In this document: piece by piece, positions 1 through 64,000 of the stretch
Layout: every line of letters starts with the position of its first letter
Position numbering within the stretch: position 1 is the stretch's first letter
Source of the DNA: Escherichia coli
GTDB taxonomy: Bacteria; Pseudomonadota; Gammaproteobacteria; Enterobacterales; Enterobacteriaceae
Direction: 5' to 3' (one strand)
Length of the DNA stretch: 64,000 bases
NCBI RefSeq assembly: GCF_044324875.1
Contig: NZ_CP172185.1
Position numbers and translations under genes: made by a program
The notes under the pieces: generated by a model
Seen by the model: the letters and a program-made list of their open reading frames with translations, nothing else
Told to the model about the DNA's origin: nothing
The model's database searches: none

Positions 1-2853
1 CCCACGGTTTTCAGCAACTATGTTGATTTTCTCGCGGGCATGTTCCTGTAATGCAACGAATTTAATCTTTTTCGCAATGCCATTAAGTAGCATTAGCGCA
101 ACATCGCTGCCAATATCAGCTAATACATCCAGCCCGGACACCGCCCGTTTATGCTGGGATTCCCCAGGCCAGGCGCGGATAAGCGGGGTTGACTTACGCG
201 CGGTGTCGTCATTGCCTAAAATCCCCAGCGAAGTAAATGCCCAGTTTTCTTTTGCGGGTGCGCCAGCTTCTGTCCATGCGGTATACAGATCCCAGCCAAA
301 GTCAGCCAGTGATTCGCGGGTGAAGGTCTCTTTGATGGTCGCCAGCCCAGCGTAGGCGGTAATGTCGCGTGGAAAGCTCAACATTGTGCCCAGGTGGCGC
401 ATAGCGTCATCTGGCAGAGGCAGGTTGTTACTTTTAAGCCGTGGTCTGCGCCATAAGGTGAACTGATAAAAGCCGGGCGGTGGGGCGATTTTAGCGGGAT
501 ATTCTTCCAGCGGATCGCTATCGAACAATGTTGCCAGCGCAGCTAAAACATCAGGTTGGTTGTATCTCCGGGCGATTTCTTCAATCGTTTCTCGCTGGTT
601 TAATTTCACTAGCAGGCGGAGTGCCTGGCGGGCATATTCCCGATTTTGGCACGGTTTGCCCAGCGCCAAAGGCAGTAGCCCGGCGGTGGCATGGCGCGGG
701 TTATTTGCCAGCCAATTAACGGAATCCTTGTAAGCCATTTTTTTCTGTAACCGCTGCGCCATTGGTAAGGCTAGTTCACTGGCCCCAATAAAGAGGGTGA
801 ATATCCACAGTCGTTGATGATCTCGTTGCAAGCAGGTCATAAACGCAGGAATGGCTGTACTACCAAAAACCGCCAGAATCTCTTTCTCACCTGAATATCG
901 CTCCTCAATGATTATTTGGTTGAGAAATGAAATCGCCTGTTGTCCCGGTAAGTAACAAAGCGCAGATAGATTCCAGCTTTTGTTGGCATTGTTGTGATAT
1001 TTCGCAAACTCAGCTTTTAGTGCTGGAAAATCAAAGCGCAACAACGCATCAACAGCGCTTTGCGGTATATATTTTTTTTCATGTAAGTCATCTTCGCAAT
1101 GCAGCCATTCATTAAAACCTAATTGCCAAAGGATTTGTTGTTCTGGTGTAAAAGGAATGAAAGATGTCTCCCAGCTTTCTTTTTCAATTAGTGGCAGGTC
1201 GGTAAATAAGGTTTGCTGTGATGACTGAAATTGCGCGATTTTACTGAATCTGGATATGTCAGTATGACTGATTAACTCTGTAATTCCTGGCGTGATGTCA
1301 GTGACGGCAGGGATGGGAAGCACCGGTAAATCAAATACGGGTATTACATTCGTTTTCTTATTTATTACCCACGGTGGAGCGACAAACAGCTCCGGCAACA
1401 TATCCGCAGTGGCGTATTCACATTCTTCAGCGACTAACTGAGTACGACATTCAGATAAAATTCCTGCCGCTTTAGCATTAACCCTGGGAATGACGTCAGT
1501 GACTAACTCTGGCGTGGCGGTAATCAGTTTGACAAGCGCTTTACGCCACTCTTTGTCTTCATGTATTGCCAGCAAAGTAGCATAAGCGGCAAGAGCCGCA
1601 GCGGGATGTTTTTGACAGGCTTTGCTTAAGTATTCCAGGTGCTTTTTCTTGCCAATCACACCGAGGATCAGAATTTGAATCGCATCCGGGTGATTCGTTT
1701 TCCATAGCCATTTGACAAGATCTTCAGTCTCGCTGATACGCTCGAAAAGATAAGTGGGATTGTCAGAATGCTCTTCCGTAAACTCAAGAAGTATCCGGCT
1801 TACACCGCGCACCCCATTATTTGCCAGCAACATTGCCAGATAAGCGCGAAAATCATGATACAACGGTGGGAAGTCGTATTTTTCTGCTGTAGTCAGAGCG
1901 GCGTCATCGGTTACCACCAGTCTTAACCAGGTCATCGCCGGAACGTTTTGATCTGCATAACGTAGCGCCATAGCATTGGCAATATCCGGGCGTTCAGGGA
2001 GCAGTAACGCCGCAAAAGGTTGTCGTGCTGGGGATAGCGAGGGAATAGCAGCGAGTACTTTATCTACACAGCGTTGCCACTCATCTTCTGAAGCGAGTGA
2101 AAGATGATGACATAGACGTTGATGCCAACTAGGTAGCGATTCTGCTTCGTGATTAGGTGGAATGATGGTGGTTACTGCGCCTTTTACTGGTTTATATTTG
2201 AGTTGAAGAGCGAGAAGGGCGATTTCAACGGCACTTTCCAGACCACAGCGAATGACTAAGTCATCGACCAGTTCATCTTGAGAGTAAGAGTTCCAAAAGC
2301 CCCAGAGCAATGCTGCATCAGATTGCGCACTCCCTGTCGGTTGATTACCCTTAACTCGAATTTGTAACTCAGCAAAAGCCTGCTGCCAGTTTTCTGGATA
2401 AGAGCGGTAATTGTTGTCGGGATCATATGCCCTGGTGTTATTCGCGATGCGCTTCCATATTTGGCCATCTTTGTACAGATAATTGATCTCTCTGGGGCGA
2501 GAGCGATGAGGAAAAGCAAATCGATTAATATCGTCAGTGACCGGAATGACTGCATCATCAGCCAGCCATGGGCGTTTGTTTTTACTCTCAAGGGAGGTTT
2601 CAACTTCAGGAGTGGCTTTGGTGATGGGGGGGATATGCACGTTTGCTGAAGCATTTTCCACATAGCCTTTTTTCGTTTTCTCTGCGATCAGCTTAAGCTC
2701 CGCTTTTGCCGCTGCCGCAGCATCCGCAAAGCTTTTTACCTGGTTTTGCCCGTTGGTGCCAATTTTTCCCCAACTGATATGCAACTCGTTTCCCTGTTGC
2801 TCCACCGCCCAGAATTTATGTGATTTTTCGTCCTGAAAGATAAAGTGTCTCAT
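1..2853 (-). CDS. molR: Large WGR-domain protein, MolR (molybdate-metabolism regulator) homologue; N-terminal 951 codons only, 3' end beyond window start
   Basis: ATG at 2853-2851 (minus). Hand translation MRHFIFQDEKSHKFWAVEQQGNELHISWGKIGTNGQNQVKSF... (WGR-like). I checked every in-window codon of this frame (plus-strand triplets 1-3, 4-6, ...) and found no stop. Absent from ORF track because it runs off the window edge. Confidence 0.7.
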   Translation of the reverse strand, partial: MRHFIFQDEKSHKFWAVEQQGNELHISWGKIGTNGQNQVKSFADAAAAAKAELKLIAEKTKKGYVENASANVHIPPITKATPEVETSLESKNKRPWLADDAVIPVTDDINRFAFPHRSRPREINYLYKDGQIWKRIANNTRAYDPDNNYRSYPENWQQAFAELQIRVKGNQPTGSAQSDAALLWGFWNSYSQDELVDDLVIRCGLESAVEIALLALQLKYKPVKGAVTTIIPPNHEAESLPSWHQRLCHHLSLASEDEWQRCVDKVLAAIPSLSPARQPFAALLLPERPDIANAMALRYADQNVPAMTWLRLVVTDDAALTTAEKYDFPPLYHDFRAYLAMLLANNGVRGVSRILLEFTEEHSDNPTYLFERISETEDLVKWLWKTNHPDAIQILILGVIGKKKHLEYLSKACQKHPAAALAAYATLLAIHEDKEWRKALVKLITATPELVTDVIPRVNAKAAGILSECRTQLVAEECEYATADMLPELFVAPPWVINKKTNVIPVFDLPVLPIPAVTDITPGITELISHTDISRFSKIAQFQSSQQTLFTDLPLIEKESWETSFIPFTPEQQILWQLGFNEWLHCEDDLHEKKYIPQSAVDALLRFDFPALKAEFAKYHNNANKSWNLSALCYLPGQQAISFLNQIIIEERYSGEKEILAVFGSTAIPAFMTCLQRDHQRLWIFTLFIGASELALPMAQRLQKKMAYKDSVNWLANNPRHATAGLLPLALGKPCQNREYARQALRLLVKLNQRETIEEIARRYNQPDVLAALATLFDSDPLEEYPAKIAPPPGFYQFTLWRRPRLKSNNLPLPDDAMRHLGTMLSFPRDITAYAGLATIKETFTRESLADFGWDLYTAWTEAGAPAKENWAFTSLGILGNDDTARKSTPLIRAWPGESQHKRAVSGLDVLADIGSDVALMLLNGIAKKIKFVALQEHAREKINIVAENRG

Positions 2854-2950
2854 TCTGCATCCCTGTAATTTTATCCAGTTGAATGCAGATGCTACCAGTA
2901 TTTATGCGGGTTAGAGAGAGACAAAATCGCAAGAAAACAACTTTAGGAAT

Positions 2951-2984
2951 TTATAAAGAAAAGGCGCTGTCGATACAGCGCCTT
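2951..2984 (-). terminator. Rho-independent terminator downstream of metG
   Basis: Perfect 10-bp inverted repeat aaggcgctgt/acagcgcctt (2961-2984, 4-nt loop) followed on the minus strand by a U-rich tract. Confidence 0.6.
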
Positions 2985-2993
2985 GAAAGGAGA

Positions 2994-5027
2994 TTATTTC
3001 ACCTGATGACCCGGTTTAGCACCGGCATCCGGGCTTAGCAGGAAAATATCTTTCCCGCCAGGACCGGCAGCCATCACCATGCCTTCAGAGATACCGAAGC
3101 GCATTTTACGTGGTGCCAGGTTAGCCACCATAATGGTGTGACGACCAATCAGTGCCTGCGGATCCGGGTAGGCAGAACGAATGCCGGAGAAGACATTGCG
3201 TTTTTCACCGCCGAGATCCAGCGTCAGGCGCAGCAGTTTGTCAGAACCTTCAACAAACTCTGCGTTTTCAATCAGCGCCACGCGCAGGTCAACTTTAGCG
3301 AAGTCGTCAAAGGTGATGGTTTCCTGAATCGGATCATCTGCCAGTGGGCCAGTTACTGGCGCGGCAGTGGCTTTCACTTCTTCTTTAGAGGCTTCCACCA
3401 GTGCTTCAACCTGCTTCATGTCGATGCGGTTATACAGTGCTTTGAACGGATTCACTTTATGCGCCAGCAGCGGTTGCTGGATACCATCCCAGGTCAGTTC
3501 CGTATTCAGGAATGCTTCTGCACGTTCAGTCAGTTTCGGCAGTACCGGTTTCAGGTAGGTCATCAGCACGCGGAACAGGTTGATGCCCATCGAGCAAATT
3601 GCCTGCAGGTCGGCATCGCGGCCTTCCTGTTTCGCCACCACCCACGGAGCCTGTTCATCGACATAGCGGTTAGCCAGATCTGCCAGCGCCATAATTTCGC
3701 GTACTGCTTTACCAAATTCGCGGCTTTCCCACGCTTCACCAATCACTTCAGCGGCATCCGTGAAGGTTTTGTACAGCTGCGGGTCAGCCAGTTCGCCTGC
3801 CAACACACCGTCAAAACGCTTGTTGATAAAGCCAGCGTTACGGGATGCCAGGTTAACCACTTTATTCACGATATCGGCATTCACACGCTGAACGAAATCT
3901 TCCAGGTTGAGATCGATATCATCAATGCGCGAAGAGAGTTTCGCAGTGTAGTAGTAACGCAGGCTGTCAGCGTCAAAATGATTCAGCCAGGTGCTGGCTT
4001 TAATAAAGGTGCCGCGAGACTTGGACATCTTCGCGCCGTTCACCGTCACATAGCCATGAACAAACAGGTTAGTCGGCTTGCGGAAGTTGCTGCCTTCCAG
4101 CATGGCAGGCCAGAACAGGCTGTGGAAGTAAACGATATCTTTACCGATGAAGTGGTAAAGCTCGGCGGTGGAATCTTTCTTCCAGTATTCATCGAAGCTG
4201 GTGGTGTCGCCGCGTTTGTCGCACAGATTCTTGAAGGAACCCATGTAGCCAATCGGTGCGTCCAGCCAGACGTAGAAATATTTGCCCGGCGCGTTCGGAA
4301 TTTCAAAACCGAAGTAAGGGGCGTCGCGGGAGATATCCCACTGTTGCAGGCCAGATTCAAACCACTCCTGCATTTTGTTTGCCACCTGCTCCTGCAATGC
4401 ACCGCTGCGGGTCCATGCCTGCAACATTTCGCTGAAAGAAGGCAGATCAAAGAAGAAGTGTTCAGAATCACGCATTACCGGCGTAGCACCAGAAACCACC
4501 GATTTAGGCTCGATAAGCTCAGTCGGGCTGTAGGTCGCGCCGCAGACTTCGCAGTTATCGCCGTATTGATCCGGGGATTTACATTTCGGGCAGGTGCCTT
4601 TTACAAAACGGTCCGGCAGGAACATGCCTTTTTCCGGATCGTACAGCTGTGAGATGGTGCGGCTTTTAATAAAACCGTTCTCTTTCAGGCGAGAATAAAT
4701 AAGTTCTGACAACTGGCGGTTCTCTTCGCTGTGCGTCGAGTGATAGTTGTCATAGCTGATGTTAAAGCCCGCAAAATCAGTCTGATGTTCCTGACTCATT
4801 TCGCCAATCATCTGCTCCGGGGTGATACCAAGCTGCTGAGCTTTCAGCATGATCGGTGTGCCGTGGGCATCGTCGGCGCAGATGAAGTTGACCTCGTGGC
4901 CGCGCATTCGCTGGTAACGGACCCAGACATCAGCCTGGATGTGCTCCAGCATATGGCCGAGGTGGATTGAGCCGTTAGCGTACGGCAGTGCGCACGTCAC
5001 CAGAATTTTCTTCGCGACTTGAGTCAT
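2994..5027 (-). CDS. metG: Methionyl-tRNA synthetase
   Basis: 680-aa ORF 2994..5036; class I aaRS HIGH-type motif ([12 protein letters not shown]), KMSKS, Zn knuckles CPKC...CEVC, C-terminal tRNA-binding domain. Start placed at MTQVAKK, 3 codons inside the ORF. Confidence 0.96.
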
Positions 5028-5158
5028 AGTAGGCATTACTTCTTAATAGTGAAAAGGGGTTAGATAGTACCAAATGGGAAAATGTTAAGTAAGTACTTCT
5101 CTATATTCTTCAGGTAAACTATCAGCTGATGGTTTATCTATACAAAAAAGGAGTCGGG

Positions 5159-6268
5159 ATGAACGAACAATCCCAGGCCAAATCACCAGAAGCCTTGCGC
5201 GCAATGGTCGCCGGGACACTGGCCAATTTTCAGCACCCAACCCTGAAGCATAACCTCACCACGCTGAAAGCGTTGCACCATGTCGCCTGGATGGACGACA
5301 CGTTGCATGTGGAACTGGTTATGCCATTCGTCTGGCATAGCGCGTTCGAAGAGTTAAAAGAGCAATGTAGCGCCGAACTGCTGCGCATCACCGGGGCGAA
5401 AGCTATCGACTGGAAACTGTCGCACAATATCGCCACCTTAAAACGCGTGAAGAATCAGCCGGGAATTAACGGCGTGAAGAACATCATTGCGGTCAGCTCC
5501 GGTAAAGGCGGCGTGGGTAAATCCTCCACGGCGGTAAACCTGGCGCTGGCACTGGCGGCGGAAGGGGCGAAAGTCGGCATTCTGGACGCCGATATCTACG
5601 GCCCATCAATACCCACCATGCTGGGTGCAGAAAATCAGCGTCCAACTTCGCCGGACGGTACCCATATGGCACCGATTATGTCTCATGGACTGGCAACCAA
5701 TTCAATTGGTTATCTGGTCACTGACGACAATGCGATGGTGTGGCGTGGTCCGATGGCGAGCAAGGCGTTAATGCAGATGTTGCAGGAAACCTTGTGGCCG
5801 GATCTCGACTATCTGGTGCTTGATATGCCGCCAGGCACCGGTGACATTCAATTGACACTGGCACAAAACATTCCAGTAACTGGCGCGGTAGTGGTCACCA
5901 CCCCGCAGGACATTGCGTTGATCGATGCGAAAAAAGGCATTGTGATGTTCGAGAAAGTCGAGGTTCCGGTGCTCGGTATTGTCGAGAACATGAGTGTGCA
6001 CATTTGCAGTAACTGTGGTCACCATGAACCGATTTTCGGTACCGGTGGTGCAGAGAAACTGGCCGAGAAATACCACACGCAGTTGCTGGGGCAGATGCCG
6101 TTACACATCTTCTTACGTGAAGATCTCGATAAAGGCACGCCAACGGTTATCAGCCGTCCGGAGAGCGAATTTACCGCTATCTACCGCCAGCTGGCTGACC
6201 GCGTTGCAGCCCAGCTTTATTGGCAGGGTGAAGTCATTCCTGGCGAGATTTCCTTCCGCGCGGTCTAA
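5159..6268 (+). CDS. apbC: Fe-S cluster carrier ATPase ApbC/Mrp
   Basis: ORF 5129..6268; P-loop GKGGVGKS, CxxC (CSNCGHH), Mrp/NBP35 family; start taken at MNEQSQAK; divergent from metG. Confidence 0.93.
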   Translation: MNEQSQAKSPEALRAMVAGTLANFQHPTLKHNLTTLKALHHVAWMDDTLHVELVMPFVWHSAFEELKEQCSAELLRITGAKAIDWKLSHNIATLKRVKNQPGINGVKNIIAVSSGKGGVGKSSTAVNLALALAAEGAKVGILDADIYGPSIPTMLGAENQRPTSPDGTHMAPIMSHGLATNSIGYLVTDDNAMVWRGPMASKALMQMLQETLWPDLDYLVLDMPPGTGDIQLTLAQNIPVTGAVVVTTPQDIALIDAKKGIVMFEKVEVPVLGIVENMSVHICSNCGHHEPIFGTGGAEKLAEKYHTQLLGQMPLHIFLREDLDKGTPTVISRPESEFTAIYRQLADRVAAQLYWQGEVIPGEISFRAV

Positions 6269-6298
6269 CGCGCATTAACCTTTTTGGTTGTTTTTCAT

Positions 6299-6340
6299 AC
6301 ACCGCAGAGATGTTACATTGATGCGGTGTATTTGTTTTTG
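6299..6340 (+). terminator. Putative terminator after apbC
   Basis: Stem acaccgca/tgcggtgt (6299-6306 / 6322-6329) followed by atttgtttttg; long loop lowers confidence. Confidence 0.4.
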
Positions 6341-6530
6341 CCGCATTAATGAACACTTATTTAATGCTGCGAATATTCTGCGGACCTTCGTCCGAAACGC
6401 TATAAAGTCGATTGATCGTACAGGCAATGCTTCATTATCATCCTTCGTGGCTGTGTAGTGGATGTACAGCTATAGTTTGTTATGCACTCATTCTATCCAG
6501 GCATAACCTTTACTACAGGGATAACGTTCA

Positions 6531-6812
6531 ATGAATAAGTACTGGCTGTCAGGAATTATTTTTCTTGCCTATGGAATGGCTTCTCCCGCGTTCTCTTCAC
6601 AGACTGCCACATTAACGATTAATGGCAGGATCAGTTCCCCAACATGCAGTATGGCTATGGTTAATGGTCAACCTCAACAGCATTGTGGTCAGTTAACGTA
6701 TGATGTTGATACCCGTCATCAGGTTTCTTCGCCAGTCAAAGGTGTAACGACAGAAGTGGTTGTTGCAGGTAGCGATAGCAAACGTCGAATCGTGTTAAAT
6801 CGCTACGATTAA
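6531..6812 (+). CDS. yehE: Small secreted protein YehE
   Basis: 93-aa ORF with N-terminal signal peptide; position upstream of yehDCBA. Confidence 0.8.
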   Translation: MNKYWLSGIIFLAYGMASPAFSSQTATLTINGRISSPTCSMAMVNGQPQQHCGQLTYDVDTRHQVSSPVKGVTTEVVVAGSDSKRRIVLNRYD

Positions 6813-6843
6813 TTTGCCACCCTGGTTTTTTAATCGAATTCAG

Positions 6844-6883
6844 AAAGCTGAAATCATTCGTGTGAATGATTTCAGCTTTTTTA
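6844..6883 (+). terminator. Rho-independent terminator after yehE
   Basis: 16-bp stem aaagctgaaatcattc / gaatgatttcagcttt with 4-nt loop, then T-run. Confidence 0.7.
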
Positions 6884-7107
6884 TTTATATCAATAATACC
6901 ATTTACAAAAATATGCATTAATTAATAGATGTGATAAATATTTAATATGCTTAAGTATTTGTTGTATTTATATTGCAATAGTTGATTTGTTTTAAATCAA
7001 TAAAACAATATGTTTACATTGCGGCAACTTTTTTGATGTGAGAAATTTGTTTCCAAGAGATACAGACTCTTAACAACCAAAAAATAAATTTTATTAAGGA
7101 ACATATT
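6884..7107 (+). promoter_or_regulatory. AT-rich upstream region of the yehDCBA fimbrial operon (probable promoter, typical of nucleoid-protein-silenced loci)
   Basis: Extended AT-rich tract immediately upstream of yehD; no exact promoter mapped. Confidence 0.35.
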
Positions 7108-7650
7108 ATGAAACGTTCAATTATTGCTGCCGCTGTCTTTTCTTCTTTTTTTATGAGCGCTGGGGTATTTGCCGCAGACGTTGATACCGGAACATTAACC
7201 ATTAAAGGGAATATTGCAGAATCTCCGTGTAAATTCGAAGCGGGTGGCGATTCAGTAAGTATTAATATGCCAACTGTACCAACCACTGTCTTTGAAGGTA
7301 AAGCTAAATACTCGACCTATGATGATGCAGTCGGTGTAACCAGCAGCATGTTAAAAATTAGCTGTCCGAAAGAAGTTGCTGGTGTAAAACTCTCGTTGAT
7401 TACCAACGATAAAATAACCGGAAACGATAAGGCGATAGCCAGTAGCAACGATACCGTGGGGTACTATCTCTATTTAGGTGATAACAGCGATGTCCTGGAT
7501 GTTTCTGCACCTTTTAACATTGAGAGTTATAAAACAGCGGACGGTCAATATGCTATTCCGTTTAAAGCAAAATACCTGAAGCTGACAGATAATTCAGTGC
7601 AATCAGGTGATGTGTTATCTTCTCTGGTTATGCGTGTGGCGCAGGATTAA
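7108..7650 (+). CDS. yehD: Fimbrial major subunit (chaperone-usher pathway)
   Basis: 180-aa ORF, signal peptide MKRSIIAAAVFSSFFMSAGVFA, fimbrial subunit size and composition. Confidence 0.88.
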   Translation: MKRSIIAAAVFSSFFMSAGVFAADVDTGTLTIKGNIAESPCKFEAGGDSVSINMPTVPTTVFEGKAKYSTYDDAVGVTSSMLKISCPKEVAGVKLSLITNDKITGNDKAIASSNDTVGYYLYLGDNSDVLDVSAPFNIESYKTADGQYAIPFKAKYLKLTDNSVQSGDVLSSLVMRVAQD

Positions 7651-7730
7651 TAAATAAAATTTCAAGTTTCTCCAGGTAATAAACATGGCTGCTATCCCCA
7701 TGGCGGCCTTTTAATTTAAGAGGCATTAAG

Positions 7731-8405
7731 ATGAAAGGATTATTTGCTTTACTCATTTCTTCTATGGTCCTTCCTGCACATGCCGGTATTGTTATCTACG
7801 GGACGCGTATTATTTACCCGGCAGAAAATAAAGAAGTGATGGTGCAGTTGATGAATCAGGGAAACCGTTCTTCGCTGCTGCAGGCGTGGATTGATGATGG
7901 TGATACGTCGTTACCACCAGAAAAAATTCAGGTTCCTTTCATGTTAACGCCACCAGTGGCAAAAATAGGGGCAAATTCCGGGCAGCAAGTAAAAATCAAA
8001 ATTATGCCGAATAAACTGCCCACTAATAAAGAGAGCATTTTTTATCTGAATGTTCTGGATATTCCACCAAATAGTCCAGAGCAAGAGGGCAAGAATGCAC
8101 TGAAATTTGCAATGCAAAACAGAATCAAATTGTTTTACCGGCCTGTGGGTATTGCACCGGTAAATAAAGCGACATTTAAAAAGTTACTGGTAAATCGCAG
8201 TGGCAATGGATTGGTGATAAAAAATGAATCAGCAAATTGGGTGACGATTTCGGATGTCAAAGCTAATAATGTCAAAGTCAATTATGAAACTATTATGATT
8301 GCCCCCTTAGAAAGTCAGAGTATTAATGTCAAAAGTAATAATGCGAATAACTGGCATCTGACCATTATCGATGACCATGGCAACTATATTAGTGACAAAA
8401 TTTAA
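7731..8405 (+). CDS. yehC: Periplasmic fimbrial chaperone (PapD-like)
   Basis: 224-aa ORF with signal peptide; RBS aagagg 8-13 nt upstream; no in-frame upstream ATG before a stop. Confidence 0.88.
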   Translation: MKGLFALLISSMVLPAHAGIVIYGTRIIYPAENKEVMVQLMNQGNRSSLLQAWIDDGDTSLPPEKIQVPFMLTPPVAKIGANSGQQVKIKIMPNKLPTNKESIFYLNVLDIPPNSPEQEGKNALKFAMQNRIKLFYRPVGIAPVNKATFKKLLVNRSGNGLVIKNESANWVTISDVKANNVKVNYETIMIAPLESQSINVKSNNANNWHLTIIDDHGNYISDKI

Positions 8406-8420
8406 TTGCAGGAGCTGCCT

Positions 8421-10901
8421 ATGTTGAGAATGACCCCACTTGCATCAGCAATCGTAGCGTTATTGCTCGGCATTGAAGCTTATGCAGCTGAAGAAACCTT
8501 TGATACCCATTTTATGATAGGTGGAATGAAAGACCAGCAGGTTGCAAATATTCGTCTTGATGATAATCAACCCTTGCCGGGGCAGTATGACATCGATATT
8601 TATGTCAATAAGCAATGGCGCGGGAAATATGAGATTATTGTTAAAGACAACCCGCAAGAAACATGTTTATCAAGGGAAATTATCAAGCGGTTAGGCATTA
8701 ATACCGATAACTTTGCCAGCGGTAAGCAATGTTTAACATTTGAGCAACTTGTTCAGGGTGGGAGCTATACCTGGGATATCGGGGTTTTTCGTCTCGATTT
8801 CAGTGTACCGCAGGCGTGGGTGGAAGAACTGGAAAGTGGCTATGTTCCACCGGAAAACTGGGAGCGGGGTATTAATGCGTTTTATACCTCTTATTATGTG
8901 AGTCAGTATTACAGCGACTATAAAGCGTCGGGTAATAGCAAGAGTACATATGTACGTTTTAACAGCGGGTTAAACTTACTGGGGTGGCAACTGCATTCTG
9001 ATGCCAGTTTCAGTAAAACAAATAGCAATCCAGGGGTGTGGAAAAGCAATACCCTGTATCTGGAACGTGGATTTGCCCAACTTCTCGGCACGCTTCGCGT
9101 GGGTGATATGTACACATCAAGCGATATTTTTGATTCTGTTCGCTTCAGCGGTGTGCGGTTGTTTCGTGATATGCAGATGTTGCCTAACTCGAAACAGAAT
9201 TTTACTCCACGGGTGCAGGGGATTGCTCAGAGTAACGCGCTGGTAACTATTGAACAGAACGGTTTTGTGGTTTATCAGAAAGAGGTTCCTCCTGGCCCGT
9301 TTGCGATTACAGATTTGCAGTTGGCCGGTGGTGGAGCAGATCTTGATGTCAGCGTGAAAGAGGCGGACGGTTCGGTAACCACCTATCTGGTGCCTTATGC
9401 AGCGGTGCCGAATATGCTGCAACCTGGCGTGTCGAAATATGATTTTGCGGCGGGTCGTAGCCATATTGAAGGGGCGAGCAAACAAAGTGATTTTGTTCAG
9501 GCGGGTTATCAGTATGGTTTTAATAACTTATTGACGCTGTATGGCGGATCGATGGTCGCGAATAATTATTACGCGTTCACTTTGGGGACTGGCTGGAATA
9601 CACGCATTGGTGCCATTTCCGTCGATGCCACGAAGTCGCATAGTAAACAAGACAACGGCGATGTGTTTGACGGGCAAAGTTATCAAATTGCCTACAACAA
9701 ATTTGTGAGCCAAACGTCGACGCGTTTTGGTCTGGCGGCCTGGCGTTATTCGTCGCGTGATTACCGGACATTTAACGATCACGTTTGGGCAAACAATAAA
9801 GATAATTATCGCCGTGATGAAAACGATATCTATGACATTGCCGATTATTACCAGAACGATTTTGGCCGTAAAAATAGCTTTTCTGCCAATATGAGCCAGT
9901 CATTGCCAGAAGGCTGGGGTTCTGTGTCCTTAAGTACGTTATGGCGAGATTACTGGGGGCGTAGCGGCAGCAGTAAGGATTATCAGTTGAGTTATTCCAA
10001 CAACCTGCGACGGATAAGCTATACCCTCGCTGCAAGCCAGGCTTATGACGAGAATCATCATGAAGAGAAACGTTTTAATATTTTTATATCGATTCCCTTT
10101 GATTGGGGTGATGACGTTACGACGCCTCGTCGGCAAATATATATGTCTAACTCAACGACGTTTGATGATCAGGGTTTTGCCTCAAATAATACGGGATTAT
10201 CGGGAACCGTTGGAAGCCGGGATCAATTTAACTATGGGGTCAACCTGAGTCATCAGCATCAGGGAAATGAAACGACAGCTGGAGCGAATTTAACCTGGAA
10301 CGCGCCGGTGGCAACGGTGAATGGCAGTTATAGTCAGTCGAGTACTTATCGACAGGCTGGAGCCAGTGTTTCAGGGGGCATTGTCGCCTGGTCGGGTGGC
10401 GTTAATCTGGCGAACCGTCTTTCCGAAACGTTTGCTGTGATGAATGCGCCAGGAATTAAAGATGCTTATGTCAATGGGCAAAAATATCGCACAACAAACC
10501 GTAATGGAGTGGTGGTATACGACGGAATGACACCTTATCGGGAAAATCACCTGATGCTGGATGTGTCGCAAAGCGATAGCGAAGCAGAATTACGTGGCAA
10601 CCGGAAAATTGCCGCCCCTTTTCGCGGCGCGGTTGTACTGGTTAATTTTGATACCGATCAGCGCAAGCCCTGGTTTATAAAAGCGTTAAGAACGGATGGG
10701 CAACCATTAACGTTTGGTTATGAAGTTAATGATATCCATGGTCTTAATATTGGCGTTGTCGGCCAGGGAAGCCAGTTATTTATTCGCACCAATGAAGTAC
10801 CGCCATCGGTTAATGTAGCAATTGATAAGCAACAAGGACTTTCATGCATAATCACCTTCGGTAAAGAGATTGATGAAAGTAGAAATTATATTTGCCAGTA
10901 A
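8421..10901 (+). CDS. yehB: Outer membrane fimbrial usher
   Basis: ORF track 8406..10901 starts at a TTG; ATG at 8421 (MLRMTPLASAIVALLLGIEAYA signal peptide) preceded by ggag; usher-size protein. Confidence 0.9.
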   Translation: MLRMTPLASAIVALLLGIEAYAAEETFDTHFMIGGMKDQQVANIRLDDNQPLPGQYDIDIYVNKQWRGKYEIIVKDNPQETCLSREIIKRLGINTDNFASGKQCLTFEQLVQGGSYTWDIGVFRLDFSVPQAWVEELESGYVPPENWERGINAFYTSYYVSQYYSDYKASGNSKSTYVRFNSGLNLLGWQLHSDASFSKTNSNPGVWKSNTLYLERGFAQLLGTLRVGDMYTSSDIFDSVRFSGVRLFRDMQMLPNSKQNFTPRVQGIAQSNALVTIEQNGFVVYQKEVPPGPFAITDLQLAGGGADLDVSVKEADGSVTTYLVPYAAVPNMLQPGVSKYDFAAGRSHIEGASKQSDFVQAGYQYGFNNLLTLYGGSMVANNYYAFTLGTGWNTRIGAISVDATKSHSKQDNGDVFDGQSYQIAYNKFVSQTSTRFGLAAWRYSSRDYRTFNDHVWANNKDNYRRDENDIYDIADYYQNDFGRKNSFSANMSQSLPEGWGSVSLSTLWRDYWGRSGSSKDYQLSYSNNLRRISYTLAASQAYDENHHEEKRFNIFISIPFDWGDDVTTPRRQIYMSNSTTFDDQGFASNNTGLSGTVGSRDQFNYGVNLSHQHQGNETTAGANLTWNAPVATVNGSYSQSSTYRQAGASVSGGIVAWSGGVNLANRLSETFAVMNAPGIKDAYVNGQKYRTTNRNGVVVYDGMTPYRENHLMLDVSQSDSEAELRGNRKIAAPFRGAVVLVNFDTDQRKPWFIKALRTDGQPLTFGYEVNDIHGLNIGVVGQGSQLFIRTNEVPPSVNVAIDKQQGLSCIITFGKEIDESRNYICQ

Positions 10902-10916
10902 TAGTCAGGTGGTTCT

Positions 10917-11951
10917 ATGAAAATTCGCATAATGCTATTTATATTAATGATGATGGTTATGCCAGAGAGCTATGCGGCATGTTATGGCGTGTTGTCAGCA
11001 CAGCATAATTTGGTTGTTCAGGGGGATTTTACGCTAACTCAAAATCAAACAGCAACTCATACATATACTTTTAATGATACTTCTTGCGTCAGTACTAATA
11101 CAATAGCGCAGATAGACCCCTCGGATATTGTGATTGGACTCTATAATGACACCATCAAACTTAAGTTGCATTTTGAATGGGAGAAAAAAGGTAGCATCAC
11201 GCTTTCAAATAACCAAACTAGTTTTACGAGTGGATATAATGTCACTGTGACATCGGCAGCGAGCGATGCCATAGTGAATTTGTCTGGTGGGGGAAGTGGA
11301 TCTCTCATGATTAATAGTGTCGCGACATTAAGCAGTGCTTCATCATCTACTCGTTTGGCTGCTTTTTTACAATTTGCAGGTTGTTTTCTAGGCGGCACCT
11401 CATGGGATACCTGTGTGCAAAACTATAAAAATGCATTATCAAAAAATGCCGGTATCTATTCCTTTAATCTGGCATTGTCATATAACCCGATAACCACAAC
11501 CTGCAAACCGGACGATTTATTAATTACTTTAGAGAGTATTCCCGATTCACAATTACCAGCCACAGGTAACAAAGCAACAATAAATAGTAACAAAGGGGAT
11601 ATTGTTCTGCGTTGTAAAAACTTATTAGGTCAACAAAATCAAACATCACGGAAAATGCAGGTGTATTTATCAAGTTCTGACTTGTTAACCAACAGCAACA
11701 CGATACTGAAAGGTGCGGAAGATAATGGCGTAGGATTTATTCTTGAAAGTAATGGTTCGCCAGTCACACTTTTAAATATCACTAACAGCAGTAAAGGATA
11801 CACAAATTTAAAAGAAATTGCGGCAAAGTCAAAACTTCCAGATACAACGGTTTCAATTCCGATAACAGCCAGTTACTACGTCTACGATACAAACAAAGTT
11901 AAATCTGGCGCACTGGAGGCAACCGCATTAATCAACGTGAAATACGACTAA
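10917..11951 (+). CDS. yehA: Fimbrial adhesin-like tip protein
   Basis: 344-aa ORF with signal peptide, last gene of the chaperone-usher cluster. Confidence 0.85.
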   Translation: MKIRIMLFILMMMVMPESYAACYGVLSAQHNLVVQGDFTLTQNQTATHTYTFNDTSCVSTNTIAQIDPSDIVIGLYNDTIKLKLHFEWEKKGSITLSNNQTSFTSGYNVTVTSAASDAIVNLSGGGSGSLMINSVATLSSASSSTRLAAFLQFAGCFLGGTSWDTCVQNYKNALSKNAGIYSFNLALSYNPITTTCKPDDLLITLESIPDSQLPATGNKATINSNKGDIVLRCKNLLGQQNQTSRKMQVYLSSSDLLTNSNTILKGAEDNGVGFILESNGSPVTLLNITNSSKGYTNLKEIAAKSKLPDTTVSIPITASYYVYDTNKVKSGALEATALINVKYD

Positions 11952-12006
11952 TAACAAGCAAGACGAGCAAGTGACTAATAATAAAAATAATAAGGTATCT
12001 GCATTT

Positions 12007-12034
12007 CCCCCTCTCTTCGAGGGGGCTTTTTTTT
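12007..12034 (+). terminator. Rho-independent terminator of the yeh operon
   Basis: ccccctc(tcttc)gaggggg hairpin followed by T9. Confidence 0.7.
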
Positions 12035-12371
12035 AGCGATGATAAAAAATCTCACCGTCGTAGGCTTTAATGATTTTACCGTCGGTGTCGCTGATCAACA
12101 CGTACGCGCCACCCATATAGGTCCAGTGCGTCCCGGCATCAGGCGCGGGCAGGTTACGTAACTGCCACTGCTTAATGTTGTACTCATCGGTGCGGTACAT
12201 CTCTGGGACGGTATCGCCTGGTTTGAAATGCTTAAAGTCAGCAATGAAACTGCTTAACTCATACTTAGAAATTCCCGAGGTATTGGTCGAACCCGCGGTG
12301 GCTGGTGCGGCCCAGGCGGCACTGGTAACCAGCAAAAGCGCACCCAGCAACATCTTATTTTTAATGGTCAT
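12033..12371 (-). CDS. rcnB: Periplasmic Ni/Co homeostasis protein RcnB
   Basis: ORF track gives 12033..12551; start taken at internal MTIKNKMLLGALLLVTSAAWA (signal peptide), giving 112 aa. Confidence 0.85.
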   Translation of the reverse strand: MTIKNKMLLGALLLVTSAAWAAPATAGSTNTSGISKYELSSFIADFKHFKPGDTVPEMYRTDEYNIKQWQLRNLPAPDAGTHWTYMGGAYVLISDTDGKIIKAYDGEIFYHR

Positions 12372-12589
12372 AAACTCTCCACTTTGGGGATCTGTAATAT
12401 CAGTCGCATATCTTTCCTGCCATACAATATAACTGACAAGCGATATTTTGTTAGTGATCCCATGATTTCGTAAAAAGTGTAAATGAAAGGATGCCTTAAA
12501 AGCATCCTTAGCGAGCAGAGAGTCAGCGGAAATAGCTGATTTAAGAATCATCCTGGGCTGAAGATAACATGCAAGCCTAAAGGATTGAG

Positions 12590-13420
12590 TTATCGCATTA
12601 TGCCCATAAAGCCATGCACACCCATATACACACCAACTAAGCCAATCAACAGACTGGAAAAATAGGGGGCGCGTTTAGCGAGAGTGTTAAATCCGCCCCA
12701 GCGTTTTGCAACCTGCTGAACGCTGATTGCTGCGCCAACGCCTACGGTGACCAGCGTTAACGCCAGGCCGATGCTGAAACTGACGACCAGTGTTGCGCCC
12801 AGTGTCAGGGCTTTCAACTGAATGCAAATCAACAGCACGGTAATTGCTGCCGGGCAGGGGATAAGGCCACCGGTTAAGCCAAATAACAAAATTTGCCAGT
12901 TGGTGACCTCTCTACCATCAAAGCGTCGTTTAATGTCATTGGCATGGGCTCGTGCATGAGCATCCTGATACTCCCAGTGTTCGTGATGGTGATGATGTCC
13001 ATGGTCGTGGTGATCTTCGTGATCGTGATGACGGTGATGATGCTCATGATCATGCCCGTGCATATTCTCCAGCCAGTTGCGTTCGCCGCGCCAGGTACGC
13101 CAGAACATCCAGAACGCGGTGCCAATAATGATCACCGCGGAAATCAACTGGAGCCACGGTTCCGCCGACTGCGCAGTAAAGCGTTTGCTGATCACCATCC
13201 CGCCAAAGGCAATTAACCAGACCACTGCGGTATGCGAAATAGTTGCTGCCAGTCCGAGCATCACCGCCTGTTTAATGGTGCCTTTGATGGCGATGATAAA
13301 CGCCGCCATCATCGTTTTTGAGTGCCCTGGTTCCAGGCCATGAAGCGCACCAAGTAAGATGGTGCTGGGGATGAAGAACCAGGCGTTTCCTTGCTGAAGA
13401 AGAGTGGTAAATTCGGTCAT
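12590..13420 (-). CDS. rcnA: Nickel/cobalt efflux pump RcnA
   Basis: 276-aa membrane protein with His-rich loop HDHEHHHRHHDHEDHHDHGHHHHHEH (NicO family). Confidence 0.93.
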   Translation of the reverse strand: MTEFTTLLQQGNAWFFIPSTILLGALHGLEPGHSKTMMAAFIIAIKGTIKQAVMLGLAATISHTAVVWLIAFGGMVISKRFTAQSAEPWLQLISAVIIIGTAFWMFWRTWRGERNWLENMHGHDHEHHHRHHDHEDHHDHGHHHHHEHWEYQDAHARAHANDIKRRFDGREVTNWQILLFGLTGGLIPCPAAITVLLICIQLKALTLGATLVVSFSIGLALTLVTVGVGAAISVQQVAKRWGGFNTLAKRAPYFSSLLIGLVGVYMGVHGFMGIMR

Positions 13421-13457
13421 GATAATAATTCTTAGTATTAATTCGGCAATCCGATTC

Positions 13458-13472
13458 TACTCCCCCCCAGTA
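13458..13472 (+). promoter_or_regulatory. RcnR operator site 1 (TACT-C7-AGTA)
   Basis: tactcccccccagta in the rcnA–rcnR divergent intergenic region; matches the G/C-tract inverted-repeat operator type of RcnR. Confidence 0.7.
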
Positions 13473-13477
13473 CCTGA

Positions 13478-13492
13478 TACTACCCCCCAGTA
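13478..13492 (+). promoter_or_regulatory. RcnR operator site 2 (TACT-A-C6-AGTA)
   Basis: tactaccccccagta, 6 bp downstream of site 1. Confidence 0.7.
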
Positions 13493-13540
13493 GATTAATA
13501 GTGCTATGATTTTTCATGTTCTTGTTAACCAGGTGTTGCC

Positions 13541-13813
13541 ATGTCTCATACAATCCGTGATAAACAGAAACTGAAAGCGCGTGCCAGTAAGATTCAGGGC
13601 CAGGTCGTGGCGCTCAAGAAAATGCTCGACGAGCCGCACGAATGCGCTGCATTTTTACAACAGATTGCTGCTATCCGTGGCGCGGTAAACGGTCTGATGC
13701 GGGAAGTGATTAAAGGTCATCTGACGGAACACATCGTTCACCAGGGGGATGAGCTAAAACGTGAAGAAGATCTGGATGTCGTTCTGAAGGTGCTGGATTC
13801 TTATATCAAATAA
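13541..13813 (+). CDS. rcnR: Ni/Co-responsive repressor RcnR (CsoR/RcnR family)
   Basis: 90-aa [45 protein letters not shown]... Confidence 0.93.
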
Positions 13814-13884
13814 TTTATTAACGCGATTGTAAAACTGCGGTTTTTCCTCGTTTACAACGCGTGCGCTGGACATTACCATCCTCC

Positions 13885-14035
13885 TCTGCGATTTATCATC
13901 GCAACCAAACGACTCGGGGTGCCCTTCTGCGTGAAGGCTGAGAAATACCCGTATCACCTGATCTGGATAATGCCAGCGTAGGGAAGTCACGGACCACCAG
14001 GTCATTGCTTCTTCACGTTATGGCAGGAGCAAACT
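13885..14035 (+). promoter_or_regulatory. TPP riboswitch (THI-box) in the thiM leader
   Basis: ggggtgcccttctgcgtgaaggctgagaaatacccgtatcacctgatctggataatgccagcgtagggaagtc (13916-13988) matches the thiM THI element; located directly upstream of thiM; 5' boundary approximate. Confidence 0.85.
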
Positions 14036-14824
14036 ATGCAAGTCGACCTGCTGAGTTCCGCGCAATCTGCGCACGCGTTACATCTTTTTCACCAACATTC
14101 CCCTCTTGTGCACTGCATGACCAACGATGTGGTGCAAACCTTTACTGCCAATACCTTGCTGGCGCTCGGTGCATCGCCAGCGATGGTTATCGAAACCGAA
14201 GAGGCCAGTCAGTTTGCGGCTATCGCCAGTGCGTTGCTGATTAACGTTGGCACGCTGACGCAGCAACGCGCACAGGCGATGCGTGCCGCTGTTGAACAGG
14301 CAAAACGCTCTCAAACACCCTGGACGCTTGATCCGGTCGCGGTTGGCGCACTCGATTATCGCCGCCGCTTTTGTCATGACCTTTTATCGTTAAAGCCTGC
14401 TGCCATACGCGGTAATGCTTCGGAAATAATGGCATTAGCAGGCATCGCCAATGGTGGTCGTGGTGTGGATACTACTGACGCCGCCGCCAACGCATTGCCC
14501 GCCGCACAAACTCTGGCAAGTGAAACAGGGGCTGTCATCGTGGTCACTGGCGAGGTGGATTATGTTACCGATGGTCGTCGCACCGTTGGCATTCACGGTG
14601 GCGATCCGCTAATGACCAGAGTGGTAGGAACTGGCTGTGCATTATCGGCGGTTGTCGCTGCCTGTTGTGCGCTACCAGGCGATACGCTGGAAAATATCGC
14701 ATCTGCCTGTCACTGGATGAAACAAGCCGGAGAACGCGCAGTCGCCAGTAGCGAGGGGCCAGGCAGTTTTGTTCCACATTTCCTTGATGCGCTCTGGCAA
14801 TTGACGCAGGAGGTGCAGGCGTGA
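14036..14824 (+). CDS. thiM: Hydroxyethylthiazole kinase
   Basis: 262-aa ORF downstream of THI-box; overlaps thiD start by 4 nt. Confidence 0.93.
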
Positions 14825-15621
14825 AACGAATTAACGCTCTGACGATTGCCGGTACTGATCCGAGTGGTGGTGCGGGGATTCAGGCCGATCTTAAAACCTT
14901 CTCGGCACTTGGCGCTTATGGTTGCTCAGTGATTACTGCACTGGTGGCGCAAAATACCCGTGGCGTACAGTCGGTGTATCGCATTGAGCCTGATTTTGTC
15001 GCCGCCCAGCTCGATTCGGTGTTCAGCGATGTGCGAATCGACACCACTAAAATCGGTATGTTGGCGGAAACCGATATTGTTGAAGCGGTGGCAGAACGGT
15101 TGCAACGTTATCAGATCCAAAACGTGGTACTCGACACCGTTATGCTGGCAAAAAGCGGCGACCCACTGCTTTCACCTTCGGCAGTTGCCACGCTACGCAG
15201 TCGATTATTGCCACAGGTTTCATTAATAACGCCAAACTTGCCCGAAGCAGCCGCCTTGCTCGACGCGGCACACGCGCGCACCGAACAGGAAATGCTGGAA
15301 CAAGGGCGATCGCTGTTGGCGATGGGCTGTGGCGCAGTGCTAATGAAAGGTGGTCATCTGGATGATGAGCAAAGCCCGGACTGGCTGTTTACTCGCGAGG
15401 GAGAACAACGATTTACTGCACCGCGCATTATGACCAAAAACACCCACGGCACTGGTTGTACGCTCTCTGCGGCGTTGGCTGCACTACGCCCGCGCCATAC
15501 AAACTGGGCTGACACCGTACAGGAGGCAAAAAGCTGGCTTTCATCGGCGTTAGCCCAGGCCGACACGCTGGAAGTTGGTCACGGTATTGGTCCGGTTCAC
15601 CACTTCCACGCCTGGTGGTGA
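14821..15621 (+). CDS. thiD: Hydroxymethylpyrimidine / phosphomethylpyrimidine kinase
   Basis: 266-aa ORF, PfkB-like ribokinase fold, operon partner of thiM. Confidence 0.93.
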
Positions 15622-15676
15622 GCACCGTACTATAGCTGCTTTGGTTATTGTCAGCCTTTGGCACTGACATTCAGGG

Positions 15677-16504
15677 ATGAAACCAATGCAGCTAAGAATC
15701 ACCAGTCGAAAAAAACTCACCGCTTTATTATGCGCTCTTGGGCTAATTTCCATCGTTGCGATTCATCCGCGTCAGACGGTGAATTTTTTCTACTCGACAG
15801 CAATTCAGATTAAAGACTACATCCACTTCTACGGTTATCGTCCGGTCAAATCTTTTGCTATTCGCATTCCTGCCAGTTACACCATTCATGGTATTGATGT
15901 TTCACGCTGGCAGGAGCGAATCGACTGGCAGCGGGTGGCACAAATGCGCGATAACGGTATTCGCTTGCAGTTTGCTTTTATTAAGGCTACGGAAGGCGAA
16001 AAGCTGGTGGACCCCTATTTTTCGCGTAACTGGCAACTAAGCCGCGAAAATGGCCTGCTGCGCGGGGCGTATCATTATTTTTCCCCGTCGGTATCCGCTT
16101 CAGTTCAGGCGAGATTATTTCTGCAAACGGTGGATTTCTCACAAGGCGATTTCCCTGCCGTGCTGGACGTAGAAGAACGGGGAAAATTATCGGCAAAAGA
16201 ATTACGCAAGCGGGTAAGTCAGTGGCTAAAAATGGTCGAAAAACGCACGGCAAAAAAGCCGATTATTTACTCAGGAGCCGTTTTTTATCACACGAATCTG
16301 GCGGGCTATTTTAATGAATATCCGTGGTGGGTGGCTCACTATTATCAACGTCGTCCGGACAATGACGGCATGGCATGGCGCTTCTGGCAGCATTCCGACC
16401 GTGGACAGGTAGATGGCATTAATGGTCCGGTGGATTTTAATGTGTTTAATGGCTCGGTGGAGGAGTTGCAGGTATTCGTTGATGGGATTAAAGAAACCCC
16501 TTAA
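15677..16504 (+). CDS. yegX: Glycoside hydrolase family 25 (lysozyme-like) protein
   Basis: 275-aa ORF with N-terminal hydrophobic segment; exact start (15677 vs 15686) uncertain. Confidence 0.8.
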   Translation: MKPMQLRITSRKKLTALLCALGLISIVAIHPRQTVNFFYSTAIQIKDYIHFYGYRPVKSFAIRIPASYTIHGIDVSRWQERIDWQRVAQMRDNGIRLQFAFIKATEGEKLVDPYFSRNWQLSRENGLLRGAYHYFSPSVSASVQARLFLQTVDFSQGDFPAVLDVEERGKLSAKELRKRVSQWLKMVEKRTAKKPIIYSGAVFYHTNLAGYFNEYPWWVAHYYQRRPDNDGMAWRFWQHSDRGQVDGINGPVDFNVFNGSVEELQVFVDGIKETP

Positions 16505-16555
16505 ATAAGAAGCAGTGATATACTCCCACCAGACTCCTTGGCAGGAAAAAGACAA

Positions 16556-17302
16556 ATGGAACAAGCGCATACCCAGCTGATTGCCCAACTGAACGAACGT
16601 ATTTTAGCGGCGGATAACACGCCGCTTTATATTAAGTTTGCCGAAACGGTAAAAAATGCCGTGCGCAGCGGGGTGCTGGAGCATGGCAATATTTTGCCCG
16701 GTGAGCGTGATTTAAGTCAGTTAACCGGCGTTTCGCGCATTACGGTGCGCAAGGCGATGCAGGTGCTGGAAGAAGAGGGCGTGGTGACGCGTTCGCGTGG
16801 TTACGGTACGCAGATCAACAACATCTTCGAATACTCGTTGAAAGAAGCGCGAGGTTTTTCTCAGCAGGTGGTATTGCGCGGGAAAAAGCCCGATACACTA
16901 TGGGTTAACAAGCGTGTCGTGAAATGTCCCGAAGAAGTCGCGCAGCAGCTAGCGGTCGAAGCAGGAAGTAATGTCTTTTTGCTTAAGCGTATTCGCTATG
17001 TCGATGAAGAAGCGGTATCAATTGAGGAATCGTGGGTTCCTGCGCATTTAATTCATGATGTTGATGCCATCGGAATTTCTCTTTATGACTACTTCCGCAG
17101 CCAGCACATTTACCCACAACGTACGCGTTCCCGCGTTAGCGCCCGGATGCCGGATGCCGAGTTTCAGTCACATATTCAGTTAGATAGCAAAATACCGGTG
17201 CTGGTGATCAAGCAAGTGGCGCTTGACCAACAGCAACGGCCTATTGAGTACAGCATCAGCCACTGTCGCAGCGATCTATACGTTTTTGTGTGCGAGGAGT
17301 AG
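16556..17302 (+). CDS. yegW: GntR/HutC-family transcriptional regulator
   Basis: ORF 16538..17302; N-terminal GntR HTH (GERDLSQLTGVSRITVRKAMQVLEEEG) plus UTRA-like C-terminus; start taken at MEQAHTQL. Confidence 0.85.
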   Translation: MEQAHTQLIAQLNERILAADNTPLYIKFAETVKNAVRSGVLEHGNILPGERDLSQLTGVSRITVRKAMQVLEEEGVVTRSRGYGTQINNIFEYSLKEARGFSQQVVLRGKKPDTLWVNKRVVKCPEEVAQQLAVEAGSNVFLLKRIRYVDEEAVSIEESWVPAHLIHDVDAIGISLYDYFRSQHIYPQRTRSRVSARMPDAEFQSHIQLDSKIPVLVIKQVALDQQQRPIEYSISHCRSDLYVFVCEE

Positions 17303-18241
17303 TTCCTCGCGCGTTGGCGCACAATCACCGCCCCGATGCCCGACAACCCACGACGCCACTGCATTGCCCAGTAATACAGCATCCGCCAGTGGCAGACCAG
17401 AGGCCAGCCCGGCAAGTACGCCACCTGCATGACTGTCGCCCGCCCCAATGGTGTCTACAACTTGCGTTGGAAATGCCGGAATGCAGCCAGAAGCGTCGTT
17501 GCTGAAATACCATGCGCCCTCTTTATCGAGACGAATGATCAACGGCGCGGCAAATTTCTCCTGCCATTGCTTGCCAAGTGTTGTTATCTCTGCGGATAAA
17601 GCAAAACGTTCGGCGGCAATCTCAGCCTCTTGACGATTGAGTGATACTAAAGGTCGACAGGCCATGATCCGCGCCAGTAATGCGTCCGGGATATCGCCGA
17701 TACGTGGGCCAAAATCGATAAACGGCGTCACGTCTTGCAGCTCTTCCAGCCATTCCACTAACAATTCGCCGCAGAGCGAGGCCAGTTGATAACCGGAAAA
17801 ATAGAGCAGGCTGCCAGGCGCAACGGTTAATCGTGCCAACCATTGGCGATTCCATTGATTTTCCACGCCGCTGAATGACATAAAAGTGCGTTCGCCATCC
17901 GGCTCAACCAGCGCCAGACACCAGCCGTTATCACCTTCGGCGTTATCGATCAGGCTGATTAAGTCCTCTTTTGCCATCCGGTTGCGAATAATCTCCGCCC
18001 AAACCCCCTGACCGAGCGGCAAGGCATTACCCGCTTCGATGCCGAGGCGCTTTAACGCCACGGCAATATTCAGTGCGCAGCCGCCAACGTTAACGCTCTG
18101 CTGTTTCAGTTCGATATCGCACCCACGCCAGGGGAGAGCATAAGCGTCGGCGATCACATCAATGACCGCCGCGCCAATCACCATAACTGGCTGACGCGTG
18201 GTTAATTCAGGCAGCAGCGTGTGTAATCGAGCGCCGCTCAT
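17276..18241 (-). CDS. yegV: PfkB-family carbohydrate/nucleoside kinase
   Basis: 321-aa ORF; PfkB signature DTIGAGDSHAGG; 3' end overlaps yegW 3' end (convergent). Confidence 0.85.
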   Translation of the reverse strand: MSGARLHTLLPELTTRQPVMVIGAAVIDVIADAYALPWRGCDIELKQQSVNVGGCALNIAVALKRLGIEAGNALPLGQGVWAEIIRNRMAKEDLISLIDNAEGDNGWCLALVEPDGERTFMSFSGVENQWNRQWLARLTVAPGSLLYFSGYQLASLCGELLVEWLEELQDVTPFIDFGPRIGDIPDALLARIMACRPLVSLNRQEAEIAAERFALSAEITTLGKQWQEKFAAPLIIRLDKEGAWYFSNDASGCIPAFPTQVVDTIGAGDSHAGGVLAGLASGLPLADAVLLGNAVASWVVGHRGGDCAPTREELLLAHKNV

Positions 18242-19242
18242 ACCGCCTCCCGTTGTTGACGATATTTCGCCAGCGCTGTGGCATAGCGGTTGAAATCAAG
18301 CTGATTTACCGCATCCAGCTCCGCCTTTAACGCAGGATCGATAGCGTTAATGCCATGCAACGCGCCGCAGATTGCCGTCGCCATAGCACCGATGGTGTCT
18401 GTATCGCCGCCAAGGTTAGCGCACAGGACGGCGCAACGGTTCGGGTCGGTTTGTGCCAGTTCAACCAGCGCAATGGCGCACGGAACGGACTCAATAGTGC
18501 TGGTACCTGCGCCAACGACCTGGTAAAGCTGTTCGCTGGCGGATTCAGTGCCGTCGGCATTGCGCACAATTTTCAGCGCAATCTCCAGCCGCGCCGCCAG
18601 TGAGGCGCTGAACGTGGTCGTGCGTTTTTGCTGTGCATGTTGCGCAATTGAAGGCAGTGAATCAACAATCGCTGACCAGCTTTCTCCGTCAATGGCACGA
18701 GAAATCGCCCATGCGATGACTACCGCACCTGCAACTGCCAGATCGGATTTATGGGTCGGGCTCGACGCCAGCGCCACATCATCAATAAAGGAATCAACAT
18801 CACGCGCCGGAAGCAAACAACCTAATGGCGAGACGCGCATCGCTGCGCCGTTGGTCACGCCGTTGTTTTCCAGTTCAGCAACGGGTTTACCGTCGCGAAT
18901 GGCGTTGAGAGCAATCTTCGAGGTCGGACCTAGTACGTTTTTGTTAAAGGCATCGAAACGCAGCGCCCAGTCGAGAATATTACGCCCAATCAGATCCGGA
19001 TCGATCTTGCCTTTACGTTCCAGTAACGCATCCGCCAGACACAGCGCCATCGAGGTATCGTCGGTGAATTCGGCGCGGTTAAAATAACAGGCCGCGTTAT
19101 TCTCCTTTGGTCCAGGCAGAAAATGGTCAATCCAGCCAAAGTGTGCTTTAACGCGGCTGCGTGGCCAAAGCTCGGAGGGCATCCCCATCGCATCCCCTAA
19201 CGCCTGCCCATAAAGAGCACCGAGAATACGTTCTGTTTTCAT
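18238..19242 (-). CDS. yegU: ADP-ribosylglycohydrolase-family protein
   Basis: 334-aa ORF; 4-nt overlap with yegV start and yegT stop (operon yegTUV). Confidence 0.85.
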   Translation of the reverse strand: MKTERILGALYGQALGDAMGMPSELWPRSRVKAHFGWIDHFLPGPKENNAACYFNRAEFTDDTSMALCLADALLERKGKIDPDLIGRNILDWALRFDAFNKNVLGPTSKIALNAIRDGKPVAELENNGVTNGAAMRVSPLGCLLPARDVDSFIDDVALASSPTHKSDLAVAGAVVIAWAISRAIDGESWSAIVDSLPSIAQHAQQKRTTTFSASLAARLEIALKIVRNADGTESASEQLYQVVGAGTSTIESVPCAIALVELAQTDPNRCAVLCANLGGDTDTIGAMATAICGALHGINAIDPALKAELDAVNQLDFNRYATALAKYRQQREAV

Positions 19243-20516
19243 TTAACTTCCCCTTGTGTCAACGCAATATCGCGATCATCGACCTTGATAGCCGTAATTT
19301 CGTTGTCGGATTCGCGGAAAAAAATCATGAACAGCACGGCGATAATGGCAATCATCACCGCGCCAAAAGTCCACATCCCGGACCAGTTGAAAGTCAGTCC
19401 GTTTACCGGTTCCTGATAAGCGAACATCTTTTCCATCATCACACCGCCAAGACGATAGCCGAGCAAACTGCCGAAGCCCTGGCAGCAGAGTGTGATCAGC
19501 CCCTGCGCGGCGGTACGCATATGCACGGGGGCTTTTTTATCGACATAGATGTAAGCGGTAACGTAGTAAAAATCGTAACTTACGCCGTGCAGCAAAATGC
19601 CGAGGAACAGTAACGCGTAGGTGAAATATTCATCCGCACTACCGTAAATAAAGAAGCCATAGCGGATCGCAGCGGTGACCAGACCAAGTAATAATACCTT
19701 TTTGATACCAAAGCGTTTGGTGAAAAACGGCAATGCCAGCATAAAGAAGATTTCAGAGAACTGGCCGAGCGTCATCCAGCCAGTGGCGTTTTTCATACCG
19801 ACTTCGGTCAGATAACCGTTGGCAAAGATGTAATAGAACGCCAGTGGCATCGCAAACAGGAATGAACAGAAGAAAAAGACGAGGAAGTTTTTATCGCGCA
19901 GCAGGATCAGCGCATCCAGGCCGAGCATGACTTTAATGTCCATTTTGCCGGTGCTTTTTGGCGGCGTGTCGGGCAGGAAAAACGCAAACACACCGAGCAG
20001 AGCAGAACTTCAGGCGGTAATCAGCAGCGGGATGTTAGTCGGAGAGATATCGGCATAACCCAGCATTTGCGGCAAAAATCCACATGCAAGACCGGAGGCA
20101 ATCCAGCCGATAGTGCCCATCACACGAATGCGTGGGAAATCACGCTCCACATCCGGCACGTTGGCAAAAGCGATACTGTTAGTCAGCGCAATGGTCGGCA
20201 TATAGGTTAGCGAGTAGGCCAGCAGTAACGGGAAGAACCCGGCAAAAGTGGTCTGTTGCGCAGCGAAATACATCAACGCCGCACCAGCGAACATCAATAC
20301 CGCCAGCACTTTCTGCGCCGAGAAAAAGCGGTCAGTGATGGAGCCAACCAGAATTGGCGACAGGATCGCCGCAATGGCGGTACAGGCATACGACCAGCCA
20401 ATTTCTCCGGCACTAAAACCGCTTTTACTTAACCACAACCACAATGGCACAAACCACGCGCCCCAGATAAACCATTCAACAAACATCATGAACGACAGCT
20501 TTGCTGTTGTTTTCAT
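19239..20516 (-). pseudogene. yegT: Nucleoside:H+ symporter-family transporter yegT, interrupted by an in-frame TGA
   Basis: Two same-frame ORFs (20010..20516, 168 aa; 19239..19991, 250 aa) separated by TGA (plus-strand tca at 20010-20012); translation reads ...PLLITA*SSALLGVFAFFLPDTPPK... Confidence 0.75.
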
Positions 20517-20772
20517 CTTTTAATTCCTTCATGACAGGTAATGTAAGGTACGCGATGACAATACCATTTAATAATACCTTTTAAATACCTTTGCGGTGAA
20601 AACTTGACCGCGGTAACATTTTTTCTGATGAATCGAGCCAACAGAAAACGCTGAAAAAACATCCAAAAGATGGAAAAACTCGCCTGTAACGACCAGGATT
20701 ATGATTGCCCGCAAAAGGCGGGCCAGGACAATCCATAGCCGATATCCAATCGGAATTTACGGGAGCATAGTA

Positions 20773-21825
20773 ATGACAGATATTGCGCAGTTGCTTGGCA
20801 AAGACGCCGACAACCTTTTACAGCACCGTTGTATGACTATTCCTTCTGACCAGCTTTATCTCCCCGGACATGACTACGTAGACCGCGTGATGATTGACAA
20901 TAATCGCCCGCCAGCGGTGTTACGTAATATGCAGACGTTGTACAACACTGGGCGTCTGGCTGGCACAGGATATCTTTCTATTCTGCCCGTTGACCAGGGC
21001 GTTGAGCACTCTGCCGGAGCTTCATTTGCCGCTAACCCGCTCTACTTTGACCCGAAAAACATTGTTGAACTGGCGATCGAAGCGGGCTGTAACTGTGTGG
21101 CGTCAACTTACGGCGTGCTGGCGTCGGTATCGCGGCGTTACGCGCATCGCATTCCATTCCTCGTCAAACTTAATCACAACGAGACGCTAAGTTACCCGAA
21201 TACCTACGATCAAACGCTGTATGCCAGCGTGGAGCAGGCGTTCAACATGGGCGCGGTGGCGGTTGGTGCGACTATCTATTTTGGCTCGGAAGAGTCACGT
21301 CGCCAGATTGAAGAAATTTCTGCGGCTTTTGAACGTGCGCACGAGCTGGGCATGGTGACAGTGCTGTGGGCCTATTTGCGTAACTCCGCCTTTAAGAAAG
21401 ATGGCGTTGATTACCATGTTTCCGCCGACCTGACTGGTCAGGCGAACCATCTGGCGGCAACCATAGGTGCAGATATCGTCAAACAAAAAATGGCTGAAAA
21501 TAACGGCGGCTATAAAGCGATTAATTACGGTTATACCGACGATCGCGTGTACAGCAAGTTGACCAGCGAAAACCCGATTGATCTGGTGCGTTATCAGTTA
21601 GCTAACTGCTATATGGGCCGCGCAGGGTTGATAAACTCCGGCGGTGCTGCAGGCGGTGAAACTGACCTCAGCGATGCAGTGCGTACTGCGGTTATCAACA
21701 AACGCGCTGGCGGAATGGGGCTGATTCTTGGACGTAAGGCGTTCAAGAAATCGATGGCTGACGGCGTGAAACTGATTAACGCCGTGCAGGACGTTTATCT
21801 CGATAGCAAAATTACTATCGCCTGA
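20773..21825 (+). CDS. fbaB: Class I fructose-bisphosphate aldolase
   Basis: ORF 20701..21825; start taken at [16 protein letters not shown] (350 aa). Confidence 0.9.
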
Positions 21826-21859
21826 TACGCCTTATACGAACAGCACTACCCCGTATGAC

Positions 21860-21890
21860 GGAAAAGGCGTTTACGTCGCATCCGGCATAA
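21860..21890. repeat. REP-like palindromic element
   Basis: gaaaaggcgtttacgtcgcatccggcat resembles REP consensus (gccggatgcgacg...). Confidence 0.45.
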
Positions 21891-21910
21891 AAACACGCGC
21901 ACTTTGCTAC

Positions 21911-21938
21911 GGCTTCCCTATCGGGAGGCCGTTTTTTT
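21911..21938 (+). terminator. Rho-independent terminator after fbaB
   Basis: ggcttccc(tatc)gggaggcc hairpin followed by T7. Confidence 0.7.
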
Positions 21939-21998
21939 GCCTGTCATTCTGATTAATTTTCGAATTGTCGTTTTTGTGATCGTTATCTCGACATTTAA

Positions 21999-24198
<2,200 letters not shown>

Positions 24199-24207
24199 GG
24201 ACGGTAT

Positions 24208-24660
24208 ATGACTAACCTGTTTGTTCGTAGCGGAATTTCTTTTGTCGATCGTAGCGAAGTTTTAACCCATATCGGTAATGAGATGCTCGCGAAAGGTGTG
24301 GTTCATGATACATGGCCACAGGCATTAATTGCCAGAGAAGCAGAATTCCCTACCGGGATAATGCTTGAGCAGCACGCCATTGCAATACCGCATTGTGAGG
24401 CGATTCATGCTAAGTCGTCAGCCATTTATCTGTTAAGGCCAACAAATAAAGTTCATTTTCAGCAAGCGGATGATGATAACGACGTGGCGGTATCGTTGGT
24501 TATTGCGTTAATTGTGGAAAATCCGCAGCAGCAATTGAAACTTTTACGCTGTTTATTTGGCAAGTTACAACAGCCCGAGATCGTCGAGACACTAATCACT
24601 CTTCCTGAAACCCAGTTAAAGGAATACTTCACAAAGTATGTTTTAGATTCAGACGAATAA
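24208..24660 (+). CDS. gatA: PTS galactitol-specific EIIA
   Basis: 150-aa ORF, operon position. Confidence 0.9.
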   Translation: MTNLFVRSGISFVDRSEVLTHIGNEMLAKGVVHDTWPQALIAREAEFPTGIMLEQHAIAIPHCEAIHAKSSAIYLLRPTNKVHFQQADDDNDVAVSLVIALIVENPQQQLKLLRCLFGKLQQPEIVETLITLPETQLKEYFTKYVLDSDE

Positions 24661-24690
24661 ATCCCTCTGTAACAATAAAAAGGACTATTT

Positions 24691-24975
24691 ATGAAACGCA
24701 AGATTATTGTCGCTTGCGGAGGCGCGGTTGCGACCTCTACGATGGCGGCGGAAGAAATTAAAGAGTTGTGTCAGAGTCATAATATTCCTGTTGAATTAAT
24801 CCAGTGTCGGGTTAATGAAATAGAAACCTATATGGATGGCGTGCATTTGATATGCACCACTGCCAGGGTGGATCGAAGTTTTGGCGATATTCCGTTAGTT
24901 CACGGCATGCCTTTTGTTTCTGGTGTCGGTATCGAAGCATTACAAAATAAAATTCTGACTATCTTACAGGGGTGA
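24691..24975 (+). CDS. gatB: PTS galactitol-specific EIIB
   Basis: 94-aa ORF with N-terminal Cys ([11 protein letters not shown]). Confidence 0.9.
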
Positions 24976-24978
24976 CCT

Positions 24979-26334
24979 ATGTTTTCAGAAGTCATGCGTT
25001 ATATTCTCGACCTCGGCCCTACGGTGATGCTGCCAATTGTCATCATTATTTTTTCTAAAATATTAGGCATGAAGGCAGGCGATTGCTTTAAAGCGGGTCT
25101 GCATATCGGGATTGGCTTTGTTGGCATTGGCCTTGTGATTGGCTTAATGCTGGATTCCATTGGTCCGGCGGCGAAAGCGATGGCGGAAAATTTCGACCTG
25201 AATCTGCATGTGGTCGATGTCGGTTGGCCGGGCTCTTCACCAATGACCTGGGCGTCGCAAATTGCGCTGGTGGCGATTCCGATTGCGATTCTGGTTAACG
25301 TGGCGATGCTACTGACCCGTATGACGCGGGTGGTAAATGTTGATATCTGGAATATCTGGCATATGACCTTCACCGGCGCATTGCTGCATCTGGCAACCGG
25401 TTCATGGATGATAGGGATGGCGGGTGTGGTAATTCACGCGGCGTTTGTTTATAAGCTCGGCGACTGGTTTGCCCGCGATACCCGAAATTTCTTTGAGCTG
25501 GAAGGCATTGCTATTCCGCACGGTACGTCGGCGTATCTGGGGCCAATTGCGGTGCTGGTGGATGCTATCATCGAGAAAATCCCAGGCGTTAACCGTATTA
25601 AATTTAGCGCCGACGATATTCAGCGCAAATTTGGTCCGTTTGGCGAGCCTGTCACCGTGGGTTTTGTGATGGGGCTGATTATCGGCATCCTCGCGGGTTA
25701 CGATGTCAAAGGTGTATTGCAGCTGGCGGTAAAAACGGCGGCAGTTATGCTGCTGATGCCACGGGTGATTAAACCCATCATGGATGGTTTAACGCCTATC
25801 GCTAAGCAGGCCCGTAGTCGTTTACAGGCGAAGTTCGGCGGTCAGGAGTTCCTGATTGGCCTTGATCCGGCGTTGCTGCTGGGGCATACGGCGGTGGTAT
25901 CGGCAAGCCTGATTTTTATCCCGCTCACCATTTTAATTGCTGTTTGTGTTCCGGGTAATCAGGTACTGCCGTTTGGCGACCTTGCCACCATCGGTTTCTT
26001 TGTGGCGATGGCGGTCGCCGTGCATCGTGGAAATCTGTTCCGCACCTTAATCTCGGGTGTCATCATTATGAGCATCACCCTGTGGATCGCGACGCAAACT
26101 ATTGGTTTGCACACCCAACTGGCGGCTAACGCTGGGGCGTTAAAAGCCGGAGGCATGGTGGCATCAATGGATCAGGGCGGTTCTCCCATTACCTGGTTAC
26201 TGATTCAGGTTTTCTCCCCGCAAAATATTCCCGGTTTCATTATTATCGGTGCCATTTATCTTACCGGTATTTTCATGACCTGGCGTAGAGCGCGCGGCTT
26301 TATTAAACAAGAGAAAGCCGTTCTCGCAGAATAA
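24979..26334 (+). CDS. gatC: PTS galactitol-specific EIIC permease
   Basis: 451-aa polytopic membrane protein. Confidence 0.92.
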   Translation: MFSEVMRYILDLGPTVMLPIVIIIFSKILGMKAGDCFKAGLHIGIGFVGIGLVIGLMLDSIGPAAKAMAENFDLNLHVVDVGWPGSSPMTWASQIALVAIPIAILVNVAMLLTRMTRVVNVDIWNIWHMTFTGALLHLATGSWMIGMAGVVIHAAFVYKLGDWFARDTRNFFELEGIAIPHGTSAYLGPIAVLVDAIIEKIPGVNRIKFSADDIQRKFGPFGEPVTVGFVMGLIIGILAGYDVKGVLQLAVKTAAVMLLMPRVIKPIMDGLTPIAKQARSRLQAKFGGQEFLIGLDPALLLGHTAVVSASLIFIPLTILIAVCVPGNQVLPFGDLATIGFFVAMAVAVHRGNLFRTLISGVIIMSITLWIATQTIGLHTQLAANAGALKAGGMVASMDQGGSPITWLLIQVFSPQNIPGFIIIGAIYLTGIFMTWRRARGFIKQEKAVLAE

Positions 26335-26499
26335 TTTTTACCTGAGGGGGAGTTTATCCCCCTTAATAATCAGGAGTTTTTATGAAATCAGTGGTGAATG
26401 ATACTGATGGTATCGTGCGCGTTGCCCAACGAGTCATTCCTGAAATTAAACATCAGGATGAGGTGCGGGTAAAAATTGCCAGCTCGGGATTATGTGGTT

Positions 26500-26508
26500 C
26501 CGATTTAC
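26500..26508. repeat. IS1 target-site duplication (left copy), ccgatttac
   Basis: Identical 9-mer abuts both IS1 termini. Confidence 0.9.
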
Positions 26509-26523
26509 GGTAATGACTCCAAC

Positions 26524-27027
26524 TTATTGATAGTGTTTTATGTTCAGATAATGCCCGATGACTTTGTCATGCAGCTCCACCGATTTTGAGAACGACAGCG
26601 ACTTCCGTCCCAGCCGTGCCAGGTGCTGCCTCAGATTCAGGTTATGCCGCTCAATTCGCTGCGTATATCGCTTGCTGATTACGTGCAGCTTTCCCTTCAG
26701 GCGGGATTCATACAGTGGCCAGCCATCCGTCATCCATATCACCACGTCAAAGGGTGACAGCAGGCTCATAAGACGCCCCAGCGTCGCCATAGTGCGTTCA
26801 CCGAATACGTGCGCAACAACCGTCTTCCGGAGCCTGTCATACGCGTAAAACAGCCAGCGCTGGCGCGATTTAGCCCCGACATAGCCCCACTGTTCGTCCA
26901 TTTCCGCGCAGACGATGACGTCACTGCCCGGCTGTATGCGCGAGGTTACCGACTGCGGCCTGAGTTTTTTAAGTGACGTAAAATCGTGTTGAGGCCAACG
27001 CCCATAATGCGGGCAGTTGCCCGGCAT
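26524..27027 (-). CDS. insB: IS1 transposase InsB (expressed as InsAB' fusion by -1 frameshift)
   Basis: 167-aa [61 protein letters not shown]... Confidence 0.93.
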
Positions 27028-27221
27028 CCAACGCCATTCATGGCCATATCAATGATTTTCTGGTGCGTACCGGGTTGAGAAGCGGTGTAAGTGAACTGCA
27101 GTTGCCATGTTTTACGGCAGTGAGAGCAGAGATAGCGCTGATGTCCGGCGGTGCTTTTGCCGTTACGCACCACCCCGTCAGTAGCTGAACAGGAGGGACA
27201 GCTGATAGAAACAGAAGCCAC
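26946..27221 (-). CDS. insA: IS1 InsA (transposition inhibitor / N-terminal part of transposase)
   Basis: 91-aa [45 protein letters not shown]... (zinc finger). Confidence 0.93.
26964..26970 (-). promoter_or_regulatory. IS1 programmed -1 ribosomal frameshift motif (A6C)
   Basis: Minus-strand ttaaaaaactc at the insA/insB overlap (plus-strand gtttttt). Confidence 0.7.
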
Positions 27222-27276
27222 TGGAGCACCTCAAAAACACCATCATACACTAAATCAGTAAGTTGGCAGCATCACC

Positions 27277-27285
27277 CCGATTTAC
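27277..27285. repeat. IS1 target-site duplication (right copy), ccgatttac
   Basis: Identical to 26500-26508. Confidence 0.9.
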
Positions 27286-28298
27286 CCAGAATATTTAAAA
27301 ATGGTGCACATTATTATCCAATAACGTTAGGCCATGAATTTAGCGGCTATATTGATGCTGTGGGATCCGGTGTTGATGATTTACATCCTGGCGATGCGGT
27401 TGCCTGTGTGCCGTTATTACCCTGTTTTACTTGTCCAGAGTGTTTGAAAGGGTTTTATTCCCAGTGCGCAAGATATGATTTTATTGGCTCGCGGCGTGAT
27501 GGTGGATTTGCTGAGTATATTGTCGTTAACCGAAAAAATGTCTTTGCTCTACCCACGGATATGCCTATTGAGGATGGGGCTTTTATTGAACCGATTACCG
27601 TTGGCCTGCATGCTTTCCATTTAGCGCAAGGTTGTGAGAATAAAAACGTTATTATTATTGGTGCCGGAACCATTGGCCTGCTGGCCATTCAGTGCGCTGT
27701 CGCGCTGGGAGCAAAGAGTGTGACGGCTATCGACATTAGCTCAGAAAAACTGGCACTGGCAAAATCTTTCGGTGCGATGCAAACATTTAACAGCCTTGAA
27801 ATGAGCGCGCCGCAAATGCAGAGCGTTTTACGCGAACTGCGTTTTAATCAGCTTATCCTCGAGACGGCTGGCGTCCCGCAAACCGTCGAACTGGCGGTAG
27901 AGATTGCCGGGCCTCATGCCCAGCTGGCGCTGGTGGGCACGTTGCATCAGGATCTGCATTTAACATCGGCAACGTTTGGCAAAATATTGCGTAAAGAGCT
28001 GACGGTTATCGGCAGTTGGATGAACTACTCCAGCCCTTGGCCGGGGCAGGAGTGGGAAACGGCGTGCCGGTTGCTGACAGAACGTAAGTTAAGCCTGGAG
28101 CCATTAATCGCTTACCGTGGAAGCTTTGAAAGCTTCGCCCAGGCGGTGCGTGACATCGCTCGTAATGCTATGCCGGGCAAAGTGTTGCTCATTCCCTGAA
28201 ACCGCGGGCCAGCGTGATGCTGGCCCGGTATTGTGCAAAACAGATCATTCACCAATGGTCCCCCTTCGTTTACACTAGCCACAATTGAATATGGGTAA

Positions 28299-29078
28299 AT
28301 GACGATGAATTCATTCGAGCGAAGGAATAAGATCATCCAATTAGTGAATGAACAGGGAACCGTGCTTGTTCAGGATCTGGCGGGAGTATTTGCTGCCTCG
28401 GAAGCGACAATCCGTGCCGATTTGCGCTTTCTCGAACAAAAAGGCGTGGTTACGCGCTTTCATGGCGGTGCGGCGAAAATAATGTCCGGTAATAGTGAAA
28501 CCGAGACCCAGGAAGTTGGGTTTAAAGAGCGATTTCAGCTCGCCAGCGCGCCAAAAAACAGAATAGCGCAGGCGGCAGTCAAAATGATCCACGAAGGGAT
28601 GACCGTTATTCTCGACAGCGGAAGTACGACAATGCTTATCGCCGAAGGATTAATGACCGCCAAAAATATCACGGTGATTACCAACAGTCTCCCGGCAGCA
28701 TTTGCCCTTTCCGAAAATAAAGACATTACTCTGGTCGTCTGTGGTGGGACCGTCCGCCATAAAACACGCTCGATGCATGGTTCCATTGCCGAGCGTTCAT
28801 TGCAGGATATTAATGCCGATTTAATGTTTGTCGGTGCTGATGGTATTGATGCGGTTAATGGTATTACGACCTTTAATGAAGGTTATTCGATTAGCGGGGC
28901 GATGGTTATAGCCGCAAATAAAGTGATTGCCGTTCTCGATTCATCGAAATTTAATCGTCGCGGTTTTAATCAGGTACTGCCAATCGAAAAAATTGACATT
29001 ATTATTACCGATGATGCCGTGTCAGAGGTGGATAAACTGGCATTGCAGAAGACACGGGTGAAATTAATTACGGTGTAG
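28299..29078 (+). CDS. gatR: DeoR-family repressor of the gat operon, apparently intact
   Basis: 259-aa uninterrupted ORF with N-terminal DeoR HTH and C-terminal sugar-binding domain. Confidence 0.85.
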   Translation: MTMNSFERRNKIIQLVNEQGTVLVQDLAGVFAASEATIRADLRFLEQKGVVTRFHGGAAKIMSGNSETETQEVGFKERFQLASAPKNRIAQAAVKMIHEGMTVILDSGSTTMLIAEGLMTAKNITVITNSLPAAFALSENKDITLVVCGGTVRHKTRSMHGSIAERSLQDINADLMFVGADGIDAVNGITTFNEGYSISGAMVIAANKVIAVLDSSKFNRRGFNQVLPIEKIDIIITDDAVSEVDKLALQKTRVKLITV

Positions 29079-29089
29079 TATTGCTCTGT

Positions 29090-29123
29090 ATGCCGGATAA
29101 AGTTTTTACACCGCATCCGGCAT
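29090..29123. repeat. REP-like palindrome / bidirectional hairpin between convergent gatR and yegS
   Basis: atgccggat ... atccggcat inverted repeat. Confidence 0.5.
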
Positions 29124-29159
29124 TACGGATTCTCCCTGGTTCAAGAGAGAATAGTGTGA

Positions 29160-30059
29160 TTAACGCAACAATGGGCAATCTGGTGGTAATCGACAACGCA
29201 ACGCCGCCGGAAGTATTTCAATATGAAAGTTTTGTCCGCTCAACGGTTCGCCATCAAGATTAAAAGTGATTTCGTGTGGGGCTTGTATATCAAACCACGA
29301 CGAAGCGCCTTCGATAATATTCGGGTTATCTTCGTCAGATTTTAATGTTGATACGAGAGCCGGAAGAATTTCATCGCCGGTAAAAATGCGCAGTTGCAGC
29401 AAGCCATCGTTAATTAACGCGTTCGGGCACAATTGCTGACCGCCACCGGCCTGACGCCCGTTACCAATACCAATGACCAGGGCGTCACCTTGCCAGTGAA
29501 AGTTTTCACCGCGGATCTCACAACGGTCCGGTTGCAGAGTATCCATGCGCATTAAGCCATGAATGATGTAAGAGACGCCACCCAGCGCGGCTTTTAATTT
29601 TTCCGGCGTTTCTGTGGTAATACGCGTCCCAAATCCGCCTGTCGCCATATTAATAAAACAGGTTTGTTTGTTGACCTGCGCCATATCTATCGCAATGGCG
29701 TCACCGGCAATTGCCAGTTTCAGCGCCTTATCCAGTGCCTCAGGAATCCTTACACTGGTGGCAAAATCATTGGCGGTTCCTAATGGCAAAATTCCTAGCG
29801 CGGGTATGTCATCCCCCTCACACTGAATCAACGCCGTAGAAACTTCATTAATGGTGCCATCGCCACCACCGGCAATCACCGTTGCGACGCCCAACTTCCG
29901 GGCCTCCTCTACATATCGTGCGGCATCGCCTTTCTCCCAGGTGACCCGCACATGGATCGTCATTCCTTCCTCACGCAACAGCATAATTGCTTCGCGCAAT
30001 GGTAAATTGTCAGTACTTTTGCCATTAAGAATCAGTAAGCTGGCGGGAAATTCTGCCAT
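29160..30059 (-). CDS. yegS: Lipid kinase YegS (DAG-kinase catalytic domain family)
   Basis: 299-aa ORF; GGDGT motif ([12 protein letters not shown]). Confidence 0.9.
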
Positions 30060-30473
30060 GATCGTATGTGCCTTTATGATTGGTCTGTAGATAGTGTAGA
30101 GCAGAAAAGAAAAGGTGGAGTCAGAACAGGATGAAAGTCGGAGGATAAAAAATCAGTTCAAGTATGGAGGATTCAGTGGTTACCACCAGGAGCTTGCAAT
30201 GGGGACAGTGAATGTTAACGGTAGCCACCGGTAAATTTCAAAAAAGAGCATATACCTAATATTCAACTAAACAGTGGCATCTTCACTATCTTATTCTAAA
30301 TATATTAAAGCCCTCATGGGGATACCTGGGCAGGGCTTCATGTTTGTAATTCCTACTTATGTAGGAAATGTTGTACAGAACATTTATTATAATCCTATTC
30401 AATTATAATAATCATGCCATTATTATATTTTAACACCAGAGCGTGTCGTTGGTATTTAATGGGGGAAGGTAAG

Positions 30474-30791
30474 ATGAAAAAGATAGCTGCTATATCATTA
30501 ATTAGTGTTTTTCTTATGTCTGGGTGTGCTGTACATAATGATGAGACAAGTATCGGTAAATTTGGTCTTGCATATAAAAGTAATATTCAGCGTAAACTCG
30601 ATAACCAATACTACACCGAAGCCGAAGCTTCTTTAGCCAGGGGCAGAATATCTGGTGCAGAAAATATAGTAAAAAATGATGCAGCTCATTTCTGTGTTAC
30701 TCAGGGCAAAAAAATGCAGATAGTTGACCTGAAGACAGAAGGTGCAGGATTACATGGCGTCGCTCGTCTGACATTCAAATGTGGAGAGTGA
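30474..30791 (+). CDS. yegR: Small lipoprotein YegR
   Basis: ORF 30414..30791; start taken at MKKIAAISLISVFLMSGC (lipobox LMSGC) with ggaagg RBS. Confidence 0.8.
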   Translation: MKKIAAISLISVFLMSGCAVHNDETSIGKFGLAYKSNIQRKLDNQYYTEAEASLARGRISGAENIVKNDAAHFCVTQGKKMQIVDLKTEGAGLHGVARLTFKCGE

Positions 30792-30961
30792 GAATATTTT
30801 TTGGTAAGCGTCAAACATGCGCGTTCTGGTTGTGCTTAGCCGGAACCTGTGCGAGCACGATGCCGTTACGTGAAAGGCATCGTGCTATGAAGGGAGATTC
30901 TATCGATGTGGTCAATGGAAGACGGTCACCTGGGATCAATCCGTCTCTATGGTTTATGCAC

Positions 30962-31048
30962 AAAAAATAAGCCCGTGTAAGGGAGATTACACAGGCTAAG
31001 GAGGTGGTTCCTGGTACAGCTAGCATTTTATGGGTTATGTTTTTCAGC
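30962..31048 (-). ncRNA. cyaR: CyaR (RyeE) Hfq-dependent sRNA
   Basis: Minus-strand sequence gctgaaaaacataacccataaaatgctagctgtaccaggaaccacctccttagcctgtgtaatctcccttacacgggcttatttttt matches CyaR as I remember it, including the terminator hairpin and U-tail. Confidence 0.9.
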
Positions 31049-31079
31049 GAAACAGATGATAACCTTAATAAATGCAGCT

Positions 31080-31101
31080 GTATGTGATCGGTTTCTAAGA
31101 A
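31080..31101 (-). promoter_or_regulatory. Probable CRP site of the cyaR promoter (centred near -41.5)
   Basis: tgtgatcggtttctaa (TGTGA half-site at 31083-31087) about 41 bp upstream of the CyaR 5' end; -10 tatcat 7 nt upstream of the start. Confidence 0.5.
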
Positions 31102-31132
31102 TTTTCCATCCGGGAAAAATAATCGAAATTAA

Positions 31133-32494
31133 TCACTTACCGTGGGGGTTACGCGTGGTTTCCCCGGAGAAATTACGCATCAGCAGCGCGTAATTTAGCT
31201 CAAGATCCTGCGGCACCGGGATCCACACAGTATAACCATCGCCCGGTGCGACCGGCATTGCTTCGCCTTTGGCGTTTTCCATGTGCTCAAGGGTAAAGTT
31301 AATGTTCCCTTGCGGCGTCATCAGCTCAAGGCTGTCGCCAACGGAGAATTTATTTTTCACCGCTACCGCCGCGAGGTCGCCCTTGCGCTCACTGGTAAAC
31401 TCACCAACAAACTGCTGGCGGTCAGAAACTGAATAACCGTATTCGTAGTTCTGATAATCGTCGTGAGTATGACGACGCAGGAAACCTTCGGTATAGCCAC
31501 GATGCGCCAGACCTTCCAGGGTTTCCAGCAGGCTGGTATCGAATGGTTTTCCCGCAGCTGCGTCATCGATAGCTTTACGGTAAACCTGCGCGGTGCGTGC
31601 GCAATAGTAGAAAGATTTGGTACGGCCTTCGATTTTCAGCGAATGCACGCCCATTTTGGTCAGGCGTTCAACATGGGCGATGGCGCGCAGATCTTTCGAG
31701 TTCATGATGTAAGTGCCGTGCTCATCTTCAAACGCGGTCATATACTCGCCCGGACGCTGGGCTTCTTCGATCATAAACACTTTGTCGGTTGGTGCGCCGA
31801 TCCCCAGCGTCGGTTCAACGTTTTGCACCGGAATCGGTTCGTACTTGTGTACGATGTTGCCGACGTCATCTTCTTTCCCTTCCTGGACGTTATACTCCCA
31901 GCGGCAGGCGTTGGTGCAGGTGCCCTGGTTCGGGTCGCGCTTGTTGATATAGCCAGAGAGCAGGCAGCGACCGGAGTAGGCCATGCACAGCGCGCCGTGA
32001 ACGAAGATTTCGATCTCCATATCTGGCACCTGATTGCGGATCTCTTCAATCTCTTCCAGTGACAGTTCGCGAGAGAGGATCACGCGGGTCAGACCCATTT
32101 GCTGCCAGAATTTCACCGTCGCCCAGTTCACGGCGTTAGCCTGTACTGAGAGATGGATCGGCATTTCAGGGAAGTGCTCGCGCACCAGCATAATCAGCCC
32201 TGGATCAGACATAATCAGCGCATCCGGCCCCATTTCCACCACCGGTTTCAGGTCACGGATAAAGGTTTTCAGCTTGGCGTTGTGCGGTGCAATGTTGACC
32301 ACGACATAAAACTTTTTCCCCAGCGCGTGGGCTTCATTGATGCCGAGCTGAAGATTTTCGTGGTTAAATTCGTTGTTGCGCACACGCAGGGAGTAACGCG
32401 GCTGGCCCGCATAAACAGCATCTGCGCCATAAGCGAAAGCGTAACGCATATTTTTCAGCGTTCCCGCCGGGGAAAGGAGTTCCGGTTTAAACAT
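31133..32494 (-). CDS. yegQ: Peptidase U32-family protein
   Basis: 453-aa ORF MFKPELLSPAGTLKNMRYAFAYGADAVYAGQPRYSLR... Confidence 0.9.
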   Translation of the reverse strand: MFKPELLSPAGTLKNMRYAFAYGADAVYAGQPRYSLRVRNNEFNHENLQLGINEAHALGKKFYVVVNIAPHNAKLKTFIRDLKPVVEMGPDALIMSDPGLIMLVREHFPEMPIHLSVQANAVNWATVKFWQQMGLTRVILSRELSLEEIEEIRNQVPDMEIEIFVHGALCMAYSGRCLLSGYINKRDPNQGTCTNACRWEYNVQEGKEDDVGNIVHKYEPIPVQNVEPTLGIGAPTDKVFMIEEAQRPGEYMTAFEDEHGTYIMNSKDLRAIAHVERLTKMGVHSLKIEGRTKSFYYCARTAQVYRKAIDDAAAGKPFDTSLLETLEGLAHRGYTEGFLRRHTHDDYQNYEYGYSVSDRQQFVGEFTSERKGDLAAVAVKNKFSVGDSLELMTPQGNINFTLEHMENAKGEAMPVAPGDGYTVWIPVPQDLELNYALLMRNFSGETTRNPHGK

Positions 32495-32695
32495 AATTCT
32501 CTCGTTCTGATGACAGGTCAGATCCGCTTCACCTGATGAAGCGGCCAGGGGAGTGCCCCCACTTTAAGGGCGGGCATTGTAGCGCAATCGTCGGGGTTGG
32601 CTCCAGTGTAATTGTGATGAGCTTTTCGATGCCTGGCGTACAATTGACATCAGAATTGAGTATATTTACGACCGTGAATGCTAAGGAGTTAAAAC

Positions 32696-33301
32696 ATGTG
32701 GATGTTAAAGAAGGGAATCACGCTGGCTCTGTTGGTTCTGTTTTCTCTGCCCGCTACTGCCGGTCTTTCGCTGGAGGAGACTGCTCGTAAGGTGATTATC
32801 GGCTTTCAGCAAAAAGATGCTCAATTAATCAACTCGTTAATTGATAAAAAAACGGGGTTGTATGTTCTCTTCCAGCGTGGCGCTTCGATGGATGTCGAAA
32901 ATTTTAAGTCAATTGATTTTAAAACGCCTGTTCCCGAGTATTTGCTGTGGCCTTCGGCAGGGGAACATATTCCGCGAGATGAAGAGTTTGATAAGAAAAC
33001 TATCCCGGAATTTGACTGTGAACGTGGCTGGAATAAGCACGGATATTTTATTAGCAGCAGCGATACACACCATAAAGTCAGCCGTAATTTGGTCTTCACG
33101 CAGATGTTTGGTTCACCGCGAAACACTATTTCTGATGCGCAGATTGCCGCAGCGCGTCGAATGGAGTACGGGGCCGTGCGTGTGGTCGCTGCGCCAGAAG
33201 GGGGTAGCGATGGACTGGTATTTTATTTAAGTCAACTTTACGGTTATGACCGTGACTGGTATCTGACGGTGGTGGATCAGATTGGTGATTGTGGGGCGTG
33301 A
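32696..33301 (+). CDS. Hypothetical secreted protein (201 aa), unknown function
   Basis: Strong RBS aaggag 7 nt upstream; predicted Sec signal peptide MWMLKKGITLALLVLFSLPATA; two Cys in mature part; not recognised as a K-12 gene. Confidence 0.6.
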   Translation: MWMLKKGITLALLVLFSLPATAGLSLEETARKVIIGFQQKDAQLINSLIDKKTGLYVLFQRGASMDVENFKSIDFKTPVPEYLLWPSAGEHIPRDEEFDKKTIPEFDCERGWNKHGYFISSSDTHHKVSRNLVFTQMFGSPRNTISDAQIAAARRMEYGAVRVVAAPEGGSDGLVFYLSQLYGYDRDWYLTVVDQIGDCGA

Positions 33302-33331
33302 TAAAGATTTATTCGCCCGCAAGCAGTGATG

Positions 33332-34732
33332 CTATTTAAAAGGTATGTAACCCCTTAATCTGTTGTGAAGTTCCGGATTGCGGGTAAAAAGCGCCTGAAG
33401 TTGCTGACGCTGAAGAGCATTCGGTTGAATGCCCGAAAGATTGAAATTGCGTTGCCATATCGCGAGCTGTTTACCTGCAAATTCTTCAGTTAGCTTGTGT
33501 TGCGATTGCAGAAGAAGAATTAAACCGTCCCATTTGTTCAAGTTATGATACAACCGACAATATGCGCAAGCATGTTTAACTGACGGTGCGTTTTCCAGCA
33601 ACTGACGTATTTCCTCGAACGTGAGCGGAACTCGACACCATACACAGATGTTAACCATAAATCGAAGCCCGGAGGCGTCCGGGTTAGCTAGTGTGGTCAG
33701 AATAATCCCTTTGACACCACCATCAGGATTGGCTTTCGCAAGAATATACATAGCGGCTAATCGCAGTGGGAATACATCCTGTGATAATCCCCATTCAGCC
33801 AGTTTTAAAATATTGGCATCATGAATGGAGTCCAGCCCGTATAAAGCTGCCCGGCGCTGTGAGGGAGTATATTCAGTCGAGGTGACAACATGACGCCAGA
33901 ATTGCGCAACATCCATGACGTCATTAAGCATGTTTTTAGCGCGTAGACGGATCAACATATTGTTATCCAGCAGTAATGCGCTGTACAGAGCCGGAGGAAT
34001 TTCTATAGCTCGGTCAGTAAGGCTAAACAACGTTGCTTGTCGAATACGCGGCCAGCGGTCTTTTAACAGACGAGTTAATACCGCTTCGCTTAACGATAAT
34101 TGTTGACGCAGCCAGTGGGTGACTGCCAGCATTCGTAAACCTTCGTCGGGCTGCTTGAGTATTAAAAGCAGCGAAGATTCATCATTAAAGTAGCCATATT
34201 CAATCAGCGTTTGTAATACTGCGCGGGAAAGTTTTTTATCAGGGCAAGTAAGCCAGCACGTTAATTGCGGGCGGTTATTTTCTTCCAGCAAGAAGCTCAG
34301 TATCTCGTTTACAAATGCACGATGATCGTAACGCTGGCATTGGAGAAGGTTACGTATCATGGGAAGATTAACCGCAAATGCCGCTGCATTCTTATCCTTC
34401 TTTAAATGACGTAACGCTATGGTTGCAGCAAGGCGAACCTCTTTTACCCAGTCATTAGCTGCAAGTAATAATTCTTCTATAGCTGCAACATCCTCTTTTT
34501 GTCCCAGACATTGCACGGCCTTTTCTCGTATATATCCATTGTGGTGATGGGTAAGCTGGCAAAGAACCAGAGTATCGTTGAGATCACAATCATGCGCTAT
34601 ATAATTGCCTGGATCGGCTATCATCGCCTGGAGTTGTTGCTGGATAAGAAATAATTCACAGTCAACAGAATTATTCATTTCGACGTTAAACAAAACCCTG
34701 CGTGTAAATAATGTACGCAATCCTTTGAGCAT
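33332..34732 (-). CDS. Hypothetical cytoplasmic protein (466 aa) with HEAT/armadillo-like repeats, unknown function
   Basis: Long ORF with recurring alpha-helical repeat motifs (IREKAVQCLGQ, VRLAATIALRHL, LRMLAVTHWL, QRRAALYGLDSI, LRLAAMYILAKA); aagga RBS; no nucleotide-binding motifs seen. Confidence 0.6.
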   Translation of the reverse strand: MLKGLRTLFTRRVLFNVEMNNSVDCELFLIQQQLQAMIADPGNYIAHDCDLNDTLVLCQLTHHHNGYIREKAVQCLGQKEDVAAIEELLLAANDWVKEVRLAATIALRHLKKDKNAAAFAVNLPMIRNLLQCQRYDHRAFVNEILSFLLEENNRPQLTCWLTCPDKKLSRAVLQTLIEYGYFNDESSLLLILKQPDEGLRMLAVTHWLRQQLSLSEAVLTRLLKDRWPRIRQATLFSLTDRAIEIPPALYSALLLDNNMLIRLRAKNMLNDVMDVAQFWRHVVTSTEYTPSQRRAALYGLDSIHDANILKLAEWGLSQDVFPLRLAAMYILAKANPDGGVKGIILTTLANPDASGLRFMVNICVWCRVPLTFEEIRQLLENAPSVKHACAYCRLYHNLNKWDGLILLLQSQHKLTEEFAGKQLAIWQRNFNLSGIQPNALQRQQLQALFTRNPELHNRLRGYIPFK

Positions 34733-34854
34733 AATTTTCCTTATCAGTTATGAGGAGAAAACTCATTTCATGATTAATAATTTCTTGAGGGATAGTAACT
34801 CTGTGGTGAGAGAAAATAAAGCCGGACGCCAACAACCCACGCCCGGCATCGTAA

Positions 34855-35187
34855 TTACGTATTGTCTTTCACCGTCTGGCTTGTGCCATTGGCTTTAACG
34901 GAGGCAATTCCGGTTTCACGAGATTGCGCGGTGGCGTACATCTGGCTGGAGCCGATAATTTGATGATTGGCGGCTTTCAGATTGAAATAGAATTTGCCGT
35001 TGCTTGCCGTTTTTTTCTCATAGCGTTCTTCTTGCGGGCTGTTGCTACGCACCGATGCGATGCCCTTTTCCGCAGAGGCTTTTGAGGTATACAGCTCGCT
35101 GGTGAGGATAGTCTCACCATTGCCCGCTTTTAGCACAAACCGGAACTGATTATCACTGCTCTTACTGAGTTCAAACCAACCAGCCAT
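34855..35187 (-). CDS. yegP: YegP (UPF0339 / DUF1508 tandem-repeat small protein)
   Basis: ORF 34855..35226; start taken at MAGWFELSKSSDNQFRFVLKAGNGE (110 aa). Confidence 0.85.
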   Translation of the reverse strand: MAGWFELSKSSDNQFRFVLKAGNGETILTSELYTSKASAEKGIASVRSNSPQEERYEKKTASNGKFYFNLKAANHQIIGSSQMYATAQSRETGIASVKANGTSQTVKDNT

Positions 35188-35366
35188 AATGACTCCTTGA
35201 TTGAAATTGCGTATCGAAAACAGCATCTAAAAGAACTGTTTACCGATTAAAGTATGAGCGATTTTCAGGCGGTTGCCAGGGCGGAGAGATAATGTCAGTT
35301 TGCTGACCATGCGCGGGATAATGTTGCCGGATGCGGCGTGAATGCCTTCTCCGGCAGGTAAAAATG

Positions 35367-36089
35367 TTAAACGATGCGGCAGGCGTCGGCTTCCCAGCGG
35401 TAACCGACGCCGTAAACGGCACGGATAAAAGACTGTTCGGCGTCGAGAGATTCCAGCTTGCGACGCAGGTTTTTAATGTGGCTGTCGATGGTGCGGTCGG
35501 TTACTACGCGGTAGTCGTCATAAAGATGATTGAGCAATTGCTCGCGGGAGAACACTTTTCCTGGTTCATGAGAGAGCGTTTTCAACAGACGAAATTCCGC
35601 AGGCGTCAGGTCAAGCATTTTACCGCGCCATGAAGCCTGAAAACGACCTTCGTCGATAATCAACGGGCTTTCGGCATCCTGTTGCTGAAGTTCGCGTTGC
35701 GGTTTGCAACGGCGCAAAATGGTTTTGACGCGCGCTACCACTTCCCGTGGGCTGTACGGTTTGCAGATGTAGTCATCTGCGCCAATTTCCAGCCCCAGCA
35801 GGCGGTCGATCTCTTCGATTTTTGCTGTCACCATCACGATCGGAATGTCAGAAAAACGACGAATCTCCCGGCACAGCGTCAGGCCATCGGTGCCAGGAAG
35901 CATAAGATCCAACAGAATCAGATCCGGTGGTGTCTGGCGTACATATGGCAGTACCTGATCGCCGTGGCTAATCAACGTTGGCGCATAGCTCGCAGCACGC
36001 AGATAATCAATGAGTAACTGCCCCAGCTTCGGTTCATCTTCCACGATCAAAATACGCGGTGTGTTTTCGTCGATTGGTAACTCGGTCAT
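35367..36089 (-). CDS. baeR: OmpR-family response regulator BaeR
   Basis: 240-aa ORF; receiver domain ([10 protein letters not shown]...D) plus winged-helix output; 4-nt overlap with baeS. Confidence 0.93.
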
Positions 36090-37489
36090 ACTTCTCTCTG
36101 TAAATCCCGTTCCAGCGGTAACTCTACTGTAATGCTTACCCCGCCAAAAGGCGAATGGGCAGCAATAATGCGACCATTATGTGCTTCAACAATGTTCAGG
36201 CAAATCGCCAGCCCCAGCCCGGAACCGCCGCTGGCTCGGTTGCGGGAACCTTCGGTGCGATAAAAACGTTCAAACAATTTTTGTAGCTGATCGTCACTGA
36301 CGCCCGGCGCGCTGTCGGCAAAGGTCAGTCGCACCGTTTTGTCGTGCTGCTCGGCAGAGATTTTCAGGCTACCGCCGCTGTCAGTGTAGCGCAGGCTGTT
36401 TTCCAGTAAGTTATTGAATAACTGCATTAAACGGTCGCGATCGCCAAATACGGTAATACTGTCTGGCAGGGAAAATTGCAGTTTCAGGCCACGGCTGGCG
36501 AATCGTTCGCGAAATGCGCCGCCCGCCACTTCCAGCAGTGGGATCAAATCTACCGGTGCTTTTTGATAGGCGAGAGCGCCTTCATCAGACATCGACAACT
36601 GATGGAGATCGTCAACCAGTTTGGTCAGTGTACCGACCTCCGCCTGTAAAGACGCCACCGTCTCCGGCGTGAATTTACGCACGCCATCCTGAATGGCTTC
36701 CAGTTCACCGCGCAGCACCGCTAATGGCGTACGCAGTTCGTGAGAAATATCGGCCATAAAATCGCGCCGCATTTGCTGGTTTTTCTCCAGCGTGCTGGCA
36801 AGCTGGTTGAAGTCTTGCGCCAGTTTGCCCAGTTCATCTTCACTGGTGGGTGTCACGCGGGTAGTGAAATCGCCCGCCGCCAGTTTGTGCGTGCCGTCCA
36901 CCAGCCGTTTGACCGGGGCCAACAGACCACGCGCCAGCAGAAAGGTGGCGAGTGCCGCGAGTAACGTAGCCAGGGCGACAATCAGCCAGCTGGTTTGCCG
37001 CTGTTGTTTATCGAAATTGATATCAGTATTGCGGGTCAGTCGCTCAACAGGGGAGGCAATCACCGCACCCACTTCCGCACCGTTGACCAGAATGGGTCGC
37101 CGTGTACCGTCAGGTGGAATCGGCGCTCGCGGACCAACCAGCACTTTGTTGTTTTGATCGATCACCCAGAACTGAGTACGCCAGCCGTGCGGAGGCATAC
37201 CCGGGCCGGGTTTATCTTCCGAATTATCGTGTTCAAATGAACGCAGGATCTGAAAGACAAAGCGATCGTTGTTGCGCAGGAAGCGCCAGTTGCCATGCTG
37301 CGCATACTGCTCGCCAAGCGCATCACTTAACAGCTGTAATCGCTGTTCATTGCCGTGTTTGATGTAATCAATAAAGCCACGCTCAAAACTGATACGCACC
37401 GCCCAGTGCATACTGATCAGCAAGACAATGCAGGTGGCGAAAATCGCCAGAAACAGTTTGCCGGTAATACCGGGTCGCCAGAACTTCAT
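36086..37489 (-). CDS. baeS: Envelope-stress sensor histidine kinase BaeS
   Basis: 467-aa ORF, two TM segments, H-box (HELRTPL), HATPase domain. Confidence 0.93.
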
Positions 37490-38901
37490 TGCGCGCTCCT
37501 TTTTCGCCGCGAAATAGCTACATTTTGATGCGTATCGTTCGGCACTCTGGCAAAGATGAACGCCGGAAGGGCGATGATAAACGCCATGCTAAGCCAGGTG
37601 TACATAAAGACGGTTTGTGTGGTGCCGCTGTCGACGCTGACATGCTGCGAACCAAAAAGTCCCAGCAACAGCCCGGCGATAGTGACGCCGATACTCATCG
37701 ACAATTGCATAATCATCGACAGCAGGCTGTTTCCGCTGCTCGCCAGATTGTCCGGGAGATCTTTCAGCGTCAGGGTGTTCATGGAGGAGAAACGGGTCGA
37801 GTTGACCATCCCTTGTAAAAACAGGACGAACGGCAAAACGTAGTACCAGCCCAACAGAGCGGTAGTCATAAACAATAGGGTGACCAGCGACAGACCCAGC
37901 GTGGTCGCTACCAGTACCCGACGATAACCAAAGCGATTCACTACCTGTACCACAATTCGCTTCATCCCCATGCTGCCGAGCACCATCGGGATCATCATCA
38001 GTCCGGCATGAAACGGTGAGAAGCCAAGGCCAATTTGCAGGAAAACCGGCGTCATAAAGGGCAACATGCCGCTACCGATACGTCCGGCAAAACTCCCCGC
38101 CAGGCCCAGCGAAAAGGTACGAGTACGGAACAGTTTCAGACTGAAAAGAGCGCGGTTGTTATTTCTGGCGTGCAGCAGATAAAGCACCAGTGCTACCACG
38201 CCAACTGCGACCAGGCCAGCAATCGCCAGCGGCGATAAACCTGTACCTTTACTGCCGTCCAGCGCCAGGGTTAATACCGCCATGCCAACCGCCAGCAATA
38301 AAAAGCCGGAGAGATCGAAGCGCCGCGTCTGCATGGTATAGTTCGGCATTAACATCAATGTGGCGATCGCGCCAATAATCCCCACCGGAATGTTGATTAA
38401 AAAGATCCAGTGCCACGACGCATATTCCACCAGCAGACCGCCGAGCGCCGGACCGAGCAGCGGACCGACCTGACCGGGTAACGTGACAAAGGTCATCGCC
38501 GCCATATACTGCTCGCGCGGTACGATTTTCATCACCGTCAACCTGCCGACCGGCACCATCATCGCACCGCCAACGCCCTGTAACGCGCGTGCCAGCAACA
38601 GTTCGTTCAGCGTGCCGGAAAGCGCGCAAAACAGTGAACCGAGAGTAAACAGTACGATGGCGGTAAAGAAAATATTGCGCACGCCGACTTTGTCCGCCAG
38701 CCAGCCGCTGGCGGGCAGCATCACCGCCACGGTCAGCACATAAGAGACAATGACCATGTGCATATGCAACGGACTTTCCCCGAGGCTTTGCGCCATTGAG
38801 GGAAGGGCGGTGTTTACGATGGTGGTGTCCAGCGACTGCATAAAGAAGCCGAAAGCCACAATCCACAATTGCCAGCGGGTGCTGTCGGGAAGATCTGTCA
38901 T
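37486..38901 (-). CDS. mdtD: MFS transporter MdtD
   Basis: 471-aa polytopic membrane protein between mdtC and baeS. Confidence 0.9.
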
Positions 38902-41900
38902 TTACTCGGTTACCGTTTGTTTAGGTTTACGCGAAAAACGCAGCCGCAGACGGTCGAAAAAGAGATACACCACCGGCGTGGTATACAGCGTCAGAAGCTG
39001 GCTCATTACCAGACCGCCGACAATGGTGATCCCCAGGGGTTGCCGCAGCTCCGAGCCGTCACCGCCCGACAATACCAGCGGCAGCGCACCAAACAGCGCC
39101 GCCAGGGTAGTCATCATAATCGGGCGAAAACGCAGCAGACAGGCCTGGAAAATAGCTTCCTGCGGCGTGAGGTTACCGTGCCGTTGGGCTTCAAGCGCAA
39201 AATCGACCATCATAATGGCGTTTTTCTTCACGATGCCGATTAATAGCATGATCCCTATCAGGGCGATTAGGCTGAACGGGGCATTGAACAGCTCCAGCGC
39301 CAACAGCGCTCCAACGCCCGCCGAGGGCAGGGTGGAGAGAATCGTCAGCGGATGTACGTAACTCTCGTAAAGGATACCCAGCACGATATACACCGTGGCG
39401 ATGGCGGCGATAATCAGGATCACCTGCGAGTTCATCGTCTCCTGGAACACCTGCGCCGTGCCGGCAAAACTACCGCGCACCGTCGAAGGCACACCAAGCT
39501 GGGTCATTGCGCGATCGATCGCCGCACTGGCGTCCGAGAGCGATTTCCCGGTCGGCAGGTTAAACGAAATGGTCGAGGCCGCCGATAATCCCTGATGATT
39601 CACCGACAGCGGAGCATTCGCCGGTTGCCATTTAGCGAAATACGACAGCGGGATCGCTTTTCCTTCGTTATTGATAACGAACATTTTTTCCAGCGCACTG
39701 ATGTCCTGGGTATAGCGCGGATCCACTTCCATCACCACTTTATACTGGTTCATCGGCTGGTAAATGGTCGAGATTTGTCGCTGACCGAAGGCGTTATTTA
39801 ACAGGCTGTTGGCGGCCTGCACGTCGATTCCCAGCCGTGCCATAGTGTCGCGGTCGTAAACCAGATTCATCTCCGCGCCGTTATCCTGCTGGTCGGAGTT
39901 CACGTCCGCCAGTTCCGGCAATGTCGCCAGTTTTTTGCGGATTTTCGGTTCCCATTCGCGCAGTGCCGCCAGGTCGTCGGACAGTAACGTGTACTGATAG
40001 CTGGCGTTCGACTGACGTCCGCCAACGCGAATATCCTGTACCGCCATCAGGAACAGATTCGCCCCTGGTTCTTTCGCCAGCTTCACGCGCAGACGGTCGA
40101 TAATTTGCTGCGCCGTTTCGCTGCGTTCGCCGCGTGGCTTGAGGGTGATAAACATCATCCCGCTGTTCACCCGCGAACCGCCGGTAAATCCGGTGACATT
40201 ATCCACTGCCGGATCGTCACGGATAATTTTCATGAAATCCTGCAACTTACCGCGCATCGCCTGAAACGAAATACTCTGATCCGCCTGTATCCCGCCCATC
40301 AACACGCCGGTGTCCTGCTCCGGGAAGAAGGTTTTCGGGATCGAGATATACAGCCAGATATTCAAAGCAATGGTGCCAAGCAGCACCACGCCCACCAGAC
40401 GGGTATGATTAAGCCCCCATTTCAGCGACTTACCATAGCCTTGTTGCAGGGCTACCAACATGCGACCAAAACCACGTAGTCGCTTTTGCTCGCGCGGCTT
40501 GCTGGCTTTTAGCATCCAGCCGCACATCATCGGCGTTAGCGTCAGGGAAACCAGCAACGAAATCCCAATGGCGACAGAAAGCGTCACGGCAAATTCGCGT
40601 AACAGTCGGCCCGGCAATCCGCCCATCAACAGCAGCGGCAGGAACACCGCCACCAGTGACAGACTCATCGACAGCACCGTAAAACCGACTTCGCGAGTGC
40701 CTTGCAGCGCGGCCTGTAGCGGTTTCATCCCCGCCTCCAGATGACGGGCGATGTTTTCCAGCACCACGATGGCGTCATCCACCACGAAACCAGTAGCGAT
40801 GGTGAGCGCCATTAACGAAAGATTATTGAGACTGAATCCGCACAGGTACATCGCCGCAAACGTACCAATCAGCGAAACCGGCACCGCAACGGCGGGAATA
40901 ATAGTGGCGCGACCCGAGCGCAGGAATAAAAAGACCACCAGAATGACCAGCGCCACCGAGATAATCAGCGTTTGCTCGACTTCCTCCAGCGAGGCGCGAA
41001 TAGTGGGGGAGCGATCCTGGGCAATTTGCAGATCAATCGCCGCCGGAATGGTCTCCTGCAACTCCGGTAATTTTGCCCGGATGCTGTCAACCGTCTGGAT
41101 AATATTGGCTTCCGGCAGCTTGCGGATCATCAGCAAAATAGCCGGTTTGGCGTTGGTCATCCCGGCGTTGCGCACATCCTGCACTGAGTCGGTCACCGTC
41201 GCCACATCGCCCAGACGAACCGCGCCGCCGTTGTTGTAATGAATAATCAGCGGCTGATATTCAGCGGCGGTTTTCAGTTCATCGTTAGTCTGGATCTGCC
41301 AGCGGTGAGTGCCATCTTCCAGCGCCCCCTGCGGTTTACGCACGTTGGCATTGCTGATGGCAGTGCGAACATCGTCCAGCGACACGCCCTGATTAAACAG
41401 CGCCTGCGGATTCAGCCCGACGCGTACGGCGGGCAGTGAGCTGCCGCCGACATCGACATCACCAACACCGTCGATTTGCGAAATCGTCGGAGCCAGCTGC
41501 GTCGAGGCGAAATCGTACAGTTCACCCTGCGAATAAGTATCGGATGTCAGCGTGAGGATCATTATTGGCGCATCCGACGGGTTCGCTTTGCGATAGGTCG
41601 GACGGCTTGGCATCCCGCTGGGCAGCAAACTTTGCGCGGCGTTGATCGCCGCTTGCACATCGCGCGCTGCGCCGTTGATATCGCGGTCAAAATCAAACTG
41701 CAAAATAATGCGCGTGCTGCCGAGCGAACTGCTGGAGGTCATTTCACTGACCCCGGCAATGCGCCCAAGTGAGCGCTCCAGCGGCGTGGCAACGGAAGAC
41801 GCCATTGTTTCTGGTGACGCACCGGGCAGCGAGGCGCTGACCATAATCACCGGAAAATCGACCTGCGGCAGCGGGGCGACCGGCAGCATACGGAAGCCCA

Positions 41901-41979
41901 GTATGCCGCACAGGGTAATGGCGACCGACAGTAAAATCGTCGCCACCGGGCGGTAAATGAAGAGGGCAAAAAACTTCAC
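38902..41979 (-). CDS. mdtC: RND multidrug efflux pump subunit MdtC
   Basis: 1025-aa RND permease. Confidence 0.93.
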
Positions 41980-44900
41980 TTACGCCTCCTCTTCATGACG
42001 AGCAAAGCGGCTTTTGGTCCACAATGCCAGGCGGTCGAATAGCAGATAAATCACCGGCGTGGTGAACAGCGTCAGCACCTGGCTGACAATCAGACCGCCG
42101 ACCATGCCGATACCTAACGGACGACGCAGTTCCGCGCCGACCCCGGTACTCAACATCAGCGGCAGCGCGCCAAGCAGAGCCGCCAGGGTGGTCATCAGGA
42201 TCGGACGAAAACGCAACAGACAAGCCTGGTAGATTGCATCGCGCGGCGACATGCCTTGCTCGCGCTCAGCAGCCAGCGCGAAGTCGATCATCATGATGGC
42301 GTTCTTCTTCACGATACCGATCAGCAAAATAATGCCGATAATTGCAATCACATCCAGTTCGCTACCGGCAATCATTAACGCCAGCAGTGCGCCAACACCT
42401 GCCGTGGGTAGCGTCGAGAGAATGGTGATCGGGTGAATAAAGCTCTCGTACAGAATGCCGAGCACGATATACATCGCCACCACCGCCGCGACAATCAGCC
42501 AGACAGTGCTGCCCAGCGCCGACTGGAAAGCGAGGGTGCTGCCCTGGAACTGCGTGGTGATATCCACCGGCAGATTCAGCGTCTTTTCGGTGTCCATAAT
42601 CGCCTGCACCGCATCGCCCAGCGAATAGTTATCCGGCACGTTAAAGGAGATAGTCGTTACCGGGAACTGATCCAGATGGTTGATGGAGAGCGGCGCAAAA
42701 CGCTGCTCAATTTTGGCAATTGAGCTTAGCGGCACCACGCCGCCGTCGCTGCTGGTCAGGCGAATGGTATCCAGCGCCGCGAGGCCTGGGGTATTTTCGG
42801 TGTTGTGTTCCAGCACCACGCGATACTGGTTAGCCTGAGTATAAATAGTGGAAATCAGCCGCTGACCAAACGCGTTGTACAGGGCGTTATCGACATCCGC
42901 CATGCTGATCCCCAGACGGCTGGCGCTGTCGCGATCAACATTGACATACGCCACCAGCCCTTGGTCCTGCCAGTCGCTGGAGACATCAGAAAGCTGTGGC
43001 AACTGCTGGAGTTTTTCCATCAACTGTGGCACCCAGGTACTGAGCGCATCCAGTGACGTGGCCTGCAAGGTAAACTGGTACTGGGTGCGGCTGACCTGAG
43101 TATCGATGGTCAGGTCCTGCGTTGGTTGCAGGAAGAGATCGACGCCCGGCACTTTATCCACCGCCGTTTGCAGACGGGCGATGACTTTTTGCACCCGGTC
43201 ATCTCGTTCATCCAGTGGTTTGAGATTGATCTGTAAACGCGCACTGTTCAGCGACGGGTTAGTGCCATCAACGCCAACAAATGAGGTCAAACTTTGCACT
43301 GCCGGATCCTGCAAAATCACGTCCGCGACCTGGCGTTGCCGCTGGGCCATATTGGCAAAGGAGCTGGATTGCGGTGCCTGCAAAGTGCCCTGAATAATGC
43401 CGTTGTCCTGCACCGGGAAGAAACCTTTCGGAATGAACACCCACAGCAGCACGCTAAGCAGCAGCGTGCTGAGTGCCACGCTTAAGGTCAGCCACGGATG
43501 ATTCAGCACTTTCGCCAGTCCACGACCATAGGCGGCGATTATCCTGTCGAACATTTTCTCCGAGGCTCGGGAGAAGCGATTCTGTTTACGCAGCGACTCC
43601 TGGCTGAGCATCCGCGCGCACATCATCGGCGTCAGAGTCAGCGACACCACGGCTGAGATCAAAATCGCGACTGCCAGAGTAATAGCAAATTCGCGGAACA
43701 GTCGCCCGACGATATCGCCCATAAATAGCAGTGGGATCAACACTGCAATCAGTGAGAAGGTCAGCGAGATAATGGTAAAGCCGATTTCACCCGCGCCTTT
43801 GAGCGCCGCCGCCAACGGTTTTTCGCCTTTTTCGATATAGCGGGAAATGTTTTCGATCACCACGATGGCGTCATCGACCACAAATCCGGTGGCGATAGTT
43901 AACGCCATCAGCGTCAGGTTATTGATTGAAAAATCGAGAAACACCATGACCGCGAAGGTGCCGATTAACGACAGCGGCACTGCGACGCCGGGAATGATGG
44001 TCGCCGGAATATTACGCAAAAACAGGTAGATAATCATGACTACCAGCGCGATAGCCATCATCAATTCAAACTGAGTATCATCGACGGATGCGCGAATATT
44101 GGTGGTACGGTCAGAAAGTACTGTCACCTTCACCGATTTCGGCAGACTCTCGGTGAGCTGTGGCAGCATCTGCCGGATGCTGTCGGCGGTGGAGATAATG
44201 TTAGCACCGGGCTGGCGCTGAACATTCATCACAATGGCCTGTTCTTTGTTCGCCCACGCGCCGAGCCAGCTGTTTTCTGCTCCTTGCTCTACGGTTGCGA
44301 CATCGCCCAGACGAATCGGCGCGCCGTTCTGGTAGGCGATGATTAGCTGGCGATACTCTTCGGCGGATTGCATCTGGTCGTTAGCGGAAAGCGTAACCGC
44401 ACGGGAAGGGCCGTCGAGGCTACCTTTTGCCGAGTTAACGTTAGCGCCGGTAATGGCGGTGCGCACGGTTTCGCTGGTCAGGCCGAGGGCGGCAATCGCC
44501 TGAGCGTTAAGTTTGACGCGAACAGCCGGACGCTGGCCGCCGGAAAGCGTCACCAGGCCGACGCCGGAAATCTGCGAGATTTTCTGCGCGACGCGGGTTT
44601 CCACCATATCTTCCACTTGCGTCATCGGCATGGCGGTTGAGGTGACGGCGAGCGTCATGATTGGTGGATCTGCCGGGTTCACTTTGCTGTAAACCGGCGG
44701 GTTAGGCAGATCGCTCGGCAACAAGTTGGTCGCAGCGTTAATCGCGGCCTGCACTTCCTGCTCGGCGACATCGAGCGGTAATGTTAGCTGGAACTGCAAA
44801 GTGATAACTGACGCACCGCCGGAACTTTGCGACGACATCTGTTTCAGGCCAGACATCTGCCCAAACTGGCGTTCAAGCGGCGCGGTAACGGCAGAGGTCA

Positions 44901-45102
44901 TGACATCCGGGCTCGCACCTGGGTAGAGCGTGACTACCTGAATGGTCGGATAGTCCACTTCCGGCAGCGCCGAAACGGGCAGGGCTCGATAACCGATAAT
45001 CCCGGCGAGTAAGATCGCCACCATCAGCAGCGTGGTGGCGACAGGACGCATAATAAACAGGCGCGACGGGCCGCCTGTGCTGCTCGGGGGTAACACCTGC
45101 AT
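41980..45102 (-). CDS. mdtB: RND multidrug efflux pump subunit MdtB
   Basis: 1040-aa RND permease; ATGA overlap with mdtA stop. Confidence 0.93.
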
Positions 45103-46349
45103 CAGGAGCGTGCTCCTTTTTTCGCGTATTCGCGGCTGGTGGCTTTCTCTTCCGGAGTGGTGGCGCTCTGGGCTTCCACTACTTCCACTTTCGCCCCTTC
45201 GGTCAGGCGATCAATGCCGTCCGTCACTACGCGGTCGCCCGCAGAAATACCTGCGCGGATCACCACTTTCTGACTGTCCTGAATGCCCGGCGTCACCAGA
45301 TGTTTGCTGACCTTGTTTTCGCTATTCAGCACCCAGACAAAATGGCCTTCGTTGCCCATTTGCAGAGCGGCGGTGGGGATCACCACGGCGTTTTGTTCGG
45401 TGTCGACTAACATACGCGCGTTAACAAACTGATTGGGAAACAGCGCATCATCCTGATTATTAAAGCGGGCTTTCACTTTAATCGTACCGGTAGTGGCATC
45501 GATTTGGTTATCGAGACTTAACAGCGTGCCTTCACTTAATTTCTTCGAGTTGGTGCGATCCCAGGCTTCAACAACCAGCGGTTTTCCGGCTTTTTGCGCC
45601 TGTACTACGGTAGCGATATCGCTTTCCGGCAGGGTAAAGAGCAAATCGATAGGATGCGTCTGGGTGATCACCACGATCCCGGTGGTATCACCACTGGAGA
45701 TTTGGTTACCAACATCAACCTGCTTGAGACCAACGCGACCATCAACTGGTGCAGTAATACGGCTCCAGTCGAGTTGCAGCTGCGCGCTGGCGACGCTTGC
45801 TTCATCAGCCTTAATGGTGCCTTCGGTTTCACTGACCAGCGCTTGTTGGGCATCCAGTTCCTGACGAGATACGAGATTGGTTTTTGCCAGTTGCTGATAA
45901 CGCGCCAGGTCACGGCGGGCGTTGGCAAGCGTGGCTTTATCTTTTGCCAGTTGGCCCTGGGCTTGTGCTAATGCAACTTTGAACTGGCTGGGGTCAATTT
46001 CTGCCAGTAAATCGCCTGCTTTGACCTGCTGGCCTTCCTGGAAATGTAACGCTATCAGTTGGCCGTCCACGCGGCTGCGCACCGTAACGGTATTAGCGGC
46101 GGTAATGGTGCCAAGCCCGGTGAGGTAACGCGGAACTGCCTGTTCTACGGCGGTCGCCGCCTGAACCGGGGCTAATGGGCCGGAACGCATACCACGGCGA
46201 CCACCCGCTGGCGATTGCTGCGCTTGTTTCGTCGCCCCTGGGGCTGCACTCCGGGAGTCATTGCGGCCTTGCCAGAACCAGAATGCGGCGATGGCGGCGA
46301 TAACCACCACGATTACGATTACCCAACGGGATTTATAACTGCCTTTCAT
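45102..46349 (-). CDS. mdtA: Membrane fusion (periplasmic adaptor) protein MdtA
   Basis: ORF 45102..46496; start taken at [25 protein letters not shown] (415 aa). Confidence 0.9.
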
Positions 46350-46401
46350 CGTTAAGAGTTTCTCTTCCTGAAACGTTTCGCGGAATGATACTAGTGTAGC
46401 C

Positions 46402-46419
46402 AGCCAATAAGGGAGAAAA
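46402..46419 (-). promoter_or_regulatory. BaeR box in the mdtA promoter
   Basis: Minus-strand tttttctcccttattggc, close to the BaeR consensus as I recall it (TTTTTCTCCATDATTGGC), about 55 bp upstream of mdtA. Confidence 0.6.
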
Positions 46420-46579
46420 ATGGAGGAATTATGAAACACTGTCGGGAATCGTCTGAATGACGGGCACATTTGCGAGCACGCATCCAGTAATAACACATGA
46501 AACTATTTTATCTACGCGTTAGCGATAGACTGCTTGCATGGCGAAAGGAGGTAAGCCGACGATTTCAGCGGGACGCTGA

Positions 46580-46720
46580 AACGGGAAAGCCCCTCCCGAG
46601 GAAGGGGCCTTAAATAAGGAAAGGGTCATGATGAAGTGGATCATCATCGTGGTGCTCTTAGTGATTAGCTACCCAGCATACTAAGACTACCAGGGCGGGG
46701 GAAACCCCGCTCTACCCTCA
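46580..46720 (-). ncRNA. Putative Sib antisense sRNA, copy 1 (antitoxin of the overlapping ibs)
   Basis: Minus-strand promoter ttgaca-17-tacttt (weaker -10 than copies 2 and 3); terminator hairpin gcccct...aggggc then tttcccgttt; boundaries approximate. Confidence 0.45.
46628..46684 (+). CDS. Ibs-family small hydrophobic toxin, variant MMKWIIIVVLLVISYPAY (copy 1)
   Basis: 18-codon ORF at the same position in the repeat unit as the other two ibs genes. Confidence 0.6.
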   Translation: MMKWIIIVVLLVISYPAY

Positions 46721-46907
46721 CTCCTGAAAGTATGCCTTCACGATAAGATTGTCAATCTGCAGGCTTTGCAGTCTGCGATCCTGCCAGCAAATATTCTTTG
46801 CGAGACGTTACGCAATAATCACACTGGAAACTATTTTATCCGCAAGTCAGCGATAGACTGCATACAGGGCGAAAGGAGGTAAGTCGACGATTTCAGCGGG
46901 ACGCTGA

Positions 46908-47048
46908 AACGGGAAAGCCCCTCCCGAGGAAGGGGCCTTAAATAAGGAAAGGGTCATGATGAAGCTACTCATCATCGTGGTGCTCTTAGTCATAAGCTTC
47001 CCCGCTTACTAAGACTACCAGGGCGGGGGAAACCCCGCTCTACCCTCA
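46908..47048 (-). ncRNA. sibB: Putative Sib antisense sRNA, copy 2 (SibB-like)
   Basis: Minus-strand promoter ttgaca-17-taattt (-35 at 47078-47083, -10 at 47055-47060); terminator hairpin 46917-46936; boundaries approximate. Confidence 0.55.
46956..47012 (+). CDS. ibsB: Ibs-family small toxin MMKLLIIVVLLVISFPAY (IbsB-like)
   Basis: 18-codon ORF; matches my recollection of IbsB. Confidence 0.65.
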   Translation: MMKLLIIVVLLVISFPAY

Positions 47049-47237
47049 CTCCTGAAATTATGCCTTCACGATAAGATTGTCAATCCGCAGGCTTTGCAGT
47101 CTGCGATCCTGCCAGCAAATATTCTTTGCGAGTCGTTACGCAATAATCACAGAGGAAACTATTTTGTTCACGCGTTAGCGATAGACTGCATTCAGGGCGA
47201 AAGGAGGTAAGCCGACGATTTCAGCGGGACGCTGAAA

Positions 47238-47383
47238 CGGGAAACCCTCTCCCGGAGAAGAGGGCTTTTAATAAGGAAAGGGTTATGATGAAGCACGTCA
47301 TCATACTGGTGATACTCTTAGTGATTAGCTTCCAGGCTTACTAAGAACACCAGGGGGAGGGGGAAACCTCTCCCTAACCCTCA
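47238..47383 (-). ncRNA. sibA: Putative Sib antisense sRNA, copy 3 (SibA-like)
   Basis: Minus-strand promoter ttgaca-17-taattt (-35 at 47413-47418, -10 at 47390-47395); terminator hairpin ccctct...agaggg then tttcccgttt; boundaries approximate. Confidence 0.55.
47285..47344 (+). CDS. ibsA: Ibs-family small toxin MMKHVIILVILLVISFQAY (IbsA-like)
   Basis: 19-codon ORF. Confidence 0.65.
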   Translation: MMKHVIILVILLVISFQAY

Positions 47384-47564
47384 CTCCTGAAATTATGTCA
47401 CTCCGCCCTTAGTGTCAATCGACGGCTCTCCGTTCTTGCGAGGCGAATAGCAAAATTTTCTGCGCCGCCGGGCCTAATTCTGAAAGTTGCTTTGCCTGCT
47501 CATATTTCATTGTTGCAGTCGGTATGATACCGGACCTCAATAATTCTCTAAGAAAGGATTTCTT

Positions 47565-48224
47565 ATGAGCGAACAAATCACGTTTGCCACCAGCGATTTT
47601 GCCAGTAACCCGGAACCACGTTGCCCCTGCATTTTGCTGCTGGATGTTTCTGGTTCTATGAACGGTAGACCCATTAATGAACTTAACGCCGGATTGGTTA
47701 CCTTTCGCGATGAGCTGCTTGCCGATTCGCTGGCCTTAAAAAGAGTGGAACTCGGTATTGTGACGTTCGGCCCGGTGCATGTGGAACAACCCTTTACCAG
47801 CGCCGCTAATTTTTTCCCGCCCATCCTGTTTGCCCAGGGCGATACACCAATGGGGGCCGCCATTACCAAAGCCCTGGATATGGTTGAGGAGCGCAAACGT
47901 GAGTATCGCGCCAATGGTATTTCCTATTATCGCCCGTGGATTTTCCTGATCACCGATGGCGCTCCAACCGATGAGTGGCAGGCTGCCGCCAACAAAGTGT
48001 TTCAGGGGGAAGAAGATAAGAAGTTTGCCTTCTTTTCCATCGGTGTTCAGGGGGCGGATATGAAGACTTTGGCACAAATCAGCGTTCGTCAGCCTTTGCC
48101 ACTGCAGGGATTACAATTCCGTGAACTGTTTAGCTGGTTATCCAGTTCGCTGCGTTCGGTTTCCCGCTCCACGCCGGGAACGGAAGTTGTGCTGGAAGCG
48201 CCAAAAGGCTGGACGTCAGTGTGA
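47565..48224 (+). CDS. yegL: von Willebrand factor A (TerY-like) domain protein
   Basis: 219-aa ORF; MIDAS-type motif [11 protein letters not shown] near N-terminus; stop overlaps yegK start. Confidence 0.85.
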
Positions 48225-48982
48225 GCTGGCGTCTGGTCTATGCATCAACCGTTGGAACGTCGCACATCAGCGCGGACTTGCCTTGCCAGGATGCCTGCCA
48301 GATGCAGGTTGCCTGGTTAAATGACCAGCAGCCATTATTGTCGGTATTTGTCGCTGATGGCGCAGGCAGCGTCTCGCAGGGTGGCGAAGGTGCGATGCTC
48401 GCCGTCAATGAAGCGATGGCTTATATGTCGCAAAAAGTGCAGGGCGGGGAATTGGGGCTTAATGATGTCCTCGCAACGGACATTGTGCTGACCATTCGTC
48501 AGCGACTTTTTGCCGAGGCGGAAGCCAAAGAATTAGCGGTTCGCGATTTTGCCTGCACGTTTTTGGGATTGATTTCATCAGCTAATGGCACCTTGATTAT
48601 GCAGATTGGCGATGGCGGCGTGGTGGTAGATTTGGGTCACGGTCTGCAATTGCCTCTCACGCCGATGGTGGGTGAATATGCCAACATGACGCACTTCATT
48701 ACCGATGACGATGCTGTTTCCAGACTGGAAACTTACACCAGCACTGGGCGTGCGCATAAAGTTGCAGCATTTACGGATGGTATCCAGCGACTGGCGTTAA
48801 ATATGCTGGATAATTCTCCTCATGTGCCTTTCTTTACCCCGTTTTTCAATGGACTGGCGTCAGCAACGCAGGAACAACTCGATTTATTACCTGAATTGTT
48901 AAAGCAGTTTTTGTCCAGCCCGGCGGTAAACGAGCGTACGGATGATGATAAAACGTTGGCACTGGCGCTGTGGTTACCATGA
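48221..48982 (+). CDS. yegK: PP2C-family Ser/Thr protein phosphatase
   Basis: 253-aa ORF from GTG (GTGA overlap with yegL stop); acidic metal-binding residues typical of PP2C (VADGAG...DGGVV...FTDG). Confidence 0.8.
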
Positions 48983-50919
48983 AACCCACTTTATATACTG
49001 CTACTGGTGAGTGCGTTACGCCAGGCCGTGAACTGGGAAAAGGTGGCGAAGGCGCGGTTTATGATATCGAGGAGTTTGTCGATAGCGTCGCCAAGATTTA
49101 TCACACGCCGCCACCCGCCTTAAAACAGGACAAACTTGCCTTTATGGCTGCGACAGCTGACGCGCAATTGTTGAATTATGTCGCCTGGCCGCAGGCAACG
49201 CTTCACGGTGGACGAGGCGGAAAGGTTATCGGTTTTATGATGCCAAAAGTTTCTGGTAAAGAACCGATTCATATGATCTATAGCCCGGCACATCGTCGCC
49301 AACGTTACCCTCATTGTGCGTGGGATTTTCTACTCTATGTTGCGCGCAATATTGCTTCATCTTTTGCTACGGTTCACGAGCACGGGCATGTCGTGGGTGA
49401 CGTAAACCAGAACAGCTTTATGGTAGGCCGTGACAGCAAAGTGGTGTTGATTGATAGCGACTCCTTTCAGATTAACGCCAATGGCACGCTGCATTTATGC
49501 GAAGTCGGCGTGTCGCATTTTACGCCGCCAGAGCTGCAAACCTTGCCATCATTTGTCGGCTTTGAACGCACCGCGAATCACGATAATTTTGGCCTTGCGT
49601 TGCTGATTTTTCACGTCTTGTTTGGTGGGCGGCATCCTTATTCCGGTGTAACGCTTGTCTCTGATGCGGGTAATGCACTGGAGACGGATATTGCCCATTT
49701 CCGTTATGCCTACGCGTCAGATAATCAGCGACGTGGTTTAAAACCGCCGCCACGATCTATTCCGCTGTCGATGTTACCGGGCGATGTTGAAACCATGTTT
49801 CAGCAGGCATTCACGGAAAGTGGCGTGGCAACCGGGCGTCCGACGGCAAAAGCGTGGGTTGCGGCACTTGATTTACTACGCCAACAGTTAAAGAAATGTA
49901 CCGTTTCGGCAATGCATGTTTACCCCGGTCATTTGACTGACTGCCCGTGGTGTGCGCTGGATAATCAAGGCGTTATCTATTTTATTGATCTCGGCGAAGA
50001 GGTCATTACCACCAGCGGTGATTTTGTGCTGGCGAAAGTCTGGGCGATGGTGATGGCGTCAGTAGCACCGCCAGCATTGCAACTGCCATTACCCGATCAT
50101 TTCCAACTGACTGGCAGGCCGCTTCCTTTAGGCCTGTTACGGCGCGAATACATCATTCTGATTGAGATCGCACTGTCAGCGTTATCGCTGTTGCTTTGCG
50201 GCCTTCAGGCAGAACCGCGTTATATTATTTTGGTTCCTGTGCTGGCGGCTATCTGGATTATTGGCAGCCTGACAAGCAAAGCGTACAAAGCAGAAATCCA
50301 GCAACGCCGTGAGGCGTTTAATCGCGCGAAAATGGACTATGACCATTTAGTCAGCCAGATCCAACGGTTGGGCGGGCTGGAAGGTTTTATCGCCAAACGG
50401 ACGATGCTCGAAAAAATGAAGGACGAAATTCTTGGGTTACCGGAAGAAGAAAAGCGCGATCTGGCAGCACTTCAGGACACCGCAAGGGAACGGCAGAAGC
50501 AGAAGTTTCTGGAGGGATTTTTTATTGATGTTGCCTCTATTCCCGGCGTTGGCCCTGCGCGTAAAGCGGCGTTACGGTCCTTTGGTATTGAAACGGCGGC
50601 AGACGTTACCCGACGGAGCGTTAAGCAAGTTAGAGGTTTTGGTGATCATCTGACCCAGGCGGTTATCGACTGGAAAGCGAGTTGCGAACGCCGTTTTGTT
50701 TTCAGGCCGAACGAAGCGGTAACGCCTGCAGACAGACAAGCGGTAATGGCAAAAATGGCCGCCAAACGACATCGGCTGGAATCGACGTTGACTGTCGGTG
50801 CGACAGAGTTGCAGCGATTCCGCCTTCATGCTCCAGCACGGACCATGCCGTTGATGGAACCGTTACGTCAGGCGGCAGAAAAACTGGCTCAGGCGCAGGC
50901 AGATTTAAGCCGCTGCTGA
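48970..50919 (+). CDS. yegI: Membrane-anchored Ser/Thr protein kinase-like protein with C-terminal helix-hairpin-helix region
   Basis: 649-aa ORF overlapping yegK by 13 nt; N-terminal kinase-like region (GKGGEGAVYDI, HGHVVGDVNQNSFMV, LIDSDSFQ), two hydrophobic segments, C-terminal IPGVGPARKAALRSFGIETAADV (HhH-like). Confidence 0.8.
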   Translation: MVTMKPTLYTATGECVTPGRELGKGGEGAVYDIEEFVDSVAKIYHTPPPALKQDKLAFMAATADAQLLNYVAWPQATLHGGRGGKVIGFMMPKVSGKEPIHMIYSPAHRRQRYPHCAWDFLLYVARNIASSFATVHEHGHVVGDVNQNSFMVGRDSKVVLIDSDSFQINANGTLHLCEVGVSHFTPPELQTLPSFVGFERTANHDNFGLALLIFHVLFGGRHPYSGVTLVSDAGNALETDIAHFRYAYASDNQRRGLKPPPRSIPLSMLPGDVETMFQQAFTESGVATGRPTAKAWVAALDLLRQQLKKCTVSAMHVYPGHLTDCPWCALDNQGVIYFIDLGEEVITTSGDFVLAKVWAMVMASVAPPALQLPLPDHFQLTGRPLPLGLLRREYIILIEIALSALSLLLCGLQAEPRYIILVPVLAAIWIIGSLTSKAYKAEIQQRREAFNRAKMDYDHLVSQIQRLGGLEGFIAKRTMLEKMKDEILGLPEEEKRDLAALQDTARERQKQKFLEGFFIDVASIPGVGPARKAALRSFGIETAADVTRRSVKQVRGFGDHLTQAVIDWKASCERRFVFRPNEAVTPADRQAVMAKMAAKRHRLESTLTVGATELQRFRLHAPARTMPLMEPLRQAAEKLAQAQADLSRC

Positions 50920-50931
50920 GCCATTTTTCAA

Positions 50932-52284
50932 TTAACGAAACACCACTTCCGCCCAGCGTGCCAGCCCGGCGGTGACGGAGCCAAAGTCATCGCCGCCTGC
51001 AATCGGAATGCCCGGCAACTGTTCTGCCAGCGCTTTTTTAATCAGCGGTGAACGGGCGCTACCGCCGGTCAGATAGATAACATCCGGTTTTTCCTGGGCG
51101 TTATCCAGCGCCAGTTGCACCTGTTCCAGAATCCGCGCCAGTGGCTGGTTGAGGGCGCTTTCCAGCCCTTGCTGGCTAATCAGCGTAGCCAGTTCATCGC
51201 TGATAAACGGCAGTGAGGCGCGGGTTTCCGCTACGCTTGAAAGCGCAATTTTGCTCTCTTCTGCGCTACGTACCAGGCGATAGCTTAAACGCTGACGCCA
51301 GACTTTCTGTAACAGGGCCACTTTTTCCGGTTCGCGGGCATCGCGTACCAGATCGTTAAGCAGACGACCGTTGGCACTACTGTAGAAATCACTTTGCGCA
51401 GGTACGTCGTTGATGGCAACCGCATTCCACCACGGCAGAATCGGCAGGGCGATGCCTTTTTCGGTTTCGCCACCCATGCCCAGTAACGGCATCAGGTTTT
51501 TAAACGCCAGTGCGATATCCAGATCGTTACCGCCAATACGGCAACCACTGTGACCCAGCAGGCTGGCTTCACGATCGAGACGCGAACGCCACTGCGGCCC
51601 CATCAGCAGCAATGAACAGTCAGTCGTACCACCGCCGATATCCACCACCAGCACCCGTTTTTCTTCCTGCAAGGTGGCTTCGTAATCCAGCCCAGCCGCG
51701 ACCGGCTCGTACTGGAATACCACATCCTTAAACCCGGCACGCTTCGCCGCGCGTTCCAGAATCCCCTGCGCCTGGGTGTTTGCTTCATCGCCGCCCAGCC
51801 CCTGGAAGTTGATAGGGCGACCAATCACCGCCTGAGTAATCGCTTCTGGCAGCTGTGCCTGCGCCTGCTGGCGAATGTGCAACATCATTGCGCAGACCAG
51901 ATCCTCAAACAGCGCTACCTGCTGCGGTTTTAAGCCGCTGGCACCGAGGAACGATTTTGGTGATTTCACAAACCACACTTCTTCTGGATCATCAATGTAC
52001 TGTGCCAGTGAGGAAAGACCGAACTGCACGCTTTTCGCCGTAACATCGATATATTCTTCGCGGTTATAACGAATCGCCCGACGCAGCAGCGCCTGCGTTT
52101 CATCGTCGTCTGCCGGAACATCATGATGGCGGTACAGCCATTCGCTTACCGCTTCACGCGTTGGCGCGCAAAGCATTGAAGGCAGCAGCGTGCTGTCGTT
52201 TTCCATTTTCAGTAATTGCGGCTTACCGTCGCGCATGACCGCCACTGAACAGTTTGCTGTACCGTAATCAAAACCAATAAACAC
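50932..52284 (-). CDS. yegD: Hsp70-family (actin-fold) ATPase YegD
   Basis: ORF 50932..52347; start taken at GTG giving (M)FIGFDYGTANCSVAVMRDGKP, which aligns with the DnaK N-terminal phosphate-1 motif; 450 aa. Confidence 0.85.
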   Translation of the reverse strand: MFIGFDYGTANCSVAVMRDGKPQLLKMENDSTLLPSMLCAPTREAVSEWLYRHHDVPADDDETQALLRRAIRYNREEYIDVTAKSVQFGLSSLAQYIDDPEEVWFVKSPKSFLGASGLKPQQVALFEDLVCAMMLHIRQQAQAQLPEAITQAVIGRPINFQGLGGDEANTQAQGILERAAKRAGFKDVVFQYEPVAAGLDYEATLQEEKRVLVVDIGGGTTDCSLLLMGPQWRSRLDREASLLGHSGCRIGGNDLDIALAFKNLMPLLGMGGETEKGIALPILPWWNAVAINDVPAQSDFYSSANGRLLNDLVRDAREPEKVALLQKVWRQRLSYRLVRSAEESKIALSSVAETRASLPFISDELATLISQQGLESALNQPLARILEQVQLALDNAQEKPDVIYLTGGSARSPLIKKALAEQLPGIPIAGGDDFGSVTAGLARWAEVVFR

Positions 52285-52357
52285 GAAATAATCCCCATGC
52301 CGGTGAAGAAGGGGCGTGACTTTAGCGAAATGTTGCCGTCGCGACAACCGGAATATG

Positions 52358-52368
52358 AAAGCAAAGCG
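52358..52368 (+). promoter_or_regulatory. Candidate Ada box in the alkA promoter
   Basis: aaagcaaagcg about 50 bp upstream of alkA; resembles the Ada-binding A/B box as I recall it; unverified. Confidence 0.3.
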
Positions 52369-52417
52369 TAACGTCTGAATAACGTTTATGCTGAAAGCGG
52401 ATTAACAAGGAGATGCG

Positions 52418-53275
52418 ATGTATACCCTGAACTGGCAGCCGCCGTATGACTGGTCGTGGATGTTGGGATTTCTCGCCGCCCGTGCGGTGAACGGTGTGGA
52501 AACGGTCGCTGACGATTATTATGCCCGTAGTCTGGCGGTGGGCGAATATCGCGGCGTGGTGACTGCTATTCCGGATATAGCCCGCCATACTCTGCACATA
52601 AATTTAAGTGCAGGTTTAGAACCAGTTGCCGCAGAGTGTCTGGCGAAAATGAGCCGCCTGTTTGATCTGCAATGTAACCCGCAGATTGTTAACGGTGCGT
52701 TGGGCAAGTTAGGCGCGGCGCGGCCCGGATTGCGTTTACCCGGCAGTGTTGATGCTTTTGAGCAGGGCGTGCGGGCGATTTTAGGCCAGCTGGTGAGCGT
52801 GGCGATGGCGGCAAAATTGACCGCCAGAGTGGCACAGCTTTATGGCGAACGGCTGGATGATTTTCCGGATTATGTCTGCTTCCCCACGCCTCAGCGGCTG
52901 GCAGCAGCCGACCCGCAGGCATTAAAAGCGTTAGGTATGCCGTTGAAACGGGCAGAGGCGCTGATTAATCTGGCAAATGCGGCGCTGGAGGGCACCTTAC
53001 CAATGACAATTCCGGGCGACGTAGAGCAAGCGATGAAAACGCTGCAAACTTTTCCGGGTATCGGGCGCTGGACGGCGAATTATTTCGCCTTACGTGGCTG
53101 GCAGGCGAAAGATGTTTTCCTGCCGGATGATTATCTGATTAAACAGCGATTTCCGGGAATGACACCGGCACAAATCCGCCGTTATGCCGAACGCTGGAAG
53201 CCCTGGCGTTCTTATGCGCTGTTGCATATCTGGTATACGGAAGGCTGGCAACCAGACGGAACGGACGAATTGTAG
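52418..53275 (+). CDS. alkA: 3-methyladenine DNA glycosylase II
   Basis: 285-aa ORF; HhH-GPD superfamily; adjacent to yegD and dgcE as in E. coli. Confidence 0.9.
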   Translation: MYTLNWQPPYDWSWMLGFLAARAVNGVETVADDYYARSLAVGEYRGVVTAIPDIARHTLHINLSAGLEPVAAECLAKMSRLFDLQCNPQIVNGALGKLGAARPGLRLPGSVDAFEQGVRAILGQLVSVAMAAKLTARVAQLYGERLDDFPDYVCFPTPQRLAAADPQALKALGMPLKRAEALINLANAALEGTLPMTIPGDVEQAMKTLQTFPGIGRWTANYFALRGWQAKDVFLPDDYLIKQRFPGMTPAQIRRYAERWKPWRSYALLHIWYTEGWQPDGTDEL

Positions 53276-53300
53276 GCCTGATACGCCGCATCAGGCGATG
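53274..53300. repeat. REP-like palindrome between convergent alkA and dgcE
   Basis: ggcctgatacgccgcatcaggcg. Confidence 0.5.
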
Positions 53301-53312
53301 GGGAAGCACGCC

Positions 53313-56300
53313 TCAGTTAATCGCGAAATAACTGCTATTCACCAGCAAATCCAGCGGTTGGGCATCGGCAAACACATCGCCATAAATCAGATCGACGCCG
53401 ATGCCAGAAAGCGTATCCATCACCAGGGGTAAAACTACTGGCCCGGCGATGGTCTTCATCCCGAGCCGCTGAGCGTGCCCCTGAATGATCGTAATCAGCA
53501 TCTCATCCATCAAATTTCCCTGCACATTGGCGCATAACTCACCATCAAGTAGCAGGTAATCTGCCATATTCGCTTTCAGCGAGTTGAAGATTTGCAGATC
53601 GCGGCCCACCTGACTGAATACGATCCGACATCCCGCCAGCCGCAGTTTTTGCACGCTTTCTGCGTGATCTAAAATCGCGTCTGCCGGAATAATCAGATGT
53701 AATAACCGTGGTGGTAGAGGGCTATTTTCCAGCTGCTCAATTAGTTCATTCACCAGCGTGGCGCTACTCAAACCGGCAACGGAAAGCGGGAGGGCGATGC
53801 TTATACCTTTACTGGCAACCGCTTTGGCGGCCTGCTGGAAAAAATCGTGGAATACCCGTCGGTCAAGAGCATGGCTAAGTGCCGGATCGCTGAAGCTACG
53901 ACGAAATGTTTGTTCATCAATAATCTCGCCTTCGCAACTCCAGAGCTTAAGTGAAATCAGCCACAAATTACGCGCTTGCGGGATCCGCGGCGAAGCGACA
54001 CCGTGGGCGATCATCATCAACTGATTCTCTTTAATCATCCGCCACTGTTCATCAAGCGATATCGCCGCCCGTTCGCTATGTGCGGCAGCTTGCTGCGGTT
54101 CGTAAATCGTCACCCGGCCCCGGCCACCATTTTTGGAGGCATAACAGGCGATATCAGCCTGCGACATCACTTCAGCCGCCTGATGATTGTTGTCATCAAT
54201 CAAGGTAATCCCGGCACTGGCACCTACCCGATGTACACGTCCTTCCCAGATAAAGTGATAGTCATTCACGGCGCTGATAATGCGTGTAGCGATAAAACGC
54301 GCACTTTCGACATTACAATCTGGCAGCAGCAGACCAAATTCATCGCCACCGAGTCGCGCCAGCACGTCGCTGGAGCGCAGCATACTCAGCATCAACGACG
54401 CCAGTTCGCGCAGCAAAGCGTCGCCAGCGGCGTGCCCGGCGCTGTCATTCACCGCTTTAAAGCGATCAAGATCGATAAACACCAGTGCATGTCGCTGATG
54501 TGTACTGTTTACCGTTTGCAGCAGGATACGCAGTTGCTTCTCAAAACTGGCGCGATTGGCGAGATGCGTCAGTGCATCATGGGAGGCGCTGTAGCTCAGC
54601 TGGCGCAGCATTTTGCGTGATTCGGTGACGTCCTGAATCACCAGAACCGAGCCTATATTGCTGCCGTCCAGAGTACTTAACGGCGTAATACTGTAATGCA
54701 CGTCGTAGCTGCCGCCGCTCCGGCAGTGCAACACCACATCTTGTTCAATCGCGGAACGTGAGGTGTCGGCACTGTAAATGTTCTCCATTAATGGTCCGTT
54801 GTCGCCAAAAGTAATATGCAACACCGTCAGGAGTGGAACACCTAACGCTTCTTCCTGCGTCCAGCCGCTCATCTTCTCCGCCACCGGATTCATAAAGGTA
54901 ATTTTCATTGCCATATCAATACAGACCACGGCTTCGCCGATGGAATCCAGCGTTATGTGCAGGCGCTCTTTTTCCTGAAACAATGCCTCGTTAAGATGTT
55001 TCACTTCGGTCATATCCATATTAATGCCGAGCAGGCGTTCGACTTCGCCTTCTTTATTCAGTACCCGGTTAGCGAGGGCGCGGATATGGCGGATGCCATC
55101 TTTCACGGCAATGCGAAATTCCAGCTTAAAGGGCGAGCGTGATTGCAACGAATCACGAATCACTTTTTCGGCATGCTGGCGATCTTCCGGCAGCACGCAC
55201 TCGTACCACACCTGCCAGTTCGGTTTGATATGCGGAGGAATTTCATACAGCTCGAACATCCGCTTATCCCAGCTAAAAATATTCGGCTTTAGCTCCCACT
55301 CCCAGATGCCAATCCCGCCCGCTTCGTTAGCCAGCGTGATGCGCTCCATCAGTTGCTGGTTCACCTGTTCGGTGCGTTTTAGCTCGTTAATGTCTTCAAT
55401 CTGAGCGATAAAATAGAGCGGCGTGCCATCGGTGTGGCGCACCAGTGAGACGGCAAGCAACGCCCAGACAACATCGCCATTGCGGTTGTAGTAGCGTTTT
55501 TCCATGGAATAGGTGTTTATTTCACCGCTGATCAGCTTTTCAACCTGTTGCAGATCTTTATTGAGATCCTCCGGCCAGGTCAGTTGCTGAAAGGTGAGTC
55601 CGCGCAGTTCTTCCTGACTGTAACCGAGAAACTGGCAGAGTGCTTTGTTGGATTGCAGCCATTGCCCTTCGGTGCCCACTAATGCCATGCCGATGGCGGA
55701 ATATTCCATGGCGTTACGAAAACGGGTTTCGCTTTCGGAAATGTGTTTGCGTTCCGCACGAAAGGCATACATCACCATGGTCATGATGTTGGCGGGCAGC
55801 AGGATCAGCAAAAACGGTAGCCACGGCATATGGCTCATCAGGTATGTACGCGGCGTAGCAAGCAGGGAGGGATCAGCGGCCATCATCAGTGACACCATCA
55901 TCACCGTGGTAAGGAAGATCAAAAAGGCTTCCATTCGTGGCAGGCGCACGGCGCTCCACATCAACAGCACAATAATGAAAGTAAAAGGCCACGGCAGATA
56001 CAGCATCGAAAGCCAGCTTAACGTCAGTGTGATGGCTAACGTGAGCAGCGACTCAAAAAGCAACCGTGGGTTGCGATGGCGCAGCAGATAGTGTGGTTTA
56101 AATAACAATCCCAGCGGCACCAGTGCCAGTGCGCCGATGGATTCTGACAGTACCCATATCAAAAATGCCCTGAGAGGATCGTCTCCGGGCGTCAGCAGGA
56201 TAACCAGAACACCCCCCAACAGAGGCGGAACAATGGCGCTGCCGAGTGCCAGACGCAGCCAGTCAGCCAGATTTTGCAATGGGTTATACCACGGCAGCAA

Positions 56301-56630
56301 TTTACGCAGTAGCACTGCCCCGACCACGGCTTCAACAATATTGATGGTCGTCCAGGTCATGTTCAGCGAGCTGGTGGAAAAAAGCAGGATGGATGCGGCG
56401 ATATTTCCCAGCGAGCAGCTCAGCGCAATTCCCGGCCACATGCGCCCGGCATGGCGATAAAACGCCACCATCATGATGGACGTCGGGAACCACAATGGGG
56501 CGAGTTGGGTGCCAAACTGCGAAAGCTCAAGCGAGAAAAGGGTAAAGATAAACGAGACTAAACCTAAACTGACCAGGTGAAGCAGCGGGTGGGGCAGGGC
56601 AATTAATACATGCTGTGATTGTTTGCTCAT
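53313..56630 (-). CDS. dgcE: Diguanylate cyclase DgcE (MASE1-PAS-GGDEF-EAL)
   Basis: 1105-aa ORF; N-terminal multi-TM sensor region, PAS repeats, GGDEF motif (RLGGDEFGLLL), C-terminal EAL-like domain. Confidence 0.9.
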   Translation of the reverse strand: MSKQSQHVLIALPHPLLHLVSLGLVSFIFTLFSLELSQFGTQLAPLWFPTSIMMVAFYRHAGRMWPGIALSCSLGNIAASILLFSTSSLNMTWTTINIVEAVVGAVLLRKLLPWYNPLQNLADWLRLALGSAIVPPLLGGVLVILLTPGDDPLRAFLIWVLSESIGALALVPLGLLFKPHYLLRHRNPRLLFESLLTLAITLTLSWLSMLYLPWPFTFIIVLLMWSAVRLPRMEAFLIFLTTVMMVSLMMAADPSLLATPRTYLMSHMPWLPFLLILLPANIMTMVMYAFRAERKHISESETRFRNAMEYSAIGMALVGTEGQWLQSNKALCQFLGYSQEELRGLTFQQLTWPEDLNKDLQQVEKLISGEINTYSMEKRYYNRNGDVVWALLAVSLVRHTDGTPLYFIAQIEDINELKRTEQVNQQLMERITLANEAGGIGIWEWELKPNIFSWDKRMFELYEIPPHIKPNWQVWYECVLPEDRQHAEKVIRDSLQSRSPFKLEFRIAVKDGIRHIRALANRVLNKEGEVERLLGINMDMTEVKHLNEALFQEKERLHITLDSIGEAVVCIDMAMKITFMNPVAEKMSGWTQEEALGVPLLTVLHITFGDNGPLMENIYSADTSRSAIEQDVVLHCRSGGSYDVHYSITPLSTLDGSNIGSVLVIQDVTESRKMLRQLSYSASHDALTHLANRASFEKQLRILLQTVNSTHQRHALVFIDLDRFKAVNDSAGHAAGDALLRELASLMLSMLRSSDVLARLGGDEFGLLLPDCNVESARFIATRIISAVNDYHFIWEGRVHRVGASAGITLIDDNNHQAAEVMSQADIACYASKNGGRGRVTIYEPQQAAAHSERAAISLDEQWRMIKENQLMMIAHGVASPRIPQARNLWLISLKLWSCEGEIIDEQTFRRSFSDPALSHALDRRVFHDFFQQAAKAVASKGISIALPLSVAGLSSATLVNELIEQLENSPLPPRLLHLIIPADAILDHAESVQKLRLAGCRIVFSQVGRDLQIFNSLKANMADYLLLDGELCANVQGNLMDEMLITIIQGHAQRLGMKTIAGPVVLPLVMDTLSGIGVDLIYGDVFADAQPLDLLVNSSYFAIN

Positions 56631-56947
56631 TACCGCTTTATCCGCAAGACCAGGTCGCCAGTATTCGTTTCTGTGTTTATGCTAGTACAAAAGTTTTACA
56701 TTTTATATGCGAATTGCTCATAAAGTGACGTAAAGGCGGATAATTTGCGCAACTTCGTATAACAATTTTTACCTTGCATTAAAACTGAACAACGTAATTT
56801 GCCACCGGGAATTATTCGTCAACAATTACTCTGAGCGCGCGGCAACGCTATTCGACTGGTATCAGGCGGATGAAATCCCTATAATTGCCGCGTTTGGCGC
56901 TTCGTCGCCCCCTTCCTAACATCCAGGTTAATCAGGTCGCTAAATAT

Positions 56948-57589
56948 ATGACTGATCAGTCTCATCAGTGCGTCATTATCGGTATCGCTGGCGCATCGGC
57001 TTCCGGCAAGAGTCTTATTGCCAGTACCCTTTATCGTGAATTACGTGAGCAAGTCGGTGATGAACACATCGGCGTAATTCCCGAAGACTGCTATTACAAA
57101 GATCAAAGCCATCTGTCGATGGAAGAACGCGTTAAGACCAACTACGACCATCCCAGCGCGATGGATCACAGCCTGTTGCTTGAGCATTTACAAGCGTTGA
57201 AACGCGGCTCGGCAATTGACCTGCCGGTTTACAGCTATGTTGAACATACGCGTATGAAAGAAACGGTGACGGTTGAGCCGAAGAAAGTCATCATTCTCGA
57301 AGGCATTTTGCTGCTAACGGATGCGCGTTTGCGTGACGAACTTAACTTCTCAATTTTCGTTGATACCCCGCTGGATATCTGCCTGATGCGCCGCATCAAG
57401 CGTGACGTTAACGAGCGTGGGCGTTCAATGGATTCAGTGATGGCGCAATATCAAAAAACCGTGCGTCCGATGTTCCTGCAATTCATTGAGCCTTCTAAAC
57501 AATATGCGGACATTATCGTGCCGCGCGGCGGGAAAAACCGCATCGCCATCGATATATTGAAAGCGAAAATAAGTCAGTTCTTTGAATAA
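56948..57589 (+). CDS. udk: Uridine/cytidine kinase
   Basis: ORF 56885..57589; start taken at [22 protein letters not shown] (P-loop); 213 aa. Confidence 0.92.
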
Positions 57590-57680
57590 GCTTGATAAAT
57601 TGTGTACCGTTCAGTGATAACCTGGTATGCCCTTGACGTAATTGGCGTTAAGGGAGTGATGCACGAAAGGAGAAAATGCC

Positions 57681-58262
57681 ATGCGTCTGTGTGACCGAGA
57701 TATTGAAGCCTGGCTTGATGAAGGCCGTTTGTCGATCAACCCACGTCCGCCAGTGGAGCGTATTAATGGCGCGACGGTGGATGTGCGCCTGGGCAATAAA
57801 TTTCGTACCTTCCGTGGTCACACGGCAGCGTTTATCGATCTGAGCGGTCCCAAAGATGAAGTGAGCGCCGCGCTTGACCGCGTGATGAGCGATGAGATCG
57901 TACTCGATGAAAGCGAGGCGTTTTATCTTCACCCAGGAGAGCTGGCGCTGGCGGTGACGCTGGAGTCGGTGACGCTGCCAGCCGATCTGGTGGGATGGCT
58001 GGACGGTCGTTCCTCACTGGCGCGTCTGGGGCTTATGGTGCACGTCACCGCGCACCGTATCGATCCGGGCTGGTCTGGCTGTATTGTGCTGGAGTTCTAC
58101 AACTCCGGTAAGCTGCCGCTGGCGCTGCGTCCGGGCATGTTAATTGGTGCGCTGAGCTTTGAGCCGCTTTCCGGCCCGGCGGCGCGACCTTACAACCGCC
58201 GTGAAGATGCGAAATATCGCAACCAGCAGGGCGCGGTAGCCAGCCGAATCGATAAAGACTAA
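57681..58262 (+). CDS. dcd: dCTP deaminase
   Basis: 193-aa [26 protein letters not shown]... Confidence 0.93.
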
Positions 58263-58283
58263 TTCAGGCCCATTGAGGATACC

Positions 58284-60137
58284 ATGAGACGATTTCTGAC
58301 GACGCTGATGATACTCCTGGTCGTGCTGGTGGCCGGGTTATCTGCGTTAGTGTTGCTGGTGAATCCGAATGATTTCCGCGACTATATGGTCAAGCAAGTT
58401 GCTGCACGTAGCGGTTATCAATTGCAGCTCGACGGGCCACTGCGTTGGCACGTCTGGCCGCAACTTAGTATCCTCTCCGGGCGAATGTCTCTCACTGCCC
58501 AGGGCGCGAGCCAGCCACTGGTTCGCGCAGACAACATGCGTCTGGACGTGGCGCTTTTACCACTGCTGAGTCATCAACTGAGCGTTAAGCAGGTGATGCT
58601 AAAAGGGGCAGTGATTCAACTGACGCCGCAGACGGAAGCGGTGCGCAGTGAAGACGCTCCGGTTGCACCGCGCGACAATACCTTGCCGGATCTGTCAGAC
58701 GATCGCGGATGGTCGTTTGATATATCCAGTCTTAAGGTGGCGGACAGCGTGCTGGTGTTCCAGCATGAAGATGACGAGCAGGTGACAATCCGCAATATTC
58801 GCCTGCAAATGGAACAAGATCCCCAACATCGTGGTTCATTTGAGTTCTCCGGGCGGGTTAATCGCGATCAGCGCGATCTCACGATATCCCTTAACGGTAC
58901 GGTAGATGCTTCTGATTATCCGCATGATTTAACGGCGGCTATTGAACAAGTTAACTGGCAGTTGCAGGGTGCAGATTTACCAAAACAAGGTATTCAGGGG
59001 CAGGGGAGTTTCCAGGCCCAGTGGCAGGAGTCACATAAACGCCTTTCATTTAACCAAATTAGTTTGACCGCCAATGACAGTACGCTGAGCGGGCAAGCAC
59101 AGGTCACACTGACAGAGAAACCGGAATGGCAGCTGAGACTGCAATTTCCGCAACTGAATCTTGACAACCTCATCCCGCTTAATGAAACAGCGAACGGTGA
59201 AAACGGTGCCGCGCAGCAGGGGCAGAGCCAATCAACGTTGCCGCGCCCGGTCATTTCTTCGCGTATTGATGAACCGGCCTATCAGGGACTGCAAGGCTTT
59301 ACGGCTGATATTTTGTTGCAGGCCAGTAACGTGCGCTGGCGCGGAATGAATTTTACAGATGTTGCCACGCAAATGACCAACAAGTCGGGTTTGCTGGAAA
59401 TTACTCAACTGCAGGGCAAACTTAACGGTGGACAGGTTTCACTGCCGGGCACGCTGGACGCGACATCAATAAATCCGCGGATAAACTTCCAGCCACGGCT
59501 GGAAAACGTTGAGATTGGTACCATTCTGAAGGCGTTTAACTATCCGATTTCGTTGACCGGAAAGATGTCACTGGCTGGTGATTTCTCCGGTGCTGACATA
59601 GATGCCGACGCATTCCGCCATAACTGGCAAGGACAGGCACATGTCGAAATGACCGACACGCGCATGGAAGGGATGAACTTCCAGCAGATGATTCAGCAAG
59701 CGGTAGAACGTAATGGTGGTGATGTGAAGGCCGCTGAAAACTTCGATAACGTAACGCGTCTTGACCGCTTTACCACCGATTTGACGTTGAAGGATGGCGT
59801 CGTGACGTTAAACGACATGCAAGGTCAATCGCCCATGCTGGCGCTTTCCGGGGCTGGTACGTTGAATCTGGCGGAGCAAACCTGTGACACCCAGTTTGAT
59901 ATTCGGGTCGTGGGGGGCTGGAACGGGGAAAGCAAACTGATTGATTTCCTCAAAGAAACGCCAGTACCGCTGCGGGTTTATGGCAACTGGCAGCAACTCA
60001 ATTACAGTCTGCAAGTGGATCAGTTACTGCGCAAACATCTACAGGACGAAGCGAAACGTCGCCTGAATGACTGGGCCGAGCGGAATAAAGATTCCCGCAA
60101 TGGCAAAGATGTGAAGAAGTTGCTGGAGAAGATGTAG
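58284..60137 (+). CDS. asmA: Outer membrane assembly protein AsmA
   Basis: 617-aa ORF with N-terminal TM anchor; follows dcd. Confidence 0.9.
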   Translation: MRRFLTTLMILLVVLVAGLSALVLLVNPNDFRDYMVKQVAARSGYQLQLDGPLRWHVWPQLSILSGRMSLTAQGASQPLVRADNMRLDVALLPLLSHQLSVKQVMLKGAVIQLTPQTEAVRSEDAPVAPRDNTLPDLSDDRGWSFDISSLKVADSVLVFQHEDDEQVTIRNIRLQMEQDPQHRGSFEFSGRVNRDQRDLTISLNGTVDASDYPHDLTAAIEQVNWQLQGADLPKQGIQGQGSFQAQWQESHKRLSFNQISLTANDSTLSGQAQVTLTEKPEWQLRLQFPQLNLDNLIPLNETANGENGAAQQGQSQSTLPRPVISSRIDEPAYQGLQGFTADILLQASNVRWRGMNFTDVATQMTNKSGLLEITQLQGKLNGGQVSLPGTLDATSINPRINFQPRLENVEIGTILKAFNYPISLTGKMSLAGDFSGADIDADAFRHNWQGQAHVEMTDTRMEGMNFQQMIQQAVERNGGDVKAAENFDNVTRLDRFTTDLTLKDGVVTLNDMQGQSPMLALSGAGTLNLAEQTCDTQFDIRVVGGWNGESKLIDFLKETPVPLRVYGNWQQLNYSLQVDQLLRKHLQDEAKRRLNDWAERNKDSRNGKDVKKLLEKM

Positions 60138-60157
60138 GTTACCAGGTGACCTGTCCT

Positions 60158-60195
60158 GTAGGCCTGATAAGACGCGTAAAGCGTCGCATCAGGCG
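60158..60195. repeat. REP element
   Basis: gtaggcctgataagacgcgtaaagcgtcgcatcaggcg, classic REP palindrome. Confidence 0.7.
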
Positions 60196-60429
60196 TTCGT
60201 GGCGGCACCATTATATTCTGAATATGTAAGATCGAAGGCTGTTCCGTTCACTTGATGTTCCTCGCTACTATGGAACGCTCAAGCCGGTGAACGTGCCAGG
60301 GTGGCTCAATCTCCACCACCCTGGCAACCCGGACCCACACCCCCGCTGTGATGTCCGTTTACCACAGACAATGCTTCATTGCTGAAGTTATAAGGCGTTA
60401 CGCAGCATTGGGTAAAATGGCCGATACCA

Positions 60430-62013
60430 TCACACCTCGTACTCCATCTCGCTATCCTTACGCAGCGGTATAATCTGCACCTTCTGCACGCGATGGCTTT
60501 CCACCTGCAACGTTTTAAGCAAATAATCCCCCACCTGAACTTCTTCGCCAGGTTTTGGAATACGCTGCAAATATTCCATCAGCAGCCCGGCAATGGTGTG
60601 ATATTCGCGTTTCTCATCCAGCGGTAGCGGCACATATTGCACCAGATCTTCCAGTGGCATATGACCATTCGCCGTCCAGGAACCGTCGGCGTTTTTCTGA
60701 ATATCATGGCGGGCGTCGATCTCTTCCACTTCGTTCGGCAAGTTACCGGCAATAGTTTCCGTGACGTCACTTAATGTCACAATCCCTTCCACCGAGCCAA
60801 ACTCATCCACTACAAAAGCAAAGTGCGTGCGGGCATTACGGAACTGCTCCAGGGCAGGTAACAACGGCAAGGTTTCCGGGAACACCAGCGGCTGGCGAAT
60901 CAACACCCGCAGGTTGAGCGGTTCGCCGCGCAGAGACTGTTGTAGCAGGTCGATAACGTGAACAACACCGAGCAAATCTTCTGCGTCATCACCGTCGGTA
61001 ACCACCAACCGCGTATGCTGATTTCGCTCCAGCAACTGGCGGATTTCTTCTTCCGGCGCGTTGAGATCGATATGCTCAATATCGTGGCGCGACGTCATAA
61101 TGCTGCTGACGGTACGCTGGTTAAGATTAAGTACCCGCTCAATCATCCGCCGTTCCTGCGGATTAAAGATCTGCTGGTTACCATGATCCACCAGCATGGA
61201 CGCGGTTTCGGCGTCCAGTTCCGCATCTTCTTTTTGCCCGCTAAGCAGGCGCATTACCGCTTCGGTAGTCCGCTGGCGCAGCGTCTGGTTAGCGGAAAGA
61301 AAACGTCGCCGGTTAAAGATAGCCAACTGATTGAGCGCCTCGATCATCACCGAGAAACCAATAGCAGCGTACAGGTAGCCTTTCGGAATGACGAAGCCGA
61401 AACCTTCTGCCACCAGGCTAAAGCCAATCATCAACAGGAAGCTTAAGCAGAGAATAACGATCGTCGGGTGACTGTTAACAAATTGCGTTAACGGCTTGCT
61501 GGCCATCAACATCAGGCTAATAGCGATAACGACGGCGGCCATCATGACCAGTAAATGGTCGACCATCCCGACGGCGGTAATCACCGAGTCGAGTGAGAAG
61601 ATGGCGTCCAGTACCACAATTTGTGTCACCACCCCCCAGAACTTCGCACCTTTGCGTTGCGTGGGGTTATTGCTGTCTTTCCCTTCCAGCCGTTCGTTCA
61701 GCTCCATCGTGGCTTTGAACAGCAGGAAGAAACCACCAAACAGCATGATTAAGTCGCGGGCGCTAAAGGTAAACGAGCGAAAGCTGAATAGCGGTTGTGT
61801 CAGGGTGACCAGCCAGGAGATTGACGCCAGCAGTAACAGGCGCATTAACATCGCCAGCAGCAGCCCGGTAACCCGTGCGCGGTCGCGCTGCTTCGGCGGT
61901 AGTTTTTCGGCGAGGATGGCAATAAAGACCAGGTTATCAATGCCGAGGACCAGTTCGATCACAATCAGCGTGATTAACCCGGCCCAGATAGACGGATCGG
62001 CAATCCATTCCAT
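60430..62013 (-). CDS. yegH: Inner membrane protein YegH (TerC-like membrane domain, CBS pair, CorC/HlyC-type C-terminus)
   Basis: ORF 60430..62079; start taken at [34 protein letters not shown] (527 aa); domain assignment from memory. Confidence 0.8.
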
Positions 62014-62481
62014 AGTAAGTACAAAACCTATTCGTTGTATGACAAATGTCACAATTCGATCATGGATAAATCGGGGCAAAAATGCAATGTTGCAGCACTA
62101 TTTATCTCATATTATTTGAGGGTAATAACCTCACATTATCCCTGAATTAAAAGTGGTAATAATAAAATATTATTTAAGAAATATCGCATGTGGAGACGCA
62201 ATATTAAATATTGTCAACCTAAAGAAACTCCTAAAAACCATATTGAATGACACTTAATATAATTCTTAAAAATAGCCAATTGCCGAATTGTTACCTTGCC
62301 TGCTATTCCGTTAGCTGTAACACTTCCTCCTGCATTATTGGAGAGCCAATATTCAATTACCATAATGTCACCTTATATTCGGAAGTTAATTTCCGTAATA
62401 ACCCTTTCTCATCAACGACTGCATGCTGAGAGGGTGTGAAAAATTAAACTAAATCAGTGTATTGGTAGCTAAAAAGCCAGG

Positions 62482-62493
62482 GGCGGTAGCGTG
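62482..62493 (+). promoter_or_regulatory. ops element (RfaH recruitment site) within a JUMPstart sequence upstream of wza
   Basis: ggcggtagcgtg matches ops consensus GGCGGTAGnnTG; in the long 5' leader of the colanic acid cluster. Confidence 0.8.
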
Positions 62494-62671
62494 TCTGGAT
62501 GCCTGAAAGACCAGTCTGAATTATTCTGTCAATAGCCTGCGGATGAAATCAATTTTTTTAGGACTGATGCCAGTTAAATTTTTATTCAATTAACTGCAAG
62601 GTAAATGTGCATGGCGACATTGCTATTAATAGTGCACAGGATAATTACTCTGCCAAAGTGATAAATAAACA

Positions 62672-63811
62672 ATGATGAAATCCAAAATGAAATTGATGCC
62701 ATTATTGGTGTCAGTAACCTTGATAAGCGGTTGCACAGTACTTCCGGGCAGCAATATGTCGACGATGGGTAAAGACGTCATCAAACAGCAGGACGCTGAT
62801 TTCGATCTCGACAAAATGGTGAATGTTTATCCGTTGACCCCGCGCCTGATTGATCAATTACGTCCACGACCCAATGTAGCGCGCCCCAATATGACGCTGG
62901 AAAGTGAGATCGCGAATTACCAGTATCGCGTCGGGCCGGGGGACGTTCTTAATGTCACCGTCTGGGATCACCCGGAACTCACCACGCCAGCCGGTCAGTA
63001 CCGCAGCTCCAGCGACACCGGCAACTGGGTACAGCCTGACGGCACTATGTTTTATCCGTATATCGGCAAAGTTCACGTGGTGGGGAAAACGCTCGCTGAA
63101 ATCCGCAGTGATATTACCGGGCGCTTAGCGACGTACATCGCTGACCCGCAGGTGGACGTTAATATCGCCGCCTTCCGCTCGCAAAAAGCCTATATCTCCG
63201 GCCAGGTGAATAAATCCGGCCAACAGGCGATCACCAACGTGCCACTGACCATTCTCGACGCCATCAACGCCGCAGGTGGCCTGACCGACACCGCTGACTG
63301 GCGCAACGTGGTGTTAACACACAATGGTCGTGAAGAACGCATTTCATTGCAGGCGCTGATGCAAAACGGCGACCTCAATCAGAATCGACTGCTTTATCCT
63401 GGCGATATTCTCTACGTGCCGCGTAATGATGATCTGAAAGTGTTTGTGATGGGTGAAGTGAAGAAACAGAGCACCCTGAAAATGGACTTTAGCGGCATGA
63501 CCCTGACTGAAGCCCTTGGTAATGCTGAAGGCATCGACATGACCACCTCCAACGCCAGCGGCATCTTTGTCATTCGTCCGCTGAAAGGCGAGGGTGGGCG
63601 TAACGGCAAGATTGCCAATATCTACCAGCTGGATATGTCCGATGCCACGTCGCTGGTGATGGCGACAGAATTCCGCCTGCAACCTTATGACGTGGTGTAT
63701 GTCACCACCGCACCGGTTTCCCGCTGGAACCGTCTGATCAATCAGTTGCTGCCAACTATTAGCGGTGTCCGTTACATGACGGATACAGCCAGCGACATTC
63801 ATAACTGGTAA
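62672..63811 (+). CDS. wza: Outer membrane polysaccharide export lipoprotein Wza
   Basis: 379-aa ORF; lipobox LISGC; first gene of colanic acid cluster. Confidence 0.93.
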
Positions 63812-63816
63812 TCGTC

Positions 63817-64000
63817 ATGTTTAACAACATTTTAGTTGTCTGTGTCGGCAATATTTGCCGTTCCCCGACGGCGGAACGCTTACTGCAACGTTATCACCCG
63901 GAGCTAAAAGTGGAGTCCGCTGGACTCGGCGCGCTGGTCGGAAAGGGCGCTGATCCTACCGCTATCAGCGTCGCCGCAGAACATCAACTGTCTCTGGAAG
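63817..64000 (+). CDS. wzb: Low-molecular-weight protein-tyrosine phosphatase Wzb (5' part; continues beyond window)
   Basis: MFNNILVVCVGNICRSPTAERLL, CX5R P-loop of LMW-PTPs; truncated by window end. Confidence 0.85.
   Translation, partial: MFNNILVVCVGNICRSPTAERLLQRYHPELKVESAGLGALVGKGADPTAISVAAEHQLSLE

Follow-up and report, generated by a model that had tools for sequence, protein, structure and literature searches.

Does the gap between rcnA and rcnR in this strain hold the RcnR operators in their published form, and do the operators, the promoters and the genes around them together form a nickel and cobalt efflux circuit as it is known from K-12? The question was raised within a 64-kb window of Escherichia coli DNA (the whole stretch that was analysed), in which a sequence-only reading had placed tandem RcnR sites at 13458-13492, as two TACT-(C-tract)-AGTA elements between the divergent genes rcnA and rcnR. 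We found both elements at exactly these coordinates and in the form described, and their motif, location and identity with K-12 agree.

The operator pair

The operator region consists of the following elements, none of which is assigned to a strand.

13458-13472: RcnR operator site 1, TACTCCCCCCCAGTA, that is TACT-C7-AGTA; on the minus strand TACTGGGGGGGAGTA
13473-13477: spacer between sites 1 and 2, CCTGA, 5 bp
13478-13492: RcnR operator site 2, TACTACCCCCCAGTA, that is TACT-A-C6-AGTA; on the minus strand TACTGGGGGGTAGTA

The distance from the start of site 1 to the start of site 2 is 20 bp, and both lie inside the 120-bp gap that separates rcnA (12590-13420, minus strand) from rcnR (13541-13813, plus strand). 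The pattern TACT-N7-AGTA occurs in the 64-kb window at these two sites only, with a mean of 0.25 matches in shuffled sequence. Read on the minus strand, each site fits TACT-G6-N-AGTA with no mismatches, and from base composition about 0.0005 exact matches to it are expected per window. This sequence is given as the RcnR motif in PMC7055735, PMC3902906 and PMC7105576, which cite Iwig and Chivers (2009) and Blaha et al. (2011). Alignment with the reference rcnA-rcnR intergenic region, the check that had been recommended along with the first description, showed the 35-bp operator span (13458-13492) to be identical to K-12 at 35 of 35 positions. Because the motif match, the location between rcnA and rcnR and the K-12 identity coincide, the pair corresponds to the published tandem RcnR operators. 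Sites 1 and 2 are almost certainly two type-1 operators of the CsoR/RcnR family in the E. coli rcnA-rcnR divergent promoter region, where metal-free RcnR represses and Ni and Co derepress. The tandem RcnR operator is an already known element and is present here in its canonical form; the anticipation of expected biology was borne out base for base.

The genes of the locus

Three genes of the circuit are present in the window.

12033-12371, minus strand: rcnB, periplasmic accessory protein of 112 aa (RcnB, PF11776, E 7.3e-19, 67.8 bits)
12590-13420, minus strand: rcnA, Ni/Co efflux permease of 276 aa (NicO, PF03824, E 1.3e-67)
13541-13813, plus strand: rcnR, Ni(II)/Co(II)-responsive repressor of 90 aa (Trns_repr_metal, PF02583, E 1.9e-20)

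The RcnR protein is full-length and 99% identical to that of K-12; it scores 73.5 bits against PF02583, for which the cutoff is 22.8, and retains H3, C35, H60 and H64. The H-C-H-H (W-X-Y-Z) ligand set is the literature definition of the RcnR metal-sensing motif, and with this motif and its domain of about 90 aa the protein is a member of the CsoR/RcnR family. RcnA scores 228.6 bits against NicO over residues 13-275, aligns full-length to the K-12 protein and is 97-99% identical to RcnA of K-12 and PCN033, with differences in the His-rich loop. The full-length rcnB occupies the position of the annotated K-12 gene, and the whole gene order, yehB-yehA-rcnB-rcnA / rcnR-(TPP riboswitch)-thiM-thiD, is that of the K-12 annotation. 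Among public contigs, about 192 encode exactly this RcnR protein and about 191 exactly this RcnA protein.

We also observed that the His-rich cytoplasmic loop of RcnA (window 12950-13060) varies in length and sequence between strains, the protein having 276 aa in the window, 274 in K-12 and 277 in PCN033. The window RcnA has an H-to-R and a G-to-W change in this loop and, elsewhere, A20T and S242G.

The sequence-only reading had taken the operators as confirmation of an intact circuit. Operators alone cannot confirm a circuit, and RcnR has a V38F substitution; the claim gains from the finding that none of rcnR, rcnA and rcnB is truncated and that the Pfam domains and metal ligands to be expected are in place. 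As far as the sequence can tell, the Ni/Co circuit appears intact.

Promoters and transcription starts

The 5' ends that Kim et al. (2012, Table S1) determined in K-12 were mapped onto the window, the starts being transferred by near-identity. The promoter features are the following.

13447, minus strand: main rcnA start of K-12, 27-nt leader, 25 reads (Kim et al., 2012, Table S1)
13459..13454, minus strand: putative -10 hexamer TAGAAT of the main rcnA promoter (-12..-7), read from the sequence
13468, minus strand: upstream rcnA start of K-12, 48-nt leader, 12 reads, inside site 1
13502-13510, plus strand: putative extended -10 of rcnR, TGcTATGAT
13518, plus strand: rcnR start of K-12, 23-nt leader, 11 reads (Kim et al., 2012, Table S1)

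With the K-12 starts transferred, the main rcnA promoter is covered from -25 to -11 by site 1 and from -45 to -31 by site 2, and the rcnR promoter from -60 to -46 and from -40 to -26, respectively. The first two bases of the main rcnA -10 hexamer also belong to site 1, an overlap of 2 bp. No match to a -35 element was found in the rcnR promoter, where the C-tract of site 2 occupies that position. On these transferred starts, the pair would constitute a shared operator overlapping the core promoters of rcnA and rcnR. Two -10 candidates from a consensus scan were discarded, as both disagree with the mapped K-12 starts: the one for rcnA at 13427..13422 would start transcription in the start codon, and the one for rcnR at 13549-13554 lies inside the coding sequence.

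The intergenic region as a whole has two differences from K-12, at 13452 and 13518, and both fall outside the sites. The K-12 base at 13452, position -5 (discriminator) of the main rcnA promoter, is T; the window carries a rare C instead, an allele found in only 7 of 5,206 complete genomes. At 13518, the +1 of rcnR, the window has G, the common allele, and K-12 has A.

Proposed mechanism

RcnR is reported to repress both rcnA and rcnR through the operator that they share (PMC7055735; PMC7105576). According to PMC3902906, which summarises Iwig and Chivers (2009), type-1 sites bind one RcnR tetramer each, with contacts at the TACT/AGTA repeats, and the unbroken G/C tract is recognised through an A-form-like shape. 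The binding of metal-free RcnR and its release by Ni(II) or Co(II) are established for K-12 in the literature, which also supplies the stoichiometry, and the circuit of the window strain presumably operates unchanged. As long as neither Ni(II) nor Co(II) is in excess, each TACT-G6-N-AGTA site would be occupied by one tetramer of metal-free RcnR. In the main rcnA promoter, site 1 would then overlay the -10 hexamer together with the spacer, and site 2 the -35 region; as site 2 would overlay the -35 region of rcnR too, RcnR bound at the two sites would keep RNA polymerase off both promoters. The predicted outcome of this occlusion is repression of the rcnAB efflux genes and autoregulation of rcnR. 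Binding of Ni(II) or Co(II) through the RcnR N-terminus, His3, Cys35, His60 and His64 would weaken DNA binding and derepress both promoters.

A rare RcnR allele and the question of retuning

Three residues after the Cys35 ligand, RcnR carries V38F, caused by G to T at 13652 in codon 38. Like 13452 C and 13518 G, this change is outside the operators. All five homologues compared, those of K-12, Yokenella, Leclercia, IncHI2 and Ralstonia, have valine here, the most distant of them being 61% identical. A search of 5,361 complete RefSeq E. coli genomes with the 41 bp that surround the F38 codon gave no exact match, and apparently every one of these genomes has Val38. The V38F protein is a natural allele, as can be told from its exact occurrence on the roughly 192 public contigs mentioned above. 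A comparison over 1,073 bp showed no difference between the window and one public assembly, GCA_027946735; in two other public assemblies F38 stands on a K-12-like intergenic haplotype, which makes at least two intergenic/rcnA haplotypes in all. That F38 occurs in more than one haplotype background may point to recurrence or recombination.

These observations bear on an alternative in which the operators are canonical but the regulation behind them is retuned, V38F, the -5 SNP or both shifting the Ni/Co threshold or the basal level of rcnA. The invariance of Val38 in the homologues compared, the absence of the F38 codon context from the complete RefSeq genomes, the spread of the exact protein over at least two different intergenic/rcnA haplotypes and the rarity of 13452 C within the discriminator of the main rcnA promoter all speak for it. 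However, V to F exchanges one hydrophobic residue for another, the known metal ligands are all intact, and a rare allele of a clonal lineage needs no adaptive explanation. We consider such retuning unlikely. That the window lineage should have a retuned Ni/Co sensor, in which V38F, one helical turn from Cys35, together with the rare -5 SNP could shift the metal set-point of rcnAB while the operators stay canonical, is likewise quite improbable. The conventional circuit, with RcnR acting on two canonical operators, remains the preferred reading.

Variation of the operators within E. coli

The 41-bp core (13455-13495, the operator span with 3 bp on each side) is identical in 4,836 of the 5,359 matching complete RefSeq E. 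coli records. The site-1 C-tract (13462-13468 in the window) is the part whose length varies among complete E. coli genomes: it is C7 in 4,836 records, C6 in 126 and C8 in 100, and at least one record has C9. The C8 allele is common to several O121:H19 strains, and C6 to the O157:H7 strains EC4115, SS17 and TT12B; since serotype-mates have the same C6 or C8 allele, part at least of the C-tract variation looks lineage-consistent rather than assembly noise. Site 2, its tract included, is unchanged in every E. coli variant examined, and the inter-site spacer measures 5 bp in every E. coli sequence examined, with the single substitutions CCTAA and CATGA among the sampled variants. Small deletions in E. 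coli 097H6 and L3Cip3 take out the TACT half of operator 1 and leave one complete operator. Within E. coli, then, the length of the site-1 C-tract and the sequence of the spacer vary, and the number and phasing of the operators are steady, bar rare small deletions. The remark that operator number and spacing can differ between strains has to be amended for this species: two sites and a 5-bp spacer are constant apart from those deletions, and the difference between strains lies in the length of the site-1 C-tract.

The record CP137936.1, annotated as a 365-kb 'plasmid', was considered as a plasmid-borne E. coli copy and thus an independent mobile operator variant; it was rejected, as it has the whole chromosomal yehA-rcn-thiMD block.

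The length alleles of site 1 raise the thought that its C7 homopolymer is a slippage-prone switch that varies rcnA and rcnR expression within populations. The existence of C6, C8 and C9 alleles among complete genomes, some of which look lineage-consistent, would fit such a switch, but C7, the canonical length, is found in 90% of records and also in the window. A tract of seven bases is short for a contingency locus, homopolymer errors in long-read assemblies may account for some of the length variants, and for type-1 sites a distance of 6-9 bp between half-sites is reported to be tolerated (PMC3902906). A switch of this kind is very improbable, and phase variation of the C7 tract would be relevant, if at all, to other strains. 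We keep to the reading of site 1 as an ordinary type-1 operator.

Conservation beyond E. coli

Both 15-bp sites are unchanged in Yokenella, Leclercia and an IncHI2 mcr-9 plasmid, where the spacer keeps its length of 5 bp while spacer sequence and flanks have diverged. The spacer reads TAAAA in Yokenella, CAGTA in Leclercia and AAATA in IncHI2, so that four spacer bases vary freely. We compared alignment columns over five sequences from four genera or plasmids (E. coli, Yokenella, Leclercia and the IncHI2 plasmid) and found all 30 columns of the sites to be invariant, whereas beyond the 35-bp span this was true of 30 of 90 columns (Fisher p = 1.4e-11). The sites are under purifying selection relative to their flanks, and invariant sites amid drifting flanks are the signature of a protein footprint. 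The TGnTAnnnT pattern of the rcnR promoter is also kept in Yokenella, Leclercia and IncHI2. In the Ralstonia homologue, whose repressor is 61% identical, we found a single TACTCCCCCCTAGTA site; among the sequences examined, a one-site arrangement occurs only there, besides the E. coli deletions.

That the sites could be chance palindromes, or an RNA or DNA hairpin rather than protein-binding sites, is scarcely credible. The plus-strand 51-mer does fold slightly better than its shuffles (-6.1 kcal/mol, z = -2.5), but the energies involved are very small, the minus strand shows no significant effect and the chance expectation, already given, is minute. Perfect conservation of the sites across genera, while spacer and flanks drift, extends to the loops, which argues for a protein footprint and not for a paired stem. 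Moreover, transcripts from the rcnR (13518) and main rcnA (13447) starts leave out both sites, which lie wholly upstream, and those from the weaker upstream rcnA start (13468), located within site 1, can include no more than a portion of that site. A G-quadruplex or i-motif was dismissed, since the region has no more than two G/C tracts, and runs of at least 6 number only six in the entire window.

Surroundings and significance

The 8 kb from 10000 to 18000 reach a best identity of 96.6% to any complete RefSeq E. coli genome, and the rcn core about 99%; the divergence of this stretch probably lies in the yeh fimbrial genes. The window strain appears to represent a lineage that is poorly represented among complete genomes. 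Above the Rfam gathering threshold, the window also has a TPP riboswitch (thiM) at 13905-14001 on the plus strand, the CyaR sRNA at 30965-31050 on the minus strand and a JUMPstart element at 62455-62493 on the plus strand. In E. coli PCN033, a tyrosine integrase and an HNH endonuclease (3768-5930 of its locus) directly follow the TPP riboswitch, in the usual place of thiM, which suggests an island inserted at or replacing thiM. Three tandem copies of the Sib antitoxin sRNA (Rfam RF00113, 139-150 bits each) lie at 46613-47418 on the minus strand; K-12 presumably has two, sibA and sibB, at the corresponding locus, and this looks like copy-number variation of Sib, with three in the window and two in K-12.

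Taken as a whole, the locus is the textbook RcnR-RcnA-RcnB nickel/cobalt efflux circuit, kept with unchanged operators in a divergent E. coli lineage, and as such it has little import beyond annotation. What the analysis adds is a coordinate map of the two operators on three mapped transcription starts, and a strain census of operator variation in E. coli.

Comparison with known systems

The closest known system is the rcnA-rcnR operator of K-12 (Iwig and Chivers, 2009; Blaha et al., 2011), with which the window has in common the 35-bp pair, the intergenic length of 120 bp, the flanking genes and the promoter elements; it departs from K-12 in 13452 C, 13518 G, RcnR V38F and several RcnA substitutions. 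Other Enterobacteriaceae and the IncHI2 (mcr-9) plasmids have the same two identical 15-bp sites, the 5-bp spacer and the extended -10 pattern of rcnR, whereas on the IncHI2 plasmid the RcnA coding sequence is longer (1,116 bp) and spacer and flanks have diverged. The rcnR-rcnA homologue of Ralstonia solanacearum resembles the window in having a TACT-C6-T-AGTA core between divergent RcnA-like and CsoR/RcnR-family genes, but differs in having one site instead of two and a more distant repressor. A further contrast is offered by the type-2 operators of CsoR, for example that of Streptomyces lividans, in which two short interrupted G/C tracts stand about 11 bp apart and two tetramers bind per site (PMC3902906). 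The sites of the window have one unbroken tract each and, on the stoichiometry reported in PMC3902906, would receive one tetramer per site.

Follow-up and report, generated by a model that had tools for sequence, protein, structure and literature searches.

A conserved 27-bp overlap between the repressor gene yegW (ggaR) and yegV, with a candidate yegTUV terminator inside the repressor gene

Why should a repressor gene share its last 27 bp with the last gene of the operon which it controls, and does this arrangement have a regulatory role? The question is raised by a stretch of 64,000 nucleotides of Escherichia coli (contig NZ_CP172185.1), which we will call the window. In this stretch rcnA, rcnR, thiM, thiD, yegX and yegW follow each other on the + strand; they are met by yegV, yegU and yegT, which lie on the - strand. 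An Rfam scan finds a TPP riboswitch upstream of thiM. The operon has an interrupted yegT in the window (Table 1), unlike the loci L001 and L072, in which yegT is uninterrupted.

A good part of the answer is already published. YegW, now called GgaR, represses yegTUV as its single target, and ADP-glucose releases the repression (PMC10819704). In ChIP-chip it was bound only at the fbaB/yegT spacer. The yegTUV mRNA increases about 30-fold in a ggaR deletion and about 3-fold when glucose is raised from 0.25% to 1% (PMC10819704). The control of yegTUV by yegW, which the original prediction held to be plausible, is thus an established fact. The transcripts are also known to overlap: yegV-yegW is found among the 165 convergent excludons of MG1655, with overlapping transcripts in half or more (at least 50%) of the 58 RNA-seq samples (PMC12288877), which amounts to a published answer to the RNA-seq check proposed at the outset. 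That full-length transcripts overlap had been claimed from the sequence, from which it indeed follows. The overlap is therefore on record in the RefSeq annotation and in the excludon map. What we add is modest: a conserved hairpin embedded in the repressor gene, the reason why the overlap has its minimum length and some natural variants in which it has been resolved.

Both genes are genuine. YegW has an N-terminal GntR winged helix (PF00392, residues 29–87, E 9.6e-16) and a C-terminal UTRA effector domain (PF07702, residues 108–242, E 1.7e-36), the combination which defines the GntR/HutC subfamily. YegV matches PfkB in residues 19–309. These Pfam matches agree with the identities given at the outset, a GntR-family regulator and a PfkB kinase. 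The domain models stop at or before both tails: UTRA ends at residue 242 of 248 in YegW, PfkB at residue 309 of 321 in YegV. Further support comes from orthologues in about 70 species and from a variation among codon positions which is of the coding type in both genes. RefSeq has the identical 27-bp overlap in E. coli 9FA and SC418, and together with the stops of both ORFs it confirms the extent first described. Since the RefSeq protein YegW has 248 aa, the gene starts with the ATG at 16556; the TTG at 16538 in the mechanical list of ORFs has been corrected. It had been asked whether the choice of start changes the overlap, a moot point because the overlap is found at the 3' ends. With shared 3' coding nucleotides, two genuine genes and conserved stops, yegW and yegV form a convergent overlapping coding pair.

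Table 1. Features of the yegW/yegV junction and its surroundings, in positions of the window
Feature	Position	Strand	Evidence and remarks
Tail-to-tail overlap of coding sequences, 27 bp	17276..17302		Phase 123:321; YegW 241–248 LYVFVCEE-stop, YegV 314–321 LLLAHKNV-stop
yegW = ggaR, 248 aa, 747 nt, repressor of yegTUV	16556..17302	+	ORF, RefSeq, Pfam, PMC10819704
yegV, 321 aa, PfkB-family sugar kinase, last gene of yegTUV	17276..18241	-	ORF, RefSeq, Pfam
yegW stop TAG, opposite the YegV Leu314 codon CTA	17300..17302	+	Sequence; only TAG/TAA in loci which keep the overlap
yegV stop TAG, opposite the yegW Leu241 codon CTA	17276..17278	-	Sequence; CTA/TTA in 61/61 overlap loci
Hairpin of 19 bp, imperfect, candidate stem of an intrinsic terminator or 3' stabiliser	17194..17240	-	Folding, covariation, recoding
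U-rich tract AUUUUGCUAUCU, directly 3' of the hairpin	17182..17193	-	Sequence and folding
C-rich, G-poor RNA after the yegW stop, candidate Rho loading region	17303..17382	+	C 41%, G 20% over 80 nt
yegU, ADP-ribosylglycohydrolase family, middle gene of the operon	18238..19242	-	ORF, RefSeq, Pfam
yegT, nucleoside permease, first gene of the operon	19239..20516	-	TGA at 20010–20012 interrupts the copy of the window
Sequence ending at a Term-seq 3' end, antisense to yegU	19132..19171	+	PMC7815308 supplementary file 1, mapped to the window

Within the overlap the codons of yegW and yegV are in exact antiparallel register. The + strand reads CTA TAC GTT TTT GTG TGC GAG GAG TAG (LYVFVCEE and stop), the - strand CTA CTC CTC GCA CAC AAA AAC GTA TAG (LLLAHKNV and stop). 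In this register a yegV stop (TAA, TAG or TGA) may face only a Leu codon (TTA or CTA) or a Ser codon (TCA) of yegW. If we move inward from the YegW stop we meet E, E, C, V, F, V, Y and L, so that Leu241 is the first permissible site. As far as codon rules go, 27 bp is the shortest overlap which the conserved YegW tail permits, because no Leu or Ser codon is found closer to the stop. The codon of Leu241 is CTA or TTA in all the loci with the overlap (61 of 61), whereas YTA is used at only 12.4% of the other Leu codons of yegW. L008, in which a duplication has resolved the overlap, uses CTG instead. Judged by this codon usage, selection keeps Leu241 as CTA or TTA and preserves the yegV stop. If the present stops were lost, the next ones in frame would add 32 aa to YegV and 24 aa to YegW.

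The junction is widespread. Among 5426 complete E. coli genomes the yegW/yegV region is found in 5423, and in 5120 of these the 135 bp which include the junction and the hairpin described below are at least 99% identical. The window as a whole shows 99.3% identity with isolate SC418 and about 97.4% with most E. coli; a K-12-like genome has a hairpin identical to that of the window. With YegV as a query against one genome per species we obtained 70 loci, which belong to Escherichia, Citrobacter, Enterobacter, Lelliottia, Pectobacterium, Mangrovibacter, Trabulsiella, Leminorella and other genera. Both genes are present in 68 of these species-representative loci. Of the 68, 64 have an overlap of precisely 27 bp, with YegV identities down to 63%, and both stops are at the same places, which also answers the question about true stop positions that came with the original prediction. 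In the loci which keep the overlap both stops are always TAG or TAA, the reverse complements of the Leu codons CTA and TTA; for this reason TGA does not occur.

There are four exceptions. In L008 (C. amalonaticus S646) about 85 bp from the 3' end of yegW have been duplicated in tandem; the genes are now separated by a gap of 56 bp, and the decayed duplicate copy codes for the YegV tail. In C. sedlakii (L020) there is a spacer of 69 bp with two hairpins and the YegV tail has been replaced. The draft assembly of Yokenella (L032) shows a deletion of 1 nt within the overlap, with both genes frameshifted; it is either an assembly error or decay. In L066 the junction is intact and the frameshift lies upstream in yegV. 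The resolved Citrobacter lineages demonstrate that the overlap is strongly conserved yet not indispensable: judging by their genomes, these two lineages can dispense with it.

The two proteins do not contribute equally to this conservation. The YegW tail LYVFVCEE is nearly invariant across the loci, whereas the YegV tail varies (HKNV, HKDV, HENV, DEHV). Column entropy inside the overlap is 0.52 at position 3 of the yegW codons and 0.11 at position 1, which corresponds to position 3 of yegV; at the third positions just outside the overlap, which belong to yegV only, it is 1.44. This distribution, with entropy concentrated at yegW position 3 and yegW position 1 nearly frozen, shows that the yegW frame dominates evolution inside the overlap, where the end of YegV is a passenger and drifts.

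Since there is no intergenic DNA, the signals for both 3' ends must sit inside the partner gene. Synonymous variability in yegW dips at codons 211–220. On the opposite strand this region corresponds to a long hairpin, 36–82 nt beyond the yegV stop and antisense to yegW codons about 213–229; with its U-tract the element extends over 36–94 nt. On the - strand, from 17240 to 17194, it reads GCCG-U-UGCUG-U-UGGUCAAGCG[CCACU]UGCUUGAUCA-C-CAGCA-C-CGGU, followed by AUUUUGCUAUCU. Its folding energy is -27.9 kcal/mol (z -4.3), a value matched by none of 200 shuffled sequences. In an alignment of 65 loci 95.9% of the cells are paired, as compared with 19–60% when the partners are slid. Three pairs have changed on both sides, many others switch between G·U and G-C or A-U, and every one of the 63 distinct hairpin sequences has G·U at pair 56/62.

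Is this structure only a consequence of the YegW peptide? When the peptide is kept and its codons are exchanged for synonymous ones, the native hairpin proves more stable than the recoded sequences in 59 of the 65 loci at the 5% level (median z -3.9), a count which does not represent independent events, given that the loci are phylogenetically related. The median energies are -27.9 kcal/mol for the native hairpin and about -14 for the recodings. When the two genes were scanned without bias, each on both strands, the hairpin was the strongest outlier of 1074 segments, with z -6.3. We assign the element to the yegTUV transcript because of the G·U pairs and because the RNA of the - strand folds more stably than that of the + strand, again in 59 of the 65 related loci.

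The U-tract varies among the genera. It is good in Enterobacter and Lelliottia (AUUUUUUC), moderate and short, with 4 U, in Escherichia (AUUUUGCU), weaker in Citrobacter (ACUUUGCU) and absent in Trabulsiella. The hairpin itself has decayed in Trabulsiella, in Leminorella and in three other loci; the 27-bp overlap is kept there, and the two features are therefore separable. A simple scan for promoters and terminators gave nothing meaningful near the junction and missed this long bulged hairpin, while the Rfam scan, run over 12–23 kb of the window, gave the thiM TPP riboswitch alone and no match at the junction. In the Term-seq tables (Adams 2021, PMC7815308, and the TERMITe supplements) there is no 3' end for yegV or yegW; for yegV this is expected, because yegTUV is repressed in the wild type. 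A 3.3-kb northern band (PMC10819704) was considered as a sign of the native yegTUV 3' end and discarded: it comes from the deletion strain only and its resolution is too coarse. The element is a stable stem-loop containing G+C, just past the last stop of the operon and on the transcribed strand, as is usual in terminators. Most likely the hairpin with its U-tract is the intrinsic terminator of yegTUV, a protective stem-loop at its 3' end, or both; on the strength of folding and comparison it remains a candidate for these roles. As no other terminator-like element of yegTUV was seen, and this one sits within yegW, the termination-based interplay which the original prediction allowed for receives indirect support. 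If it is the terminator, the yegTUV mRNA is probably complementary to at least the last 115 nt or so of the ggaR mRNA. The 27 bp of the coding overlap thus probably understate the overlap of the transcripts, which would reach at least about 115 nt.

The other transcript probably ends in a different way. Neither a terminator scan nor a search for hairpins with T-tracts found a hairpin followed by a U-tract downstream of the yegW stop. On the yegV side we looked for an embedded element and found normal synonymous variability up to the overlap; the recoding scan of yegV gave no antisense outlier. For these two reasons we have rejected a conserved ggaR terminator inside yegV. The RNA which follows the yegW stop is rich in C and poor in G (Table 1), and ggaR probably does not have a hairpin terminator of its own: its transcript would enter yegV in antisense and be stopped there by Rho. 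In the Term-seq data of Adams 2021 (PMC7815308) the locus shows no Rho region and a single end, antisense to yegU. It lies on the yegW-sense strand at position 2180176 of MG1655 and was detected in M63 glucose only; in the window it falls 1869 nt beyond the yegW stop. This end may come from transcripts of ggaR or of thiMD-yegX-ggaR which have read through, or from an antisense RNA unrelated to them.

How does this junction compare with other systems? In convergent overlapping pairs, as in yegW/yegV, genes on opposite strands share 3' coding DNA (Lillo & Krakauer 2007, PMC2174442; Huvet & Stumpf 2014, PMC4161906). E. coli has 58 (PMC2174442) or 75 (PMC4161906) such overlaps of coding sequences, and phase 123:321 accounts for 33% of the convergent overlaps of at least 5 nt (PMC2174442; PMC4161906). 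As a class they arise by movement of stop codons, and their termination signals are forced into the neighbouring coding sequence, which is also the case here. Terminators have been found in 23 of the 116 E. coli genes which take part in convergent overlaps, necessarily within the coding sequence of the neighbour (Lillo & Krakauer, PMC2174442). Our pair is an ordinary member of this class. It differs from the others by its length, 27 bp as compared with a modal value of 4 bp, by the conservation of this exact length across a bacterial order and by the fact that the length is a provable minimum. The yegTUV hairpin has in common with intrinsic terminators inside convergent neighbours a stem base rich in G+C, a position shortly past the last stop and, in most genera, a U-rich tract. 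Its stem is unusually long, with 19 bp and two 1x1 internal loops. As a candidate terminator it would be unidirectional, since the ggaR-sense side has no U-tract, and in Escherichia the U-tract is short. GgaR resembles other single-target HutC/GntR repressors (PMC10819704) in its GntR HTH and UTRA domains, in a gene which adjoins its only target and in its low number of about 20–30 molecules per cell. The usual arrangement of such a repressor is divergent from the promoter of its target, whereas ggaR is convergent with the last gene of the target and overlaps it.

We are fairly confident in the following explanation. The junction is dual-coding and without spacer; it would be kept by purifying selection on the YegW tail and on the yegV stop, with an operon terminator selected inside the repressor gene. 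The tail-to-tail overlap of ggaR and yegV is ancient and fixed, and would be an effect of dual-coding constraint and gene packing and not a dedicated regulatory device. The yegTUV transcript would end at the selected hairpin and U-tract inside yegW, the ggaR transcript would run antisense into yegV until Rho stops it, and the reciprocal antisense overlap would be an unavoidable by-product of the junction. That the overlap is an annotation artefact, with one tail untranslated, or an unselected accident of this strain, is hardly credible. The tails do lie outside the Pfam models or at their very end, and the YegV tail is poorly conserved; however the two stops keep their positions in 64 of 68 loci from many genera, a rare YTA codon is held at Leu241 in every one of the 61 loci, the YegW tail is invariant and the next stops in frame are 32 and 24 aa away. 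The hairpin might also have a function other than termination, such as an RNase III or processing site, a structure needed in the mRNA of ggaR itself, or a palindrome in the DNA to which a protein binds. Palindromes are the binding sites of HutC-type regulators. The U-tract is imperfect, and the sense-strand RNA also folds, with -21.4 kcal/mol. We consider these functions very unlikely, given that the - strand RNA is the more stable one in most loci, that most genera have a U-rich tail right after the stem and that the element starts 36 nt beyond the last stop of the operon. The frequent and tolerated G·U pairs correspond to C·A mismatches on the other strand and to mismatches in a DNA palindrome. 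Such strand-specific pairs, and the fact that the fbaB/yegT spacer is the sole ChIP-chip target of GgaR (PMC10819704), lead us to reject the reading of the hairpin as a DNA palindrome or a GgaR operator.

There is also the view that yegTUV and ggaR form a functional excludon, a switch with positive feedback. ADP-glucose would inactivate GgaR and the strong transcription of yegTUV would extend over the last 115 nt or so of ggaR; collision of RNA polymerases, cleavage of the duplex by RNase III, or both, would then lower ggaR and lock the operon on. In the opposite direction, transcripts of ggaR or of thiMD-yegX-ggaR which read through would give an antisense RNA over yegV and yegU which dampens the operon. 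The pair indeed resembles the excludons of ExcludonFinder (PMC12288877) in its convergent, overlapping transcripts, and there is a functional link, since one partner encodes the repressor of the operon to which the other belongs. Its listing in at least half of the 58 RNA-seq samples (PMC12288877), the arrangement without spacer in 64 of 68 loci and the ggaR-sense 3' end antisense to yegU all agree with this view, which would likewise predict strict conservation of the whole arrangement. So does the candidate terminator embedded in the partner, a feature which the authors of the excludon map deem stronger functional evidence than an overlap due to leaky termination (PMC12288877). However this conservation is already accounted for by the dual-coding constraint, and two Citrobacter lineages have separated the genes by 56–69 bp. 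For this pair we found no evidence that the overlap causes cross-regulation, mutually exclusive expression or transcriptional interference, and the level of GgaR is reported to be constant: it stays at about 20–30 molecules per cell across media and growth phases while yegTUV varies about 3-fold (PMC10819704), which is a weak counter-argument. The expression of ggaR is very low, so that as an antisense RNA it should do little to a derepressed operon, and in the literature we did not find data on dsRNA or RNase III specific to this pair. We judge a functional excludon to be unlikely. A fully developed version, in which selection has built a feedback device, is still more doubtful. In it, transcription of the derepressed yegTUV would shut down ggaR: polymerases would collide, RNase III would cut a duplex of at least 115 bp, and the response to ADP-glucose would show hysteresis or bistability. 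In the absence of thiamine, read-through of thiMD-yegX-ggaR would also produce a long antisense RNA across yegV and yegU. The Term-seq 3' end antisense to yegU is consistent with such a read-through, which, if true, would couple thiamine status to a glycogen-related operon. Any regulatory effect of the antisense overlap is probably small under the conditions studied so far.

As a discovery the junction has little weight, since the overlap, the link of the regulator with its target and the excludon listing are all published. It does have practical consequences. Any edit in the last 115 nt or so of ggaR also hits the yegV stop codon or the 3' hairpin of yegTUV. This hazard is real: in a MAGE experiment the edit of the yegV stop from TAG to TAA was overwritten by the overlapping yegW oligo (PMC3458525). 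The phenotype of ggaR has been studied with the Keio ΔggaR strain JW2088 (PMC10819704). If a ΔggaR strain lacks the shared end, a changed YegV protein or a changed yegTUV mRNA could be responsible for part of its phenotype. The Keio ΔggaR deletion is probably of this kind, with both the yegV stop codon and the hairpin removed. The locus also illustrates clearly what sets the exact length of an overlap and how selection may place a terminator inside a coding sequence, and the two resolved Citrobacter variants may be used as its natural controls.

The junction of yegV and yegW (ggaR, the repressor gene of the yegTUV operon) is strongly conserved in Escherichia coli. Of 5423 E. coli genomes, 5120 have at least 99% identity over a segment of 135 bp that contains the junction and the hairpin embedded in yegW (window 17176–17310), whereas only five reach this value over the surrounding 2 kb (window 16400–18400); the difference is due in part to the fact that one mismatch in 135 bp still leaves 99.3% identity and that yegW is itself highly conserved. 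The next-strongest outliers in RNA structure are found one in each gene, with z of about −3.9 to −4.4 against synonymous recoding. One E. coli strain, LB858871 (NZ_CM142823.1), has probably a disrupted yegV: the match is broken in this gene near window position 17747 and resumes elsewhere in the record, and the gene's annotation reads just "PfkB family carbohydrate kinase".

Features of the yegTUV–yegW region in window coordinates
Feature	Position	Strand	Remarks
TPP riboswitch	13905–14001	+	Rfam RF00059 (71 bits); precedes thiM
RNA-structure outlier	16604–16699	+	yegW sense, near its 5' end; vs synonymous recoding
RNA-structure outlier	18128–18199	−	yegV sense, near its 5' end; vs synonymous recoding
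Sequence up to Term-seq 3' end	19132–19171	+	antisense to yegU
yegT	19239–20516	−	first gene of the operon
Nonsense codon	20010–20012	−	yegT codon 169, GGA to TGA

Three loci from our comparison of one genome per species have a modified junction. In Citrobacter amalonaticus S646 (L008:3900–4137) about 85 bp from the 3' end of yegW have been tandemly duplicated, which resolved the overlap: an extended YegV tail is now encoded by the decayed copy, and the Leu241 codon of the functional yegW, opposite which yegV stops in the window, has become CTG. Citrobacter sedlakii (L020:3873–4123) has a 69-bp spacer with two hairpins between the genes, and this spacer may be an acquired terminator; its YegV has a replaced tail, ending in REQLLVSLKR. 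The draft genome of Yokenella regensburgei ATCC 49455 (L032:3921–3985) shows a deletion of one nucleotide within the overlap (GCACAC to GCAAC), so that both genes are frameshifted; this is either a sequencing error or a joint pseudogenisation.

The operon of the window has its own peculiarity, a nonsense codon in yegT, a gene that is uninterrupted both in SC418, the closest relative, and in 9FA. The yegT of the window appears to be a pseudogene specific to this strain, and the stop may be polar on yegU and yegV. On the opposite strand, Term-seq detected a 3' end at MG1655 position 2180176, given only in the M63 glucose sheet (PMC7815308). It is found in the yegW sense, 1869 nt beyond the yegW stop, and that listing has no further 3' end on this strand from the thiM riboswitch to it. 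It could correspond to thiMD-yegX-ggaR read-through in thiamine-free medium or to an independent antisense RNA. The riboswitch stands at the head of the same-strand gene string thiM-thiD-yegX-yegW.

The Keio design reportedly retains only the last six codons and the stop of the deleted gene. Such a deletion of ggaR would remove the yegV stop, the last yegV codon and the embedded hairpin, all within window 17182–17302. The ΔggaR mutant of PMC10819704 is a Keio strain, JW2088. If its deletion follows this design, the strain would have an altered YegV C-terminus and an altered yegTUV 3' end.

Follow-up and report, generated by a model that had tools for sequence, protein, structure and literature searches.

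The yegT gene in a 64,000-nt stretch of an Escherichia coli chromosome, referred to here as the window, very probably carries a genuine, inherited G>T nonsense allele, Gly169*, by which YegT has lost its function and yegT has become a young pseudogene, while the downstream genes yegU and yegV are intact. The course of events may be pictured as follows. A G>T change converting GGA (Gly169) into TGA would have been inherited vertically from a recent ancestor of the strain, and translation of YegT would now break off in the sixth transmembrane segment. Left with five complete helices and lacking the C-terminal six-helix domain and its proton-coupling residues, the protein would be dead as a transporter. 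Expression of the intact yegU and yegV may drop, because about 770 nt of mRNA would be left untranslated and termination-reinitiation coupling would be lost. The allele very probably represents a recent loss of function, confined to one lineage, in a dispensable transporter, and is an ordinary, standard nonsense pseudogene of a known gene.

A premature stop in yegT and its ancestral codon

The yegT frame runs on the minus strand from 20516 to 19239, and translation of the whole gene finds only one internal stop in its 1,278 nt, a TGA at codon 169 (20012..20010, minus strand), in addition to a normal terminal stop at 19239. The minus-strand letters around it are ...CTG CTG ATT ACC GCC TGA AGT TCT GCT CTG CTC GGT GTG.... 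In the list of open reading frames, the part before the stop appears as a 168-aa frame (20010..20516) ending in ...NIPLLITA, and its codons 1-168 (20013..20516, minus strand) encode five hydrophobic segments and the first third of a sixth, as judged from the reading frame, PDB 8ZOJ and hydropathy. Past the TGA, the frame continues as SSALLGVFAFFLPD... (SSALLGVFAFF...) to the native stop; this remnant, codons 170-425 plus the stop (19239..20009, minus strand), encodes what is left of TM6 plus the entire C-domain and has no further lesion by translation and comparison with K-12. A preliminary description of this DNA had reported a yegT frame unbroken except for one TGA, and its coordinates, strand and flanking peptides all proved right. 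It is to be noted that a lone stop codon is no statistical anomaly. The relevant question is, then, is it real and inherited?

There is little doubt about the identity of the locus. If codon 169 is read as Gly, a phmmer search against the PDB returns 8ZOJ, 'Putative nucleoside transporter YegT', with E = 1.4e-281 and residues 1-425 aligned, whereas NupG reaches 9e-51 in the same search. The K-12 protein (b2098, UniProt P76417; PDB 8ZOJ) belongs with NupG and XapB to the NHS family of MFS transporters (TC 2.A.1.10). The gene order and orientation of the window, fbaB, then yegT-yegU-yegV, then yegW, are those of K-12 and other E. coli, and full-length identity together with this conserved context makes the gene a yegT orthologue, but as a pseudogene. 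The DNA is 97.7% identical to K-12 yegT, and the protein is the same save L80A, I151M and the stop; likewise, residues 1-168 are those of YegT in 8ZOJ except for A80 in place of L and M151 in place of I. Among the 29 nucleotide differences from K-12, these two are the only missense changes besides the stop, and those downstream of the stop are all synonymous. Thus, yegT was under purifying selection until recently.

Comparison with K-12 and relatives indicates what stood at codon 169 before (20010..20012, minus strand). The preliminary description believed that K-12 has a Gly codon there, and alignment with K-12 MG1655 yegT confirms this, the codon being GGA. It is also GGA in XJ6.1 and JNEC-KY178, the best-matching complete genomes, which differ from the window yegT at only 2 of 1,278 positions, namely 20276 (a synonymous C/T) and 20012 (G/T). 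A sister isolate (GCA_014589615.1), with 5 differences from the window in 7,005 positions, again has GGA, together with an intact 425-aa YegT and a YegU protein the same as that of the window. The ancestral codon is therefore a sense codon for Gly in all the close relatives checked (XJ6.1, JNEC-KY178, K-12 and the sister isolate), and a single G>T transversion suffices to turn GGA into TGA. As for position 20276, which lies 264 nt upstream of the stop, the window has T (TTG, Leu) where C (CTG) is found in XJ6.1, JNEC-KY178, the sister isolate and the three other carriers of the TGA described below; this synonymous SNP is private to the isolate.

How widely is the TGA distributed? When 81 nt with the stop at their centre were searched against 5,426 RefSeq complete E. 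coli genomes, no exact copy turned up; the best match, 98.8% with one mismatch, occurs in 4,791 of them. An exact-sequence look-up of the 168-aa product, on the other hand, hits 136 public contigs (146 data blocks), so that the allele is present in at least 136 contigs, which come from NCBI and from SRA-derived assemblies. Three such loci were fetched, from SRA run SRR31139369, GCA_002467655.1 and GCA_044083135.1, and all have the identical GCC TGA AGT on DNA that mismatches the window at 3 of 14,499, 1 of 12,607 and 1 of 7,005 nt, respectively, that is, 99.98-100% identity over 7-14.5 kb. Intact YegT of the same amino-acid haplotype is found in at least 1,000 contigs. Since the identical codon recurs in many independent assemblies on an almost identical haplotype, the TGA is a true mutation, inherited and of single origin on this haplotype, and it marks a sub-lineage, one without a representative among the 5,426 complete genomes. 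The truncation at residue 168 that the preliminary description had offered as one of two readings is thus borne out by the GGA of K-12 and the nearest relatives and by the recurrence of TGA in public contigs, and the other, a base-call error, gives way before the same codon in independent assemblies.

That second reading, in which the isolate would truly have GGA and an intact yegT and the stop would come from base calling or assembly, is accordingly very improbable. Nothing positive speaks for it beyond its having been raised at the outset as a prior possibility, although among the other truncated yegT alleles on public record there are some that look erroneous. The most frequent of these (P0012, 202 aa) results from the loss of 1 nt in an A5 run at codons 187-189, and in two 5.2-Mb assemblies that carry it (GCA_053291545.1 and GCA_053291665.1) fbaB, gatY, yegU and yegV are also fragmented; the frameshift there is therefore most likely a homopolymer sequencing error. 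The product of these alleles, like that of the TGA allele, is an N-terminal piece of YegT that falls into the same 90% protein cluster. They are homopolymer frameshifts, however, whereas the TGA is a substitution on a clean background: the neighbouring genes are all intact, and at least 136 independent contigs share the codon on nearly the same haplotype. Because this commonest other form is at least partly an artefact, as judged from the two long assemblies, repeated independent truncation of yegT in E. coli is not established as evidence for selection.

The Gly169* SNP can serve as a clean marker for a sub-lineage absent from RefSeq complete E. coli genomes. The surroundings of yegT bear on the same lineage. 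While yegT itself is 99.9% identical to that of XJ6.1 and JNEC-KY178, the nearest of the 5,426 complete genomes reaches at most 98.8% identity over 15600-19242 (yegU-yegX) and 97.9% over 30000-54000 (30-54 kb). The locus is a recombination mosaic from a lineage unrepresented in the collection. One of the TGA carriers, GCA_002467655.1, diverges from the window just past thiM and the TPP riboswitch (its positions 14616-16461, corresponding to the window below 13902) and has small HTH-domain genes in place of rcnR/rcnA, which suggests insertion or replacement by a mobile element.

Probable loss of the transporter and possible escape from it

The known structure of YegT is a canonical MFS fold, with TM1-6 forming the N-domain and TM7-12 the C-domain, and its proton-coupling site consists of Asp315, in a GXXXD motif of TM10, and Glu255 in TM8 (PMC11979927). 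By a hydropathy scan, residue 169 falls inside the sixth hydrophobic segment (160-186), and the charged central loop, DTPPKSTGKMD, comes only after it. Instead of a complete 12-TM frame with both MFS domains, the window thus has a frame interrupted by an internal stop at codon 169, whose product has five complete helices and about one third of the sixth, with the C-domain absent. Unlike K-12 YegT, it ends at residue 168 of 425, and the C-domain with GXXXD/Asp315 is untranslated. For an MFS protein, the loss of TM7-12 together with Glu255 and Asp315 makes it a safe inference that the truncated YegT would be non-functional as a transporter. With the cloned YegT, uptake of uridine, cytidine, xanthosine and gemcitabine was not detected (PMC11241209).

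Could the cell nevertheless obtain a working transporter from this gene? One way would be programmed recoding, in which the UGA is read efficiently as selenocysteine or by high read-through and full-length YegT is made. UGA is the leakiest stop in E. coli, the next base here is A, and the frame past the stop remains open. The open frame is, however, accounted for by the youth of the allele, given that carriers differ by 0-3 SNPs per 7-14 kb. With the TGA in 0 of the 5,426 complete genomes, no co-evolved recoding signal is possible, and the immediate sister as well as every other genome checked has GGA (Gly). Neither Sec nor Cys was found at the homologous position, where relatives have Gly; at the stop site, Rfam models all stay below their gathering scores, and there is no tRNA gene in the 64,000-nt window. 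The RNA after the UGA is predicted to fold into a generic hairpin. Given the Gly of the relatives and the missing Rfam match, selenocysteine insertion and other recoding were rejected, and such a reading can hardly be credited. Low-level read-through of UGA by tRNA-Trp is normal in E. coli. Even so, read-through would place a bulky Trp for Gly inside a transmembrane helix, and basal read-through may leave the cell with no more than traces of full-length Gly169Trp protein.

The other way would be a split but functional gene, whose N- and C-terminal halves are translated apart and assemble into a two-piece MFS transporter. Split MFS permeases can complement each other, as is known from engineered split LacY, and by analogy with this precedent the two parts of yegT might do the same; gene callers indeed predict a 229-aa C-terminal frame from ATG197. 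Yet the break lies inside the sixth hydrophobic segment (160-186) and not in the central loop, so that a C-terminal fragment beginning at codon 176, 192 or 197 leaves TM6 incomplete in both pieces. In addition, the restart codons after the stop, GTG176, ATG192 and ATG197, have negligible Shine-Dalgarno (SD) pairing. Their pairing with the anti-SD sequence is -0.5 to -3.0 kcal/mol, and that of the first seven in-frame starts past the stop (codons 176-259) is -3 kcal/mol or weaker, as against -5.7 for the native start of yegT and -7.6 kcal/mol for that of yegU; no SD-backed in-frame restart codon was found near the stop. Topology and the absent SD together led us to discard the two-piece transporter, whose chance of being real is minimal. 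NCBI annotation has nevertheless listed the split gene as two products, with SRB00689.1 being the 168-aa product and its neighbour SRB00690.1 the exact 229-aa C-terminal piece. For the present genome, the proper entry for yegT is a single pseudogene (Gly169*), not the two MFS proteins of SRB00689.1 and SRB00690.1.

The yegTUV operon and the significance of the loss

Downstream of yegT, yegU (18238..19242, minus strand) encodes an intact protein of the ADP-ribosylglycohydrolase family, and yegV (17276..18241, minus strand), the last gene of the operon, an intact PfkB-family sugar kinase, both by reading frame and translation. The repressor gene yegW/ggaR (16556..17302, plus strand), coding for a GntR-family protein, is also intact by translation, with its function as the repressor of yegTUV taken from PMC10819704. 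A single 3.3-kb mRNA covers yegTUV in K-12, and GgaR (YegW), whose effector is ADP-glucose, represses the operon about 30-fold (PMC10819704). The promoter and the primary GgaR operator are located in the K-12 fbaB-yegT intergenic region (PMC10819704), and would by synteny lie in the corresponding divergent region of the window, 20517..20772. A second, weak GgaR operator lies within nt 571-869 of yegT (PMC10819704).

Does the stop affect the rest of the operon? The ATG of yegU overlaps the native yegT stop (ATGA), and termination-reinitiation coupling between the two genes would therefore be lost. About 770 nt of the mRNA would now carry no ribosomes, and in a stretch around nt 586-700 C modestly exceeds G, which makes Rho-dependent polarity plausible. 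Hence polarity on yegU and yegV is possible, as far as can be judged from the sequence, although yegU can rely on a strong SD that belongs to it alone, ACAAGGGGA, at -7.6 kcal/mol. The phenotype is probably small, as wild-type K-12 hardly expresses the operon. No newer literature on the function of YegU or YegV was found.

Is the loss of YegT adaptive rather than neutral? This is unlikely, but it is conceivable by analogy, considering that the sub-lineage in which the allele has become fixed has been sampled more than 130 times and that yegT truncations also occur in Salmonella Typhi. Cells without YegT might no longer take up a harmful nucleoside-like compound, or the loss might re-tune the circuit of yegTUV and ADP-glucose/glycogen that GgaR controls; in a variant of this adaptive reading, the stop could act mainly via polarity, lowering YegU and YegV. 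In Salmonella Typhi, yegT is listed among MFS genes accumulating truncation mutations (PMC9241588). The resemblance to the present allele is that a non-essential transporter gene has acquired a single premature stop which became fixed in a clone, but the Typhi truncations belong to another species and arose as an independent event at another position. Moreover, the window, unlike Typhi, has no sign of genome-wide decay, with 2 of 44 K-12 orthologues disrupted, yegT by the nonsense mutation and gatD by an IS1 insertion. Genome decay of the Shigella type was considered and rejected, in view of these two disruptions, a single IS, and exact-protein matches that are all E. coli. Indeed, the exact-match proteins are all labelled E. 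coli, in about 190-300 contigs including a 5.75-Mb chromosome.

Beyond annotation, the finding matters little. Still, the GGA sister and the TGA carriers form a natural pair, which could provide an isogenic-like contrast for studying what YegT transports or how yegTUV contributes to glycogen/ADP-glucose metabolism.

Other features of the window

The window opens with a DUF4132 gene and metG and closes with wza/wzb; it is inverted relative to K-12 and about 97% identical to it throughout. A 768-bp IS1 with terminal inverted repeats (26509-27276) interrupts gatD, the gene for galactitol-1-phosphate dehydrogenase, after nt 127, and is flanked by the 9-bp target duplication CCGATTTAC at 26500-26508 and 27277-27285. 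As it is absent from two near-identical TGA carriers (SRR31139369 and GCA_002467655.1), the insertion is a strain-level event. The only match in a look-up of the gatD::IS1 C-terminal fragment is a 1.5-kb metagenome contig. Both gatC and gatR are intact (24979-26334 and 28299-29078), whereas K-12 gatC is a frameshifted pseudogene and K-12 gatR is split by IS3E. To judge from these genes, the gat operon would have normal regulation but be broken at gatD by the IS1, which should make the isolate galactitol-negative.

Several other segments differ from K-12. Between mdtA and yegL, three tandem SIB RNA (Sib/Ibs toxin-antitoxin) units are found at 46613-47418, in comparison with two in K-12, sibA/ibsA and sibB/ibsB. 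A 2.36-kb segment between trhP (yegQ) and yegP (32495-34854) is absent from K-12, which has a 147-bp gap there; it encodes a 201-aa hypothetical protein (32696-33301, plus strand) and a 466-aa HEAT-repeat protein (33332-34732, minus strand), both present in a minority of E. coli and in E. fergusonii. At 48221-50919, pphC and yegI abut or overlap, K-12 yegJ is unmatched in the window, and yegI has no alignment to K-12 over its first 51 nt. The sequences of yehA (10917-11951), encoding a fimbrial adhesin, and thiM (14036-14824) are only 85.9% and 91.4% identical to K-12, respectively, against a window average of about 97%, and such divergence suggests imported or diversifying alleles.

One apparent lesion was dismissed. 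At 7685-7731, an extra C (CCCC vs CCC) in the K-12-annotated N-terminus of yehC frameshifts the K-12 start. The extra base falls in the K-12 N-terminal extension, upstream of an ATG at 7731 that has a good SD (AAGAGG) and is followed by a signal-peptide-like sequence; judging from this, yehC is probably intact and the K-12 start over-extended. Finally, rcnA (12590-13420) is 831 nt long, 6 nt longer than the 825 nt of K-12, and the difference is in frame.

Follow-up and report, generated by a model that had tools for sequence, protein, structure and literature searches.

The gatD gene of the Escherichia coli genome considered here (assembly GCF_044324875.1, contig NZ_CP172185.1) is interrupted by a complete copy of the insertion sequence IS1, and there is little doubt that the arrangement arose by a simple IS1 transposition yielding the null allele gatD::IS1. 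The stretch of DNA analysed, 64,000 nucleotides in length, is hereafter referred to as the window. On this view, the present E. coli clone descends from an ancestor in which one IS1 of the IS1A type moved into the AT-rich 5' region of gatD, leaving the usual 9-bp target duplication and the null allele. The initial annotation of the window had described a full-length IS1 with intact insA and insB' and an A6C motif, splitting gatD after codon 42 between perfect 9-bp direct repeats, and had considered the event to be recent; these observations are upheld by the structure of the element, its junctions and the two halves of the gene.

Base-for-base reading resolves positions 26500-27285 into 9, 768 and 9 bases, corresponding to one copy of the target-site duplication, the IS1 and the second copy of the duplication. 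The element (26509-27276) lies on the minus strand, such that insA and insB' are read leftward, antiparallel to gatD. Its insB-proximal right inverted repeat (26509-26531, plus strand; GGTAATGACTCCAACTTATTGAT) is an exact match to the IS1 end consensus, which starts with GGTRATG, and the insA-proximal left inverted repeat (27254-27276, minus strand; GGTGATGCTGCCAACTTACTGAT) is likewise an exact match. These are the only two matches to the consensus in the 64 kb, against none in 100 shuffled sequences, and they pair as a 23-nt imperfect inverted repeat with arms that are 78% complementary. A promoter-like site inside the left end (27269-27242, minus strand) reads into insA (27221-26946, minus strand; 91 amino acids), the A6C motif TTAAAAAAC that marks the programmed -1 frameshift site is found at 26972-26964 (minus strand), and an open insB frame extends over 27027-26524 on the same strand. 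In-silico fusion of insA and insB' through the -1 frameshift gives an InsAB' transposase of 232 amino acids (26524-27221, minus strand), identical at all 232 positions to the IS1A transposase of plasmid NZ_CP031136, annotated as the RefSeq protein WP_103215986.1, and scoring 245 bits against the NCBIfam IS1 transposase model NF033558 (cut-off 100). At the DNA level, 767 of the 768 bases (99.9%) are shared with the plasmid copy, the only substitution being silent (T at 26716, C in the plasmid), and copies at least 99% identical to the element occur on at least 4,969 plasmids. Length, ends, insA-A6C-insB' layout, transposase model and target-site duplication (8-10 bp, usually 9) are all those of the IS1 family, and the window copy resembles IS1A/IS1R in its 768 bp, 23-nt ends, insA/A6C/insB' organisation and 9-bp duplication, with position 26716 as the sole difference. 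The element is, to judge from its sequence, a standard IS1A and apparently functional; it would keep all the parts needed for renewed movement, namely both ends, insA, the A6C site and an open insB' frame.

The duplicated target CCGATTTAC is present at 26500-26508 and as a perfect repeat at 27277-27285; two given positions would agree in all nine bases by chance with a probability of approximately 4^-9, or 4e-6. A comparison with related strains for the empty site, as proposed in the initial annotation, showed that relatives including XJ6.1 (L004) and GCA_900449655.1 (L008) possess an uninterrupted gatD with one CCGATTTAC, the sequence being single-copy in L004 and in L008-L011. The DNA of XJ6.1, GCA_900449655.1 and others with the empty site aligns to both flanks of the window with an overlap of nine bases, with nothing gained or missing. 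The insertion site has a GC content of 0.42-0.45 in comparison with 0.51-0.56 nearby and is the most AT-rich part of gatD. IS1 prefers AT-rich targets, and the low GC content of the site fits this preference.

The gatD frame is thus not continuous in the window, being split at nt 127, that is, after 42 codons plus one base of codon 43. The 5' fragment (26382-26508, plus strand; 127 nt) continues into IS1 as far as a stop codon at 26511-26513, giving a stub of 43 amino acids which ends in ...GSDLR and retains Cys38 of the GLCGSD motif. The 3' fragment (27286-28199, plus strand) comprises nt 128-1041 plus the stop codon. There is no start before codon 68; the first in-frame start is a GTG at 27360, from which a product of 279 amino acids would begin, without residues 1-67 and consequently without Cys38 and the GHE motif (residues 58-60). 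It is near certain that no active enzyme is made, because only a 43-residue stub and a C-terminal part deprived of its start remain, and on this reading gatD is a pseudogene, the null allele gatD::IS1, in this genome.

Removal in silico of IS1 and one copy of the repeat restores an open reading frame of 1,041 nt encoding a GatD of 346 amino acids with no other lesion. The rejoined protein scores 719.7 bits against NF007642, the equivalog model for galactitol-1-phosphate 5-dehydrogenase (cut-off 550), and matches the solved E. coli enzyme, PDB 4a2c, with an E-value of 8.9e-230 and 339 of 346 residues identical (98%, seven substitutions). Exactly the same 346-residue protein is recorded in 3,523 blocks of a public protein-position index and is therefore a very common E. 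coli allele. The rejoined gatD DNA is identical to that of GCA_900449655.1, and the window differs from this genome by one mismatch from 23382 to about 28000, which indicates that gatD has not decayed since the insertion. The single silent difference in IS1, the perfect duplication and the halves of gatD that rejoin without other damage support an insertion that would be recent in evolutionary terms.

The surroundings of the gat locus were also surveyed. The nucleoside permease gene yegT (19239-20516, minus strand) carries a stop at 20010-20012 in place of codon 169, which specifies Gly in XJ6.1, and is split into open reading frames of 168 and 250 amino acids, constituting a second pseudogene of the lineage, 6 kb from gatD. 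The window as a whole has a mosaic make-up: even the best-matching complete E. coli genomes reach no more than 97.7-98.0% identity over 22-25 kb. In comparison with XJ6.1, 0-3 mismatches per kb are found at 19-23, 29-30 and 31-32 kb and a difference of 2-4% at 33-50 kb, while the stretch from gatZ to gatD is approximately 100% identical to GCA_900449655.1, with divergence beginning after about 28 kb. The full 24.7-kb query is covered by two complete genomes only (XJ6.1 and JNEC-KY178), most others standing at 97%. Such a pattern would fit recombination near the colanic-acid/O-antigen region. Between mdtA and yegL lies a type I toxin-antitoxin array in triplicate, in which SIB antitoxin RNAs, three in tandem (46613-47418, minus strand; 139-150 bits), match three ibs toxin genes annotated in XJ6.1. 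The interval 32696-34732 between yegQ and yegP encodes a hypothetical protein of 201 amino acids and a HEAT-repeat protein of 466 amino acids, according to the annotation of XJ6.1. A TPP riboswitch (13905-14001, plus strand) ahead of thiM/thiD-like open reading frames, the CyaR sRNA (30965-31050, minus strand) between the yegQ open reading frame (31133-32494) and yegS (29160-30059), and a JUMPstart element (62455-62493, plus strand) ahead of an open reading frame of 379 amino acids (62672-63811), at what looks like the start of the colanic-acid cluster, are expected features of E. coli.

Insertion of IS1 into gatD is a recurrent event in the species. Of 5,426 complete E. coli genomes in RefSeq, not one has the exact gatD junction of the window; 19 of them carry IS1 elsewhere in gatD, through nine or more independent insertions. 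Those in the same orientation lie at nt 160, 289, 352, 489 and 538 with duplications of 8-9 bp, read directly, and those in the opposite orientation at about nt 355, 418, 480 and 592, as estimated from the match spans. The carriers, which include H32/648/Ec-2977, OXA-181, ET791, ST540, SY033, FORC 064, NCTC9080 and others, share element and gene with the window and differ in the position of the insertion (nt 160-592 against nt 127). RefSeq labels the IS1-split halves as partial pseudogenes, 'alcohol dehydrogenase catalytic domain-containing protein' and 'zinc-binding dehydrogenase'. When gatC was searched as a control, IS1 was found at about seven sites; the carriers number about 15 genomes, among them the K-12 laboratory strains TG1 and NEB Turbo. 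Because this rate is similar, there is no sign of gatD being special. In NEB Turbo and TG1 (among L021-L023), IS1 lies at nt 74 of gatC with the 9-bp duplication CATTATTTT, and the pig isolate CUPS TF 6/1_01 has both an IS1 in gatC and an internal stop in gatA; the gat operon has been eroded repeatedly by IS1 in natural as well as laboratory strains. There is nothing unfamiliar about the element, the disrupted gene or the kind of event; the exact position is novel only in comparison with complete genomes, public drafts already contain it, and gatD::IS1 is a routine IS-mediated pseudogene.

The gatC gene of the window also contains a sequence, GGTGATGCTGCCAA (25023-25036, plus strand), which reproduces the 14 bases at the start of the IS1 left end, with none expected in shuffled sequences. 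K-12 gatC has GGTGATGCTGCCGA instead, so the look-alike is not conserved. It was considered as a possible cause of IS1 targeting and rejected, being absent from K-12 and probably a chance resemblance. The gatC insertions of other strains, at nt 74, 104 and 137, sit in an AT-rich stretch just downstream of the look-alike, and the preference of IS1 for AT-rich DNA is therefore a sufficient explanation.

IS1 is a multi-copy element, found at a median of 10 places in an E. coli genome, and such repeats are a classic source of misjoins; an IS1 from elsewhere might accordingly have been misplaced by the assembly into a gatD that is in truth uninterrupted, a chimera which the initial annotation had itself named as the alternative. 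A misjoin, however, would not place perfect 9-bp copies of a sequence on both sides of the element when the empty site has just one, and the junction recurs in other data. The 43-residue stub, which is encoded only if IS1 sits exactly at this site of gatD, served as the probe, and the left junction turned up on 10 contigs in public NCBI and Logan short-read assemblies of near-identical genomes, namely those of GCA_958308375.1, SRR21142071, SRR21141939, ERR4843518 and SRR8502404 and five more. These independent contigs show the identical gatD-IS1 left junction and enter IS1 by 28-125 bases before they end, as short-read assemblies do at repeats. The carrier contigs examined match the window at 99.96-100% identity along as much as 10 kb. 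In the parts of this stretch compared at 1-kb resolution, the difference between the window and XJ6.1 is 0 to about 4%, and two of the carriers (L017 and L018) share the split of yegT with the window. Exact-junction scans gave no match to the left junction among the GTDB species representatives and none to the right junction in the JGI metagenomes; outside the window, the right junction was not encountered in any assembly searched, a point in favour of an artefact. A search with the 279-residue product returned one metagenome contig of 1.5 kb (L012) with noisy first bases, in which the junction is not displayed. Since ten contigs of near-identical genomes share the left junction, the allele is clonal and the chimera is ruled out for practical purposes, its probability being negligible; going by these assemblies, the insertion is fixed in a clone that several projects have sampled and is not private to this isolate. 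A different concern is that more than a simple insertion took place, the IS1 being the border of a larger IS1-mediated event (composite transposon, adjacent deletion or inversion). IS1 often causes adjacent deletions, and several other E. coli genomes carry IS1 beside a shortened gat region (gatZ, IS1, gatC), but the window contains one IS1 in 64 kb with the duplication intact and flanks colinear with the empty-site genomes, which leaves scarcely any room for such an event. A Tn9-like composite transposon was rejected on finding one pair of ends in the 64 kb and no second IS1, and an adjacent deletion on the colinearity of both flanks with the empty sites. An origin from Shigella, brought to mind by the IS1 and the divergence of about 2% from complete E. 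coli genomes, likewise found no support, there being one IS1 in the 64 kb and no further ends, neighbouring genes of normal length except yegT, and E. coli as the nearest relatives.

The insertion could also have been selected for a regulatory effect, either through a hybrid promoter which raises the expression of gatR or as a switch reversible by precise excision. IS1 ends can create hybrid promoters, and a promoter-like site, TTGGCA-18-CAGAAT (27263-27292, plus strand), does span the junction, taking its -35 TTGGCA from the IS1 left end and its -10 CAGAAT from gatD, and facing the 3' fragment of gatD and gatR. Extra transcription of gatR would then hold the operon off and shield a cell without GatD from poisoning by galactitol-1-phosphate. 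The site is a weak lead, as it scores 9 of 12 against the consensus, its spacer being 18 nt, and shuffled sequences contain such sites at least as often as the region does. For the switch, the perfect repeats and the otherwise intact gatD would in principle permit reversion, IS1 insertions in gatD recur in nature and reversible gat phenotypes have been selected in the mouse gut; gatD::IS1 alleles would in that case be maintained as reversible off-switches for the use of galactitol in the gut. The other gatD insertions are, however, scattered and in both orientations, a pattern of simple knockouts, and insertions in gatD are about as frequent as those in gatC. A selected or regulatory insertion is therefore regarded as very unlikely, and the simple transposition resulting in a null allele remains the preferred reading.

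The insertion leaves the remainder of the gat locus untouched. The genes gatY, gatZ, gatA, gatB and gatC (22047-26334, plus strand) are full length with open reading frames of 286, 420, 150, 94 and 451 amino acids, the same gene lengths as in the empty-site relatives. Their products are the subunits of tagatose-bisphosphate aldolase and components IIA, IIB and IIC of the galactitol PTS, with NCBIfam matches that exceed the curated cut-offs. gatD is the last gene of gatYZABCD and is followed by gatR (28299-29078, plus strand), which encodes the intact DeoR-family gat repressor of 259 amino acids, identified by its family model and also present in XJ6.1 and L008-L011. Between gatY with its promoter region and the corresponding DNA of XJ6.1, in which the operon is intact, 0-1 base difference per kb is found. 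The prediction in the initial annotation that gatD is lost while gatABC remain is borne out at the level of the sequence by the full-length open reading frames and the family models, and the upstream transporter genes are spared from polarity because gatD is last in the operon.

Near-certain loss of GatD activity may be predicted from these data, and with the dehydrogenase gone a galactitol (dulcitol)-negative strain is therefore expected, which would almost certainly neither grow on galactitol nor ferment it. About 60% of E. coli ferment dulcitol, according to a quoted table. With gatR intact, galactitol would induce the operon and the PTS would still import and phosphorylate the sugar, so that galactitol-1-phosphate, left without an outlet, would build up and probably slow growth. 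Sugar-phosphate toxicity is a general phenomenon on which the claim of galactitol sensitivity is based, and the sensitivity of gatD mutants reportedly goes back to the genetics of Lengeler in the 1970s. A full-text literature search returned no direct statement that gatD mutants are galactitol-sensitive, and the galactitol sensitivity expected in the initial annotation, through the build-up of galactitol-1-phosphate, is plausible for the present clone.

Evolution experiments in the mouse gut offer a useful comparison. In constitutive K-12, galactitol inhibits growth, and the gat mutations selected in the gut affect the gatY regulatory region, gatZ, gatA and gatC (Barroso-Batista et al. 2014, PMC3945185; Sousa et al. 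2017, PMC5850726), with gatB in another study; gatD is not mentioned among those selected in K-12. This spectrum of mutations would fit with a loss of gatD that does not relieve the toxicity. IS insertions render the K-12 strains of these experiments gat-negative, as is predicted for the strain of the window, and the gat operon is a recurrent target of IS elements (PMC3945185, PMC5850726). The K-12 operon is, however, constitutive through disruption of gatR and the mutations remove transport, whereas in the window gatR is intact and the last, non-transport gene is split. The gatR::IS allele of MG1655 is similarly a case in which a single IS in the gat locus alters galactitol physiology; MG1655 lacks the repressor and runs the pathway constitutively, while in the window the dehydrogenase is lost and the repressor kept.

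In strains that retain GatR any sensitivity does not seem to be strongly counter-selected, because IS1-split gatD is about as frequent as IS1-split gatC, and in natural strains with an intact repressor any cost of the loss of gatD is conditional on meeting galactitol. The persistence of a knockout that spares uptake is a puzzle, for which maybe gatR keeps the operon off or galactitol is rarely met. The clone described here should be dulcitol/galactitol-negative, and the allele would therefore be usable as a PCR or biochemical marker of the lineage. With respect to the biology of E. coli, the allele is one more data point for a known pattern, the textbook erosion of optional catabolic operons by IS1.

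Follow-up and report, generated by a model that had tools for sequence, protein, structure and literature searches.

The gatR repressor gene is uninterrupted and gatD is split by IS1 in the galactitol locus of an Escherichia coli strain

GatR, the DeoR-family repressor of the galactitol (gat) operon of Escherichia coli, was reportedly first described by Nobelmann and Lengeler in 1996, in J Bacteriol 178:6790. In the reference strain K-12 MG1655 (NC_000913.3), the gene (b4498) is annotated as a pseudogene made of two fragments separated by IS3E, an element of 1,258 bp inserted after nucleotide 299 of gatR with a 3-bp duplication, GTC. The gatC gene of MG1655 is also annotated as a pseudogene (positions 6922–8279 of the K-12 locus, L001), so that the reference strain has two gat lesions. 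The insertion in gatR makes the gat operon of K-12 constitutive (PMC5850726; PMC10878103), and regulation is restored when the K-12 pseudogene is exchanged for the gatR native to E. coli HS (PMC5850726). The element in K-12 gatR is named IS1 in one sentence of the latter work (PMC5850726), whereas the RefSeq record has IS3E. K-12 is an atypical reference for this gene. The complete E. coli genomes surveyed number 5,426; gatR has a match in 5,109 of them, and in 4,756 at least 80% of the gene lies in one piece and in one place. The split cases that were sampled include K-12 derivatives (with IS3E) and the B/BL21 lineage (with IS1). In E. coli the whole gene is both ancestral and in the majority.

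Other, independent lesions of the gat locus are found elsewhere in the species. In BL21, IS1 lies in gatR after about nucleotide 237 and gatD is intact. In other genomes it is a gat structural gene that has been hit by IS1, and gatR is intact: OXA-181 has IS1 in gatD after nucleotide 159, H32 has IS1 in gatD after nucleotide 537 together with a frameshift in gatZ, and an IS1-flanked deletion running from gatZ to gatC (gatZ'-'gatC) is present in SLK172 as in a group of isolates from chickens. IS1 is joined to adjoining gat-locus DNA in at least 53 of the 5,426 complete genomes; in the species-wide count of split gatD genes, pieces flanking a 768-bp IS1 were merged into one place. During experimental evolution in mice, insertions of IS elements in gat genes are recurrent and account for 79% of events (PMC3945185), and reference tables list only about 60% of E. 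coli as dulcitol-positive, about 40% being negative (PMC10132054). Hence, an intact gatR next to a gat structural gene hit by IS1 is an already known configuration, and the locus described here has exactly this configuration.

The DNA analysed (the window) is a stretch of 64,000 nucleotides of E. coli contig NZ_CP172185.1. Its plus strand carries at 28299–29078 an ATG-started open reading frame of 259 codons with no internal stop. A second in-frame ATG at 28305 gives a protein of 257 amino acids (28305–29078), and this is the start chosen in the annotation of RefSeq relatives. The product has the two domains that define the DeoR/GlpR family, an N-terminal helix-turn-helix (HTH_DeoR, PF08220, residues 8–60, E = 1.3e-16, 60.5 bits for a Pfam cut-off of 21) and a C-terminal sensor domain (DeoRC, PF00455, residues 85–238, E = 9.2e-51, 172 bits for a cut-off of 31.8). 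Its best NCBIfam matches are the models of the DeoR-type repressors AgaR and SrlR, each under the equivalog cut-off, and there is no GatR-specific model among the NCBIfam matches of the frame. The motifs DSGST (residues 104–108) and D212/K215/F216, which are invariant among 26 orthologues, are present. The minus-strand frames of 83 amino acids inside gatR were set aside, being shadows cast in another frame by a conserved coding sequence.

The gene occupies the expected place, directly 3' of gatYZABCD on the same strand and convergent with yegS, and the order gatD–gatR–yegS is common to all the relatives examined (K-12, M217, strain 1190, and the genomes with IS1 lesions). It is the same gene, at the same locus, as b4498 of MG1655. 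For the comparison, the K-12 gene was reconstructed by joining the two fragments and dropping one copy of GTC, which gives a clean gene of 774 nucleotides and 257 codons. The window differs from it at 17 of the 774 nucleotides (97.8% identity), and the proteins differ by a single residue, T202I, with 256 of 257 residues matching and neither frameshift nor stop in the window gene. The same 256 of 257 residues match the wild-type protein WP_001295426.1, which shares with the window protein the HTH_DeoR plus DeoRC architecture and its place between gatD and yegS; wild-type GatR was put to functional use, from E. coli HS, in published work (PMC5850726). The spacer upstream of the wild-type gene is identical to that of the window, and T202I is the lone derived difference. 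A reading made from the sequence alone had described an uninterrupted DeoR-family frame of 259 amino acids after gatD, and had stated that K-12 gatR is split by an insertion sequence and that its operon is constitutive. All of this holds: the open frame and its domains bear out the first statement, IS3E is seen in NC_000913.3, and the constitutive operon is on record in the literature cited above.

The lesion of this locus is in gatD (26382–28199), which is interrupted after codon 42 (nucleotide 126) by a complete IS1. The 5' fragment (26382–26508, plus strand) consists of 42 codons followed by one IS1-derived codon and a stop. The element (26509–27276, minus strand) is 768 bp long, has the terminal inverted repeats GGTAATGACTCCAACTTATTGAT and GGTGATGCTGCCAACTTACTGAT, and is bordered by a perfect 9-bp target-site duplication, CCGATTTAC, at 26500–26508 on its left and at 27277–27285 on its right. 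An IS1 is typically about 768 bp long, with imperfect terminal inverted repeats of about 23 bp and a programmed −1 frameshift at an A6C motif. Accordingly, the copy in gatD has the length, the classical repeats, and the target duplication of an IS1. Its two frames, insA (26946–27221) and insB' (26524–27027), are open and both match the IS1 transposase model NF033558 (E = 7e-26 and 1.7e-42), and the A6C motif AAAAAAC is at nucleotide 306 of the element. It is the only copy of IS1 in the window. A Shigella origin, which an IS1 may bring to mind, finds no support in a single copy over 64 kb or in nearest relatives that all bear the label E. coli. The 3' fragment of gatD (27277–28199, plus strand) matches the galactitol-1-phosphate 5-dehydrogenase model NF007642 over profile positions 68–344 of 347 (E = 2.6e-174); even this longest fragment is partial and falls short of a full-length GatD equivalog. 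When IS1 and one copy of the duplication are removed in silico, a GatD of 346 amino acids is obtained, with seven differences from that of K-12. Since IS1 splits the gene, no full-length product is possible, and the insertion should abolish galactitol-1-phosphate dehydrogenase, which predicts from the sequence a galactitol (dulcitol) negative strain.

IS1 is multicopy in E. coli, with a median of 10 matching places per genome, and assemblers can misplace repeats. One might thus ask whether the element was put into gatD by a faulty assembly, the locus being in truth wholly wild type. This is extremely unlikely, because the 9-bp target duplication is perfect at both junctions, the element is complete and in register, and an independent draft assembly breaks at exactly the same junction. 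In that draft (L008, GCA_025289245.1), the contig stops 5 bp past the right end of IS1, inside the duplicated target, as expected if the same insertion is present in a short-read assembly.

The window and MG1655 are reversed with respect to each other: gatR is split, gatC is a pseudogene and gatD is intact in MG1655, whereas in the window gatR is uninterrupted and gatD is broken. The sequence-only reading had noted that here the regulator is whole and the enzyme gene broken, which the analysis of gatD confirms, and had called this a different route to an altered Gat phenotype. This last statement needs a caveat. The gatD lesion alone does alter the predicted phenotype, but the consequences of the two lesions are opposite, as the one in K-12 causes the loss of regulation and the one in the window the predicted loss of catabolism. 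Hence, they are not two routes to one outcome.

The remainder of the operon is in good order. The five gat genes upstream of gatD (22053–26334, plus strand) are full length (284, 420, 150, 94, and 451 amino acids), have no internal stops, and each encodes a protein identical to its counterpart in a closely related genome with an intact operon (L006, see following). The spacer between fbaB and gatY (21826–22052, plus strand), which contains the gat operon control region, is nearly identical to that of K-12 over its proximal 150 or so nucleotides, and lacks a 78-nucleotide REP-like unit present in the K-12 spacer (L001, 11206–11512). A small cluster of differences between the two spacers (TTC--TGATTAATTTTCGAATTG in the window versus CTCCTCGAATAATTTTCATATTG in K-12) lies just upstream of the conserved promoter-proximal region of gatY.

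In the spacer between gatD and gatR (28200–28304, plus strand), 105 nucleotides separate the stop codon of gatD (28199) from the gatR frame. Over the 121 nucleotides from 28190 to 28310, the window shows 100% identity to K-12, M217, and BL21, while the flanking coding DNA differs by 2–4%, and this suggests a constrained regulatory element. The spacer contains a GC-rich hairpin with a 9-bp stem (28205–28227, dG −21 kcal/mol). A promoter and terminator scan of 28100–29300 found no site resembling the sigma-70 consensus in the spacer, the only matches being inside gatR and at chance level. The conservation and the hairpin are consistent with the presence of the gatD terminator and of a promoter/operator of gatR, which we presume to lie there. 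Part of the transcription of gatR may instead come from read-through from the gatY promoter, in which case IS1 may be polar on gatR; as the consensus scan finds no promoter in the spacer, such an effect has to be kept in mind.

The age of the insertion can be estimated from close relatives. One genome (L006, GCA_044161135.1), with 99.96–99.97% identity to the window along 12.8 kb, shares its gatR allele with I202. Its gatD target site is empty, with a single CCGATTTAC, and its gatYZABCD genes are intact. The empty site in such a near-identical relative indicates that the IS1 insertion is recent and confined to a sub-lineage. Since the insertion in gatD there has been neither the time nor any evident pressure for gatR to decay, and this accounts for its integrity. 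On the preferred account, gatR is whole since nothing has happened to it, and it is the laboratory strains, K-12 with IS3E and B with IS1, that carry insertions. Very probably, then, the window has an ordinary wild-type E. coli gatR, and the sole lesion of its gat locus is a recent IS1 in gatD.

The T202I allele is the one new detail of the locus. The dominant GatR allele in E. coli is WP_001295426.1, found in at least 1,000 contigs, whereas the exact protein of the window is found in 188 contigs of other public assemblies. Of the contigs with I202 that were read, 21 of 23 have the gene neighbourhood of the near-identical relative. The allele is absent from the 5,426 complete RefSeq E. coli genomes, where the best match to the gene is 99.9% identical, with the single difference C611T (counted from 28299). 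Residue 202 is T in M217 and strain 1190, both of them close relatives, which makes I202 the derived state. Position 202 is among the least conserved of the sensor domain in the 26 orthologues (71–93% identity), where the residues seen are T, A, C, S, or D, never Ile. In an AlphaFold2 model of GatR of moderate confidence (pLDDT 76), residue 202 ends a helix (197–202) and precedes a strand (204–210), which speaks to its location but not to function. The only solved homologue detected by sequence is DeoR, the repressor of the deoxyribose operon of E. coli (structure 7L6L, E = 3.6e-11, residues 83–254), whose C-terminal domain is a DeoRC sensor as in GatR. DeoR is a distant paralogue with another effector, and it tells nothing specific on the sensing of galactitol.

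If the substitution impaired GatR, repression of the operon would be lost, as it is in K-12, and the insertion in gatD could have been selected to stop a costly or toxic constitutive galactitol metabolism. The change is indeed derived and restricted to a lineage, Ile is bulkier than any residue found at this site in the orthologues, and the residue closes a helix before a strand that leads toward the invariant D212/K215/F216. In addition, gat-negative mutants of constitutive K-12 sweep in the mouse gut (PMC3945185). However, position 202 is poorly conserved, as just described. The allele is also carried by 188 contigs, and an intact operon is seen in most of the ones that were read, so that I202 predates IS1 and persists without loss of the operon. 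Furthermore, the knockouts selected in mice are in the gatY regulatory region, gatZ, gatA, and gatC, none being reported in gatD (PMC3945185). An impaired repressor followed by selected loss of gatD is therefore possible but disfavoured, and we regard it as very unlikely. From the variability of the site among orthologues, T202I is probably neutral, and GatR(I202) is assumed in the following to be active as a repressor.

An ordinary gatR whose integrity simply predates the recent insertion also has to be weighed against the idea that the gene is kept whole by selection. With a working gatABC transporter but no GatD, galactitol-1-phosphate would be trapped in the cell upon uptake, so that selection would favour a functional repressor that holds transport closed, and there would be epistasis between gatR and gatD. 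Such an interaction is in line with the inhibition of growth of constitutive K-12 by galactitol, and with gut-selected gat-negative alleles that fall in the transporter, the aldolase, or the promoter, with none reported in gatD (PMC3945185). Moreover, all the natural gatD::IS1 genomes inspected (the window, OXA-181, and H32) have a full-length gatR, while K-12 and BL21, in which gatR is disrupted, both have an intact gatD. Yet the sample is tiny: with about 88–93% of genomes having an intact gatR, three or four cases out of four are expected by chance. The insertion is also so recent, given a 99.97% identical relative with an empty site, that purifying selection had no time to act, and the repressor would give no protection once galactitol appears if it is galactitol-1-phosphate that acts as inducer. 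A literature search on the toxicity of galactitol-1-phosphate and on the phenotypes of gatD mutants returned nothing relevant. Selective maintenance of gatR in this strain is very unlikely. The broader notion that an intact GatR, possibly altered by I202, makes the loss of gatD tolerable by shutting the galactitol PTS and so avoiding poisoning by galactitol-1-phosphate is itself improbable. If it were true, the loss of gatD would be limited to E. coli backgrounds with an intact gatR, and epistasis between regulatory and structural genes would shape the natural Gat polymorphism.

Under the preferred reading, a wild-type regulator next to a recently interrupted gatD, the behaviour of the locus can be outlined from family knowledge and the published genetics of K-12. 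GatR would bind the control region of gatY and repress gatYZABCD until galactitol or its phosphate appears; a search of the accessible literature did not find the nature of the inducer. For the window protein, repression of the gatY promoter and its release by galactitol or its phosphate are putative functions, transferred from what is published for the T202 allele. The genes of the PTS transporter and of the regulator stay intact beside the dead gatD. The operon would accordingly remain regulated while the oxidation of galactitol-1-phosphate is lost, resulting in a Gat-negative strain, and galactitol-1-phosphate might build up if the operon is induced.

Several other features of the window differ from K-12 or have a known counterpart in it. 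Between yegQ/trhP and yegP there is an insert of 2.2 kb (32586–34820), which K-12, M217, and strain 1190 all lack. It contains a frame of 201 amino acids on the plus strand (32696–33301), with a hydrophobic N-terminus resembling a signal peptide, and a HEAT-repeat frame of 466 amino acids on the minus strand (33332–34732). At full length the insert is found in only 5 of the complete E. coli genomes (5,426), and in part in about 2,200, where, among the matches listed, it is mainly the HEAT gene that is covered. The gene of CyaR is present (30965–31050, minus strand), and the cryptic P2 remnant PR-X adjacent to it in K-12 (ogrK and yegZ; L001, 1265–1850) is absent (30903–30965 in the window). 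At 46613–47418 (minus strand) there are three tandem SIB_RNA copies, of the Sib/Ibs type I toxin–antitoxin family, versus two (sibA and sibB) in K-12. A TPP riboswitch (13905–14001, plus strand) and a JUMPstart element (62455–62493, plus strand), both identified with Rfam, correspond respectively to the leader of thiMD and to the region upstream of wza in K-12, and are expected housekeeping elements.

The IS1 insertions in gatD of the window, OXA-181, and H32 are at nucleotides 126, 159, and 537, respectively. Since the sites differ, these are independent IS1 events, and the window is a further independent example of a known pattern, in which E. coli gains or loses the use of galactitol through IS elements, a polymorphism that serves as a model of adaptation to the gut (PMC3945185; PMC5850726). 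The significance is small beyond annotation: the strain should be recorded as the carrier of a gatD::IS1 pseudogene, predicted to be dulcitol-negative, with an intact regulator.

Follow-up and report, generated by a model that had tools for sequence, protein, structure and literature searches.

The yegR–cyaR interval of an Escherichia coli chromosome as the probable flank of an empty P2 attachment site

The 170-bp interval that separates yegR from cyaR in the window (the whole 64-kb stretch of Escherichia coli DNA analysed here) is, very probably, the flank (the B arm) on the yegR side of an empty primary attachment site, the one used by phage P2 and its relatives; nothing was found that contradicts the identification of the adjoining core as attB. 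Along the plus strand, the order is yegS (minus strand), yegR, the 170-bp interval, cyaR (minus strand) and yegQ/trhP (minus strand), and the features that frame the site are the following.

30474–30791, plus strand: yegR coding sequence, a 105-aa lipoprotein (open reading frame list; RefSeq yegR at the matching coordinates in strain YDC107)
30962–30988, no strand assigned: 27-bp P2 att core (attB, locI), AAAAAATAAGCCCGTGTAAGGGAGATT, identical in 27 of 27 positions to the annotated P2 attP core
30965–31050, minus strand: cyaR sRNA gene (Rfam RF00112, 100.7 bits against a gathering score of 47)
31133–32494, minus strand: yegQ/trhP, the flanking gene on the cyaR side (open reading frame list; RefSeq of YDC107 and MG1655)

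The yegR stop codon, as read directly from the sequence, occupies 30789–30791, and the longer open reading frame that starts at 30414 is a mechanical extension of yegR. Measured strictly, the gap between yegR and cyaR is 173 nt; it is 170 nt to the A-run that opens the att core, and the spacing of 170 bp given in the initial annotation is correct when counted in this way. The same annotation reported that no prophage-remnant genes lie between yegR and cyaR, which agrees with tblastn searches that found no similarity to Ogr or D across the whole 64-kb window. The stretch 30474–31132 matches strain YDC107 at 100% identity, and of the 5,426 complete E. coli genomes, 5,423 match it at 90–99%. Beside yegS, a regulator of the DeoR/GlpR family is encoded by an intact open reading frame at 28299–29078, the counterpart of which is annotated as incomplete in the K-12-like strain that was inspected; we take this gene to be gatR in K-12 nomenclature.

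The P2 attachment core at the 3' end of cyaR

The core corresponds to positions 24356–24382 of P2 (AF063097), abuts the right end of the 170-bp interval and, within the cyaR terminator (matched by the terminator scan at 30997–30970 plus the T-run), takes in the loop, the 3' arm and the U-tail. In genomes with an occupied site, BLAST breaks the yegR-to-yegQ query into two parts, 1–515 and 489–659, and the 27 nt by which these parts overlap are 30962–30988. In one occupied genome (L003), the core is followed directly by the phage integrase gene, the repressor gene and cox. The attL junctions, seen in 77 prophage contigs of IMG/VR, run from yegR through the hairpin considered below, the B arm and the core into phage DNA, and the attR junctions run from the ogr terminator through the phage P arm and the core into cyaR. 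On the level of sequence, 30962–30988, at the 3' end of cyaR, is thus shown to be the place where a P2-type integrase would exchange strands. Because the phage core is identical to attB, integration should rebuild the cyaR terminator at attR, so that the phage would bring along a replacement 3' end for the CyaR sRNA, as at sites of the tRNA type. The proposal of the initial annotation that an unoccupied attachment site lies here is right as far as the locus goes, given the breakpoints and the attP identity at 30962–30988, and wrong in tying the site to the hairpin: the core sits 76 nt rightward, within the cyaR terminator.

Some further variety was seen around this core. At least two kinds of P2-like phage use it, with different crossover limits (IMG/VR loci; L177): in the P2-type kind, phage DNA begins after ...GGGAGATT, and in the second kind, it begins after ...GTGTAAGGG and continues with CGTTT.... 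P2-like prophages were also seen beside cyaR variants that are typical of other genera. A 48-kb viral contig, IMGVR_UViG_2565956724_000008 (L066/L067), carries the flank consisting of yegR, the hairpin and attL at both ends in inverted orientation, and has the appearance of a palindromic assembly error, not of a biological arrangement.

When the yegR-to-yegQ stretch was used as the query against 5,426 complete E. coli genomes, the two flanks formed one short contiguous stretch in 4,562, among which the K-12-specific junction (truncated core plus D fragment) accounts for 358, or 6.6% of all genomes; subtraction leaves about 4,200 genomes (77%) that are empty like the window. The flanks lie far apart in about 860 genomes (16%), and a P2-like prophage was present in every such case inspected. 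Thus, the absence of ogrK and yegZ is the majority state in E. coli and not a peculiarity of this strain.

The contrast with K-12 had been drawn correctly in the initial annotation: in MG1655, the cryptic prophage PR-X, comprising ogrK and the yegZ pseudogene, is annotated between cyaR and yegR (NC_000913.3, 2167183–2167811). The further step, that the short interval of the window could be a scar left by the loss of the K-12 remnant, is not supported. The alignment with K-12 that the annotation had proposed as a check finds essentially the same spacer there: MG1655 retains the yegR-side spacer as 158 nt plus a truncated core, with 86% identity to the window and with the hairpin at 2167894–2167926, and the remnant sits between the spacer and cyaR. 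Starting from the spacer, the K-12 order is truncated core (AAAAAAATAAGCCCGTGTA), D fragment, ogrK, P2 P arm, full core and cyaR. A K-12-like strain likewise retains the spacer and the hairpin.

The yegR-side flank and its resemblance to the P2 P arm

The similarity between the window and P2 extends beyond the core, into the right third of the interval and possibly somewhat further.

30903–30961, plus strand: B arm, with homology to the P2 attP P arm (blastn, shuffle test, P2 annotation)
30891–30900, plus strand: 10-mer AAGGGAGATT, the same as the right end of the core (30979–30988), by sequence

In a blastn search of 2.3 Gb, window positions 30903–30988 aligned with P2 24293–24382 at 78% identity (E 2e-6), and the matching P2 stretch is the annotated P-arm site for Int, the IHF site and the core. 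With the core excluded, the B arm still resembles the P arm with z = 10.5, a score reached by 0 of 2000 shuffles. The conservation is uneven. Approximately 30903–30930 matches the annotated Int arm site, and its first 15 nt, TCGATGTGGTCAATG, which cover the first Int repeat, are identical (15/15); the second Int repeat is degenerate, with 3 of 8 positions changed (GGAAGACG versus TGTGGACG), so that what is found is not a functional P arm with two direct Int repeats, only the first of the two being intact. Positions of about 30934–30961 align loosely, at about 55–60% identity, with the P2 IHF-site region, a part that is 16 nt shorter in most E. coli. The stretch TGTGGTCA also lies inside this yegR-side arm. 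Among hosts, the arm occurs in indel forms of 45, 33 and 32 nt, with 33 nt in most genomes, and the long, 45-nt allele of the window is present in 144 of the 5,426. A divergent Escherichia lineage (L009) has a P-arm-like flank too, with the IHF part better preserved (z = 10.1). In turn, many P2-like phages, found beside the cyaR variants of several genera, have a uniform P arm.

More likely than not, this homology is a worn phage end left by an ancient integration of a P2-like phage, and the empty site accordingly looks like a worn attR. Two points weigh against such a relic: the direction of transfer, from phage to host, is inferred, and only the first Int repeat is preserved. The reverse origin, whereby an ancestral P2-like phage captured host DNA beside cyaR through aberrant excision, with the host sequence being the original one, would account for the B arm/P arm homology as such and invokes an established route by which phages acquire flanking host sequence. 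Nevertheless, it appears unlikely: the best conserved block (15/15 nt) is precisely the annotated Int arm-binding repeat of the phage, the phage version is the same in many P2-like phages from different host genera and retains both repeats, and the host version carries indels and decays differently in E. coli and in L009, as a non-functional relic would.

In one locus (L146) and two IMG/VR contigs, the host arm allele ends in TTACGCGT beside the core, instead of TTATGCAT, and these are the same 8 nt as in the P arm of the K-12-type P2 remnants, which suggests occasional exchange of arms between phage and host outside, that is, to the left of, the 27-bp core.

In the common short arm allele (L093, L096, L174), GGGCTTAT...ATAAGCCC forms a perfect 8-bp inverted repeat that bridges the arm and the core and, in cyaR read-through RNA, would be expected to compete with the 3' arm of the terminator; the long allele of the window has only an imperfect version (30944–30974, GGTTTAT/ATAAGCC).

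The 10-mer at 30891–30900 is possibly a vestige of a second copy of the core. With gaps allowed, 19 of the last 20 nt of the core align to 30873–30900, a score that 20 of 3000 dinucleotide shuffles reach; in the K-12 allele, the alignment of the core with the spacer is not significant.

Gene remnant, chance frames and hairpin in the remaining spacer

A different kind of loss is apparent at the left end of the interval.

30796–30797, no strand assigned: junction of a 170-bp deletion (genomes of the AVS0223 type are 170 bp longer at this point)

In Cedecea-like and other enterobacterial contigs, a second lipoprotein gene, of 106 aa, starts 3 nt after yegR and shows a weak, sub-threshold match to DUF4156; it is intact in L012 (2822–3142) and L013 (about 999–1330). 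The segment that follows yegR in E. coli AVS0223 (L002, 1320–1490) matches this gene of L012 and L013 (tblastn E 7e-7 and 0.002) and was found in 948 of 5,426 E. coli genomes; L009 has a still longer remnant. The deleted 170 bp, judging from these matches, are the decayed N-terminal two-thirds of the second lipoprotein gene. Because the window lacks the segment, 30796/30797 is a true deletion junction, of a host pseudogene rather than of a prophage. For the left part of the window spacer itself, tblastn gave no signal of a coding remnant, and the link is drawn through the AVS0223-type remnant only.

The two short overlapping open reading frames noted in the initial annotation as having no recognisable similarity do exist, at 30779–30970 on the plus strand (63 aa) and at 31026–30811 on the minus strand (71 aa). 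It is hardly conceivable that one of them encodes a small protein, although the frames are open and one phage-style submission annotates a hypothetical protein across the region. Their lengths and C-termini vary by allele (63/49/69 and 71/67/35 aa) because of 16-bp and 1-bp indels, neither has a Pfam match, RefSeq annotates nothing here in any genome inspected, and the minus-strand frame begins within cyaR. Both are chance frames.

There remains the inverted repeat, which, together with a weaker neighbor, makes up the predicted secondary structure of the spacer.

30823–30846, plus strand: weaker predicted stem-loop in the 3' flank of yegR (minimum-free-energy and centroid fold, prediction only)
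30854–30886, no strand assigned: inverted repeat, perfect over 11 bp, around an 11-nt loop; single copy, host-borne, without a U-tract

The arms, AGCACGATGCC (30854–30864) and GGCATCGTGCT (30876–30886), match perfectly, just as first described. The repeat lies 62 nt past the yegR stop, in the zone where yegR and cyaR converge. Seven of the 11 pairs are G-C, and the stem alone is predicted to fold with -20.8 kcal/mol as plus-strand RNA and -19.3 kcal/mol as minus-strand RNA, the whole 170-nt interval folding moderately better than its shuffles (z -2.2 and -2.4). The expected number of perfect 11-bp inverted repeats with arms at most 40 nt apart is about 0.6 per 64 kb and about 0.0015 per 170 bp; the window contains two. 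The other one (60294–60304 / 60316–60326) likewise combines an 11-nt loop with the lack of a T-run. It is flanked by the convergent open reading frames 58284–60137 (plus strand) and 60430–62079 (minus strand), and has in common with the yegR hairpin the geometry and not the sequence.

The hairpin is present in 5,409 of the 5,426 E. coli genomes. It is not an interspersed repeat of the REP/BIME or ERIC kind: across 5,414 genomes, it occupies one place per genome (median 1, maximum 2). Among YegR loci outside the complete E. coli set (six loci from a scan of genome contigs), the hairpin is absent from L009, the divergent Escherichia lineage with a 93% identical YegR, where both sides of it can be aligned. 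Nor does it seem to derive from sequence that adjoined the lost lipoprotein gene on its 3' side: the alignments with L009 (z 0.5), L011 (z 2.1), L012 (z 0.0) and L013 (z -0.7) all lacked significance. One strain, E. coli 1912D004 (L178), lacks yegR and the left part of the spacer; there, an IS3-family element borders directly on the hairpin and has removed the first two bases of the left arm.

Could the hairpin nonetheless be a part of phage recombination, either as an att element or as the scar of a removed remnant or prophage? The layout lends this some appeal, in that the hairpin is near the att core, AAGGGAGATT repeats the right end of the core just past it, and the phage P arms all have a hairpin (the ogr terminator) a few nucleotides before TCGATGTGGTCAATG. 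Against this, K-12 and the prophage-bearing genomes carry the hairpin unchanged beside attL or the truncated core, in phage genomes it occurs only within records that include host flank, and the similarity of core and spacer lacks significance for the K-12 allele. Specifically, among 50,697 phage records searched with the spacer by blastn, only vB_EcoM-720R8 and 'phage TP' contain it, both including host flank, and the exact hairpin pattern is found in 79 IMG/VR contigs, always on the host side of attL. The notion of a recombination element or scar is, therefore, largely refuted already, and we consider it very improbable. Because K-12 keeps the same spacer and hairpin with the remnant inserted at the core, the hairpin is neither an att element nor the scar of remnant loss.

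A role of the hairpin as canonical intrinsic (Rho-independent) terminator of yegR, the possibility that the initial annotation had set against its own proposal, is also quite improbable. The stem is stable and contains G-C pairs, and its conservation across E. coli, 62 nt downstream of the stop, conforms to that expectation. However, neither ATGAAGGGAGATT, which follows the stem on the plus strand, nor CGCACAGGTT, its minus-strand counterpart, provides a U-tract, the 11-nt loop exceeds the usual 3–8 nt of intrinsic terminators, and the terminator scan calls the cyaR terminator only. A search of 30700–31100 against Rfam, at gathering and at permissive thresholds (E <= 5), found CyaR only and no family for the hairpin.

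Variation within the species was assessed on 20 haplotypes from 186 sequences, among which substitution events are distributed as follows.

Stem: 8 events, 22 positions
Loop: 4 events, 11 positions
Flanks: 10 events, 25 positions

No compensatory pairs or covariation were seen among the 20 haplotypes. Single changes in the stem keep a G.U pair on the plus strand in 3 cases and on the minus strand in 3, and break pairing on both in 2; the two commoner stem variants (C-to-T) preserve G.U pairing in yegR-sense RNA. Variation within the species gives no evidence of constraint on the hairpin.

These data come close to giving even chances to a hairpin without any function. It would then be a neutral by-product, such as a quasi-palindrome made perfect through template switching or what is left of the stem of a former terminator, and its apparent conservation would reflect no more than the low divergence among E. 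coli genomes. The equal mutation of stem, loop and flanks, without covariation, is what this predicts, and the absence from L009, where both sides align, and the lack of a U-tract and of an Rfam family are also in its favor. Less easily accommodated are the improbability of a perfect 11-bp stem in 170 bp (~0.0015), the retention of plus-strand pairing as G.U by those stem variants that occur at appreciable frequency, and the position of the hairpin as the first strong stem past a stop codon in a convergent region, which is typical of 3' end stem-loops.

A somewhat less probable view, which we put forward tentatively as the favored idea of what the hairpin might do, is that the hairpin is a host feature unrelated to recombination that, if active at all, acts in RNA. 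Located 62 nt past the yegR stop, with no strong stem-loop before it, it would, following factor-dependent termination, block 3'-to-5' exonucleases, and this block would define and stabilise the 3' end of yegR; the same stem could also form in read-through transcripts of cyaR. In K-12, a region of Rho termination peaks inside the spacer, at 2167873 (+) (Adams et al. 2021, PMC7815308, supplementary file 2); it is classed there as 'orphan', with a Rho score of 3.19 and p 1.2e-6, from DirectRNA-seq with and without bicyclomycin (PMC7815308). MG1655 2167873 (+) corresponds to about 30907 on the minus strand of the window, that is, in the sense of cyaR and about 21 nt before the hairpin, at the coarse resolution of an 800-nt window. 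The CyaR terminator allowed 41% read-through in a reporter assay (PMC9765468). That the other 11-bp repeat of the window likewise sits between convergent open reading frames was counted for a role in RNA. In the one Term-seq dataset searched, no 3' end is listed for yegR, a gene induced when EvgA/EvgS is activated.

Meaning and relation to known systems

As a locus, this is already well known: it is an ordinary empty P2 attB at the 3' end of cyaR. What is new, and minor, is the P-arm homology of 30903–30961 and the deletion of the 170-bp lipoprotein-gene remnant at 30796/30797; outside the core, the 170 bp amount to old non-coding debris, of which both are part. The main effect of the result is to remove a false lead, K-12 being part of a 6.6% minority and the hairpin being unrelated to the phage site. 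Annotators could label 30962–30988 as attB for P2-like phages and disregard both open reading frames. The arm-like host flank could serve to test, in a simple way, whether sequence beyond the 27-bp core adds to the site preference of P2, and the locus as a whole is a tidy example of layered decay, with a lost lipoprotein gene and an old phage end beside an sRNA gene.

A more far-reaching, speculative scenario, which we regard as doubtful, would tie all these elements together: the 'empty' site of essentially all E. coli would be the scar of an ancient P2-like prophage, an attR-like unit composed of the Int repeat, the IHF-like region and the core, perhaps with a vestige of the second core at 30873–30900, kept phage-like through arm exchange, with an arm repeat that possibly binds the P2 integrase and with the hairpin as a selected RNA 3' end element. 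If so, the retained arm repeat could help to make the cyaR site the preferred one for P2.

The closest known system is the classical locI, which we take to be this same empty P2 site beside cyaR, and which was reportedly described in E. coli C by Barreiro and Haggard-Ljungquist in 1992 as the preferred P2 site. In both, the 27-bp core is the same as the attP core and sits where cyaR ends, with yegR on one side and yegQ/trhP on the other; nothing essential sets the window apart, except for its rarer allele of the yegR-side arm, which is 12–16 nt longer. With PR-X of K-12, the window has in common the locus, the yegR-side spacer, the hairpin and the core adjoining cyaR, whereas K-12 has about 0.63 kb of P2 DNA between the truncated and the full core and the window has none.

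The P arm of P2 attP (AF063097: Int 24293–24320, IHF 24324–24357) aligns with 30903–30961 over the full length of that segment, at the same distance from the core and in the same orientation, with the first arm repeat identical; unlike the phage, the window has a degenerate second Int repeat, a loosely matching IHF region and no T-run terminator directly upstream.

Stem-loops at 3' ends are known to stabilise mRNAs after Rho-dependent termination, the ends being trimmed back to the stem (PMC7815308). The hairpin resembles these in being a strong stem without a U-tract soon after a stop codon, with a Rho region mapped nearby in K-12, but differs in that the Rho signal in K-12 comes from the other strand, that of cyaR, at coarse resolution, and that the Term-seq data searched list no yegR 3' end at the stem.

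Finally, integration of phages and islands at the 3' ends of sRNA genes is exemplified by the sdsR locus in Salmonella (PMC3333887). As at the tRNA, tmRNA and sRNA genes that host such insertions, the core at cyaR overlaps the half of the sRNA gene that holds the terminator, and the phage copy restores that half on integration; there is no difference in principle, and the cyaR site appears as a standard example of this class.
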